Assembly (NCBI GenBank): GCA_902531025.1
Contig: CACACV010000001.1
Coordinates: 1-42,101, forward strand
Origin: an uncultured Pelagibacteraceae bacterium
GTDB lineage: Bacteria > Pseudomonadota > Alphaproteobacteria > Pelagibacterales > Pelagibacteraceae
Direction of reading: 5' to 3'
DNA: 42,101 nucleotides
Shown here: one piece after another, positions 1 to 42,101 of the stretch
Position numbering within the stretch: position 1 is the stretch's first letter
Layout: each line of letters opens with the position of its first letter
Notes under the pieces: generated by a model
What the model was told of the DNA's origin: nothing
Database searches by the model: none
Seen by the model: the letters and a program-made list of their open reading frames with translations, nothing else
Position numbers and translations under genes: made by a program

Positions 1-751
1 AAATACCTCTACCAACCTCTGCAGCCATTGCACATTTTAAGTATACTGGATTAAAGGGTGTACTTGAGGTTGGTTCTAAAAATACAGAATCTTTAAAATC
101 AGGACAAGTAGGATCCTTATGATTATATAATGAACCCAAATTATAACTGTCTCCCCCGTCAGGTCCTCCAATTATTGTTCCTTTTTTATGACCGTTCTTA
201 TTTCCTTTTGTACATGCCCATGCAAATCCATTTACATGCATTAATTCGTGTAATGTAATTAGAATTCTTTTATTAGCACTTCGATTATGTTTGCTTTTTA
301 AAAAAATATACCCATGGTGAACGCTCCCTTGTCCGCCATCTCTATGTCCTACATCAACCCATGCAAAGTATAATTTATTAGGATTATTAAAACCTAATTT
401 TGTTAAGTAAGCGTCAGGGTAATTCATCCCATAGTTTCCTTTATATTGTTTATCAAATCTAACAAAAGAAATATCCATTTTGCCATCTTCTCTTAAGTCA
501 TACCTAAACTTCTGATTGCCCTTTGTCATTTCAAGCATTTTTTCATTGGCCTCTAATAATTCTTTCTCCATTTTTCCGTTTATATCCCATTCATTATCTT
601 CACTATCTTTATTTAGTAGGTATATAAAATGTACTTGTGGTTCATCTGAAATATCAGGTTGATCCTCAAAATATCTTCCAGACCTTTCGTCTGACGCAAA
701 AGAAAGTGATGAATACAAGAAAATTGTTAAAATAAGAAATATATTTTTCAT
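1..751 (-). CDS. Partial (3' end outside window) secreted putative zinc metallopeptidase (zincin HExxH)
   Basis: Not in ORF track. Manual translation from ATG at 751 is open to the window edge: MKNIFLILTIFLYSSLSFA (signal peptide) ... RILITLHELMHVNGFAWAC; HELMH lies at 236-250. Confidence 0.75.
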   Translation of the reverse strand, partial: MKNIFLILTIFLYSSLSFASDERSGRYFEDQPDISDEPQVHFIYLLNKDSEDNEWDINGKMEKELLEANEKMLEMTKGNQKFRYDLREDGKMDISFVRFDKQYKGNYGMNYPDAYLTKLGFNNPNKLYFAWVDVGHRDGGQGSVHHGYIFLKSKHNRSANKRILITLHELMHVNGFAWACTKGNKNGHKKGTIIGGPDGGDSYNLGSLYNHKDPTCPDFKDSVFLEPTSSTPFNPVYLKCAMAAEVGRGI

Positions 752-755
752 ATCA

Positions 756-1268
756 TTAAAATATAGACTTTGAATATTTTTTCCAGTTTTCCTGGTATCT
801 AATTGCATTTTTCTTAACAGCTTCAATTTCCTCATCAGTTAACTGGCGAATTACTTTTCCAGGTGAGCCCATTACTAATGAGTTATCTGGAATTTCTTTA
901 TTTTCTGTAATTAATGATTTAGCTCCAATGATACAATTTTTTCCAATTCTAGCCTTATTGAGAACAACAGCTCCAATACCAATTAAAGAATTATCATCAA
1001 TTGTACAACCATGAAGCATAACCAAGTGACCTATGGTTACATTCTTTCCAATTTTTAAAGGGTAACCTGGGTCAGTGTGCAAAACACTCCCGTCTTGAAC
1101 ATTTGAACCCTCCCCTATGTGAATATTTTCAATATCCCCTCTTAAAGTGGCATTAAACCAAATACTTGAATTTTTTTCTAATGTCACATCTCCAATCACA
1201 ACAGCATTGGGTGCTACCCAATTTTCGCCAGAGTTTTTTGGTTTTTTATCTTCCAAATCGTAAAACAT
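756..1268 (-). CDS. Gamma-class carbonic anhydrase family protein (YrdA/PaaY/CaiE-like, left-handed beta helix)
   Basis: Hexapeptide repeats, LRGD, NVQDGSVLH, IGHLVMLHG Zn-ligand histidines, GSPGKV. Confidence 0.92.
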   Translation of the reverse strand: MFYDLEDKKPKNSGENWVAPNAVVIGDVTLEKNSSIWFNATLRGDIENIHIGEGSNVQDGSVLHTDPGYPLKIGKNVTIGHLVMLHGCTIDDNSLIGIGAVVLNKARIGKNCIIGAKSLITENKEIPDNSLVMGSPGKVIRQLTDEEIEAVKKNAIRYQENWKKYSKSIF

Positions 1269-1288
1269 AAATTATATATTCTTTTAAC

Positions 1289-1846
1289 ATGGCACTTACA
1301 AAAACTCCAATATGTGATTTTGGTAAAAAAGCAGATCAGTTTGAACTAAAATCTGTTGAAAATAAAATTATTTCTTTAAACGATATTAAAGGAGAAAATG
1401 GAACATTAATTATGTTTATTTGCAATCACTGCCCTTATGTAAAAGCTGTAATTGAAGAAGTAGTTTCTGACTGTAAAGAACTAGAAAAAGAAGGAATTAA
1501 ATCTGCAGCAATTATGTCTAACGATACAATTAATTATCCAGATGATTCATTTGAAAAAATGATTGAATTTTCAAATGATAATGAATTTAACTTTCCTTAT
1601 CTAATAGACGAAAAACAAGAAATTGCTAAAAAATATGACGCTGTCTGTACACCAGATTTTTTTGGTTATAATAATAATTTAGAGCTTCAATACCGTGGAA
1701 GAATTAGAGAATTAAAAAATTTAGAGCCTGTTCAAGATGATGAAAGCGATTTATTAAAAGCAATGAAAATGATTGCTAAAAAAGGTCAAGGGCCTAAAGA
1801 TCAATTGCCTAGTATGGGTTGCAACATAAAGTGGTTTAAAAACTAA
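1289..1846 (+). CDS. Thioredoxin-family / AhpC-TSA peroxiredoxin-like protein
   Basis: FICNHCPYV (CxxC), YPDDSFEKM, AVCTPDFF, C-terminal SMGCNIKW. Confidence 0.9.
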   Translation: MALTKTPICDFGKKADQFELKSVENKIISLNDIKGENGTLIMFICNHCPYVKAVIEEVVSDCKELEKEGIKSAAIMSNDTINYPDDSFEKMIEFSNDNEFNFPYLIDEKQEIAKKYDAVCTPDFFGYNNNLELQYRGRIRELKNLEPVQDDESDLLKAMKMIAKKGQGPKDQLPSMGCNIKWFKN

Positions 1847-2928
1847 TGTTTTTAATTGTTACAAGAACATTTCCTCCTGAAGTTGGTGGAATGCAAAATT
1901 TAATGTGGGGCTTGGCAAAATCACTCTCTAAAATAGACTTAATAAAAGTATTTGCTGACTATAGTGAAAATCATGAACAGTTTGATAAAGATGTATCATT
2001 TTCAATTGAGAGAGTAAAAGGGATCAAATTATTAAGAAAATACAGAAAACCTCATTTGGTAAATGAATATTTAAATCAAAATTCAAAAGTAAAATGTATA
2101 GTTTCAGATCATTGGAAAAGCTTAGAATTAATAAAATCTAACAAAAAGAAAATTTGTTTGATTCACTCAAAGGAAATTAATCATACAAAAGGATCAAGAA
2201 CTAATAAAAAAATTTTAGAAGTATTAAATAATGTAGACCACGTAATTGCAAATTCTAAATTTACAAAAAATTTAGCTATTGAACTTGGTGTCGAAGAAAA
2301 CAGAATAAAAGTAATTAATCCGGGTGTTGATCCAATTTCTGAAATACCAAAAAATGATCTAAAAAAAGCTGATGAAATATTAAAAGGGAAAAAAAATAGA
2401 CTTATTACAGTTTCAAGATTTGATAAAAGAAAAAATCATGGAAAAGTAATAATGGCAATTCGAAATCTTAAAGAAATTTATCCTGATATTATTTATACAT
2501 GTATTGGCTATGGTGAAGAAGAAGAAAATTTAAAAAAATTAGTTATAGAACTTAAATTAGAAAATCATGTAATTTTTTTAAGAGATGTTCCTAACAATTT
2601 AAAAAATGCTTTAGTAGCTAAGTCAAATATCTTTATCATGCCTTCGATAATACATAAAAATTCTGTTGAAGGTTTTGGTATTGCTTTTATTGAAGCTGCT
2701 CAATATGGCATTCCTTCTATAGGGGGTAAGGACGGAGGTGCTTCCGACGCAATTATACATAACAAAACTGGGCTTATTTGTGATGGAAATAACTTAGATG
2801 ATATTTATTCGAGCATAGACAACCTTTTTAAAAATAATAAATACTTAGAATGCGGCAAAGAAGCAAAATTGAATTCCCAAAACTTTCAATGGGATAAGAT
2901 TATTGAAAGCTATAAAAGAATCTTATAA
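1846..2928 (+). CDS. Glycosyltransferase family 4 (GT-B)
   Basis: FPPEVGGMQ N-terminus, RFDKRKNH, EGFGIAFIEA retaining GT4 motif. Confidence 0.92.
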   Translation: MFLIVTRTFPPEVGGMQNLMWGLAKSLSKIDLIKVFADYSENHEQFDKDVSFSIERVKGIKLLRKYRKPHLVNEYLNQNSKVKCIVSDHWKSLELIKSNKKKICLIHSKEINHTKGSRTNKKILEVLNNVDHVIANSKFTKNLAIELGVEENRIKVINPGVDPISEIPKNDLKKADEILKGKKNRLITVSRFDKRKNHGKVIMAIRNLKEIYPDIIYTCIGYGEEEENLKKLVIELKLENHVIFLRDVPNNLKNALVAKSNIFIMPSIIHKNSVEGFGIAFIEAAQYGIPSIGGKDGGASDAIIHNKTGLICDGNNLDDIYSSIDNLFKNNKYLECGKEAKLNSQNFQWDKIIESYKRIL

Positions 2929-2937
2929 AGTTAATAT

Positions 2938-3357
2938 ATGATCGAAAAATTTAATGGATTATTTTATTTTATAGTATTTCTAGCACATTTTATTGGAATA
3001 GCTGTTTATTGCTTCCAAACAATTGTTGGAACAAAAAAGTTTATGGATAAATTTGATATAGATCATAACGCTGCAATTATTGTTCGATTTGTTGGGGCGC
3101 TAATGATTGGTTGGGTAATAATGGCGCTTTACATAATGTTTGTAAGGCCTAACGGAGTTGAGGGAACTTGGGCGTTCTTTAATCTATTGGTAATTATACA
3201 TGCTTGTGTATTTTTAACAAATTTTTACTCAATTAAAATTGACAAGACCGGAGTAAATGAAAAAACCTCAAATGAAGGAATAATTGCTCCGATAGTTTTC
3301 TTAGTATTAAGTTCAATTCTTGTATACGGATTATCAGATAAAATCTATTTATCTTAA
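2938..3357 (+). CDS. Hypothetical integral membrane protein (~4 TM)
   Basis: 139 aa with four hydrophobic segments; 9 nt after the GT4 stop. Confidence 0.75.
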   Translation: MIEKFNGLFYFIVFLAHFIGIAVYCFQTIVGTKKFMDKFDIDHNAAIIVRFVGALMIGWVIMALYIMFVRPNGVEGTWAFFNLLVIIHACVFLTNFYSIKIDKTGVNEKTSNEGIIAPIVFLVLSSILVYGLSDKIYLS

Positions 3358-3363
3358 ATTTAA

Positions 3364-4191
3364 TTAAAATTTTCCTATTTTTTTTGATCCTGAGTAAAAA
3401 ATTTTACTTAATTCCTCATTAGCTTTTTTTCTAGTTTTAATGTCATTTTCATTCATTAATTCAGTAGGTCTTTTAACGTGTTCATGAAATTTGAAAGTAT
3501 CATTTCCTCTTGCTTGTTGAACATATATTTTACCCAAAACTTCATCTACATTAGTTCCTATATAGCTCTGAATAGCAAAACCAATTCTTCTTTCTTTGCT
3601 TTTATTAAGTCCAGATCCATGAATAATTGTAGGATGGTGCAGTGATAGTTGTCCAGCTTTTAATATGACAGGTGTTGATTCGTTAATTGGAATATCTTCA
3701 ATTGTTTGGCCTCTTGTCAAAAGATTATTTTCATCAAACTTTTGATTATGAAATTTTAAATCTTTTTTATGAGAACCTTTATACATTCTCATACATCCAT
3801 TTTTCTCATTTGAATCTGTTACAGCCAGCCAGGCTGTAACCCAGTTATATGGTTCAAGACCAATATACTTTGCATCTTGATGAAAACTAACAAAACCTTT
3901 TTTATCAGGATTTTTAATGAATAAAGTAGTCCCACAAACAAGTATATCTTTTCCTATAATGCTCTCAACGGCATCTAATATTTTTGAATTGTGAGAAACT
4001 TTGTCAAGAATTGGTGAGATGAGATGAGCATAGTTTCTTCCTAATCCTTTGAGCTCATCAGGCCACTTTTTCTCTATATATTCAATTTCTTTTTTAACTT
4101 CTTCTGCTTCTTCTTTTGATAAAACATCTATAGGAGCAATATATCCATCCTCTTTATATTGTTGGATTTCCTCATGCGATAAATTGGGCAT
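3364..4191 (-). CDS. Phytanoyl-CoA dioxygenase (PhyH) family Fe(II)/2-oxoglutarate dioxygenase
   Basis: FHQD (HxD), VTAWLA, NGCMRMYKGSH, IHGSGLN..RRIG. Confidence 0.88.
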   Translation of the reverse strand: MPNLSHEEIQQYKEDGYIAPIDVLSKEEAEEVKKEIEYIEKKWPDELKGLGRNYAHLISPILDKVSHNSKILDAVESIIGKDILVCGTTLFIKNPDKKGFVSFHQDAKYIGLEPYNWVTAWLAVTDSNEKNGCMRMYKGSHKKDLKFHNQKFDENNLLTRGQTIEDIPINESTPVILKAGQLSLHHPTIIHGSGLNKSKERRIGFAIQSYIGTNVDEVLGKIYVQQARGNDTFKFHEHVKRPTELMNENDIKTRKKANEELSKIFYSGSKKIGKF

Positions 4192-4197
4192 ATATTT

Positions 4198-4401
4198 TTA
4201 TTTATCAAATTTTTTATTTATCTCTTTCTTACAATATTCTTCTGCTTCTGCTTTGGTCATAGCATCGGATTTATTTTTTTGTGCTAAAATACATGCTGAG
4301 ATAGACTTGTTTTTCCCATAATCTCCGTAGTTAACTCTTGTGAAATACAGTGCAATTATAGCTAGAATAATAAATAATATAAATTTAATATTTTTTTTCA
4401 T
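4198..4401 (-). CDS. Small membrane-anchored hypothetical protein with two Cys
   Basis: 67 aa, N-terminal hydrophobic helix, SISAC...EEYC; 6 nt upstream of the PhyH start. Confidence 0.65.
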   Translation of the reverse strand: MKKNIKFILFIILAIIALYFTRVNYGDYGKNKSISACILAQKNKSDAMTKAEAEEYCKKEINKKFDK

Positions 4402-4445
4402 ACACTTGTAAAATAAATTTTTTATTGCACCTTAGTAGATAGCCA

Positions 4446-4476
4446 TTGACAATAAATTTCAATTAAAAAATAGTTT
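4446..4476 (+). promoter_or_regulatory. Candidate sigma70 promoter for tmm
   Basis: Perfect TTGACA at 4446-4451; only a weak -10 (AATAGT/TAGTTT) 17-19 nt downstream. Confidence 0.35.
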
Positions 4477-4535
4477 TAATTTTTTATGTTTTGTTAATAG
4501 AATATGTTTATAAATTTATTTTAAAAACAAATTTT

Positions 4536-5867
4536 ATGACAAAAGTTGCAATCATTGGAACAGGGCCTTGTGGTTTATCAATACTAAGAGCCTTTGAGCA
4601 TGCTGAGAAAAAAGGTGAAAAAGTTCCTGAAATAGTATGTTTTGAAAAACAAGATGATTGGGGAGGACTTTGGAACTACAGTTGGCGAACTGGGTCTGAT
4701 CAATATGGAGATCCTATTCCTAATAGTATGTATAGATATCTATGGTCAAATGGACCAAAAGAATGTTTAGAATTTGCAGATTATTCTTTTGATGAACATT
4801 TTGGTAAACCCATTCCTTCCTTTCCTCCACGAGAAGTTTTGTATAATTATATAATTGGTAGAGTTAGCAAAGGAAATATTAAGAAAAAAATTAAGTTTAG
4901 TACTAGAGTAACAAACGTTACTTACAATTCTGATAAGTTTGAAGTGAGTTACCAAGATAAAAATAAAAATAATATTTCAAAAGATCATTTTGATTATGTA
5001 ATAGTTGCTACCGGTCATTTCTCTGTGCCATTTATTCCAGAGTATAAAGGAATGGATTCATTTCCTGGTAGAATAATGCATTCTCATGATTTTAGAGATG
5101 CTGAAGAGTTTAGAGATAAAAATGTTATAGTTTTAGGAAGCAGTTATTCAGCTGAAGATGTGGCTCTACAATGTAACAAGTATGGGGCTAAAAGTGTTAC
5201 AATAGGATACAGACATAACCCAATGGGTTTCAAATGGCCTAAGGGTATGAAAGAAGTTTATTATCTAGATAGACTTGAAGGTAAAAAAGCAATTTTTAAG
5301 GATGGAATAGAACAAGATGCTGATGTTATAATTTTATGCACAGGTTATCTGCATTATTTTCCATTTTTAGAAGAAAATTTAAGTCTTAAAACTGGAAACA
5401 GATTATATCCGCCAAAATTATATAAAGGAGTTGTGTGGCAAGATAATCACAAACTTATGTATCTTGGAATGCAAGATCAATTTCATACTTTTAATATGTT
5501 TGATTGTCAGGCGTGGTATGCCAGAGATGTTGTAATGGGTAAAATACAAATCCCAGATGATAATGAAATAGAAAAAGATATTAATAAATGGGTTTCAATG
5601 GAAGAAAAATTAGAAAATCCTGATCAAATGATTGACTTTCAAACTGAATATACAAAAGAGCTTCATAAAATGTCAGATTATCCAAAAATTGATTTCGAAC
5701 TTATTAGAAAACATTTTAAAGAATGGGAGCATCATAAAGTAGAAGATATCTTAACATATAGAAACAAGTCATTCTCCTCCCCTGTTACAGGTTCTGTTGC
5801 ACCTGTTCATCATACACCATGGGCTTCAGCTATGGATGACTCTATGAAAACTTTTTTAAAGCAATAA
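4536..5867 (+). CDS. tmm: Trimethylamine monooxygenase (bacterial flavin-containing monooxygenase)
   Basis: GTGPCG FAD motif, WGGLWNYSWRTG, SMYRYLWSNGPKECLEF, FPGRIMHSHDF FMO fingerprint, GSSYSAED; start moved to ATG 4536 (MTKVAIIG). Confidence 0.92.
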   Translation: MTKVAIIGTGPCGLSILRAFEHAEKKGEKVPEIVCFEKQDDWGGLWNYSWRTGSDQYGDPIPNSMYRYLWSNGPKECLEFADYSFDEHFGKPIPSFPPREVLYNYIIGRVSKGNIKKKIKFSTRVTNVTYNSDKFEVSYQDKNKNNISKDHFDYVIVATGHFSVPFIPEYKGMDSFPGRIMHSHDFRDAEEFRDKNVIVLGSSYSAEDVALQCNKYGAKSVTIGYRHNPMGFKWPKGMKEVYYLDRLEGKKAIFKDGIEQDADVIILCTGYLHYFPFLEENLSLKTGNRLYPPKLYKGVVWQDNHKLMYLGMQDQFHTFNMFDCQAWYARDVVMGKIQIPDDNEIEKDINKWVSMEEKLENPDQMIDFQTEYTKELHKMSDYPKIDFELIRKHFKEWEHHKVEDILTYRNKSFSSPVTGSVAPVHHTPWASAMDDSMKTFLKQ

Positions 5868-5877
5868 TTATTTAACT

Positions 5878-6957
5878 TTATTTATTAAACATTTTTTTTA
5901 ATGCTTCCTCAGAAGCATCACAGACTCCTTTTTCGGTAATTAAACCTGTTACATATTTTGCTGGAGTTACATCAAAAGCTAAATTCATTGCTTTGCTATT
6001 ATTTGGATAGATTAATATTTTTTTAACATTGCCTGCATCATCTTTACCCTCAATATGAGATAATTCTTCTGAATTTCTTTCTTCTATTGGAATTTCTTTA
6101 TAATCTTTAATATTCCAATCAATAGTTGAGCTTGGAAGTGCTACATAAAAAGGAACATTATTATCATGAGCCGCTAAAGCTTTAAGATAAGTACCAATTT
6201 TATTACAAACATCTCCGGTTGATAAAGTTCTATCAGTCCCAACGATACACATATCAACATCACCTCTTTGCATTAATATTCCTCCGGTATTGTCTGCAAT
6301 AATAGTATTAGGAATTTGTTCTTCATTTAGTTCGTGAGATGTTAAATTAGCACCTTGGTTTCTTGGTCTGGTTTCATCTACCCATACATGAATTGGAATT
6401 CCTTTTTTATGAGCATGATAAATTGGAGAAGTTGCTGTACCCCAATTAATTGTTGCAAGCCAACCTGCATTACAATGAGTCAAAATATTTACCGTATCCT
6501 TCTTCTTGTTATAAATTTCTTCAATAATTTTAAGCCCATTAAGTCCAATATTTTCACAAAACTTAACATCTTCATTGCATATTTCTTTAGCTTCATTGAG
6601 AGCTACATGAAAAAGATCGCTGCTATTAATCATTGATATCTTGTTATTCATCCTATGAACTGCCCATTGAAGGTTTATTGCGGTAGGTCTAGATTTAATT
6701 AATTCTTCTGCACTTTTTTTTATAAATTCAAGATCTTTATTTTCTAAAATTGCTAAAACTATTCCATATGCAGCGGTTCCTCCTATTAGAGGAGCGCCTC
6801 TAACTTCCATAGTATTAATTGCATTAATTGCATCTTTTACTGTTTTAAGATCTTTAATTATAAATTTATGTGGTAGTTTTGTCTGATCAATAATCTTTAC
6901 AGTATTATTTTTTTCATCAAACCAGATTGTGCGATACTCTTTTCCTTCTATTTTCAT
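5878..6957 (-). CDS. mtnA: S-methyl-5-thioribose-1-phosphate isomerase
   Basis: MEVRGAPLIG, SRPTAINL, LTHCNAGWLAT, DETRPRNQG, NKIGTY, FDVTP. Confidence 0.96.
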   Translation of the reverse strand: MKIEGKEYRTIWFDEKNNTVKIIDQTKLPHKFIIKDLKTVKDAINAINTMEVRGAPLIGGTAAYGIVLAILENKDLEFIKKSAEELIKSRPTAINLQWAVHRMNNKISMINSSDLFHVALNEAKEICNEDVKFCENIGLNGLKIIEEIYNKKKDTVNILTHCNAGWLATINWGTATSPIYHAHKKGIPIHVWVDETRPRNQGANLTSHELNEEQIPNTIIADNTGGILMQRGDVDMCIVGTDRTLSTGDVCNKIGTYLKALAAHDNNVPFYVALPSSTIDWNIKDYKEIPIEERNSEELSHIEGKDDAGNVKKILIYPNNSKAMNLAFDVTPAKYVTGLITEKGVCDASEEALKKMFNK

Positions 6958-7752
6958 TTAATTTCTCCAAACGACTGGGAACCAATCTTCTCTCATCTTT
7001 GCTCCATTATTTAAATCTATGCCTTTAAATGGTGGTGATGTTTCTCCGCCTCTATCAATATATTTTACATCATCTCCTATAAAACGCATTGAAAAAGCTC
7101 TTCTTGGTATTTTTTCTGTATTACCTGATGAAGAATGAAGAACTTTAAAGTTAAAAAGAACTGCATCTCCAATATTCATTTCTGAATTTAAAATATTTTT
7201 TTCCTCATTTATAATATCAGGCATATCCATAAAGTTGCTATCATTACTATACCAAGGTTGGTTATTAGACCATTTGGTTGGTCTTGTTAACTTTGGAAGT
7301 TTGTGTGACCCTAATAATATTTTTAAGGAGTTATTTTTTGTAATTGGGTCAAGAGGTATCCAAAAACTACCAGTATCATTTCCATCAACACAATAATAAG
7401 GCATATCTTGATGCCATGGGGTTTCTTTAGCTGTTCCTGGATCTTTAACAAATATATGTTCATGGAATAATTGAATAGATTTTGATCCTGTGGCTTCACC
7501 AACTATCTGTGCTGCGGGAGATTCTTCAGCAAACTTTTTAAATTCAGATATTCTTTGCCAATTACAATAGTCTTCAAAAAATCTTCCTTCTTTTTTTTTT
7601 ACATTTTCTCTTGAATGTGGCCCTGGATCTTTTAGGACTTTCTCAAAACCTGCTCTCAGTAAATCAATCCAAGGATTAAAGATATTTTTAATTAAAATTG
7701 CTCCTTGATTTTTATAAGAGTCAATTTCTAAATCTGAAAGGTACCTTTTCAC
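6958..7752 (-). CDS. PhyH-family Fe(II)/2OG dioxygenase located between mtnP and mtnA
   Basis: TPWHQDMPYY (HxD), FWIPLD, GSH, LHSSSGN..RRAFSMRF. Confidence 0.88.
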   Translation of the reverse strand: MKRYLSDLEIDSYKNQGAILIKNIFNPWIDLLRAGFEKVLKDPGPHSRENVKKKEGRFFEDYCNWQRISEFKKFAEESPAAQIVGEATGSKSIQLFHEHIFVKDPGTAKETPWHQDMPYYCVDGNDTGSFWIPLDPITKNNSLKILLGSHKLPKLTRPTKWSNNQPWYSNDSNFMDMPDIINEEKNILNSEMNIGDAVLFNFKVLHSSSGNTEKIPRRAFSMRFIGDDVKYIDRGGETSPPFKGIDLNNGAKMREDWFPVVWRN

Positions 7753-8621
7753 TTATTTAAAACTCTACCTGCAACAGTATTTAATTTTTCTATTGTTTTT
7801 TTTGATCTTTTGTCTGGAGCAGTAATTATTGCAACGTCTAGACAGTTATTCGTCGGATCATTAGGATCAATATGATTTTCAAAATTATCTATTAAATTTT
7901 TAATCATATTTTTTGCTTTTGCAGCATTATCTAAAAGAACTTTAATAACTTTTTGTACATCAACATTTTCATGATCAGGATGCCAACAATCATAATCTGT
8001 AACCATTGATACAGATGAATATCTAATTTCAGCTTCTCTAGCTAATTTAGCTTCTGGCATATTGGTCATTCCAATAACATCTGCTTTCCATGATCTATAT
8101 AAGTTAGATTCTGCTAAAGTTGAAAATTGAGGTCCTTCCATAACAACATAAGTTCCACCTCTTTGATAAGAAATATTTTCTTTTTTTATAGATTCTTCAC
8201 ATGCATTCATCAAAGCTTTAGATGTTGGGTGGGCCATAGAAACATGCGCTACAATATCTTCATCAAAAAAAGTTTTATTTCTTGCAAAAGTTCTATCAAT
8301 AAATTGATCAACTAAAACAAATTTTCCTGGAGGCAAATCTTCTTTTAGAGATCCTACTGCAGAAACGGATACAATATCAGTTACTCCAAGTTGTTTTAAG
8401 GCATCAATGTTTGCTCTAAAGTTTATTTTAGATGGAGATATAAAATGACCCCTTCCATGCCTTGGTAAAAAATAAACTTCTTTATTATTATACTTTGTCT
8501 TTAAAATTTGATCCGAAGGATTGCCCCAAGGAGTGGTGATATCTAACAATTCTCTTTCTTTAAATTCTTCTACATCATATAGGCCGCTACCACCTATAAT
8601 TGCTAATTTATCATTTGCCAT
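7749..8621 (-). CDS. mtnP: S-methyl-5'-thioadenosine phosphorylase
   Basis: IIGGSG, PRHGRGH, EGPQFST.AES, GMTNMPEAKLARE, VTDYDCWH. Confidence 0.96.
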   Translation of the reverse strand: MANDKLAIIGGSGLYDVEEFKERELLDITTPWGNPSDQILKTKYNNKEVYFLPRHGRGHFISPSKINFRANIDALKQLGVTDIVSVSAVGSLKEDLPPGKFVLVDQFIDRTFARNKTFFDEDIVAHVSMAHPTSKALMNACEESIKKENISYQRGGTYVVMEGPQFSTLAESNLYRSWKADVIGMTNMPEAKLAREAEIRYSSVSMVTDYDCWHPDHENVDVQKVIKVLLDNAAKAKNMIKNLIDNFENHIDPNDPTNNCLDVAIITAPDKRSKKTIEKLNTVAGRVLNK

Positions 8622-8663
8622 AAGTGAAAAATAATTTATTTATTAATATATTTCAAAAGAATT

Positions 8664-9191
8664 ATGGACTTAAAAGAACATATAAGATCGATATATGATT
8701 ATCCTAAAAAAGGGATACTTTTTAGAGATATAACAACATTAATTAAAAATGAAAAAGCGTTTTGTGAGTGTATTGACCAAATAGTAGAGAGATCTAAAAA
8801 ATTTCATTTTAATAAATTGGCAGCAATAGAATCTAGAGGATTTGTATTCGCATCTGCAGTTTCTTATATTTTAAAAAAACCATTCATACTTTTGCGAAAA
8901 AAAAATAAATTACCTGGAGATGTTCATTCTGTTGATTTCGAATTAGAATATGGCACAGCCACAATGGAAGTTCATAAAGATGCTGTTGATCAAGATGACT
9001 CTGTACTTTTGATTGATGATTTAATTGCTACTGGTGGTACAGCTGAAGCAGCGGCTAAATTAATAGAAATTTCTAAAGGTAAAGTTGCTGGATATGTTTT
9101 TGTAATAAATCTTTTTGATTTGGGTGGATGTGATAATTTAATTAAAAAAGGTTATAAAGTAGAAAATTTAATTGAATTTCCAGGTCACTAA
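8664..9191 (+). CDS. apt: Adenine phosphoribosyltransferase
   Basis: DYPKKGILFRDIT, ESRGF, RKKNKLP, LEYG, IDDLIATGGT PRPP motif. Confidence 0.96.
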   Translation: MDLKEHIRSIYDYPKKGILFRDITTLIKNEKAFCECIDQIVERSKKFHFNKLAAIESRGFVFASAVSYILKKPFILLRKKNKLPGDVHSVDFELEYGTATMEVHKDAVDQDDSVLLIDDLIATGGTAEAAAKLIEISKGKVAGYVFVINLFDLGGCDNLIKKGYKVENLIEFPGH

Positions 9192-9194
9192 AAA

Positions 9195-9710
9195 CTAATC
9201 AAATTTAAAATCTTTAATATTAGTTGTTTCATATTTTTCAAAAGGCATATGTATCCAAGGGGAATCTTCTAAATAATCTACAGCATAATCAGGTTTAAAT
9301 TTTGATGTCGATTTGTGCCAAATTACTGCAGTTTTAATTTTTTCTTCAAGATAAAAACCATAAAAATGTTCAAGCCACTTAATACTTTTTATTAATGTTT
9401 TGCCAGAATCAGCGAGGTCATCTACTAGCAAAATATGAGATCCAAGATTTGGGGTGGTCTTTGCTAAATCTCTAGAAAATGTAAATTGACCTTGTTGATT
9501 TTTAACATCATCACTGTTCCCATGATACGACTCAACAGAAAGTATAGCTAAAGGAACATTAAAAAGACGACTAAAGACATCTCCAACTCTTAAACCACCT
9601 TTTGCTATACAAATAACTTGATTAAATTTCCAATTATCATCATAAACTTTCTTGGCTAGTTGCTCTATCTTTTTATGATAATCTTCCCAAGTTATATAAA
9701 TATCTTTCAT
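9195..9710 (-). CDS. Type I phosphoribosyltransferase (hypoxanthine/xanthine-guanine PRTase-like)
   Basis: IAKGGL, SVESY loop, LLVDDLADSGKT PRPP motif, PWIHMPFE; true start ATG 9710 (the ORF-track start lies inside the tRNA). Confidence 0.85.
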   Translation of the reverse strand: MKDIYITWEDYHKKIEQLAKKVYDDNWKFNQVICIAKGGLRVGDVFSRLFNVPLAILSVESYHGNSDDVKNQQGQFTFSRDLAKTTPNLGSHILLVDDLADSGKTLIKSIKWLEHFYGFYLEEKIKTAVIWHKSTSKFKPDYAVDYLEDSPWIHMPFEKYETTNIKDFKFD

Positions 9711-9716
9711 AGTTTT

Positions 9717-9793
9717 TGGTAGCGGGAAGTGGGATCGAACCACTGACCTCGGGCTTATGAGTCCCGCGCTCTAACCAACTGAGCTACCCCGCC
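9717..9793 (-). tRNA. tRNA-Met (CAT), elongator type, CCA encoded
   Basis: GGCGGGGTAGCTCAGTTGGTTAGAGCGCGGGACTCATAAGCCCGAGGTCAGTGGTTCGATCCCACTTCCCGCTACCA; cloverleaf, anticodon CAT, G2:C71/C3:G70, A73; A31-G39 mismatch in the anticodon stem. Confidence 0.93.
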
Positions 9794-9946
9794 ATTAATT
9801 TTGTATTGATATATACTACTTATTTTTTTTGTTGCAAACAAGATTTGTCTAACTTCTTTTCTAAGTTTGCCTATAGTGTGCAACTTTTAAAAGATGAATT
9901 ATGTATTGTATCCCATGCCTTGTAAACTTAATCTATCAACTATTGT

Positions 9947-10441
9947 TTAACACCAGCTTGGCATTTCAAAAAGCGTACCTCCATACTCCCATGGTGAATC
10001 ATTTAAATTTTTATCTACAAATGTTCTTATATAAATTGCACATGATTTTAGACCTGTATTAATATCAACAGTAATTGTCTCCTCAAGATATCCTCCTGTT
10101 AACTCCATGCATCCTCTATTTGACCTATAAATATTTTTACAAATGTGATTATTCACATGAGTTTTTATTTTATTACTAAAATCAGTTTTATCCTTTGAAC
10201 TACAGCTGTAATTTATATCTTTGCCTGATGCATCTTTAAAAGTTATATTCTGATTACCGAGTTCACATTCCATTGCTTTGGCTTCTAAAAACTTCATCAC
10301 TATATCGTGATTTTTTTTAATTACTGTATCCTTTGTTTTAGCTACATAACCATTATAAGTAATTACTCCTACTGCAGCTAAAATACCGATTATTGCTACT
10401 ACGACTAGTAGTTCTATAAGAGTGAAACCTTTTTGTTTCAT
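9947..10441 (-). CDS. Type IV pilin-like protein (prepilin N-terminal cleavage/methylation domain)
   Basis: MKQKG|FTLIELLVVVAIIGILAAV; six Cys in the variable domain; ATG at 10441 overlaps the upstream TGA (TGATG). Confidence 0.9.
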   Translation of the reverse strand: MKQKGFTLIELLVVVAIIGILAAVGVITYNGYVAKTKDTVIKKNHDIVMKFLEAKAMECELGNQNITFKDASGKDINYSCSSKDKTDFSNKIKTHVNNHICKNIYRSNRGCMELTGGYLEETITVDINTGLKSCAIYIRTFVDKNLNDSPWEYGGTLFEMPSWC

Positions 10442-11367
10442 CACACAGTTAAATATTTTATTGCAAAAAATATAGTGCCAATTGATGCAAATGTAGAGAT
10501 AAAAATTGCTTTTATTATATTTTGAGGATTTACATTATAAGCTGAACACAACACTATAGAAGTAACACCGCATGGCGCAACACTTACAAAAAAAGCACCT
10601 GGAATTTCTTTAGGATAACCAACATCAAAAATTATATATCCTATAAGTAGTAATATTACTGGAGAAATTATTAGTTTTAAGATTGAAATAGATGCAGTTA
10701 ATTTGTTGATAACATTATCAGTATGAAAAGATAGTATTATACCTATTGCAAAAAGTCCTACAGGAGATACGCACAAAGCCAAAGTAGATAGAGTATATTC
10801 AACAGAGGTATCATCAATTTTAAAATTAAATAAAAATAAAAAAACACCAATTAGAATTGATAATATCATTGGATTAAGAATTATATTTTTTATAAATATT
10901 ACGAGTTGAACATTTCTTTTTGTTGCAAGTTCCAAAAAAAAAGCAATTAAAGATAGCAAAATTACTCCATCCATTAATATTATACTTGCAACTTGAGTAA
11001 CTACATCCTCACCAAAATAAATCTGAGTTATAGGTAAAAGTAACGTTACATGATTTGATAGAGCTACAGTTAGAGCCCATATAATCGATTCTGGAATAGG
11101 TCTTTTAAAATATTTAGATACAAGTAAAAAAGTAAAAATTCCACATATTGATTGCATTAGAAAGTAAGAAATGATTTGTTTTAAATCAACTTGACCAATT
11201 TCACTTTGTACAACAAATTTAATAATTAGAGCTGGAACAGCCACGTAATATAAGAATAAATTTAAAATTTTAGCATGGCTTAAATCAAATATTTTAAATC
11301 TGCCAAATAAAAAACCAATTAAAGTTATGAAAATAAAAGGAGTTAATCCTAAAAAGATTGTAAACAT
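10441..11367 (-). CDS. AEC (auxin efflux carrier)/malonate-permease family transporter
   Basis: ~10 TM; LYYVAVPALI, LSN..LLLPI..YFG, ILNPMI, LFAIG, KLIISP, APCG. Confidence 0.85.
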   Translation of the reverse strand: MFTIFLGLTPFIFITLIGFLFGRFKIFDLSHAKILNLFLYYVAVPALIIKFVVQSEIGQVDLKQIISYFLMQSICGIFTFLLVSKYFKRPIPESIIWALTVALSNHVTLLLPITQIYFGEDVVTQVASIILMDGVILLSLIAFFLELATKRNVQLVIFIKNIILNPMILSILIGVFLFLFNFKIDDTSVEYTLSTLALCVSPVGLFAIGIILSFHTDNVINKLTASISILKLIISPVILLLIGYIIFDVGYPKEIPGAFFVSVAPCGVTSIVLCSAYNVNPQNIIKAIFISTFASIGTIFFAIKYLTV

Positions 11368-11370
11368 AAG

Positions 11371-12162
11371 TTATTGAATTGTAATTCTATGCATTATTCT
11401 ATTTCCTTTAAATGGGGTAGCTTGATGCAGCATAGATCTATTGTCCCAAATGGCCAATTGACTCATTTCCCAATCTAAAGAAAATTGAAATTTCTTTTTA
11501 ATTTGATGATTAAATAAGTATTTTTCTAACTTACTTTCTCTCTTAAGTTTGGAATTAAAGCCAACAAAATGACCAGGGCTACAATAAATTGTATATTTAT
11601 TATTAATTTTTCTAATAATATTATGTCTAGACTTTAATTCTTTATTAATTTTACCTTTTTCCTTAAATCTTTCTTGAGTAGTGATGGATATAGGGCCTTC
11701 TGACGAATAATTACCTTTGTATTTTTTTAATTTCTTTTTAATTTTGTTTGGTAAATCATTATAAGCCAAATACTGAGAACAAAATTCAGTATTAGCTTTT
11801 CCTTTTTTTGGCACTAATTTAGATAACAACATTGTAAATCTTGGAGGTTTTTTTGTGTAAATAGAGTCTGTATGAAATTGTTCTCCAAAACTTGGTCCTT
11901 TATCAGAAGCTTTTCTTTGAACAACTGTAATTTTTGGATATTTTTTATTTAGACCTTTTAATCTTGGATATTCAGCAAGTTTTCCAAATTTTTTTGCAAA
12001 TTTAATATAATTTTTTGAGCTTAAGTTTTGTTTTCTAAAATATAACATTCCATATTTTAGAAGAGCTAAATTAATTTTTTTAATATTTCCTTTGTTAATT
12101 TTTTTTAGATCGCAGATAATTTCTGCGCCAATATCTTTTTTACCAGAAATAATTTTAAACAT
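11371..12162 (-). CDS. TauD/TfdA family Fe(II)/2OG dioxygenase
   Basis: IGAEI, LLKYGMLYFRKQ, FHTD (HxD), WDNRSMLHQA, RIMHRITI. Confidence 0.9.
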   Translation of the reverse strand: MFKIISGKKDIGAEIICDLKKINKGNIKKINLALLKYGMLYFRKQNLSSKNYIKFAKKFGKLAEYPRLKGLNKKYPKITVVQRKASDKGPSFGEQFHTDSIYTKKPPRFTMLLSKLVPKKGKANTEFCSQYLAYNDLPNKIKKKLKKYKGNYSSEGPISITTQERFKEKGKINKELKSRHNIIRKINNKYTIYCSPGHFVGFNSKLKRESKLEKYLFNHQIKKKFQFSLDWEMSQLAIWDNRSMLHQATPFKGNRIMHRITIQ

Positions 12163-13030
12163 ATTTACTAAAGAAGTTTTTTAAATGTTTAATTGTTTCT
12201 TTTGGATTTTGTTCTGGGATAAAATGTCCTGACTTAATTCCAGAACCATATACTTTATTTTTTGTATATTTTCTCCATATTTTTAATGGATTAAACTGTT
12301 TACCCACGACACCCTCTATTCCCCACAAAACTTGAATGGGTATACTTAATCTTTTTTTTCTATCTTGTTTATCATGCTCTAAATCAATAGTTGCTGAAGC
12401 TCTATAATCTTCACAAGTAGCATGTATTCTTTTCTTTTGTTTAAAAGCTTGAAAATAAATTTCTTCTGCCTTACCAAATTTGCTATTTCCAGACCATTTA
12501 TCTAAACAATTCTTCATCCATTTTCTTGGATCGCTCTCAATCATTCTTTCGGGAAGCCACTTGGGTTGTATTAAAAAAAACCAGTGAAAATATGCTTTAG
12601 CAAAATTCTTTTCAGTCAGTTCATACATGTCTAGGGTAGGACAAATATCTAGAACGCTCATTGCAATAACTTTTTTTCTATAATCTCTAGCCAACCTATG
12701 TGCTACTCTTGCACCTCTATCGTGACCTGCTATACAAAATTTTTTAAATCCAAGCTTATCCATTAACTGAACCATATCTTTTGCCATCTCTCTTTTTGAG
12801 TAGTTAATGTGTTTCTTGTCGCTTTTTAAAATGAAGCTTGATCCATAACCTCTAAGATCGGCAACTATTAATGTAAATGATTTTGAAAGTTCATTAGCAG
12901 TTTTATGCCACATAATATGAGTTTGAGGATAGCCGTGTAATAATAATAAAGGTGGACCATTGCCTCCCACTCTACAAAATATTTTTCCTCTATTTACTTT
13001 GACAAATTTTTTTTTAAATCCTTTAAACAT
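12155..13030 (-). CDS. Alpha/beta hydrolase, fluoroacetate/haloacetate dehalogenase (DehH1-like)
   Basis: HGYPQT, DLRGYG, YSKREMA, GHDRGARV (Asp nucleophile plus two Arg), LDICPT, YFHWFF, CEDYRA, GHFIPE. Confidence 0.85.
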   Translation of the reverse strand: MFKGFKKKFVKVNRGKIFCRVGGNGPPLLLLHGYPQTHIMWHKTANELSKSFTLIVADLRGYGSSFILKSDKKHINYSKREMAKDMVQLMDKLGFKKFCIAGHDRGARVAHRLARDYRKKVIAMSVLDICPTLDMYELTEKNFAKAYFHWFFLIQPKWLPERMIESDPRKWMKNCLDKWSGNSKFGKAEEIYFQAFKQKKRIHATCEDYRASATIDLEHDKQDRKKRLSIPIQVLWGIEGVVGKQFNPLKIWRKYTKNKVYGSGIKSGHFIPEQNPKETIKHLKNFFSKYV

Positions 13031-13131
13031 TTTTATCAGTATATTATGAGTTGAAAAAATTGCATTATATCAGTGTATATCATAAAAATTTAATTTGAAT
13101 TTCTTAAGATGCTCTGTATAAGTTCGGATTT

Positions 13132-14166
13132 GTGAGAATTGAAGAAGACCTAAAACTGGATTACTCCGATGTGCTTTTTAGACCAAAAAGAAGTACTCTT
13201 TCTAGCCGTAAAGATGTAGATCTAAAAAGAACCTATAAATTTAAATACAGTAATAATGAGTGGTCAGGAATTCCAATTATGGCTGCTAATATGGATGGTG
13301 TTGGTGAATTAGGTATTGCTGAAAAATTATCTAGTTATGGAATGATTACATGCTTAACTAAACAGCATGATGTTAAGAAGATAAAACAATTTAAAAAAAT
13401 TAAATCAATATATCCAAATATTGCATTGAGCATTGGTATAAAAAAAGAAGATTTTCAAAACTTAGATAAAGTTTTAAAAGAATATAGCTTTATTAAATTT
13501 ATTTGTATCGATGTTGCAAATGGTTATTCAGAACGCTTTAGTGCTTTTTTAAAATCAGTAAGAGATAAATATCCAACTAAAACAATAATTGCTGGAAATG
13601 TTGTTACAGCAGATATGACACAAGAATTAATTTTAAGTGGAGCTGATATTGTAAAAGTAGGAATAGGCCCAGGCAGTGTTTGTACTACTAGAATTCAAAC
13701 AGGAGTAGGTTACCCTCAACTAAGTGCGGTTATAGAGTGTGCTGATGCAGCTCATGGATTGGGTGCGCATATGATTGCAGATGGAGGATGTACATGCCCA
13801 GGAGATGTAGCTAAAGGTTTTGGTGGTGGAGCAGATTTTGTTATGCTTGGTGGTATGTTCGCTGGTCATGATGAAGGTAAAGGTAAAATTGTAAAATCAA
13901 ATGGTTCTAAATATATAGAATTTTATGGTTCAAGTTCAGATACTGCAAATAATAAACATTACGGTGGATTATCTTCTTACAGAAGCAGTGAAGGCAGAAC
14001 AGTAAGAGTAAAGTATAGAGGAAGAATCGAAAATACAATCCAGAATATACTTGGCGGAATAAGAAGTAGTTGCACTTATGTGGGCGCCCCTTCTCTAAAA
14101 CAACTCAGTAAATGCACAACATTTGTAAGAGTAGCAAAACAATTTAACGATACTTTTGTTAAATAA
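13132..14166 (+). CDS. guaC: GMP reductase
   Basis: KLDYSDVLFRPKRSTL, ANMD, DVANGYS, GIGPGSVCTTR, YRSSEG; GTG start. Confidence 0.96.
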   Translation: MRIEEDLKLDYSDVLFRPKRSTLSSRKDVDLKRTYKFKYSNNEWSGIPIMAANMDGVGELGIAEKLSSYGMITCLTKQHDVKKIKQFKKIKSIYPNIALSIGIKKEDFQNLDKVLKEYSFIKFICIDVANGYSERFSAFLKSVRDKYPTKTIIAGNVVTADMTQELILSGADIVKVGIGPGSVCTTRIQTGVGYPQLSAVIECADAAHGLGAHMIADGGCTCPGDVAKGFGGGADFVMLGGMFAGHDEGKGKIVKSNGSKYIEFYGSSSDTANNKHYGGLSSYRSSEGRTVRVKYRGRIENTIQNILGGIRSSCTYVGAPSLKQLSKCTTFVRVAKQFNDTFVK

Positions 14167-14207
14167 TAAAAAAGGAATTAATAATAACTTTTTCATGTAT
14201 TGTTTTT

Positions 14208-16649
14208 TTACTCCTTATAATTCTTGTTATTTAAAGGTTTTTCTAAAACCTCGACTGGATACTTTTGCTTTTCAACTTCAATAAAAATATTTTTATTTTT
14301 AAGAGTTTCATAAGTATTTCCTGAATTAACATATCCAAATGATAGATTTTTTTCAAAACAAAAAGAATAATTACCTGAAGTAGTTCGTCCAATTATTTTA
14401 TCATCTAAATAAATAGGTTCATCATGAAGAAGCAATGGTTCTCCGGGTTTGCTATCTTTTAAGGTAAACATCATTAATCTTTTATCTAATTTCTCATCTT
14501 TAATTTTCAAAAGAGATTCTTTTCCTATAAAATCTACATTTTTCTTTAAGCTTATCGCGAATTTTAAACCCGCTTGATATTGATTTTCTTCAGGAGAAAT
14601 ATCATGTCCCCAGTGGATAAACCCACTTTCCATTCTCATAATATCCATGGCATGCATACCACAATGACTTAGTTGATATTTTTTTCCTTTTTCTATAATT
14701 AATTTATAAATTTCTTTTGCTTTATTAGTTTCAATGTAAAGTTCAAAACCAAATTCACCAACATAAGATAATCTTTGCGCCCATACTTTATTTTGATTAA
14801 TTGTGACGTATTTGGCAGTTCCAAATTTGAAATTTTCACTTGAATAATCATCATTACTTAAATCTTTCATTAGATCTATACTTTTTGGACCAAATATACC
14901 AAGTACACAATAATCATCTGTAACATCTTTTAAACTAACATTTTCTGATAAATATTTTTCTATGTGAAATTTATCATGCTCTTTGTTGGCTGCTGCAGTT
15001 ATAATTCTAAAAGCATTTTCTCCAATATTAACAACTGTTAAATCTGTTTCTATACCGCCATCTTTATTTAACATTTGAGTATAAGTGCATTTTCCGAATT
15101 CATTTTTAATATTTGCAGTACATATTTTTTGTAGTTCGTCATGAACTGTTTCACCATACAGTTCATATTTAGAAAAAGGTGTTAGTTCAAACAATCCTAC
15201 ATTTTTCCTTGCATTTTTTGTCTCAAATTCTGCTGAAGGATACCAATTTTGATAATTATATGAATATTCATACTCAGCTTTTTTTCCATTTCTTGAAAAC
15301 CACATTGGTCTTTCATAACCACTAGAAACACCAAAACATGCTCCCGCTTGTTTTAACTCTTCATGATAAGGAATTAATTTTTGATTTCTAGAAGTTTTAT
15401 GCTGTTTAAATGGCCAATGCATTCCGTAAAGATCTCCTAATGTTTCAGTAATTCTCTCTTTTAGAAAATTGGTATCTGAATGAAAATTTTGAAATCTTTT
15501 AATATCATAAATAAATAAATCTTCATTAATATGTCCATTCATTAACCATTCAGCTGTAACTTTTCCAATTCCTCCTCCGCTTCCAATTCCAATGCTATTT
15601 AAACCACAGCTAGCAAATAAGTTTTTAATACCTGGTACTTCTCCTAGAAGAGTATTTGTATCTGGCGTAAATGACTCTGGTCCTACAAAAAATTTTCTAA
15701 TTCCAGCTTTTTCTAAAATTGGAACTCTTTTTAATGCTGCTTCTAAATATGGTTCAAAATGTTCAAAATTTTCAGGAAATTCTCCATATGAAAAATCTTC
15801 TGGAACTCTATTAGTTTTATTAAAAGCTGGAATTGATTTTCTTTCAAAAATGCCTATTAGCATTTTTCCTGCATCTTCTTTTAAATACAAACAGTCATCA
15901 AAATCTCTTAAAACAGGTATATTTTTTGGTAAATCACTAATGCCTTCTGTAATCACATAAAAATGCTCTGCAGGATATAATGGGATACTAAAGCCAGCTT
16001 CTTCGCCTATTTGTCTAGACCACATTCCTGTGGCTAAAACAATATATTCACATTCAATAGTTTGGCCATTAACAATTACTCCAGAAACTCTTCCATTTTT
16101 TTTTATAATTTTTTCAACTGGTGATTTTTCAAATATCTTAGCACCTTCTTTTCTAGCTGCTTTTGCTAGTAAATTTGTTACACCAATTGGATCCGCTTGT
16201 CCGTCGCCAGGCATAAAAATTCCACCTAGAATATCTTTATCGCTAATAATTGGATATATTTTTTTAATCTCATCAATATTTAATACTTCAACATTTACAT
16301 CATACAATTGAGCTGTAGTTGCTTGCCTTTTAAGTTCTTGCCATCTTCCTTTTGTAGTTGCAATTGAAAGTGCTCCGTTTAATTTTAATCCACTTGAAAA
16401 ATCTACTTCTTTTTCTAATTTTTTATAAAGTTCTAAAGAATACTTTCTTATTTTTGTTATCCCTGCTGATGGCCCTAGTTGACTAACAAGGCCAGCAGCA
16501 TGCCAAGTAGTACCAGATGTAAGCTGATCTCTTTCAAGTAATATTACATCTTTCCAACCAAATTTTGCAATATGGTATGCACAAGAAGTTCCTATAACTC
16601 CCCCTCCAATTACAACAACTTTCGTACTTTTTGGTAATTCTTTGATCAT
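14208..16649 (-). CDS. GcvT-family FAD-dependent oxidoreductase (sarcosine/dimethylglycine dehydrogenase-like), paralog 1
   Basis: GGGVIG, LTSGTTWHAAG (covalent-FAD His), GPESFTPD, GYERP, C-terminal folate-binding GcvT domain (SYVGEFGFE, MRMESG). Confidence 0.9.
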   Translation of the reverse strand: MIKELPKSTKVVVIGGGVIGTSCAYHIAKFGWKDVILLERDQLTSGTTWHAAGLVSQLGPSAGITKIRKYSLELYKKLEKEVDFSSGLKLNGALSIATTKGRWQELKRQATTAQLYDVNVEVLNIDEIKKIYPIISDKDILGGIFMPGDGQADPIGVTNLLAKAARKEGAKIFEKSPVEKIIKKNGRVSGVIVNGQTIECEYIVLATGMWSRQIGEEAGFSIPLYPAEHFYVITEGISDLPKNIPVLRDFDDCLYLKEDAGKMLIGIFERKSIPAFNKTNRVPEDFSYGEFPENFEHFEPYLEAALKRVPILEKAGIRKFFVGPESFTPDTNTLLGEVPGIKNLFASCGLNSIGIGSGGGIGKVTAEWLMNGHINEDLFIYDIKRFQNFHSDTNFLKERITETLGDLYGMHWPFKQHKTSRNQKLIPYHEELKQAGACFGVSSGYERPMWFSRNGKKAEYEYSYNYQNWYPSAEFETKNARKNVGLFELTPFSKYELYGETVHDELQKICTANIKNEFGKCTYTQMLNKDGGIETDLTVVNIGENAFRIITAAANKEHDKFHIEKYLSENVSLKDVTDDYCVLGIFGPKSIDLMKDLSNDDYSSENFKFGTAKYVTINQNKVWAQRLSYVGEFGFELYIETNKAKEIYKLIIEKGKKYQLSHCGMHAMDIMRMESGFIHWGHDISPEENQYQAGLKFAISLKKNVDFIGKESLLKIKDEKLDKRLMMFTLKDSKPGEPLLLHDEPIYLDDKIIGRTTSGNYSFCFEKNLSFGYVNSGNTYETLKNKNIFIEVEKQKYPVEVLEKPLNNKNYKE

Positions 16650-16673
16650 AATATTAATTAATTGCTATTATGA

Positions 16674-17735
16674 TTAAAAACAAACAATATGTTCAATGTA
16701 AATAGGTCTTTTTATGCCAAATTTTTCATTTACTTCATGTTGCTCCCAATGGTGAGTATGAACTGCAACTGGAATTAATTGATTACTGGGAGTTTTTAAA
16801 GTGTAAATAAAATTTGTTCCTCTAAATTTCCTATCAACAACTTCTAACTTTAGATTGCTATCATCATCATGTTCTAAATCTTCTGGCTGGAGCAATAATT
16901 TTACATTAGAACCTGATGGGTAATGCTTAATAAATTTACCTTTAATTATTCCTAAATCATCATTCTCAAGTGAGTCTCCCCCTGTAACTTTCGCTGGTAT
17001 TAAAATTCCTCTATTGAGAAAATTTACTACCTCTACAGAGTTTGGAAAATGATAAACATTATATGGATCATCAAATTGTTTAAGCTGCTTATTCAAGATA
17101 ATTCCACATTTATTTCCTAAATAAAAAGCTTCATATGAATCATGAGTTACGATTATTGTTGTAATTTTTAAATCTTTTAAAAGTTTTTTTAGTTGAACTT
17201 GTATTTCTTCTTTAAAGCTTTGATCAACATTAGATAAAGGCTCATCTAAAAGTAAAAGATCTGGTTGAGAAATTAAAGATCTTGCTAGGGATGCTCTTTG
17301 TGCTTCACCTGCGCTAATTTGATGGGGATAATGATTTAATATTTTATTTATATTAAGTAATTTAATAATTTTATTTATGTTTAATTTCTTTTTTTTACCT
17401 GAATTTTTTCTTTCTTTTCCAAGTAAAATATTTTTTTCAACTGTATAATGTGGAAATAAAGAGTTTTCTTGAAAAGATAGTGAAATACTTCGATCTTCAG
17501 GTTCTACATTTATTTTATTTGATGAAAGAATTTTTCCATTAAGCATTATTGAACCAGAATCGATTTTTTCTAATCCAGCAATAGATCTTAAAATAGTAGT
17601 TTTTCCAATACCTGAGGGTCCTAAAAGACATATAATATCTCCCTCTTTTTCTATTGAAAAAGATACGTTGTTCACTTTATTTATGCCACCGACTTTAAAT
17701 GTAGCATTTTTAATTTCAAAAAAATTTTTACTCAT
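16674..17735 (-). CDS. Fe3+ ABC transporter ATP-binding subunit (FbpC-like)
   Basis: GPSGIGKT Walker A, LLLLDEP Walker B, VTHD, C-terminal TOBE-like region; operonic with the permease and binding protein. Confidence 0.9.
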   Translation of the reverse strand: MSKNFFEIKNATFKVGGINKVNNVSFSIEKEGDIICLLGPSGIGKTTILRSIAGLEKIDSGSIMLNGKILSSNKINVEPEDRSISLSFQENSLFPHYTVEKNILLGKERKNSGKKKKLNINKIIKLLNINKILNHYPHQISAGEAQRASLARSLISQPDLLLLDEPLSNVDQSFKEEIQVQLKKLLKDLKITTIIVTHDSYEAFYLGNKCGIILNKQLKQFDDPYNVYHFPNSVEVVNFLNRGILIPAKVTGGDSLENDDLGIIKGKFIKHYPSGSNVKLLLQPEDLEHDDDSNLKLEVVDRKFRGTNFIYTLKTPSNQLIPVAVHTHHWEQHEVNEKFGIKRPIYIEHIVCF

Positions 17736-19353
17736 TTGTATCTTTTAAAATATATTTAGATGTAAATAAAATAAAGAAACTTGCAATAATTATCAAACAT
17801 AAAGATGGAACAGCTGCAGCTTCCAACAAGTCTTCTGAAGCAGAAATATAAGCAGTAGTTGCAAAAGTCTCAAAATTAAATGGTCTCAAAATTAACGTAA
17901 TTGGCAATTCCCTTATTATTTCTAATGAAATTAATATAATAACAAATAAAAGTGAATTTCTTAAATAAGGAATATGAATATTTAAAAAAGTTTTACTCTT
18001 TGAATATCCAAGAAGATAGGCGCTTTCATCTACAGCAATATTCATTTTTTCATATCCTGATTTTATTCCATTAAAAGCCAAAGAATAAAATCTTATAAAA
18101 TAAACTAATACTAAACCTAAAACTGAGCCAATAAAGATTTTTTTAATTGATAAAAATCCTAATGCCTTAATTACACTTTCATCAAACCATGAGACAAAAG
18201 TTATAAAGGCTATAGCAAGAATTACTCCTGGTATCGCGTATCCAGAAATAGACAAAAAGGATAAAATATTTAAAAATTTTTTATTTGAAATTCTATTTCC
18301 ATAATTGGATATTAAAGAAAAAATTAATAAAACTAAACTTGATAAAGAAACTAGATATAAAGTATTTAACAAGAGATCTATTATCTGTAGACCATTTAAA
18401 TTTTCTGGAAATTTAATTGTCCAGTATAACATTTGACTTAATGGAAATAAAAAACTAAAAAAAAATAGAGTAAAACAAAAAATAAATGCTAAAAAAGATT
18501 TGCTGCCAGTTAGTTTAATCTTTTCTTTTTTTTTAAAACCACCTTTAGTTTCAGCATGAAACTTTGCTTTTTTTCTAGAGAAATTTTCAGTTAAAAATAA
18601 TATAAAAATAAATAACAAAAGAAAAAAAGATATTCTATTTGCAAATGCCAAATCATCAAAGGTTATCCAAGCATTATAAATTCCAGTTGTTAATGTATTT
18701 ACAGAAAAAAAATCTACTGCTCCAAATTCAGCTAATGTTTCCATTGCTACTAATGACAAACCTGCAACAATGGCAGGTCTAGCGGCAGGTAATATTATTG
18801 AATAAAAGGATTTAAACTTTGAAAAACCAAGATTTTTTCCTAATTCTATTAAATTTTGTGATTGATATAAAAAAGAAGATCTAGTTAATATATAAACATA
18901 GGCAAAAAGAGAGAAAGAAATAGATAATATTAGCCCAAACATACCACTGAATTTTGGAATATGCTTATTATATTCTCCATCTCCAAATAAATATTTTAAA
19001 ATAGTAAAGGCAGTACCGTAATTTTCAAAAAAAGCGAATAAAGAATAAGCATAAATATAAGGTGGCACTGCGAAAGACAGTATTAGAGCCCATTTAAAAA
19101 AATTCGCTCCAGGAAATTGATAAAAAGAAACAATATATGCTGAGCCAACTCCTAATATAAATGTTAAAAATAAAACTCCAATCAATAGAATTACTGAATT
19201 AACTATGTATTCGATAAAAAAAGTATTTTTAAGTAATTCATAATACTGAGAAGTATCTTCAAAAAAGCTTGAGAAAACTGTTATTATTGGAATTATTACA
19301 ATAATAGAAATTGCAAACGAACTAAAATACCAAATATTAAATCTCTTTAGCAT
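17728..19353 (-). CDS. Fe3+ ABC transporter permease (FbpB-like)
   Basis: Two fused BPD_transp domains; LPAARPAI, METLAEFGAV, GYAIPG, ELPITLILRPFNFETFAT. Confidence 0.92.
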   Translation of the reverse strand: MLKRFNIWYFSSFAISIIVIIPIITVFSSFFEDTSQYYELLKNTFFIEYIVNSVILLIGVLFLTFILGVGSAYIVSFYQFPGANFFKWALILSFAVPPYIYAYSLFAFFENYGTAFTILKYLFGDGEYNKHIPKFSGMFGLILSISFSLFAYVYILTRSSFLYQSQNLIELGKNLGFSKFKSFYSIILPAARPAIVAGLSLVAMETLAEFGAVDFFSVNTLTTGIYNAWITFDDLAFANRISFFLLLFIFILFLTENFSRKKAKFHAETKGGFKKKEKIKLTGSKSFLAFIFCFTLFFFSFLFPLSQMLYWTIKFPENLNGLQIIDLLLNTLYLVSLSSLVLLIFSLISNYGNRISNKKFLNILSFLSISGYAIPGVILAIAFITFVSWFDESVIKALGFLSIKKIFIGSVLGLVLVYFIRFYSLAFNGIKSGYEKMNIAVDESAYLLGYSKSKTFLNIHIPYLRNSLLFVIILISLEIIRELPITLILRPFNFETFATTAYISASEDLLEAAAVPSLCLIIIASFFILFTSKYILKDTNE

Positions 19354-19414
19354 TGTTTTATTTGAAAGTGAAAATATTCCGCTTTTTTATTTAAATGTAT
19401 TATTCTATAATATT

Positions 19415-19479
19415 TATTTGGTGTCTATGATTAAATGAGACTGTGTGTAAAGGAGATTCATCACCACAGACACCAAATA
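19415..19479 (-). ncRNA. Long stem-loop in the Fe-ABC operon intergenic region (candidate structured RNA or processing element)
   Basis: Perfect 12-bp inverted repeat TATTTGGTGTCT (19415-19426)/AGACACCAAATA (19468-19479); extends to 17 bp with G-U wobbles only on the minus strand; loop contains UCUCCUUU. Confidence 0.5.
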
Positions 19480-19488
19480 TCAAGAAAA

Positions 19489-19638
19489 CTAAAAATTAAA
19501 AACTTTAAGGATATGCGGAAACTCCTTGTCTTCAATTTCTGAAAGTTTTCTCTTATTTATTCTTCTATCAATTTTTTTACACTCCTCAGCACATTGCGGA
19601 CATGACTCGGAAGATTTATTATAATCGATATCAGACAT
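19489..19638 (-). CDS. Unannotated 49-aa Cys-containing microprotein
   Basis: ATG 19638 to TAG 19489: MSDIDYNKSSESCPQCAEECKKIDRRINKRKLSEIEDKEFPHILKVFNF; alternative GTG start at 19659, 3 nt after the binding-protein stop. Confidence 0.55.
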   Translation of the reverse strand: MSDIDYNKSSESCPQCAEECKKIDRRINKRKLSEIEDKEFPHILKVFNF

Positions 19639-19662
19639 AAATTTTTTTTTAGCTTCCACTAA

Positions 19663-20691
19663 TTATTTCCAACCAGCTGCAGTCATTACTTCTAATGCTG
19701 CTGCTTGATTTTTTCCATAACTAGAAACTTTTGTTTTTAGATCTTGTTTAAAATCTAATCCCAAATTGTTTACTACTAACGGACTTGGTGAAACACCAGA
19801 AATCATTGGAAACTCAAAAGTATTATTAGTAAAATGCTCTTGAGACTCAGGTGATAACAAAAAGTCAACAAGTGCTATTGCATTTGCTTTATTTGGAGCA
19901 CCTTTAACTAGTGCAGCACAACTGATATTCATATGCGTTCCTCTATCTTGTTGATTAGGAAAGAATGCTTTAACTTTTGTTGCAGCTTCTTGTTGTTCTG
20001 CACCTTTTTTACCAGATAACATAAGAGCTAAGTAATATGTGTTAGCAACAGCAATATCTGCTTCTCCAGCAGCTACTGCCATAATTTGTGCTCTATCATT
20101 TCCTGTAGATTCTCTAGCCATGTTAGCAACAACTCCTTTTGCCCAAGCGGCAGCAGCTTTTTTTCCATTATTTTCAATTAATGAAGCTACAAGAGATTTA
20201 TTGTAAATGTTGCTAGATTTTCTAATTACTAATCTGCCTTTCCATTTTGGATCAGCTAAACCTTCATAAGTCATTCCTGATAATTCAGCACCAGTAACTC
20301 TTTCTGGTGAGTAGTAAATTATTCTTGCTCTTTTTGCTACTCCAACCCAATGTGGTGTTCTAAAATTTTTTGGAACTGAAGATTTGATTGTTGGTGAAAT
20401 TAATCCACCTTGTGTCATACCTTTTGCTTGAAAAGCACCACATCTTCCAGCATCAGCCGTGATGTAAAGGTCTGCAGATGAATCAGCGCCTTCTTCGATC
20501 ATTCTTTTTTCTAAGGCGCCTGATTTACCGTTGATTAAGTTTACTTTAATTCCAGTTGCTGCTGTAAACTTTCCATACAGATCAGCATCAGCTTTATAGT
20601 GTCTTGCGTTAAAAATATTTACTTCATTAGCAATTGCAAAAGTAGATATGATTAAAGACAGAATTAAAGATAAAATTGATATTTTTTTCAT
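19663..20691 (-). CDS. Fe3+ ABC transporter periplasmic binding protein (FutA/FbpA-like; sfuC in SAR11 nomenclature)
   Basis: Signal peptide, ARHYKAD, ADLYITADAG, IYNKSL, ANTYY tandem Tyr ligands, GTHMNIS; Fur boxes upstream. Confidence 0.92.
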   Translation of the reverse strand: MKKISILSLILSLIISTFAIANEVNIFNARHYKADADLYGKFTAATGIKVNLINGKSGALEKRMIEEGADSSADLYITADAGRCGAFQAKGMTQGGLISPTIKSSVPKNFRTPHWVGVAKRARIIYYSPERVTGAELSGMTYEGLADPKWKGRLVIRKSSNIYNKSLVASLIENNGKKAAAAWAKGVVANMARESTGNDRAQIMAVAAGEADIAVANTYYLALMLSGKKGAEQQEAATKVKAFFPNQQDRGTHMNISCAALVKGAPNKANAIALVDFLLSPESQEHFTNNTFEFPMISGVSPSPLVVNNLGLDFKQDLKTKVSSYGKNQAAALEVMTAAGWK

Positions 20692-20738
20692 TTTATTTTC
20701 CTGTGTATTTGTTTAATTTGAAAACTATCTATTGCAAT

Positions 20739-20775
20739 TGATAACCATTATCAATGATAATGATTATCAGTATCA
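20739..20775. promoter_or_regulatory. Tandem Fur boxes upstream of the Fe3+ binding-protein gene
   Basis: TGATAACCATTATCA (20739-20753), perfect 7-1-7 TGATAATGATTATCA (20755-20769); GATAATGATTATCAGTATC (20756-20774) matches the classical 19-bp Fur consensus at 17/19. Confidence 0.88.
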
Positions 20776-20818
20776 ATATGTCGCAATGTCAGGTTTTATC
20801 AAGAAAATATGACTTTTT

Positions 20819-21709
20819 TTAAAATTTCCACTCAGAAATTTTACTAAATAAGAAGTTTCTAAAGGCTTGAACTCTTGCTGTATTTTTGAGTGATTGTGGA
20901 TAAACAAAATGAGCTTCTGTTATAGGTCCTTCTATTTTAGGAAGTACTTTAATTAGATTTGTAGATTGAAAAACTAAATAGTCTGGTAAAGCCGCTAGTC
21001 CTACTCCGCTTTCAACAGCTAAAAGTAATCCCATAACACTATTTACTTTCATAATTGACTTTCTTTTAGCGTTATCTTTCATCCCTATTTTTAAGGCCCA
21101 GTCTGGGTTAAACACTGGCGAAGGAGCTCCTTTACCAAATGCTATAAATTTGTGTTTATTTAAATCATTAATTGTCTTTGGCATTCCATATTTTTCTAAA
21201 TATTTGTTAGATCCATAAATATGGTAGTTAATATCTATTAATTTTCTTTGGATATAATTTAGTTTTTTGGGTCTTCTCATGAATATCCCAATATCTGCTT
21301 GTCTGGTACTTAAATCGAGCTCTTTATCATCAAATATCAATTCTACCTCGATTTCTGGGTTTAATTTCATAAATTCTTGGATTCTTGGAGTTAGCCAATG
21401 TGTTCCAAAACTTCTAACAGTTGTAATAGTAATTTTGCCAGAAGGTTTATTTTTTTGGTCTCCTAATGAGGTTTCAACTTCCTTAAGTTTGCTTATTACC
21501 TCATGTGCAGTTTTATAAACATATTCGCCATTTTCGGTTAAGGTTAAGCCTCTTGCATGCCTTTCAAACAATTTCACTTTAAGGTCTTCTTCTAAAGATT
21601 GAATTTGTCTACTAATTGCTGATTGACTTAAGTTTAAATTTACTGTTGCACTAGTAAAACTTCCGGCTTCGGCAACTGCATGAAATATTTTTAATTTATC
21701 CCAATCCAT
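20819..21709 (-). CDS. LysR-type regulator, LsrB/VtlR-like
   Basis: MDWDKLKIFHAVAEAGSFT..LSQSAISRQI..LFERHARGL, KPSGK, ELDLSTRQAD, C-terminal AFRNFL...WKF; resembles rhizobial LsrB / Brucella VtlR as recalled. Confidence 0.88.
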   Translation of the reverse strand: MDWDKLKIFHAVAEAGSFTSATVNLNLSQSAISRQIQSLEEDLKVKLFERHARGLTLTENGEYVYKTAHEVISKLKEVETSLGDQKNKPSGKITITTVRSFGTHWLTPRIQEFMKLNPEIEVELIFDDKELDLSTRQADIGIFMRRPKKLNYIQRKLIDINYHIYGSNKYLEKYGMPKTINDLNKHKFIAFGKGAPSPVFNPDWALKIGMKDNAKRKSIMKVNSVMGLLLAVESGVGLAALPDYLVFQSTNLIKVLPKIEGPITEAHFVYPQSLKNTARVQAFRNFLFSKISEWKF

Positions 21710-21711
21710 AA

Positions 21712-22716
21712 TTATTTATTTAAGTTTATTATATATCTTCCTGTTGTTTCGCCTTTAAGCATTTTTGGATAAACATCTATTAGTTCTTCTAAATTTATCT
21801 CTTTAATTGAATGACCAAGTGAATCGAAATCGACTAATTTTGATGCTTCATCCCATAAAAATTGTCTTCTTTTTATTGAAGTATTAACCGAATTAATTCC
21901 CCAAAGTTTAACTCCTCTTATTATAAAAGGCATTACAGTTGTGTTTAATTTTATATCTGCTGCGTTTCCGCATGCAGCAACAATTCCAGCTTCTTTTGTT
22001 TGGGCTAATACATTTGCTAAAACTTGTCCACCAACTGTATCAACTGCGCCATCCCATAAACCCTTGTCTAAAGGTCTAGAATCTTTGTTTAAATCACCTG
22101 TATTTATTATGTTTTTTGCACCAATTGATTGCAAGTATTCTTTATTACTTTCTTTTCCAGTAACTGCAGTTACATTACAACCAAGTTTATTTAAAATCAT
22201 TACAGCAATACTTCCAACTCCTCCTGATGCTCCTGTAACAATCACACTTTCAACTTTTTCACCAAGCAAAAGTTCTTCTCTAGTAGTTTTTGCTGTAAAA
22301 GAACATTGTAAAGCTGTGAGTCCAGCAGTTCCCATTACCATAGCTTGTTTTGAAGTTAAGTCTTTAGGTCTTTTAACTAAAAATTCACCATTAACTTTTG
22401 CATATTGAGAAAAGCCTCCATAAAAAATTTCACCTACTCTCCAACCGGTTAAAATTATTTCATCACCTGGTTTAAATTTATCATTACTGCTTTCTTCTAC
22501 TGTACCTGAAAAATCTATACCTGGAATATGTGGAAATTCTTTTACTAGTCGTGCTCCATTTTTTAATATTAAAGCGTCTTTAAAATTTAAACTTGAATAA
22601 TCAACTTTTACTAAAACATCTCCATGTTTAAGGAAGCTTTTATCGATTGATTTAATTTCTCTATTAAAATTCTCACCCTCTTGATTAAGTATCAAGGCTT
22701 TAAAACTATCTGGCAT
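21712..22716 (-). CDS. acuI: Acrylyl-CoA reductase AcuI/YhdH family (MDR)
   Basis: YSSLNFKDAL, PGIDFSG, GTAGLTA, GASGGVGS, AVDTVGG, TVMPFIIRGV. Confidence 0.82.
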   Translation of the reverse strand: MPDSFKALILNQEGENFNREIKSIDKSFLKHGDVLVKVDYSSLNFKDALILKNGARLVKEFPHIPGIDFSGTVEESSNDKFKPGDEIILTGWRVGEIFYGGFSQYAKVNGEFLVKRPKDLTSKQAMVMGTAGLTALQCSFTAKTTREELLLGEKVESVIVTGASGGVGSIAVMILNKLGCNVTAVTGKESNKEYLQSIGAKNIINTGDLNKDSRPLDKGLWDGAVDTVGGQVLANVLAQTKEAGIVAACGNAADIKLNTTVMPFIIRGVKLWGINSVNTSIKRRQFLWDEASKLVDFDSLGHSIKEINLEELIDVYPKMLKGETTGRYIINLNK

Positions 22717-22732
22717 AATTTAATTATAAGCT

Positions 22733-23335
22733 TTATTTAGCGATAAATCTCAAATATCTATTTTGATAACTTAGATCTTCTTTAAATTGACCCAAATAAT
22801 AGTTTGTAACTGTAGTTGCTTGTTCTTTTTTAATTCCTCTCATGGTCATACACTGATGAGTTGAATCAATTGTAACAGCTACCCCTTTTGCATCTAAAGA
22901 ATCCATCAATGTCGTTGCTATTTGCATTGTAAGTCTTTCTTGTGTTTGAAGTCTTTTTGAAAATACTTCAACTACTCTTGCAAGTTTACTCAAACCAACT
23001 ACTCTAGTCTTCGGTATATAGGCTACATGAGCAACACCTATGATAGGCGCCATATGATGTTCGCAATGACTTTGTACAGAAATATTTTTTTGAACTACCA
23101 TATCGTCATAGCCATCGACATCACCAAAAGTTTTATTTAATATTTCTTTAGGATCTTCTCTGTATCCTTTAAAATATTCTTTGAAAGCTTTTACAACTCT
23201 TTTTGGAGTCTCTATCAATCCTTCTCTACCCGGATCTTCTCCCATCCATTTTAAAATTTTTATAAATGCCTCTTCTGCTTCTTTGTCAGAAATATTGTCC
23301 TTATTAAGCTGATTTTCATTTTTTACTAATTTCAT
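22733..23335 (-). CDS. folE: GTP cyclohydrolase I
   Basis: REGLIETPKRV, SHCEHH, GLSKLAR, RLQTQERLT, HQCMTMRG. Confidence 0.97.
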   Translation of the reverse strand: MKLVKNENQLNKDNISDKEAEEAFIKILKWMGEDPGREGLIETPKRVVKAFKEYFKGYREDPKEILNKTFGDVDGYDDMVVQKNISVQSHCEHHMAPIIGVAHVAYIPKTRVVGLSKLARVVEVFSKRLQTQERLTMQIATTLMDSLDAKGVAVTIDSTHQCMTMRGIKKEQATTVTNYYLGQFKEDLSYQNRYLRFIAK

Positions 23336-23413
23336 GGTGTGCTTTTATATATATAAATCCTTATTTTTAAAATATTTAATATATTTAGTAATATGTTAGA
23401 TAATTCCAAGTAT

Positions 23414-23881
23414 ATGTTTAAAAAAAGAGAAAATGTCGCTGATATAGAAGAAGGTCCTTTATTATCACCAAAATTTGATAACGATGGCCTAATTCCAGTT
23501 ATTACAACTTGCTCAAAAACTAAAGAAATTCTGATGCATGGATATATGAATGTAGAAGCTTTAAAATTAACTATCGAAACCAAAGAAGCTCATTATTGGA
23601 GCAGATCAAGAAAACAAATTTGGCACAAGGGTAAAACTAGTGGATTCGTTCAAAATGTTACAGAAATTAGAATAGACGATGATCAAGATGCGGTTTGGTT
23701 AACAGTAGATATAGGTGATGGTGCAAGCTGCCATGTAGGTTATAGATCTTGTTTCTATAGGTCCATTCCATTAGGTGAAATTAAAAATGGACGTGAAGTC
23801 GAAATGAAATTTGAAGAAAAAGAAAAAAAATTTGATCCAGAAAAAGTTTATAAAGGGCAACCAAATCCGACAAAAATATAA
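23414..23881 (+). CDS. hisI: Phosphoribosyl-AMP cyclohydrolase
   Basis: GLIPVI, YWSRSR..WHKGKTSG, DDDQDA, SCHVGYRSCFY; start 23414 (MFKKRE) or 23393. Confidence 0.93.
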   Translation: MFKKRENVADIEEGPLLSPKFDNDGLIPVITTCSKTKEILMHGYMNVEALKLTIETKEAHYWSRSRKQIWHKGKTSGFVQNVTEIRIDDDQDAVWLTVDIGDGASCHVGYRSCFYRSIPLGEIKNGREVEMKFEEKEKKFDPEKVYKGQPNPTKI

Positions 23882-24255
23882 TGAGCGAACCACAAAAAAA
23901 TGTTTTGGGTGAAAATCTAGAGGAATGTTCAAATAATCCATTAACTGGATGGTTCAGAGATGGCTGTTGTAATACCGATGAAAATGATCACGGACTGCAC
24001 ACAGTTTGTGTAAAAGTAAATAATGAATTTTTAGAATGGTGCAGAGAATCCGGTAACGATTTAATAACACCTCATCCAGAATTTGGTTTTCCTGGATTAA
24101 AAGATGGCGACAATTGGTGTGTTTGTGCAGGTTGGGTTGCTAGAGCTATAGAGGCAGGCAAAGGATGTTCTGTTTATTTAAAAAAAACTCATGAAAATAC
24201 TCTTAAAGTTGTTCCAATAGAAAAATTAAAAGAACTTGCAATAGATCTTTCTTAA
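23881..24255 (+). CDS. DUF2237 family protein
   Basis: NVLGENLEECS, TGWFRDGCC, GLHTVC, GNDLITP, FPGLKDGDNWCVCA. Confidence 0.9.
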   Translation: MSEPQKNVLGENLEECSNNPLTGWFRDGCCNTDENDHGLHTVCVKVNNEFLEWCRESGNDLITPHPEFGFPGLKDGDNWCVCAGWVARAIEAGKGCSVYLKKTHENTLKVVPIEKLKELAIDLS

Positions 24256-25875
24256 TCACATATTACCGTACTTAGGGCCTCCTCCACCCTCAGGAGTTAC
24301 CCAATTAATATTTTGTGAAGGTTCTTTAATATCGCAAGTTTTACAGTGAATGCAATTTTGTGAATTTATAACAAATTTTTCTTCATCCTGTTCTTTTTGA
24401 ACCTCATAAACTCCTACTGGACAATATCTTTGCGCAGGTTCATCAAATTTTTCCAATGTATATTTAATCGGCAAATCTTTATCTTTTAATTGTAAATGAA
24501 CTGGTTGATTATCGGAGTGGTTAGTTCCTGTTAGATATACCGAACTAGTTTTGTCAAAAGTAATTACATTGTCTGGTTTGGGATAATCAATTTTAGGCAT
24601 TTCATTTGCAGGCTTCAAAGTTTCATAGTCTGCGTGTTTATGTTTTAATGTAAAAGGTAATTTGCCTCTAAAAAGAATTTGATCAATGCCAGTAAAAATT
24701 ATTCCCAAAATCAAACCCCAACTAAAACTTGGCTTTACATTTCTTGCGGCATATAATTCTTCGTATACCCAGCTCTTCTTAAACCTTTCTTCATAGGATG
24801 CTAATTTTTTATTTTCATTTAAACAATCTACAATGGTTTCGGCCGCTATCATTCCGCTTTTCATTGCTGTATGTGAGCCTTTTATTTTTGGCATATTTAA
24901 TGTACCAGCATCACAACCAACTAATAATGCACCTGGCATATGCATTTGAGGCAAGCTTTGTAGGCCTCCTTCTATAAGAGCTCTAGCACCATAAGAAATT
25001 CTTTTACCTCCTTCAATAATTGGTTTTATTGAAGGATGTGTTTTAAACCTTTGAAATTCATCAAACGGAGACAAGTGAGGATTTTTGTAATCTAAACCAA
25101 TTACATATCCTATAAAAACTTGTTTATTTTCTGCATGATATACAAAGCTTCCACCATAAGTATTTTTATCAAGTGGCCATCCTGCGGTATGCATAACAAG
25201 ACCTTCTTCATGTTTTTCCTCTTTAATTTCCCAAATTTCTTTAAATCCAATACCATATTGTTGAGGATCTTTTCCCTTATCTAATTCAAACTTTTTAATT
25301 AGTTGTTTTCCTAGGTGTCCTCTACAACCTTCTGCAAATACTGTAATTTTTGCATGAAGTTCCATTCCTGACTCAAAACTATCTTTTTTATTACCGTCTT
25401 TATCTATACCCATGTCTTGTGTTGCTATTCCTTTTACTGATCCATCTTCTTTATAAAGAACTTCGCTTGCTGGAAAGCCTGGGAATATTTCTATACCTAA
25501 TCCTTCGGCTTGCTCAGCCAACCACCTGCATAGATTTGCAAGGCTAATAATATAATTATTATGGTTATGTTGAACTTTAGGAAGTAACCATGTTGGCCAA
25601 CTTAAAGATTTGGACTTTCCTAAAAATAAAAATTTTTCTTTATTAACTTTTGTTTTTACTGGAGCATTTAATTCTTTCCAATTAGGAAACAATTCGTCTA
25701 AGGCCCTTGTTTCAAAAACATTGCCTGACAAAATATGAGCACCTATTTCAGATGCTTTTTCTAAAAGGCAGACATTAATATCTGGATTTAACTGCTTTAA
25801 TTTAATAGCAGTTGAAAGTCCGGATGGTCCGCCACCTACGATTACTACATCGTATTCCATCACTTCTCTGGACAT
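24256..25875 (-). CDS. Electron transfer flavoprotein-ubiquinone oxidoreductase
   Basis: GGGPSG, GAHILSG, IKGSHTAMKSG, RYCPVGVYE, NCIHCKTCDIKEP 4Fe-4S motif. Confidence 0.96.
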   Translation of the reverse strand: MSREVMEYDVVIVGGGPSGLSTAIKLKQLNPDINVCLLEKASEIGAHILSGNVFETRALDELFPNWKELNAPVKTKVNKEKFLFLGKSKSLSWPTWLLPKVQHNHNNYIISLANLCRWLAEQAEGLGIEIFPGFPASEVLYKEDGSVKGIATQDMGIDKDGNKKDSFESGMELHAKITVFAEGCRGHLGKQLIKKFELDKGKDPQQYGIGFKEIWEIKEEKHEEGLVMHTAGWPLDKNTYGGSFVYHAENKQVFIGYVIGLDYKNPHLSPFDEFQRFKTHPSIKPIIEGGKRISYGARALIEGGLQSLPQMHMPGALLVGCDAGTLNMPKIKGSHTAMKSGMIAAETIVDCLNENKKLASYEERFKKSWVYEELYAARNVKPSFSWGLILGIIFTGIDQILFRGKLPFTLKHKHADYETLKPANEMPKIDYPKPDNVITFDKTSSVYLTGTNHSDNQPVHLQLKDKDLPIKYTLEKFDEPAQRYCPVGVYEVQKEQDEEKFVINSQNCIHCKTCDIKEPSQNINWVTPEGGGGPKYGNM

Positions 25876-25944
25876 ATTATTTTTCTACAGTATTTGATAT
25901 TTTTGTATAGTGTTTAATTTGTACACTTATAAAAAAAATAGTGG

Positions 25945-27994
25945 TTAGTTACCTAATGCCTCTGCGGCTTCTTCTGCAGTATAGCTTGTACCATATTGAG
26001 CATTATAAGCTGCTACTGCATCTGCAAAACTTCCATATCCCAGACCTGCTGCAGCTTGCTCTAAATTTGTTCCAATACCAATGGCTGCTGCTTCAGCAAT
26101 GGTATCAGCTACTTGTTGCAAAGAAGTTCCTAATGATCTTGCAATTTGACCTGCTTCAAAAGAACTTACTCTACTCAATAAATCAACACCACCTGCAATA
26201 TCACTCCAAGTATAACTCTGTCCGTAATAACTTGAGTTTTTCCATGACAAAGCTAATTTTTCAGGATTGTAATTTTTGCTGTATTCTTCATTATAAAATT
26301 TTACCCAGTTTGCAAAGTTATCTATTTCTATTCCATAAGATTTTCCTACTAATTTGCTATAATTGTCTAATGATACTGACCAATCCTGATTAAGAAATTC
26401 ATTAATGTTAAATTCATTTTCTGCAATTTCACTGATTGTTTGGTTCATTTCACTTTCTATGTTGTTTGTACTAGCAACAATTTCACTAAAATTATTAATA
26501 GCTAATTGTGCTTTAAGGTCATTTATATTTTCATCTGACATTTTTACCAAATTGCCTTGTCTATCTTGTAGCTCATCTGGCAATTTTCCTTTCCAAGAAT
26601 TAGCCCAATCATTTTTTGTCCAAACTTTCATATTTTCTACATTACTAAAAGACATTTCTACAACATTTGTATCTAAATCATTTTCTTCAAATTCAGCTAT
26701 GTATTGATTTACTGGAAAATTGTTATTACTTAAGTTCAAAATTGATTTATGTAAGTTTTTATTATCAATAATCTTTTTATTATTTGAGCTCATTGAAGTT
26801 AACATTAATGATTCTTGCTGTTGATTTGATAATTTTTCTGCATCAACTTTAGATAGATCTAAAATATATCTTTTTTTTATAAACTTTTTTTCCGCATTTT
26901 TTATTAAAGCACTTGTAAAGTCTGTGCTATCTAAAACTATTAGCAATTTATCACGATCACAATTTTCTCCACATTCCTCTATCATTTGCAGAGATTTTTG
27001 AAACATTGAATTAGCAATTTGATACAGTTTATTTGTTTCAGGTTGTATTTTAGATAATGCATTAAGACTTTTATTAACATCTTTAATATTTTTTTTTAAT
27101 TCTTTTTTGAAGGTTTTCTGATCAATTCTTTTTTCTGCCTTAAGTTCAATATTTTTTACAAAAAGACCATATTTTTTTTTATATATTGTAGTTTCTTTAG
27201 ATAATTTTTTTTCTTTACCTGTTAATTTATTTGTTTTTTTTTCTCCCTGGATAAGAAAATCATGCATATCCATATATCTTTTTAAAGCTTCCTCTGTTTC
27301 ATTATCTAGTGTCAAACCTATAGATTCTCTCATAGATTTTCTCGCTTGGTTTAATGAGTATAAATTTTTTATGGCTTTCCTTGTAGTTTTTTTAATGTTT
27401 GGATAATTTTTTTTAAATTTTTCTATATTTTTTTTTTCATCTTTAAGTGTTTGCATATAAAAAATTTCAAAATACCCCATAGCTTTCATAGTATTCTCTG
27501 GATATTTTGCCATTAAGGCTTTCTTTTTTATGAAAGTATTAGCCATTTCCTCCATAGCTTTTTTTGCTCTTCCATTCTCTGACATTTTAATTTTAAACAT
27601 TCCTTCAGGAACGGATTCGATTTTCTTATATTTTCCTAATTCATCTAATTCATCCAAGCTAAGGAAAGTTTTGCTTAAATCTTCTTTGTAATTTTTTACT
27701 TTTTTAATTTTTTCTTTTTTTTCCTCTATTTTCTTTTTTTTTTCAGTATTCTCTATTTCTTCTACTTTCGTTGTCTCTTTTATTTTCTTTGTTTCTTCTA
27801 TTTTCTTTGTTTCTTCTTCAGGATCAGTTTCTAAAAGAATTTTTTTTGCCTTGCTAAACTCTTCTTCTGTAATTGCACCTTCCTTATAGAGATTATTTAA
27901 TGTTGTTAATTGTTTGGTGATATTTTCTGCAAATAAAGAATTTGAAAAAAATAATATTACTGTAATTAATAAAAAAAAATCTTTTAAATGGCAT
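25945..27994 (-). pseudogene. Large secreted SHOCT-domain protein (~682 aa if repaired), +1 frameshifted in a T9 tract within the signal-peptide region
   Basis: The frame of ORF 25945-27657 stays open up to 27999 without a start codon and encodes FFLLITVILFFSNSLFA-ENITKQLTTLNNLYKEGAITEEEFSKAKKILL (SHOCT). ATG at 27994 is one base out of frame across A9 at 27971-27979; deleting one base gives MPFKRFFLLITVILFFSNSLFA. Confidence 0.75.
27781..27816. repeat. 18-bp tandem duplication (EETKKI x2) in a Lys/Glu-rich linker
   Basis: TATTTTCTTTGTTTCTTC at 27781-27798 and 27799-27816, followed in the protein by degenerate copies. Confidence 0.85.
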
Positions 27995-28016
27995 AATTTT
28001 TATTTAAAAATATTTT

Positions 28017-28970
28017 TTATTTTTGAATAGTATTTAATTTATTTAATTCTTCCAAAAATTGAGGTAGTGCTTCAAATAAATCAGCCTCTAAACCATAATC
28101 AGCGACACTAAAAATAGGAGCCTCACCATCTTTGTTAATAGCAACAATCACTTTACTTTCCTTCATTCCAGCGAGATGCTGGATTGCGCCTGAGATACCA
28201 ACTGCTATATAAAGATCTGGAACTACTACTTTTCCTGTTTGACCGACTTGATGGTCGTTAGTAATATAGCCCGCATCAACAGCTGCCCTTGATGCTCCAA
28301 TAGCAGCATTTAGTTTATCTGCAACAGCTGTAATTAATTTGAAGTTATCTCCGCTTTGCATGCCTCTTCCACCTGATATAACAACTCTTGCTGTACCTAG
28401 TTCGGGTCTATCAGATTTAATTTCTTCTCTTTTGACAAATTTTATATTTGAGCTTGCCTCTGCGGCATCAGCTTTAACAATTTCCGCTGATCCTCCTGAA
28501 GTTGCGGCCGCATCAAAAGATGTTGGTCTAATAGTAATACATTTCTTCTTATCTGTACTTTTTACTGTTGCAAATGCATTGCCTGCATAAATAGGTCTTA
28601 AAAAAGTATCTGCAGAAATAACTTTAATTATATCACTTATTTGAGATGTATCTAATAATGCTGCTATTCTAGGCATTAAATTTTTACCAAATGTATTTGC
28701 TGAACAAATTATATGTGAATAATTTTCTGCATTTTTAACAACAACCGATGTAAAATTTTCGGCTAAATATTTTTCATAAATTTCATTGTCAACCTGTATT
28801 ACTTTTTTAACACTAGGTATTTGTGAAATTGATTTTGCAACTTCATCTGCATTATGACCTATTACTAATACATGTAAATTTTCATCAATTTGTGATGCAG
28901 CAGTTATTGCATTTAAAGTAAATGGTTTTAATTCTTTATTATTATGTTCTGCTATTAATAATGCGGACAT
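28017..28970 (-). CDS. etfA: Electron transfer flavoprotein alpha subunit
   Basis: [46 protein letters not shown]. Confidence 0.97.
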
Positions 28971-29719
28971 TATATTACTTTTGCCTCATTTTTTAATTTT
29001 TGTACAAGTTCTTCAACATTTGCAACTTTTATCCCTGCTTTTCTTTTAGGAGGTTCTTCTACTTTAATCATTTCAATTCTTGAATTTGTATCAATTCCTA
29101 AATCTGATGCATTGATTTGTTCAATAGGTTTCTTTTTTGCTTTCATAATATTTGGCAAAGATGCATATCTAGGTTCATTTAATCTTAAATCACAAGTAAC
29201 AATTGCAGGAGTATTAACTTCAACTGTTTCTAATCCTTCATCAACTTCTCTTGTTACTTCTAATGAATTTTCTTTAACTTCAATTTTAGAAGCAAATGTT
29301 GCTTGGGGCCAGTTTAAAAGAGCTCCAAGCATTTGACCGGTTTGGTTACAATCATCATCAATGGCTTGTTTACCCATAAAAACTAGGTCAGGCTTTTCTT
29401 TATCTACGATTTTTTGTAATATTTTTGAGACTGCTAAAGGTTCAATTATTCCATCAATCTTAACATGAATTCCTCTATCAGCTCCCACTGCTAGAGCTTT
29501 TCTTACTGTCTCCTGCGCTTTTTCTTCACCTACTGTAACTGCAACAATTTCTTTTGCCTTTCCCGACTCTTTAATTTTTACCGCTTCTTCAATTGCATTG
29601 TCATCAGGTGGATTTGTTGACATTTTAACATTATCTGTAACTACACCTGTTCCATCATCTTTAACTCTGACTTGAACGTTGTAATCTATAACCCTTTTAA
29701 CTGCGACTAATATTTTCAT
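28970..29719 (-). CDS. etfB: Electron transfer flavoprotein beta subunit
   Basis: [45 protein letters not shown]. Confidence 0.97.
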
Positions 29720-32151
29720 TAAGCTCTTAATAATTTATTTTCAGAATCATATGGACTTTCATCCAAAATGGTAGCGTCGTGCATTTTTCCCAAAATATCA
29801 ATTTTTAATTTTTGGCCAGTTGTCGCAAGCGCTGGTTTAACCATACCAAGTGCAATTGATTTTCCTAATCTAAAACCAAAATCTCCACCTGTAGCTCTTC
29901 CTACAACAGTACCATTTTCATAAATTGGATTATTGCCTAAAACGTCTGCATCAGAAGTATTATGCACTTCAAGTGTTACCAATTTATTTTCAAATCCTTT
30001 TTCTCTCCACTTGTTTAATGCTTCTAAGCCAATAAAATTTCCCTTATTTGGATGAATAAATCTATCTAATCCACTTTCATAAGGAGAATATTCTATCGAT
30101 AGTTCTGTTCCTACCAGCTTATAAGATTTTTCTACTCTCAAACTATTCATTGCTCTTATTCCATAAGGTTTAATACTTAAGTCATGTCCGGCTTCCATTA
30201 ATTTATCAAAAATATGATTTTGATATTCAATAGGATGGTGTAATTCCCAACCAAGCTCTCCCACAAAATTTACTCTCATTGCATTTACTGGAGCATAACC
30301 AACATCTATCATTTTTGAACTTAGCCATTTAAAATTATCATTAGAAAAGTCATCTTTTGATACTCTTTGCATTAACTCTCTAGCTTTAGGTCCTGAAACA
30401 ACTAAAACTCCATTACTATTAGTTAAATTTTCAAATTGTACTGAGCCATCATCAGGTATCCATTTTAATATCCAGTCATGATCTAATCTTTGAAAAGCGC
30501 CTGCAGAAACTAGATAAAAACTATTTTCTGACTCTCTCATAATAGTAAATTCAGAATGAACTCCTCCTTTTGTATTAAGAGCATGACATAGATTAATTCT
30601 ACCAACTTTTTTTGGTAATTTGTTAGCAACTAACATATCTAAAAACTCCTCTGCACCTGGTCCTTTAATTCTACATTTTGCAAAAGCTGACATATCAAGA
30701 AGACCAACATTTTCTTTTACATTCTTGCATTCTTTTTCTACTGCTTTGAACCAATTTGATCTTCTAAAAGACCAATCATCTTCCTGTTTCATTCCATCAG
30801 TTGCAAAAAAGTTTGGTCGTTCCCATCCAAATTTTTGACCAAATACTGCTCCAAGATTTTTCATTCTCTCATAGCAAGGCGCTGTTCTTAAAGGTCTAGC
30901 AGCTGGTCTTTCTTCATCTGGAAAATGAGTGATAAAAACATGACTGTAAGCTTCTTCATTTTTTTCTTTTAGATAAGATTTAGAACAGTAATCACCATAT
31001 CTTCTTGGTTCTACACCTAGCATATCGATAGTAGGTTCTCCGTCTATTATCCATTCAGCTAATTGCCATCCAGCTCCACCTGCTGCAGTTATTCCAAAAC
31101 TGTGTCCTTCGTTAATCCAAAAATTTTTTAGTCCCCATGCTGGTCCAACTATTGGGTTTCCATCTGGTGTGTAACAGATTGCACCATTATAAACTTTTTT
31201 AACCCCTACTTCTCCAAACGCTGGAACTCTATGTATTGCCCCTTCGATGTGTGGAGCTAATCTATCTAAATCTTCTTGAAATAATTCATATTCTGAATCT
31301 TTTGACGGTCCATTAACATAACATGCGGGTGCGCCGTCTTCATAAGGTCCTAAAATTAATCCACCAGCTTCTTCTCTCATATACCATCTACTATCACTGT
31401 CTCTCAACACTCCCATCTCTGGAAGTCCTTCTTTTTTTCTTTTTTGAATTTCAGGATGTGGTTCTGTTACAATATATTGGTGTTCTACTGGAATAACTGG
31501 AATATCTAATCCAACCATTTTTCCAGTTTGTCTTGCAAAATTCCCTGAACAAGAAATTATATGTTCGCATTCAATTGTTCCTTTGTCAGTTTCAACAACC
31601 CATCCATCTTTTGTCTGCTTCATGCCAACTACAGTAGTATTTCTATAAATTTCTGCGCCTCTATTTCTTGCTCCTGTTGCAAGTGCTTGTGTTAGATCAG
31701 CTGGTTGAATGTAACCATCCTCAGGATGTTGAATGGCACCAACAAGATCTGAAGTGTTACACAATGGCCAAATTTCTTTTACTTGATCTGGTGTTAAAAA
31801 ATTTACATTGACACCAATTGTTTGTGCTACACCAGCATACTGATGATATTCATCCATTCTGTCTTTATTGTTTGCTAATCTTATATTTGAGACAACACTA
31901 AAACCCACATTCTTGCCTGTTTCTTCTTCTAATTTTTTATATAAATCAACAGCATACTTATGTAACTGTCCTACTGAATAACTCATATTGAATAATGGAA
32001 GTAATCCTGCTGCATGCCAAGTAGACCCTGAAGTTAATTCTTTTCTTTCAATAAGAACTACATCTGACCAACCTTTTTTTGCTAAATGATAAAGAGCACT
32101 TACACCAACTACTCCACCACCAACTACTACAACTTTTGCTTTTGACTTCAT
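29719..32151 (-). CDS. GcvT-family FAD-dependent dimethylglycine dehydrogenase-like protein, paralog 2 (coupled to ETF)
   Basis: [44 protein letters not shown]; stop overlaps the etfB start. Confidence 0.9.
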
Positions 32152-32203
32152 CTTGCGACTTCTACTAAATTTTTATAATTAACGAAACAAAATTTTTCAC
32201 GTT

Positions 32204-32689
32204 TTATATAGAGGATCCCATAGGCATAGGTTGAGAAACAGCCGTAGTAAGCCAGCAATTTTTGAGTGGACCATCTAATTTATATTTTTCTACCTGCCAT
32301 TTAAATTTATAATAATTTTTTTCTTTATCTAGGACTGTCACTTCAAAGGTTGCGACTTCAGTAGACTTGTAAACTTCTTTAATTTCATGTCCTTTGTGAT
32401 TTATAAGCATAGAATATGAGTCGGTTTTCATCATATTTTTAAATCTTTCAAGAGGGCCTGTTACTCTTTGATTTTTTGGATGAGCAAATTCCCAAGTTTG
32501 AACTATTCCAAAATCTTTATAAGGAGAATCATTTTTCATTAACGCAGTTAATTGCATCTTAACTACTTTAATCGCCTGTATATTGATGTTTGGTTTTACG
32601 ATATCAGCAAAAGATGTATTGCTGGTTAAAAAAAATATTAAAATAATATTAAATAAGTACTTATAACTTTTTTGCTGTAATCTTAACAT
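32204..32689 (-). CDS. Exported hypothetical protein, DUF4864-like
   Basis: Signal-peptide-like N-terminus, QLTAL..ND, WEFAHP.N...GPLERF..M, CWLTTAV; start moved to ATG 32689 to reduce overlap. Confidence 0.7.
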   Translation of the reverse strand: MLRLQQKSYKYLFNIILIFFLTSNTSFADIVKPNINIQAIKVVKMQLTALMKNDSPYKDFGIVQTWEFAHPKNQRVTGPLERFKNMMKTDSYSMLINHKGHEIKEVYKSTEVATFEVTVLDKEKNYYKFKWQVEKYKLDGPLKNCWLTTAVSQPMPMGSSI

Positions 32690-33230
32690 CTTCAAGAAAT
32701 TTTTTTCTTTTTTCATTGCTAACAAATGGTACAGCAAAATACCTTTTATATACAACATCAGTAATGCCACATATATTAAATACACCTCTTCTCAGTCTTT
32801 TGGTTGGCATGTTTAAAAAAAAAGTTCTAATTGCAAACTGTGGTGATCCATAAGTACAAAAAACAATTGCTTTTTTTCCTTTTAAGTTACCTATAGGATA
32901 TCCATAATTTCCAAACAATTTTTTAAATCTAAATGCCCATGGTGGCGCTAATACTTTGTCAATCCAACCTTCTAGGATCGCAGGCATTCTAAAGTTCCAT
33001 ATTGGAGCGATCAATACTATAACATCTGAGTCTTCTATTCTTTTTTGATGATCAAGAACAATTTCGTTTGGTTTTTCGCCAGCAAAAACTGGGTCAAATT
33101 TTTCTTTATACAAGTCAAGAAAATCAACTTGGTTTCCATTTTCTATTACTGTTTTAATAAAAGTATCTTTAATAGCTGCATTAAATGATTTGTCATCATA
33201 GTGACCATAAACTACAAAAATTTTTTTCAT
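32661..33230 (-). CDS. NAD(P)H:quinone oxidoreductase, flavodoxin-2 family (KefF/MdaB-like)
   Basis: YGH...SFN, DLYKEKFDP, PIWNFRMPAILEGWIDKV, TYGSP. Confidence 0.9.
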   Translation of the reverse strand: MKKIFVVYGHYDDKSFNAAIKDTFIKTVIENGNQVDFLDLYKEKFDPVFAGEKPNEIVLDHQKRIEDSDVIVLIAPIWNFRMPAILEGWIDKVLAPPWAFRFKKLFGNYGYPIGNLKGKKAIVFCTYGSPQFAIRTFFLNMPTKRLRRGVFNICGITDVVYKRYFAVPFVSNEKRKKFLEDVKITAKKL

Positions 33231-33697
33231 TAACTTCTTAAAACAGGAAATACTGGATTAGATTTTTGAAATAATCTTTGGTATTCTTGTTTTATACACT
33301 TGTTAGAAACAAAATCCATATTTTGATCTTTTGCAATTTTTTCTGCCTCATCATTATGAATTCCATATTGCAACCATAAAACTTTACTTCTTTTTTTAAC
33401 AGCTTCATTTGCAATTCCAATCGCTTCTTTTGAAGGTCGAAAAACATCAACAATGTCGATTTCATCAGAAATCTTATCCAAACTACTTATAACTTTTTCT
33501 CCATTAATAACCTCTCCTTCAGCAAATGGATTAATTGGATAGACTTTATAACCAAAATCCTGCATATATTTCATAACAACATTTGCAGGTTTTCTTTTTA
33601 AATTTTTTTTGTCCTCTCCCTTTTTTTCAGAACTAACACCAATCATTGCTATTGTTTTAGAATTTCTTAGAAGTTCCTTTATTTGATTGTCATTCAT
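33230..33697 (-). CDS. CoA-binding protein (YccU-like)
   Basis: TIAMIGVS, YKVYPINP, IDIVDVFRP, LWLQYGI, KCIK. Confidence 0.92.
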   Translation of the reverse strand: MNDNQIKELLRNSKTIAMIGVSSEKKGEDKKNLKRKPANVVMKYMQDFGYKVYPINPFAEGEVINGEKVISSLDKISDEIDIVDVFRPSKEAIGIANEAVKKRSKVLWLQYGIHNDEAEKIAKDQNMDFVSNKCIKQEYQRLFQKSNPVFPVLRS

Positions 33698-34470
33698 TAT
33701 TTATCTTTCCAATTTGGTTTTCTTTTTTCAAAAAATGCTGAAATCCCTTCTTTTGCATCATGTGACATCATATTTAAAGTCATCATTTTACTTGTAAAAT
33801 TATATGCTTCTCTTAATGGCATTTCTAACTGTTTATAAAAAGCTTGTTTCCCAATTTTAATTGTAAGATTTGATTTAGAAGCAATTTTTTTTGCCATCTT
33901 TAATACTTCGTTATTTAATTTTACTTTTGAAAAACAATCATTGATTAATCCAATGTCTTTAGCATAATTAGCTTTAATTGGTTCTCCGGTTAAAAGCATT
34001 TTCATCATAATTTTTCTATTAATTTTTCTACTAACAGCAACCATTGGAGTGCTACAAAATAAACCGATATTTACGCCAGGTGTAGCAAATGAGGCATCCT
34101 TAGTGCTATATGCTAAATCACAACTGGCAGCCAATTGACATCCTGCAGCATAAGCTGCTCCATGTACTTTTGCAATTACTGGTTTTCTTCCCTCTACAAT
34201 TTGAATCATTAATTTTGAACATAGATTAAATAATTTTAAATGATTAGATCTATTTTTATACCCTCTTACTTCTTTTAAATTATGACCTGCGCTAAAGCCT
34301 TTTCCAGCACCTTCAAGAATTATAACTTTAGTTTTATTATCTCTATCAAGATTTTTAAAAGCCTTTAGCAATTCACTTAATGTTTTAAATGATAATGAAT
34401 TATATGTTTTTGGATCATTAATAATAACGTTTTTAATACCCTCTCCCATATTTTTTATAACTACATTCAT
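33697..34470 (-). CDS. Enoyl-CoA hydratase/crotonase family protein
   Basis: FSAGHNLKE, PVIAKVHG, AAGCQLAASCD, FATPGVNIGLFCSTP, AFFEKRKP. Confidence 0.93.
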   Translation of the reverse strand: MNVVIKNMGEGIKNVIINDPKTYNSLSFKTLSELLKAFKNLDRDNKTKVIILEGAGKGFSAGHNLKEVRGYKNRSNHLKLFNLCSKLMIQIVEGRKPVIAKVHGAAYAAGCQLAASCDLAYSTKDASFATPGVNIGLFCSTPMVAVSRKINRKIMMKMLLTGEPIKANYAKDIGLINDCFSKVKLNNEVLKMAKKIASKSNLTIKIGKQAFYKQLEMPLREAYNFTSKMMTLNMMSHDAKEGISAFFEKRKPNWKDK

Positions 34471-34488
34471 AATAAATTAAATTAGATT

Positions 34489-34863
34489 TTATTTTAACTT
34501 ACCTTCATCTCTCATTTTTGCTCTTATTTTTGTAGCAGAAATTTTTTGTATTTCTTCAGGTAAAACAATTTCTTCTATTTTATAACCTACTCCTCTCCCG
34601 TAACAGATATTTGTAATATTAGGTACCATCATAATTTTAAATCTTCCCTCGAATTCAGGATTTAATTTATCTTCTATGTTCTTTTTAACAGTTTCAAAAT
34701 CAAATGGATTATCATCTACTCCTTTAACGTCTCTAATTTGAATACAAACCTGGCCAGTTTTTTTTATAATTTCTTTAAATAATGTGTAATGACCTTCATG
34801 GAATGGTTGCCATCTACCCAACATTTGTGCTGTTGGTTTTTTATTATCCCATTGATATGTCAC
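34489..34863 (-). CDS. Small HxGH nucleotidyltransferase (cytidylyltransferase-like)
   Basis: MLGRWQPFHEGH, DNPF, ISATKIR (SxT/SxxR motif). Confidence 0.85.
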   Translation of the reverse strand: MTYQWDNKKPTAQMLGRWQPFHEGHYTLFKEIIKKTGQVCIQIRDVKGVDDNPFDFETVKKNIEDKLNPEFEGRFKIMMVPNITNICYGRGVGYKIEEIVLPEEIQKISATKIRAKMRDEGKLK

Positions 34864-35270
34864 TATTTTATCTCCTTTATTATTTTAGATGCCCACAGTT
34901 TAGCATTTTGGGTAGTTACATGAAAATCATATTTTTCTGGTTTTACAAACATTTGGTTTGTATCTTCAAATCTTCCTTCCTTAATTGTATCTACCCAAAT
35001 AATAAAATCTGCAGGAAATAAACTTCTTGCTTCAGGTGTAGGGCAAATAAAATCTACGACTACATAATTTCTGTCATTTTTTAATTTTAAAGCATGTTCT
35101 GCCATTCTTCTTGCTTGTCTTTTTCTTCCTTCTTCGGAAAAATCCCAGTCATTTGCAGCTTTTCTTATTTCATCAGCATTTAATCTTTTTGCTTCAAGCA
35201 TTGGTGCTAATTCATCTGCGAGTGTTGTCTTACCTGCGCCAGGCAAACCCATAACTAAAATTATCTTCAT
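34863..35270 (-). CDS. Short adenylyl-sulfate-kinase-like P-loop kinase
   Basis: MGLPGAGKTTLA Walker A, NADEIR, DFSEEGR, VVDFICP, FVKP. Confidence 0.82.
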   Translation of the reverse strand: MKIILVMGLPGAGKTTLADELAPMLEAKRLNADEIRKAANDWDFSEEGRKRQARRMAEHALKLKNDRNYVVVDFICPTPEARSLFPADFIIWVDTIKEGRFEDTNQMFVKPEKYDFHVTTQNAKLWASKIIKEIK

Positions 35271-36505
35271 TAAATATCTTCTAAAGGATGATGAGACATA
35301 AGTTCAAGATTATTTTGTCCCACTAAATATTGTTGTTCTAATTTAACACCTTCCTTCCCACCAACTTTACCAATGTAACTTTCAAGTGTTATTGTCATAT
35401 TTTTTTCGAAACACCCTCCTTGTTCTCCACCATCGGTTGGATACTTAATTTGAGGCCATTCATCACAAAGACCAATTCCATGAACCATACATGAATAGCG
35501 ATTACCATAATAATCTTGAGGCAAAACCCAAGACTTTGAAACAAACTCTTTAAAAGACATTCCAGGTTTTATTAAGCGCGAATTATGATCAATTTGATCA
35601 GTGGCCATTGAATATAGTTTTTTTTGCTCTTCATTAAATTTATGACCAACTACATAAGCTCTAGAAATATCTGCACAATACCCATATGGTCCAACCATAT
35701 CGGTATCGAAAGCAACCATCTCGCCGGTTTGCATTACTTTATTGCTGCTCTCTTGCATCCACGGATTAGTTCTTTCGCCTGAAGAAAGTATTCTACATTC
35801 AATCCATTCTCCTCCATGTTCAATATTTGTTTTATGAAGTATTGACCAAAGTTCATCCTCCGTCATACCTGCTCTGAGCTCTTCTCGCATTTTTGCAACA
35901 CCTATATCAGCAACTTCTAATGCAGCTTTCATACATATGAGTTCTTCGGGAGATTTAATAACTCTTGCTTGTTCTAAAATTAATTTGGCATCAACTACTT
36001 CAATCCCAGCTTTATGTAAAGCAGTTACTGCTGGCCCATTAATTACATCAATAGCTATTTTTTTATTTTTGAAATAATTTTTTGATAGATCTTTTATTTC
36101 ATTAATCCATTTTTTTAATTGAGAACTTGCTTGATCTCCATTGCTAAAATAATCCCATGTAATTGAAGGTCTAATTTCATCTATTAAATCCAAATCCTTA
36201 GATAAAATTTCGCAATTAAAATACTCATATAAAATTGTTGGACCATCAACAGGAACAAAACAATATCTCGTTAAATTATGCATATTATAAACACTCATAT
36301 TTACTGTGTCTAAAGCATATCTAATGTTTACTGGATCAAATAATATACAAGCTTCAAGATTATTTTTTTCTAATTCTTTTTTTACTCTATCAAGTCTATA
36401 AGATCTTAATTTATTAAAGTCTATTTCATCTTCTCTGATTCTTTTTTTTGTAATAAATTTTTTATTTAGTTTTGTGTCTGGAAATATTTTTCTATTAAAC
36501 TTCAT
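35270..36505 (-). CDS. dddP: DddP-like DMSP lyase (M24B metallopeptidase fold)
   Basis: FDPVNIRYALD, GGEWIECRILSSGERTNPW, FDTDMVGPYGYCADISR, HGIGLCDEWP, LESYIG, VKLEQ; DddP-type metal ligands and the catalytic Asp are present. Confidence 0.78.
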   Translation of the reverse strand: MKFNRKIFPDTKLNKKFITKKRIREDEIDFNKLRSYRLDRVKKELEKNNLEACILFDPVNIRYALDTVNMSVYNMHNLTRYCFVPVDGPTILYEYFNCEILSKDLDLIDEIRPSITWDYFSNGDQASSQLKKWINEIKDLSKNYFKNKKIAIDVINGPAVTALHKAGIEVVDAKLILEQARVIKSPEELICMKAALEVADIGVAKMREELRAGMTEDELWSILHKTNIEHGGEWIECRILSSGERTNPWMQESSNKVMQTGEMVAFDTDMVGPYGYCADISRAYVVGHKFNEEQKKLYSMATDQIDHNSRLIKPGMSFKEFVSKSWVLPQDYYGNRYSCMVHGIGLCDEWPQIKYPTDGGEQGGCFEKNMTITLESYIGKVGGKEGVKLEQQYLVGQNNLELMSHHPLEDI

Positions 36506-36509
36506 TTAA

Positions 36510-36950
36510 TTAAAGCATCTGAATACCAACACCAGTTTTTGGATATGTATAAAGGTTGTAATTTGCACATAATTCTTCTCCAGATTTTATATCCTTTATC
36601 GATACCATAAACATATATTTTGCATCAGATTTTTCTTGCAAATTATAATACATATTTTCTCTATCGGTATCCTTTTCATCAAACTTTTTTGCTTTTGCGC
36701 TAGTATCTATTGGATCTCCAAACTTTAATGTAGGCAATACATTCGATACCATTCTCATTACTGTTGGTTCGTTTGAATGATTATAAAAACCTCCCAAAGG
36801 AGTTCTGATATATTTGTTTTCAAATTGCTCATCTCTAATATGAGTTACTCCAATAAATGAATTTGCTTTAATTTCTGTTGTTGCAAACAATCCTAAACCT
36901 TCAATTGGTGAGTTTTTAATTGTTAATCCATCTGGCAAAGGCCTATACAT
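36510..36950 (-). CDS. Stand-alone SET-domain methyltransferase
   Basis: SPIEGLGLFA (motif I), GGFYNHSNEP (NHS), IKDIKSGEELCANY (GEELxxxY). Confidence 0.88.
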   Translation of the reverse strand: MYRPLPDGLTIKNSPIEGLGLFATTEIKANSFIGVTHIRDEQFENKYIRTPLGGFYNHSNEPTVMRMVSNVLPTLKFGDPIDTSAKAKKFDEKDTDRENMYYNLQEKSDAKYMFMVSIKDIKSGEELCANYNLYTYPKTGVGIQML

Positions 36951-36964
36951 ATTTTCCGCTCTTT

Positions 36965-38140
36965 CTAAACAATATTAGTTGCTACCCATTTATGAAAATG
37001 ATGTGTTGGATTATCCATAATCGGTGAAAAATTTCCACCATTATATGAAGGAGAGTTTCTGCCCTCTTGCATTCCCTCAATTATATTCAAATCCTCCTTT
37101 TGTATTGCTTTCCATAACTTATAGTTTTGTTTTCTTAATGATTTAAATTTATTTGAATTTGCGGCTTTTTCGCCCACATAATAAATTTCCATGTGTTCTT
37201 TTGTATATTTATGATCAACAGGCTCAAGCCAATAAGCATAGAAATGGTCTTTGTGAATTCCTAGCATTACGTTTGGGAATAGCGCAACATATTCTGCTAT
37301 ATGCTCTTTGTTTTTTGGCCAGTTAGGAAAACATGGAAATTTTTCTTTTCCTTTCAATTTTGGATTATAAACTTTAGTTCCTTGTCCCGCAAATCTATTT
37401 GGTAAACCTTGAATATGATAATGATCATTAATTTTTGAGTAAGAATTTAATCCAGGATGAACCCAAGGCAAATGATAACTTTCACAATAATTTTCTATTG
37501 CAAATTTCCAATTACATTTTACGTTTAGATTAAAGTATCCATAATCATTTGAATAAACCATTAGATCTCTATCTTTAGTGGGCCAAAATTCCTCCCATCT
37601 ATCGCTCAATGGTTTAATATATTCTTCAAATTTTATTTCATTTTCACCAATATTTACAAAAATCATATCGAGCCAAACATAAGATCTAATTTCTTTTAAA
37701 CCACTTTTTGATTTATCAAATTTTTTTGAACTATGTTTATTCATTCCTCCAAGATGTGGGGTAGCTACTAAATTTCCTAAAGTATCATATGACCAAGAAT
37801 GGTATGGACATCTAATAACATTTTTTATTTTACAGCTTTCTTGTAAGATTTTATAACCTCGATGACTGCAAACATTATGAAAAACTCTAATCTTATTTTG
37901 CTTATCTCTCAAAATCATTATCGGGATACCCAATAAATCAAATGGTTTTGCATCTCCTTTATTAGGTAAAGAACTTGCTATTCCAATTACAACCCATTTA
38001 TGTTCAAATAGTTTTTTTCTTTCTAGTTTTGTGTACTCTTGACTTGTATAGCATTCATTGGGGAGACCATGAGATTTATCAATTGGTTTTTTTACAATGT
38101 CTAATTTTTTCTTTTCTATAATATTATATATCTCAGACAT
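36965..38140 (-). CDS. Rieske non-heme iron oxygenase alpha subunit (choline monooxygenase/CntA/GbcA-like group)
   Basis: NVCSHRG..CPYHSW Rieske motif; NWK..ENYCESYH...VH mononuclear Fe motif with bridging Glu; EDLNIIEGMQEG. Confidence 0.9.
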   Translation of the reverse strand: MSEIYNIIEKKKLDIVKKPIDKSHGLPNECYTSQEYTKLERKKLFEHKWVVIGIASSLPNKGDAKPFDLLGIPIMILRDKQNKIRVFHNVCSHRGYKILQESCKIKNVIRCPYHSWSYDTLGNLVATPHLGGMNKHSSKKFDKSKSGLKEIRSYVWLDMIFVNIGENEIKFEEYIKPLSDRWEEFWPTKDRDLMVYSNDYGYFNLNVKCNWKFAIENYCESYHLPWVHPGLNSYSKINDHYHIQGLPNRFAGQGTKVYNPKLKGKEKFPCFPNWPKNKEHIAEYVALFPNVMLGIHKDHFYAYWLEPVDHKYTKEHMEIYYVGEKAANSNKFKSLRKQNYKLWKAIQKEDLNIIEGMQEGRNSPSYNGGNFSPIMDNPTHHFHKWVATNIV

Positions 38141-38769
38141 TATTTATTTACTTCATATAACCCAAGCCAAGCATTAACATCTTTGCTCGCAATGTAATTT
38201 GATTTGAAGAATTCCAATTCCTTCCATTTGTTTTCTTTATTTAACTGGTCTATTTTTTTGTCAAATCCATACTCTTCATGAATTCCTTCATTAATTGTAA
38301 AACAAATTAAGCCTTTATTTTTAGTAATTCTAATAAACTCATCTAATGCTGGAGGCTTTACATGTCCAAAGGTAAAGGTTCCAACACACATTAATGCATC
38401 AAATGAATTATCTTTTTCATTAATTTCTTTATTTAAATCAACTTTATCAAGTTTTTGGTATAAGTCTTCTGGAACTAAATCTAATAATTTCTGAGAAAGA
38501 TCTGCTCCATGAAAGTTTGAAAAACCATATTTTTTCAATTCAACACCTACTAAGCCTGTTCCACATCCTGCATCATAGATTTTAATTTCTTTATCTGTTT
38601 GATATTTTACAAAGATCTCTGAGGTTTCTTTTGGTCCAGTATAATTCCAATCAACCATATCTTGATCGTATTTGTTATCTTCGCCCCATTCGTCATAATA
38701 TTTCATGACTTCATCAGTCTTTTTAAGTTTGTATATTGGTACTTTGTTACCTACATCTTTTTGTGCCAT
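38140..38769 (-). CDS. Class I SAM-dependent methyltransferase
   Basis: IYDAGCGTG motif I, GADLS, FDALMCVGTFTFGHV; YYDEW...YD N-terminus. Confidence 0.9.
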   Translation of the reverse strand: MAQKDVGNKVPIYKLKKTDEVMKYYDEWGEDNKYDQDMVDWNYTGPKETSEIFVKYQTDKEIKIYDAGCGTGLVGVELKKYGFSNFHGADLSQKLLDLVPEDLYQKLDKVDLNKEINEKDNSFDALMCVGTFTFGHVKPPALDEFIRITKNKGLICFTINEGIHEEYGFDKKIDQLNKENKWKELEFFKSNYIASKDVNAWLGLYEVNK

Positions 38770-41174
38770 TAGCTCCTCATCTTTTGTCCAGAAGGATCAT
38801 AAAGTGGTTCTTTAATTATTGAACAGTTAAAAAAGTCGCCATTTATTTCAACTTGAATACCTTTTTCAGATTTTAATTCATTTTGATCTACATAAGAAAA
38901 TGCAATACTTTTGTTTACAAAGTGGGCAAAACCTCCTGAAGTTATGTATCCAATACTTTTGTCACCTTTTAATATCGCTTCATTATAAGTCACATCAATA
39001 TCGTTTGTCTCGACTATTAATGGAACTAATTTATTTTTACTTTCATCTTTTTGAGCACAATCTTTTCCAATAAAATCTTTATTCCAATTTATGAAAACAT
39101 CTAAACCAGTTTCTTTTGCAGTGAAATCGGGACGGTAATCTAATGTCCAAGCTCCCCAATTTTTTTCCAATCTCATAGACATTAAAGCCCTTCCACCAAA
39201 AGGTTTTATATTAAATTCTTTTCCTGCTTTTGTTAATTCTTCGTATAATTTTATTTGAAAATGAGGAGCTACATAAATTTCGTATCCAAGCTCTCCAGTA
39301 AAAGATATTCTATTTACTAAAGCAGGTACTCCTGCAACAAACATTTTTCTAGAATCTCTAAATTTAAAACTATCATTAGAGACGTTCTCTCTAACAATTT
39401 TTTGAAGTAAATCTCTTGATTTAGGACCTGCTATACTAAGTCCATGAAATTCATCGGATCTATTTTTATATTGTAAATTAAATTTTTTTAAATGGCTTTC
39501 AAACCATCTTCTATGCATTTCTTGAGCAGCTCCAGATCCAAAAACCATGAATTCATTTTCATCTAAACATGCCACAGTTAAATCACCATAAAGTTTTCCT
39601 CTGTAAGTAAGCATGGGTGTTAAAGAAATTCTTCCAGGCTTCGGTAATTTACCTGCCATTATATGGTCTAAAAATTTTCTTGCATCTGGACCTCTAAATT
39701 CATGTTTTGAAAAGTTAGCTACTTCAGTTACACCAACATTTTCTCTTACATTTATAACTTCTTTTGAAACATAATTGTGAGATCTTGATCTTTTAATAGT
39801 TGGTTCCTCATAAGCATCTTCTTTATTATTAGCAAACCATAAAACATTTTCTAAACCAAAAGAGTCTCCCATCACAGCTCCCTTTTCAACAAATCGATCA
39901 TATAAAGCTGTTGTTTTTTGCTTTCTGCCTTTTGGCAAAGTTTCGTTTGGAAATGTCATTATAAATCGTCTTTCATAATTTTCTGAAGATTTAATCGTCC
40001 CATATTGTGGTGATGCATAATCTCCGAATCTTGCTACGTCCATTGCCCAGACATCAATTGAAGGTTCACCATCTATAATCCATTCTGCAATACATTTACC
40101 AACCCCGCCACCTTGGCAGAAACCCGCCATAACGCCTACTGCTACCCAATAATTTTTCATACCAGGAACAGGACCAATTAAAGGACTTCCATCAGGACCA
40201 AAAGTGAATGGTCCATTTACGATATTTTTTATTCCTGCTTTTTCTAAAGCAGGCATTCTCTCAAATCCTATAGCTAATCTATCTTGGATGTTATCAAGTT
40301 TAGGTTCTAAAAGTTCATGTCCAAAATTCATTGGAGTCCCTTCTACTTTCCAAGGAGTAGACTTTTGCTCATATGTGCCTAGCAACATTCCTTTACCTTC
40401 TTGTCTAAAATAAATATTACCTTCAAAATCTGTTCCAATTGGAATTCTTTTATCTCCCAATGCTTCAATTTCTGGAATAGCTTCTGTAATTAGATAATGA
40501 TGTTCCATAGGCTGAACAGGTAAATTTAATCCAGCCAAATTACCAACTTCTCTAGCCCATAGTCCTCCAGCATTAATAACAATCTCAGCATTAATATTTC
40601 CTTTATCTGTTACAACATTCCATGAACCGTCTTCCTTTTGCTTAGTATCTTTAACGACTGTATGAGTATAATATTTTCCTCCATGGACTTTTGCAGCTTT
40701 TGCAAATGCATAAGTTACTCCTGACGGATCAACTTCCCCATCTATTGGATCCCATAATGCTAGTAAGTATCTAGAAGGATCAATTAAAGGATTTTTCCTT
40801 TTTACTTCTTCAAGAGAAATAAATTCCTGATCTAATCCCATATATCTTGCTTTTGATCTTTCTCTTTTTAGATATTCTGCCCAGACATCATTTGAAGCTA
40901 AATAAAATCCACCACTTGGTTTAAAACCACAAGAATGACCTGACTCTTTCTCAATTTCTTTGTAAAGACCTATTGTATAAGCCATCATTCTAGAAATATT
41001 TGGATCACTAGAGATTACATGAACATTTCCAGCAGCATGCCATGATGATCCAGAAGTTAACTCATTTCTTTCTAATAAAACACAATCTTTCATTCCAAAC
41101 TTTGAAAGATGGTAAAGAATTGAACAACCAACAACTCCTCCACCAATTATTACTACTTTGGCATAATTCTCCAT
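38769..41174 (-). CDS. GcvT-family FAD-dependent oxidoreductase (DMG/sarcosine dehydrogenase-like), paralog 3
   Basis: GGGVVG, LTSGSSWHAAG, NGPFTFGPDG, SFTGELGYE, MRLEKNWG. Confidence 0.9.
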   Translation of the reverse strand: MENYAKVVIIGGGVVGCSILYHLSKFGMKDCVLLERNELTSGSSWHAAGNVHVISSDPNISRMMAYTIGLYKEIEKESGHSCGFKPSGGFYLASNDVWAEYLKRERSKARYMGLDQEFISLEEVKRKNPLIDPSRYLLALWDPIDGEVDPSGVTYAFAKAAKVHGGKYYTHTVVKDTKQKEDGSWNVVTDKGNINAEIVINAGGLWAREVGNLAGLNLPVQPMEHHYLITEAIPEIEALGDKRIPIGTDFEGNIYFRQEGKGMLLGTYEQKSTPWKVEGTPMNFGHELLEPKLDNIQDRLAIGFERMPALEKAGIKNIVNGPFTFGPDGSPLIGPVPGMKNYWVAVGVMAGFCQGGGVGKCIAEWIIDGEPSIDVWAMDVARFGDYASPQYGTIKSSENYERRFIMTFPNETLPKGRKQKTTALYDRFVEKGAVMGDSFGLENVLWFANNKEDAYEEPTIKRSRSHNYVSKEVINVRENVGVTEVANFSKHEFRGPDARKFLDHIMAGKLPKPGRISLTPMLTYRGKLYGDLTVACLDENEFMVFGSGAAQEMHRRWFESHLKKFNLQYKNRSDEFHGLSIAGPKSRDLLQKIVRENVSNDSFKFRDSRKMFVAGVPALVNRISFTGELGYEIYVAPHFQIKLYEELTKAGKEFNIKPFGGRALMSMRLEKNWGAWTLDYRPDFTAKETGLDVFINWNKDFIGKDCAQKDESKNKLVPLIVETNDIDVTYNEAILKGDKSIGYITSGGFAHFVNKSIAFSYVDQNELKSEKGIQVEINGDFFNCSIIKEPLYDPSGQKMRS

Positions 41175-41176
41175 AA

Positions 41177-42101
41177 CTAGTATTTAATTTCTTTATTAAC
41201 TTCTTTTAAAGTTTTGTCTGTTCCATGATGAAAATGTTTACTCATGTCAGGCATATATTTCATAGAAATTGGCTTTTTACCAACAGCCACTGCCATTTCT
41301 CTTACATGATGCGCTTCTGCTCCACAACAAATTCCAATAAAATTAATATTTTGTTCTAAACAATTTTTTGCAAATTCTGCCATTTCAAATCTATTGCAAA
41401 ATAAATTATCTAGGGCTACAGGGAAAGCATTTCCTCCGGGTATACAGTCGCAACCATGATCTGTTTGATTTAAAAAACCTGGTTCTTCCTCTGTGGTTCT
41501 GTATGGAACAGGTAATCCTGCCACATGGCAAGAAACTTTTTTTCTGACTTCTTTTAGTAATTTCATTGTCATTTTTGGACCTCTATAACAATTTAAACCA
41601 ACAACATCAGCTCCAAGGTCTTCAATTATTCTACAAGCATCTTCGGCTGTATGCCCATCTCTTGTTAAATCGCCTCTTGGTATTGCATAATTTGCAACTG
41701 CTATTAAACCTTCATCTTTGATAGCTTTTAGAGCAATTTTCATTTCATCAACCCAATTAATTGTTTCTGCTACGATAAAATCAACCCCAGCTTCTTTTGC
41801 CCATATAACTTGTTCTTCATACATTTTTTGACATTCTTTAAAAGTTGACTTGTCTTTTGGATCAAAAATATTTGTATTAGCTACATCACCACATACCATT
41901 AAATCTAAATCCTTGAATTCAGCCGCAGCATCTTTTGCAATTTTAAGAGCATTTTTCTGCATTGGCTCAAGTAAATCTTCTTTTCCTATAATTCTCAATT
42001 TTTCTCTATGGCCATAATAAGTAAATGCTTGAACCACATCAGATCCAGCTCTAATAAATTCTCTATGTAATTGAGTAACAACATCTGGATTTTCTAAAAC
42101 A
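41177..42101 (-). CDS. bhmt: Betaine-homocysteine S-methyltransferase (5' end outside window)
   Basis: Frame open to the window edge (..LENPDVVTQLHREFIRAGSDVVQAFTYYGH); VGLNC and GICCG Zn-binding Cys. Confidence 0.88.
   Translation of the reverse strand, partial: VLENPDVVTQLHREFIRAGSDVVQAFTYYGHREKLRIIGKEDLLEPMQKNALKIAKDAAAEFKDLDLMVCGDVANTNIFDPKDKSTFKECQKMYEEQVIWAKEAGVDFIVAETINWVDEMKIALKAIKDEGLIAVANYAIPRGDLTRDGHTAEDACRIIEDLGADVVGLNCYRGPKMTMKLLKEVRKKVSCHVAGLPVPYRTTEEEPGFLNQTDHGCDCIPGGNAFPVALDNLFCNRFEMAEFAKNCLEQNINFIGICCGAEAHHVREMAVAVGKKPISMKYMPDMSKHFHHGTDKTLKEVNKEIKY

What the first reader, a model, noticed from the sequence alone, without database searches (positions are those of the whole stretch)
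36510..36950. SET-domain methyltransferase embedded between a Rieske oxygenase and a DddP-like lyase: a small-molecule S-methyltransferase?
Seen: a minimal 146-aa SET protein with all three SET motifs and an insertion between the NHS and GEEL motifs, 14 nt after the Rieske gene and 4 nt before dddP. Known: SET domains are usually protein-lysine methyltransferases, but Burkholderia BurB is a SET protein that S-methylates methionine to S-methylmethionine (SMM) en route to DMSP/gonyol, and homocysteine methyltransferase family members can use SMM. Inference: in this sulfonium context it may make SMM, giving an SMM cycle with BHMT or a DMSP-type synthesis step in a lineage regarded as a consumer. 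Alternatively it may methylate an operon enzyme. From memory, the sequence also resembles the small SET proteins of marine phages, so a viral origin is possible.
Basis: partly seen in the sequence, partly recalled or inferred. Interest (0 to 1): 0.78.

Follow-up and report, generated by a model that had tools for sequence, protein, structure and literature searches.

The report
Phage-type miniature SET enzyme in SAR11
A small optional gene in the ocean bacterium SAR11 encodes a stripped-down SET-fold protein whose closest non-SAR11 relatives are in marine phages; it moves between gene blocks, lacks the signatures of the methionine-methylating enzyme BurB, and likely methylates a protein rather than making a DMSP precursor.

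Summary
The ORF is real: 146 aa, Pfam SET above cut-off, gaps of 14 and 4 nt, under purifying selection. The BurB-like reading is not supported. BLASTP finds no alignment to a BurB homologue, and a BurB profile scores it 7.8 bits against 245-289 for members. It lacks BurB's HTLQ strand and cysteine post-SET, and no BurI-type decarboxylase lies near it. It is accessory: in 53 of 400 family genomes, directly upstream of 31 of 99 DddP-like genes, and also beside taurine genes or between two metY genes. The whole family has lost most of the I-SET segment that docks peptides, so the substrate is open. Best guess: phage-derived protein-lysine methyltransferase (0.45); small-molecule methyltransferase 0.27 in two readings (Met to SMM about 0.1). 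The three common SAR11 sites all concern sulfur or methyl metabolism, which keeps that rival alive. The genome's second, canonical SET protein resembles BurB more than this one does.

The parts
36510..36950 (-). Phage-type minimal SET-domain protein, 146 aa, with SAR11-specific insert and tail
   Evidence: dN/dS 0.012-0.081 in 15 pairs against the window gene
36882..36899 (-). SET motif I, GLGLFA (res 18-23), SAM-binding in other SET proteins
   Evidence: sequence; G18 nearly invariant and G20 invariant in alignment A1
36789..36851 (-). Shortened I-SET region (res 34-54): one strand, a short loop and the family motif RTPLGG; no I-SET helix predicted
   Evidence: GxG-to-His spacing 40 versus 50 in BurB-likes and 65 in the canonical SAR11 SET; DSSP of both models
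36774..36788 (-). SET motif FYNHS (res 55-59), canonical Asn-His
   Evidence: sequence; N57 invariant in A1
36621..36755 (-). SAR11-specific insertion (about res 66-110), partly low confidence in the model
   Evidence: (mean conservation 0.72 in 51 long forms)
36558..36581 (-). SET motif GEELCANY (res 124-131) with the conserved Tyr131
   Evidence: E126 and Y131 invariant in A1
36513..36557 (-). Cysteine-free C-terminal tail (res 132-146) in the post-SET position
   Evidence: mean conservation 0.93 in 51 long SAR11 forms; YPKTG in 51 of 61 SAR11-set rows and 0 of 80 viral rows; pLDDT under 50
36965..38140 (-). Upstream neighbour: Rieske oxygenase alpha subunit, closest solved relative carnitine monooxygenase CntA
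35270..36505 (-). Downstream neighbour: M24-family DddP-like protein, below the curated DddP cut-off
38140..38769 (-). Class I SAM-dependent methyltransferase of the same cluster, often the direct upstream neighbour of the DddP-like gene where SET is missing
   Evidence: directly upstream of DddP-like in 38 of 49 loci of genomes without a SET hit
38769..42101 (-). Dimethylglycine-dehydrogenase-like gene and BHMT-like gene (the latter cut by the window end)
   Evidence: full-length relative in L210 is closest to BHMT (E 2e-46) and far below the MmuM-type cut-off (67 of 215 bits)

Best explanation
The gene is an intact, selected, accessory member of a phage-borne family of minimal SET proteins, likely captured from a phage by a Pelagibacter lineage, and is predicted to use SAM to methylate a lysine on a protein target rather than to carry out a step of the neighbouring betaine/DMSP pathway. 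Shown: SET fold and motifs, kinship with ~100-aa phage SET proteins, purifying selection, patchy presence, several chromosomal sites, lack of BurB signatures. Inferred: direction of transfer (phage to SAR11), catalytic activity, a protein substrate. Because the I-SET docking segment is largely lost, the target would have to be recognised another way, for example through the SAR11 insert and tail or a partner protein; this is untested. Its place between the Rieske and DddP-like genes is most simply one slot in a region that is shuffled by recombination.
For: PHROG 28741 hit E 2.4e-19. Hits in cyanophages P-SSM7 and P-RSM6 and pelagiphage Kolga, 8 records in all. 0 of 400 other genomes of the phylum at E<=1e-15. 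The 80 viral loci show no conserved neighbour: the commonest neighbour cluster is in 11 loci. Canonical N57-H58, E126 and Y131 are kept. The best structural matches are protein-lysine methyltransferases, Z 9.3-10.6. dN/dS 0.012-0.081. SET is in 53 of 400 family genomes; 51 of 95 DddP-like and 137 of 183 Rieske genomes have no hit. At least 7 changes of SET adjacency are forced by well-supported branches of the DddP-like tree. In G354 the gene has an in-frame internal deletion to 55 aa while the cluster is intact.
Against: I-SET and post-SET form the peptide groove in characterised protein methyltransferases (PMC3178901, passages); here I-SET is 25 residues shorter than in the canonical SAR11 SET and there is no cysteine post-SET, so a peptide substrate is not assured. 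The structural top hits are protein methylases partly because they dominate the PDB. All three common SAR11 sites concern sulfur or methyl metabolism. 44 of 53 SET genomes carry the DddP-like gene, including 16 of 23 in which SET is at the taurine locus (kin are not independent). The tree leaves the SAR11 clade in an open fork with viral rows, so the direction of transfer is not shown.
Confidence: 0.45

Rival explanations
1. A small-molecule methyltransferase that is not BurB-related: the minimal family, having lost the peptide-docking segment, methylates a free amine or thioether (an osmolyte or amino-acid derivative other than Met), and in SAR11 the insert and tail close a small pocket.
For: Short I-SET, shortened in the same direction as BurB (40 and 50 against 65). 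Family-wide conserved H37 and R49 on the remaining hairpin. A tail conserved at 0.93 in the post-SET position, where BurB has backbone contacts to the Met carboxylate (PMC12542666). SAR11 sites beside betaine/DddP-like genes, taurine uptake-aminotransferase-alanine dehydrogenase, or two metY genes.
Against: No single neighbour is shared by all sites. Seven 122-123-aa forms and one 137-aa form in the DddP-like cluster lack the tail. Phage members have no conserved metabolic neighbours. The cluster already holds a class I methyltransferase that is present in many loci without SET.
Confidence: 0.17
2. One reading: a Met S-methyltransferase making SMM, convergent with BurB, feeding an SMM cycle with BHMT or a DMSP-type synthesis.
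For: BurB proves that a SET fold can do this (PMC7496086 passages; PMC12542666). A1 and the BurB-like alignment are homologous (hhalign 94.9%). The AU test does not reject SAR11+BurB as a clade (p 0.46). One site lies between two O-acetylhomoserine sulfhydrylase genes (3 of 80 loci).
Against: No BLASTP alignment with a BurB homologue. BurB profile 7.8 bits against 245-289 for members and 63 for the genome's ordinary second SET. HTLQ strand and cysteine post-SET in 11 of 11 BurB-likes and 0 of 61 SAR11-set rows. BurB ranks 26 of 50 among SET structures, Z 7.9 against 10.2 at the top. BurB-likes sit beside PLP decarboxylases, aminotransferases and MetK; five near-complete SET genomes gave only 25-29% identity decarboxylase hits away from the SET gene. 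The neighbouring methyltransferase is BHMT-like, not MmuM-like. In 18 of the best 80 loci SET is followed by the kinase gene, not the DddP-like gene.
Confidence: 0.1
3. It methylates an enzyme of its own cluster (Rieske, DddP-like or the dehydrogenase) as a dedicated modifier.
For: Tight 14-nt and 4-nt spacing; 44 of 53 SET genomes carry the DddP-like gene and 46 of 53 the Rieske gene.
Against: Both neighbours mostly occur without it; SET moves to other loci; phage members have neither neighbour among the 80 loci.
Confidence: 0.1
4. A non-catalytic or weakly catalytic SAM-binding protein (sensor, sink or interaction module).
For: Loss of I-SET and of a structured post-SET; PMC3178901 links very short post-SET segments to lack of observed activity in PRDM constructs.
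Against: N57, E126 and Y131 are invariant and H58 nearly so across 80 diverse sequences.
Confidence: 0.12

Closest known systems
Uncharacterised ~100-aa SET proteins of marine tailed phages (PHROG 28741; e.g. P-SSM7 PSSM7_204, P-RSM6 CPXG_00131, pelagiphage Kolga gp27)
   Same: YxPLP start, RTPLGGF[IY]NH motif, conserved G34/H37/R49, GxG-to-His spacing of 40, no cysteine post-SET
   Different: Chromosomal in Pelagibacter, with a ~40-aa insert and a 15-aa conserved tail that 0 of 80 viral loci carry
vSET (PBCV-1 A612L, PDB 3kma/1n3j), a small viral protein-lysine methyltransferase
   Same: Small stand-alone SET; top structural match, Z 10.6, rmsd 2.5, 90 aligned, 24% identity, tied with MLL SET domains
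   Different: vSET acts on eukaryotic histone H3 (PDB title); this protein is in bacteria and phages, and its family is defined by a different motif
BurB of Burkholderia thailandensis (PDB 9l4t/9l4v) and BurB-like Met S-methyltransferases
   Same: SET fold (Z 7.9, rmsd 3.1, 88 aligned, 19% identity); shortened I-SET region compared with the canonical bacterial SET
   Different: No HTLQ strand (BurB R70, H72, T73), Asn-His instead of Leu-His, no cysteine post-SET with R133/H138, no decarboxylase gene nearby, 7.8 bits against the BurB-like profile
Canonical bacterial SET plus post-SET protein (second SET gene of the same genome, G000:C13:18815-19291)
   Same: SET motifs; same host
   Different: That gene has a full I-SET and a cysteine post-SET and lies at one housekeeping locus in 6 of 6 genomes examined; the window gene is patchy and phage-type

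Membership tests
SET-domain superfamily (PF00856) | Profile score above the Pfam cut-off | tested here: met
   39.2 bits against 22.4
SET-domain superfamily (PF00856) | GxG, NH and ELxxxY motifs on a SET fold | tested here: met
   (Z 10.6)
Phage minimal SET family (PHROG 28741-like) | Profile match and shared short GxG-to-His spacing | tested here: met
   70 bits, E 2.4e-19; spacing 40 in 59 of 61 SAR11-set rows and 61 of 80 viral rows, 37 in 13 more. The RTPLGG motif count in viral rows is circular, as they were fetched with it.
BurB-type Met S-methyltransferases | Family-level sequence similarity | tested here: not met
   no BLASTP alignment; 7.8 bits against 245-289 for the profile's own 11 members; 9l4t is in the PDB sequence set but not among hits at E<=10 nor in the top 60 of the family profile
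BurB-type Met S-methyltransferases | HTLQ-type strand carrying the Met/SAM-contacting R70, H72, T73 | tested here: not met
   11 of 11 BurB-likes, 0 of 61 SAR11-set rows. The paper notes that Met contacts are main-chain, so a different sequence could in principle serve.
BurB-type Met S-methyltransferases | Cysteine post-SET segment with V130, M132, R133, H138 | tested here: not met
   11 of 11 against 0 of 61
BurB-type Met S-methyltransferases | Linked SMM decarboxylase (BurI) gene | tested here: not met
   none in the window or among the recurring neighbours of the SET loci; only 25-29% hits elsewhere in 5 of 5 near-complete genomes, presumed housekeeping decarboxylases, identity not tested
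BurB-type Met S-methyltransferases | Common descent apart from other SET groups | tested here: inconclusive
   best tree separates them, but AU p 0.46
BurB-type Met S-methyltransferases | SAM-dependent conversion of Met to SMM | not testable with these tools
   needs an assay
Protein-lysine SET methyltransferases | Catalytic Tyr and the conserved Asn-His | tested here: met
   Y131, N57, H58
Protein-lysine SET methyltransferases | Full I-SET and post-SET forming the peptide groove | tested here: not met
   spacing 40 against 65; no I-SET helix in either model; feature defined for human enzymes in PMC3178901.
Protein-lysine SET methyltransferases | Methyl transfer to a protein lysine | not testable with these tools
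   needs an assay
DddP DMSP lyase (downstream gene) | NCBIfam NF043017 cut-off | tested here: not met
   346 against 600; a 456-aa protein of a related family scores 788
DddP DMSP lyase (downstream gene) | Metal-site motifs shared with solved DddP | tested here: met
   FDTD, HGxGLCDE and KLE stretches align with 4rzy; their roles are recalled, not from a call

The most novel reading that the evidence does not exclude
A very widespread family of ultra-minimal SET enzymes in marine phages has given up peptide docking and methylates a small sulfur or amine metabolite (possibly Met to SMM, convergently with BurB); Pelagibacter domesticated one and keeps parking it beside its betaine/DMSP, taurine and methionine genes. 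That would reveal an unknown phage auxiliary metabolic activity and a hidden methylation step in the ocean's most abundant bacteria.
Probability: 0.2. Interest if true: 0.85.

Novelty: new variant of a known kind. Interest (0 to 1): 0.4.

Why it matters
SET proteins of free-living bacteria and phages are almost uncharacterised. This family is about as small as a SET domain can be, lacks the usual peptide-docking segment, is common in marine viral contigs and has been kept under strong selection in about a fifth of the sampled Pelagibacter genomes. It is small and easy to express, so the question of what such enzymes methylate is directly testable. The analysis also removes a tempting but weak inference that SAR11 makes SMM or DMSP, and shows that similarity to BurB cannot be judged by the SET label alone.

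Tried and rejected
Single-sequence scan of viral contigs found nothing; the alignment scan did. PDB sequence searches with single proteins gave only weak SET hits. BurB was not among the rows listed by Foldseek or its VIA re-alignment; the representative-wide search listed it mid-pack. The ESM Atlas returned only SET clusters with mostly viral labels resting on few records. Promoter and terminator scan: 20 sites against 30.6 expected, 2 against 1.9, so uninformative. GC 0.304 and GC3 0.197 of the gene match its neighbours, so there is no sign of recent import. RNA-library contigs of relatives cover parts of the gene in 4 of 4 runs laid, but shares were small (at most 0.12), DNA cannot be excluded and no listed contig bridges to a neighbour by 31 bases, so transcription and co-transcription are not shown. 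The careful SET tree did not finish; the quick tree was used. One DddP-like dN/dS pair (L220, 1.57) was dropped as a length mismatch. The Fisher tests overstate, since kin are not independent, and I do not rely on them. Paper searches listed no study of this phage or SAR11 SET family; only listings were read for most. PMC10734472 labels a SET gene in a HIMB59 phosphate island in a figure legend (one passage); I did not test which SET type it is. PMC12421898 has no SET-domain mention in the passages or the one supplement held. Figures, closed papers and bioRxiv supplements were not seen and could hold an annotation.

Full report
Observation. The ORF, its length, the 14-nt and 4-nt gaps and the three SET motifs are as described. 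The host is a Pelagibacteraceae (SAR11) genome, judged from named relatives that carry the protein at up to 97% identity; the assembly is 55% complete. The gene lies in a co-oriented run BHMT-like, DMGDH-like, class I methyltransferase, Rieske, SET, DddP-like, APS-kinase-like, nucleotidyltransferase-like, enoyl-CoA hydratase and on to etfBA. The Rieske protein is closest to carnitine monooxygenase CntA (E 1e-35). The M24 protein is DddP-like but under the curated cut-off (346 of 600). A full-length relative of the methyltransferase is BHMT-like rather than MmuM-like. The context is thus betaine-type as much as sulfonium-type. The gene is maintained: dN/dS 0.012-0.081 in 15 pairs against the window copy, no higher than Rieske (0.036-0.118, 14 pairs) or DddP-like (0.059-0.13, 14 pairs after dropping one mismatch).

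What family it is. A word-index search gave 2884 hits among 2897 candidates. The full representative search gave 870 at E<=0.001, many of them ~100-aa proteins that match in two stretches on either side of the insert. An 80-row alignment shows a distinct family: YxPLP start, GxG, invariant G34, near-invariant H37, RTPLGGF[IY]NH, GEELxxxY. Annotated phages carry it as a hypothetical protein: P-SSM7, P-RSM6, Kolga. In GTDB representatives 235 of 237 stretches were confirmed and the best 80 were all SAR11; I did not see the other 155. An even draw of 400 genomes of the phylum gave no hit outside the window's genome at E<=1e-15. The 80 viral loci share no neighbour (commonest cluster 11 loci). A quick tree groups the 12 chromosomal SAR11 rows (support 91) with the viral rows (90), apart from BurB-likes (97) and the canonical SET (98). 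The SAR11 clade sits in an open fork, so phage-to-host transfer is inferred from distribution, not shown.

Anatomy. The distance from the GxG motif to the His of the NH motif is 40 residues in 59 of 61 SAR11-set rows and 61 of 80 viral rows (37 in 13 more, 3 not measurable), 50 in 9 of 11 BurB-likes (2 not measurable) and 65 in 6 of 6 canonical SAR11 SET proteins. Both models (window protein pLDDT 79; 98-aa phage form pLDDT 92) show one strand and a short loop where other SET domains have the I-SET helix and strand. There is no cysteine post-SET. A review of human enzymes states that I-SET and post-SET form the peptide groove (PMC3178901, passages). So this family has lost most of the usual peptide-docking platform while keeping N57, H58, E126 and Y131. 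The SAR11 form adds the insert and a tail conserved at 0.93. Both are dispensable at the same locus: seven 122-123-aa forms and one 137-aa form lack the tail.

Test of the BurB idea. I read three of four parts of the BurB structure paper (PMC12542666) and passages of the discovery paper (PMC7496086) and the MmtN paper (PMC9135737). A motif scan of metagenomes gave 21 loci; 11 BurB-like proteins were aligned, and one hits PDB BurB 9l4t at E 1e-51. Their neighbours include PLP decarboxylases, class III aminotransferases and MetK in the loci I scanned. The window protein gives no BLASTP alignment to that homologue and scores 7.8 bits on their profile, against 245-289 for members. The HTLQ strand and the cysteine post-SET are in 11 of 11 BurB-likes and 0 of 61 SAR11-set rows. 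In a representative-wide structure search BurB ranks 26 of 50 (Z 7.9, top 10.2), and 28 of 50 for the phage form. Five near-complete SET-bearing genomes have only 25-29% decarboxylase hits, away from the SET gene. The same BurB profile scores an ordinary second SET gene of this genome at 63 bits, so even within one genome the window gene is the less BurB-like. Against my reading: the two families are homologous (hhalign 94.9%), BurB binds Met through main-chain atoms so signatures may not be needed, and the AU test did not reject a SAR11+BurB clade (p 0.46).

Neighbourhood. In one draw of 400 family genomes at least 80% complete, SET was found in 53 (50 of 277 in the genus), the DddP-like gene in 95 and the Rieske gene in 183 (one Rieske-positive genome, G210, is flagged unpublished). 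A profile search of 200 genomes of the order found no copies missed by the single query among the genomes it listed. 51 of 95 DddP-like and 137 of 183 Rieske genomes had no SET hit; incompleteness explains some, but several are single-contig 99% genomes. Of 99 DddP-like loci examined, 31 have SET directly upstream, 1 has an internally deleted copy and 67 have none; well-supported branches force at least 7 changes. The window's closest DddP-like relatives (93-94% identity) have SET elsewhere. In 23 of the 53 genomes SET follows alanine dehydrogenase in a taurine-type ABC transporter / omega-aminotransferase locus. Among the 80 best GTDB loci (overlapping those genomes) the flanks were Rieske/DddP-like 52, Rieske/kinase 18, alanine dehydrogenase 5, two metY-like genes 3, Rieske/other 2; the metY form is nested in the Rieske-linked clade. 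G070 has one copy at a further locus and a 100-aa copy on a phage-like contig. In the window's own genome the taurine locus has no SET. So the gene is accessory and mobile. In favour of a metabolic link: all three common sites concern sulfur or methyl metabolism, and 16 of 23 taurine-locus genomes also hold the DddP-like gene, though kinship may explain this. Earlier AI notes of this scan also call this region a mosaic; they are leads, and my own counts agree.

How it most likely works. SAM binding through the conserved motifs and methyl transfer assisted by Tyr131 follow from established SET chemistry (inferred). For the acceptor I favour a protein lysine (0.35 for a target outside the cluster or unknown, stated as 0.45 for the whole best explanation with a protein substrate), because the family thrives in unrelated phages with no pathway neighbours and has no fixed partner in SAR11. 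A small molecule other than Met (0.17), Met itself (0.10), a cluster enzyme (0.10) and a non-catalytic role (0.12) remain; these figures are rough and overlap slightly. DMSP synthesis by the methylation route is the least likely, for want of a linked decarboxylase. That SAR11 depends on reduced sulfur and would gain little from spending SAM on SMM is recalled knowledge, not from a call.

Novelty and score. SET proteins in free-living bacteria are known to exist (PMC3980110, passages), and databases label these as SET-domain proteins. Nine paper searches listed no study of this minimal phage family or its SAR11 form. It is a new variant of a known kind: an I-SET-reduced SET family of phages, domesticated in part of Pelagibacter. 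The exciting headline is unsupported, but the substrate question is real and cheap to test. Interest 0.4.

Noticed in passing
G000:C13:18815-19291 (+) = L317:4816-5292: Second, canonical SET plus cysteine post-SET gene (158 aa) after dapD/dapE-like genes and a deacetylase-like gene (name from sequence appearance, not from a call) and convergent with a truA-like gene; same locus in 6 of 6 genomes examined; scores 63 bits on the BurB-like profile. A SET gene beside a possible deacetylase hints at a protein-modification pair.
   Followed up: partly
L285-L305 (metagenome contigs): BurB-like proteins in non-Burkholderia-looking loci beside PLP decarboxylase, class III aminotransferase and MetK genes; the BurB route to SMM/DMSP may be wider than the 'only in some Burkholderia' stated in PMC9135737. 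Hosts not determined.
   Followed up: partly
window 38140-38769 (-): Class I SAM-dependent methyltransferase common in this cluster with or without SET; a better candidate than SET for a small-molecule methylation tied to the cluster.
   Followed up: partly
window 34489-35270 (-): Tiny APS-kinase-like and nucleotidyltransferase-like genes that match the two halves of one phage family, PHROG 10255, so a second phage-shared module sits two genes from SET.
   Followed up: no
L105:1277-1432 (G354): SET gene reduced to 55 aa by an in-frame internal deletion while Rieske and DddP-like genes are intact.
   Followed up: yes
L221, L223, L224: SET inserted between two O-acetylhomoserine sulfhydrylase (metY-like) genes and an alpha/beta hydrolase, next to ribosomal-protein-like genes.
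   Followed up: partly
window 14208-16649, 29719-32151, 38769-41174 (-): Three paralogous ~800-aa DMGDH/sarcosine-dehydrogenase-like genes within 27 kb; the 813-aa paralogue is the usual downstream neighbour of SET at the taurine locus in relatives.
   Followed up: no
G218:C1:1305520-1307969: Two tandem DddP-like paralogues (43% and 87% identity to the window protein).
   Followed up: no
window 25945-27657 (-): 570-aa ORF with no Pfam match between etfA and the ETF-ubiquinone oxidoreductase gene.
   Followed up: no
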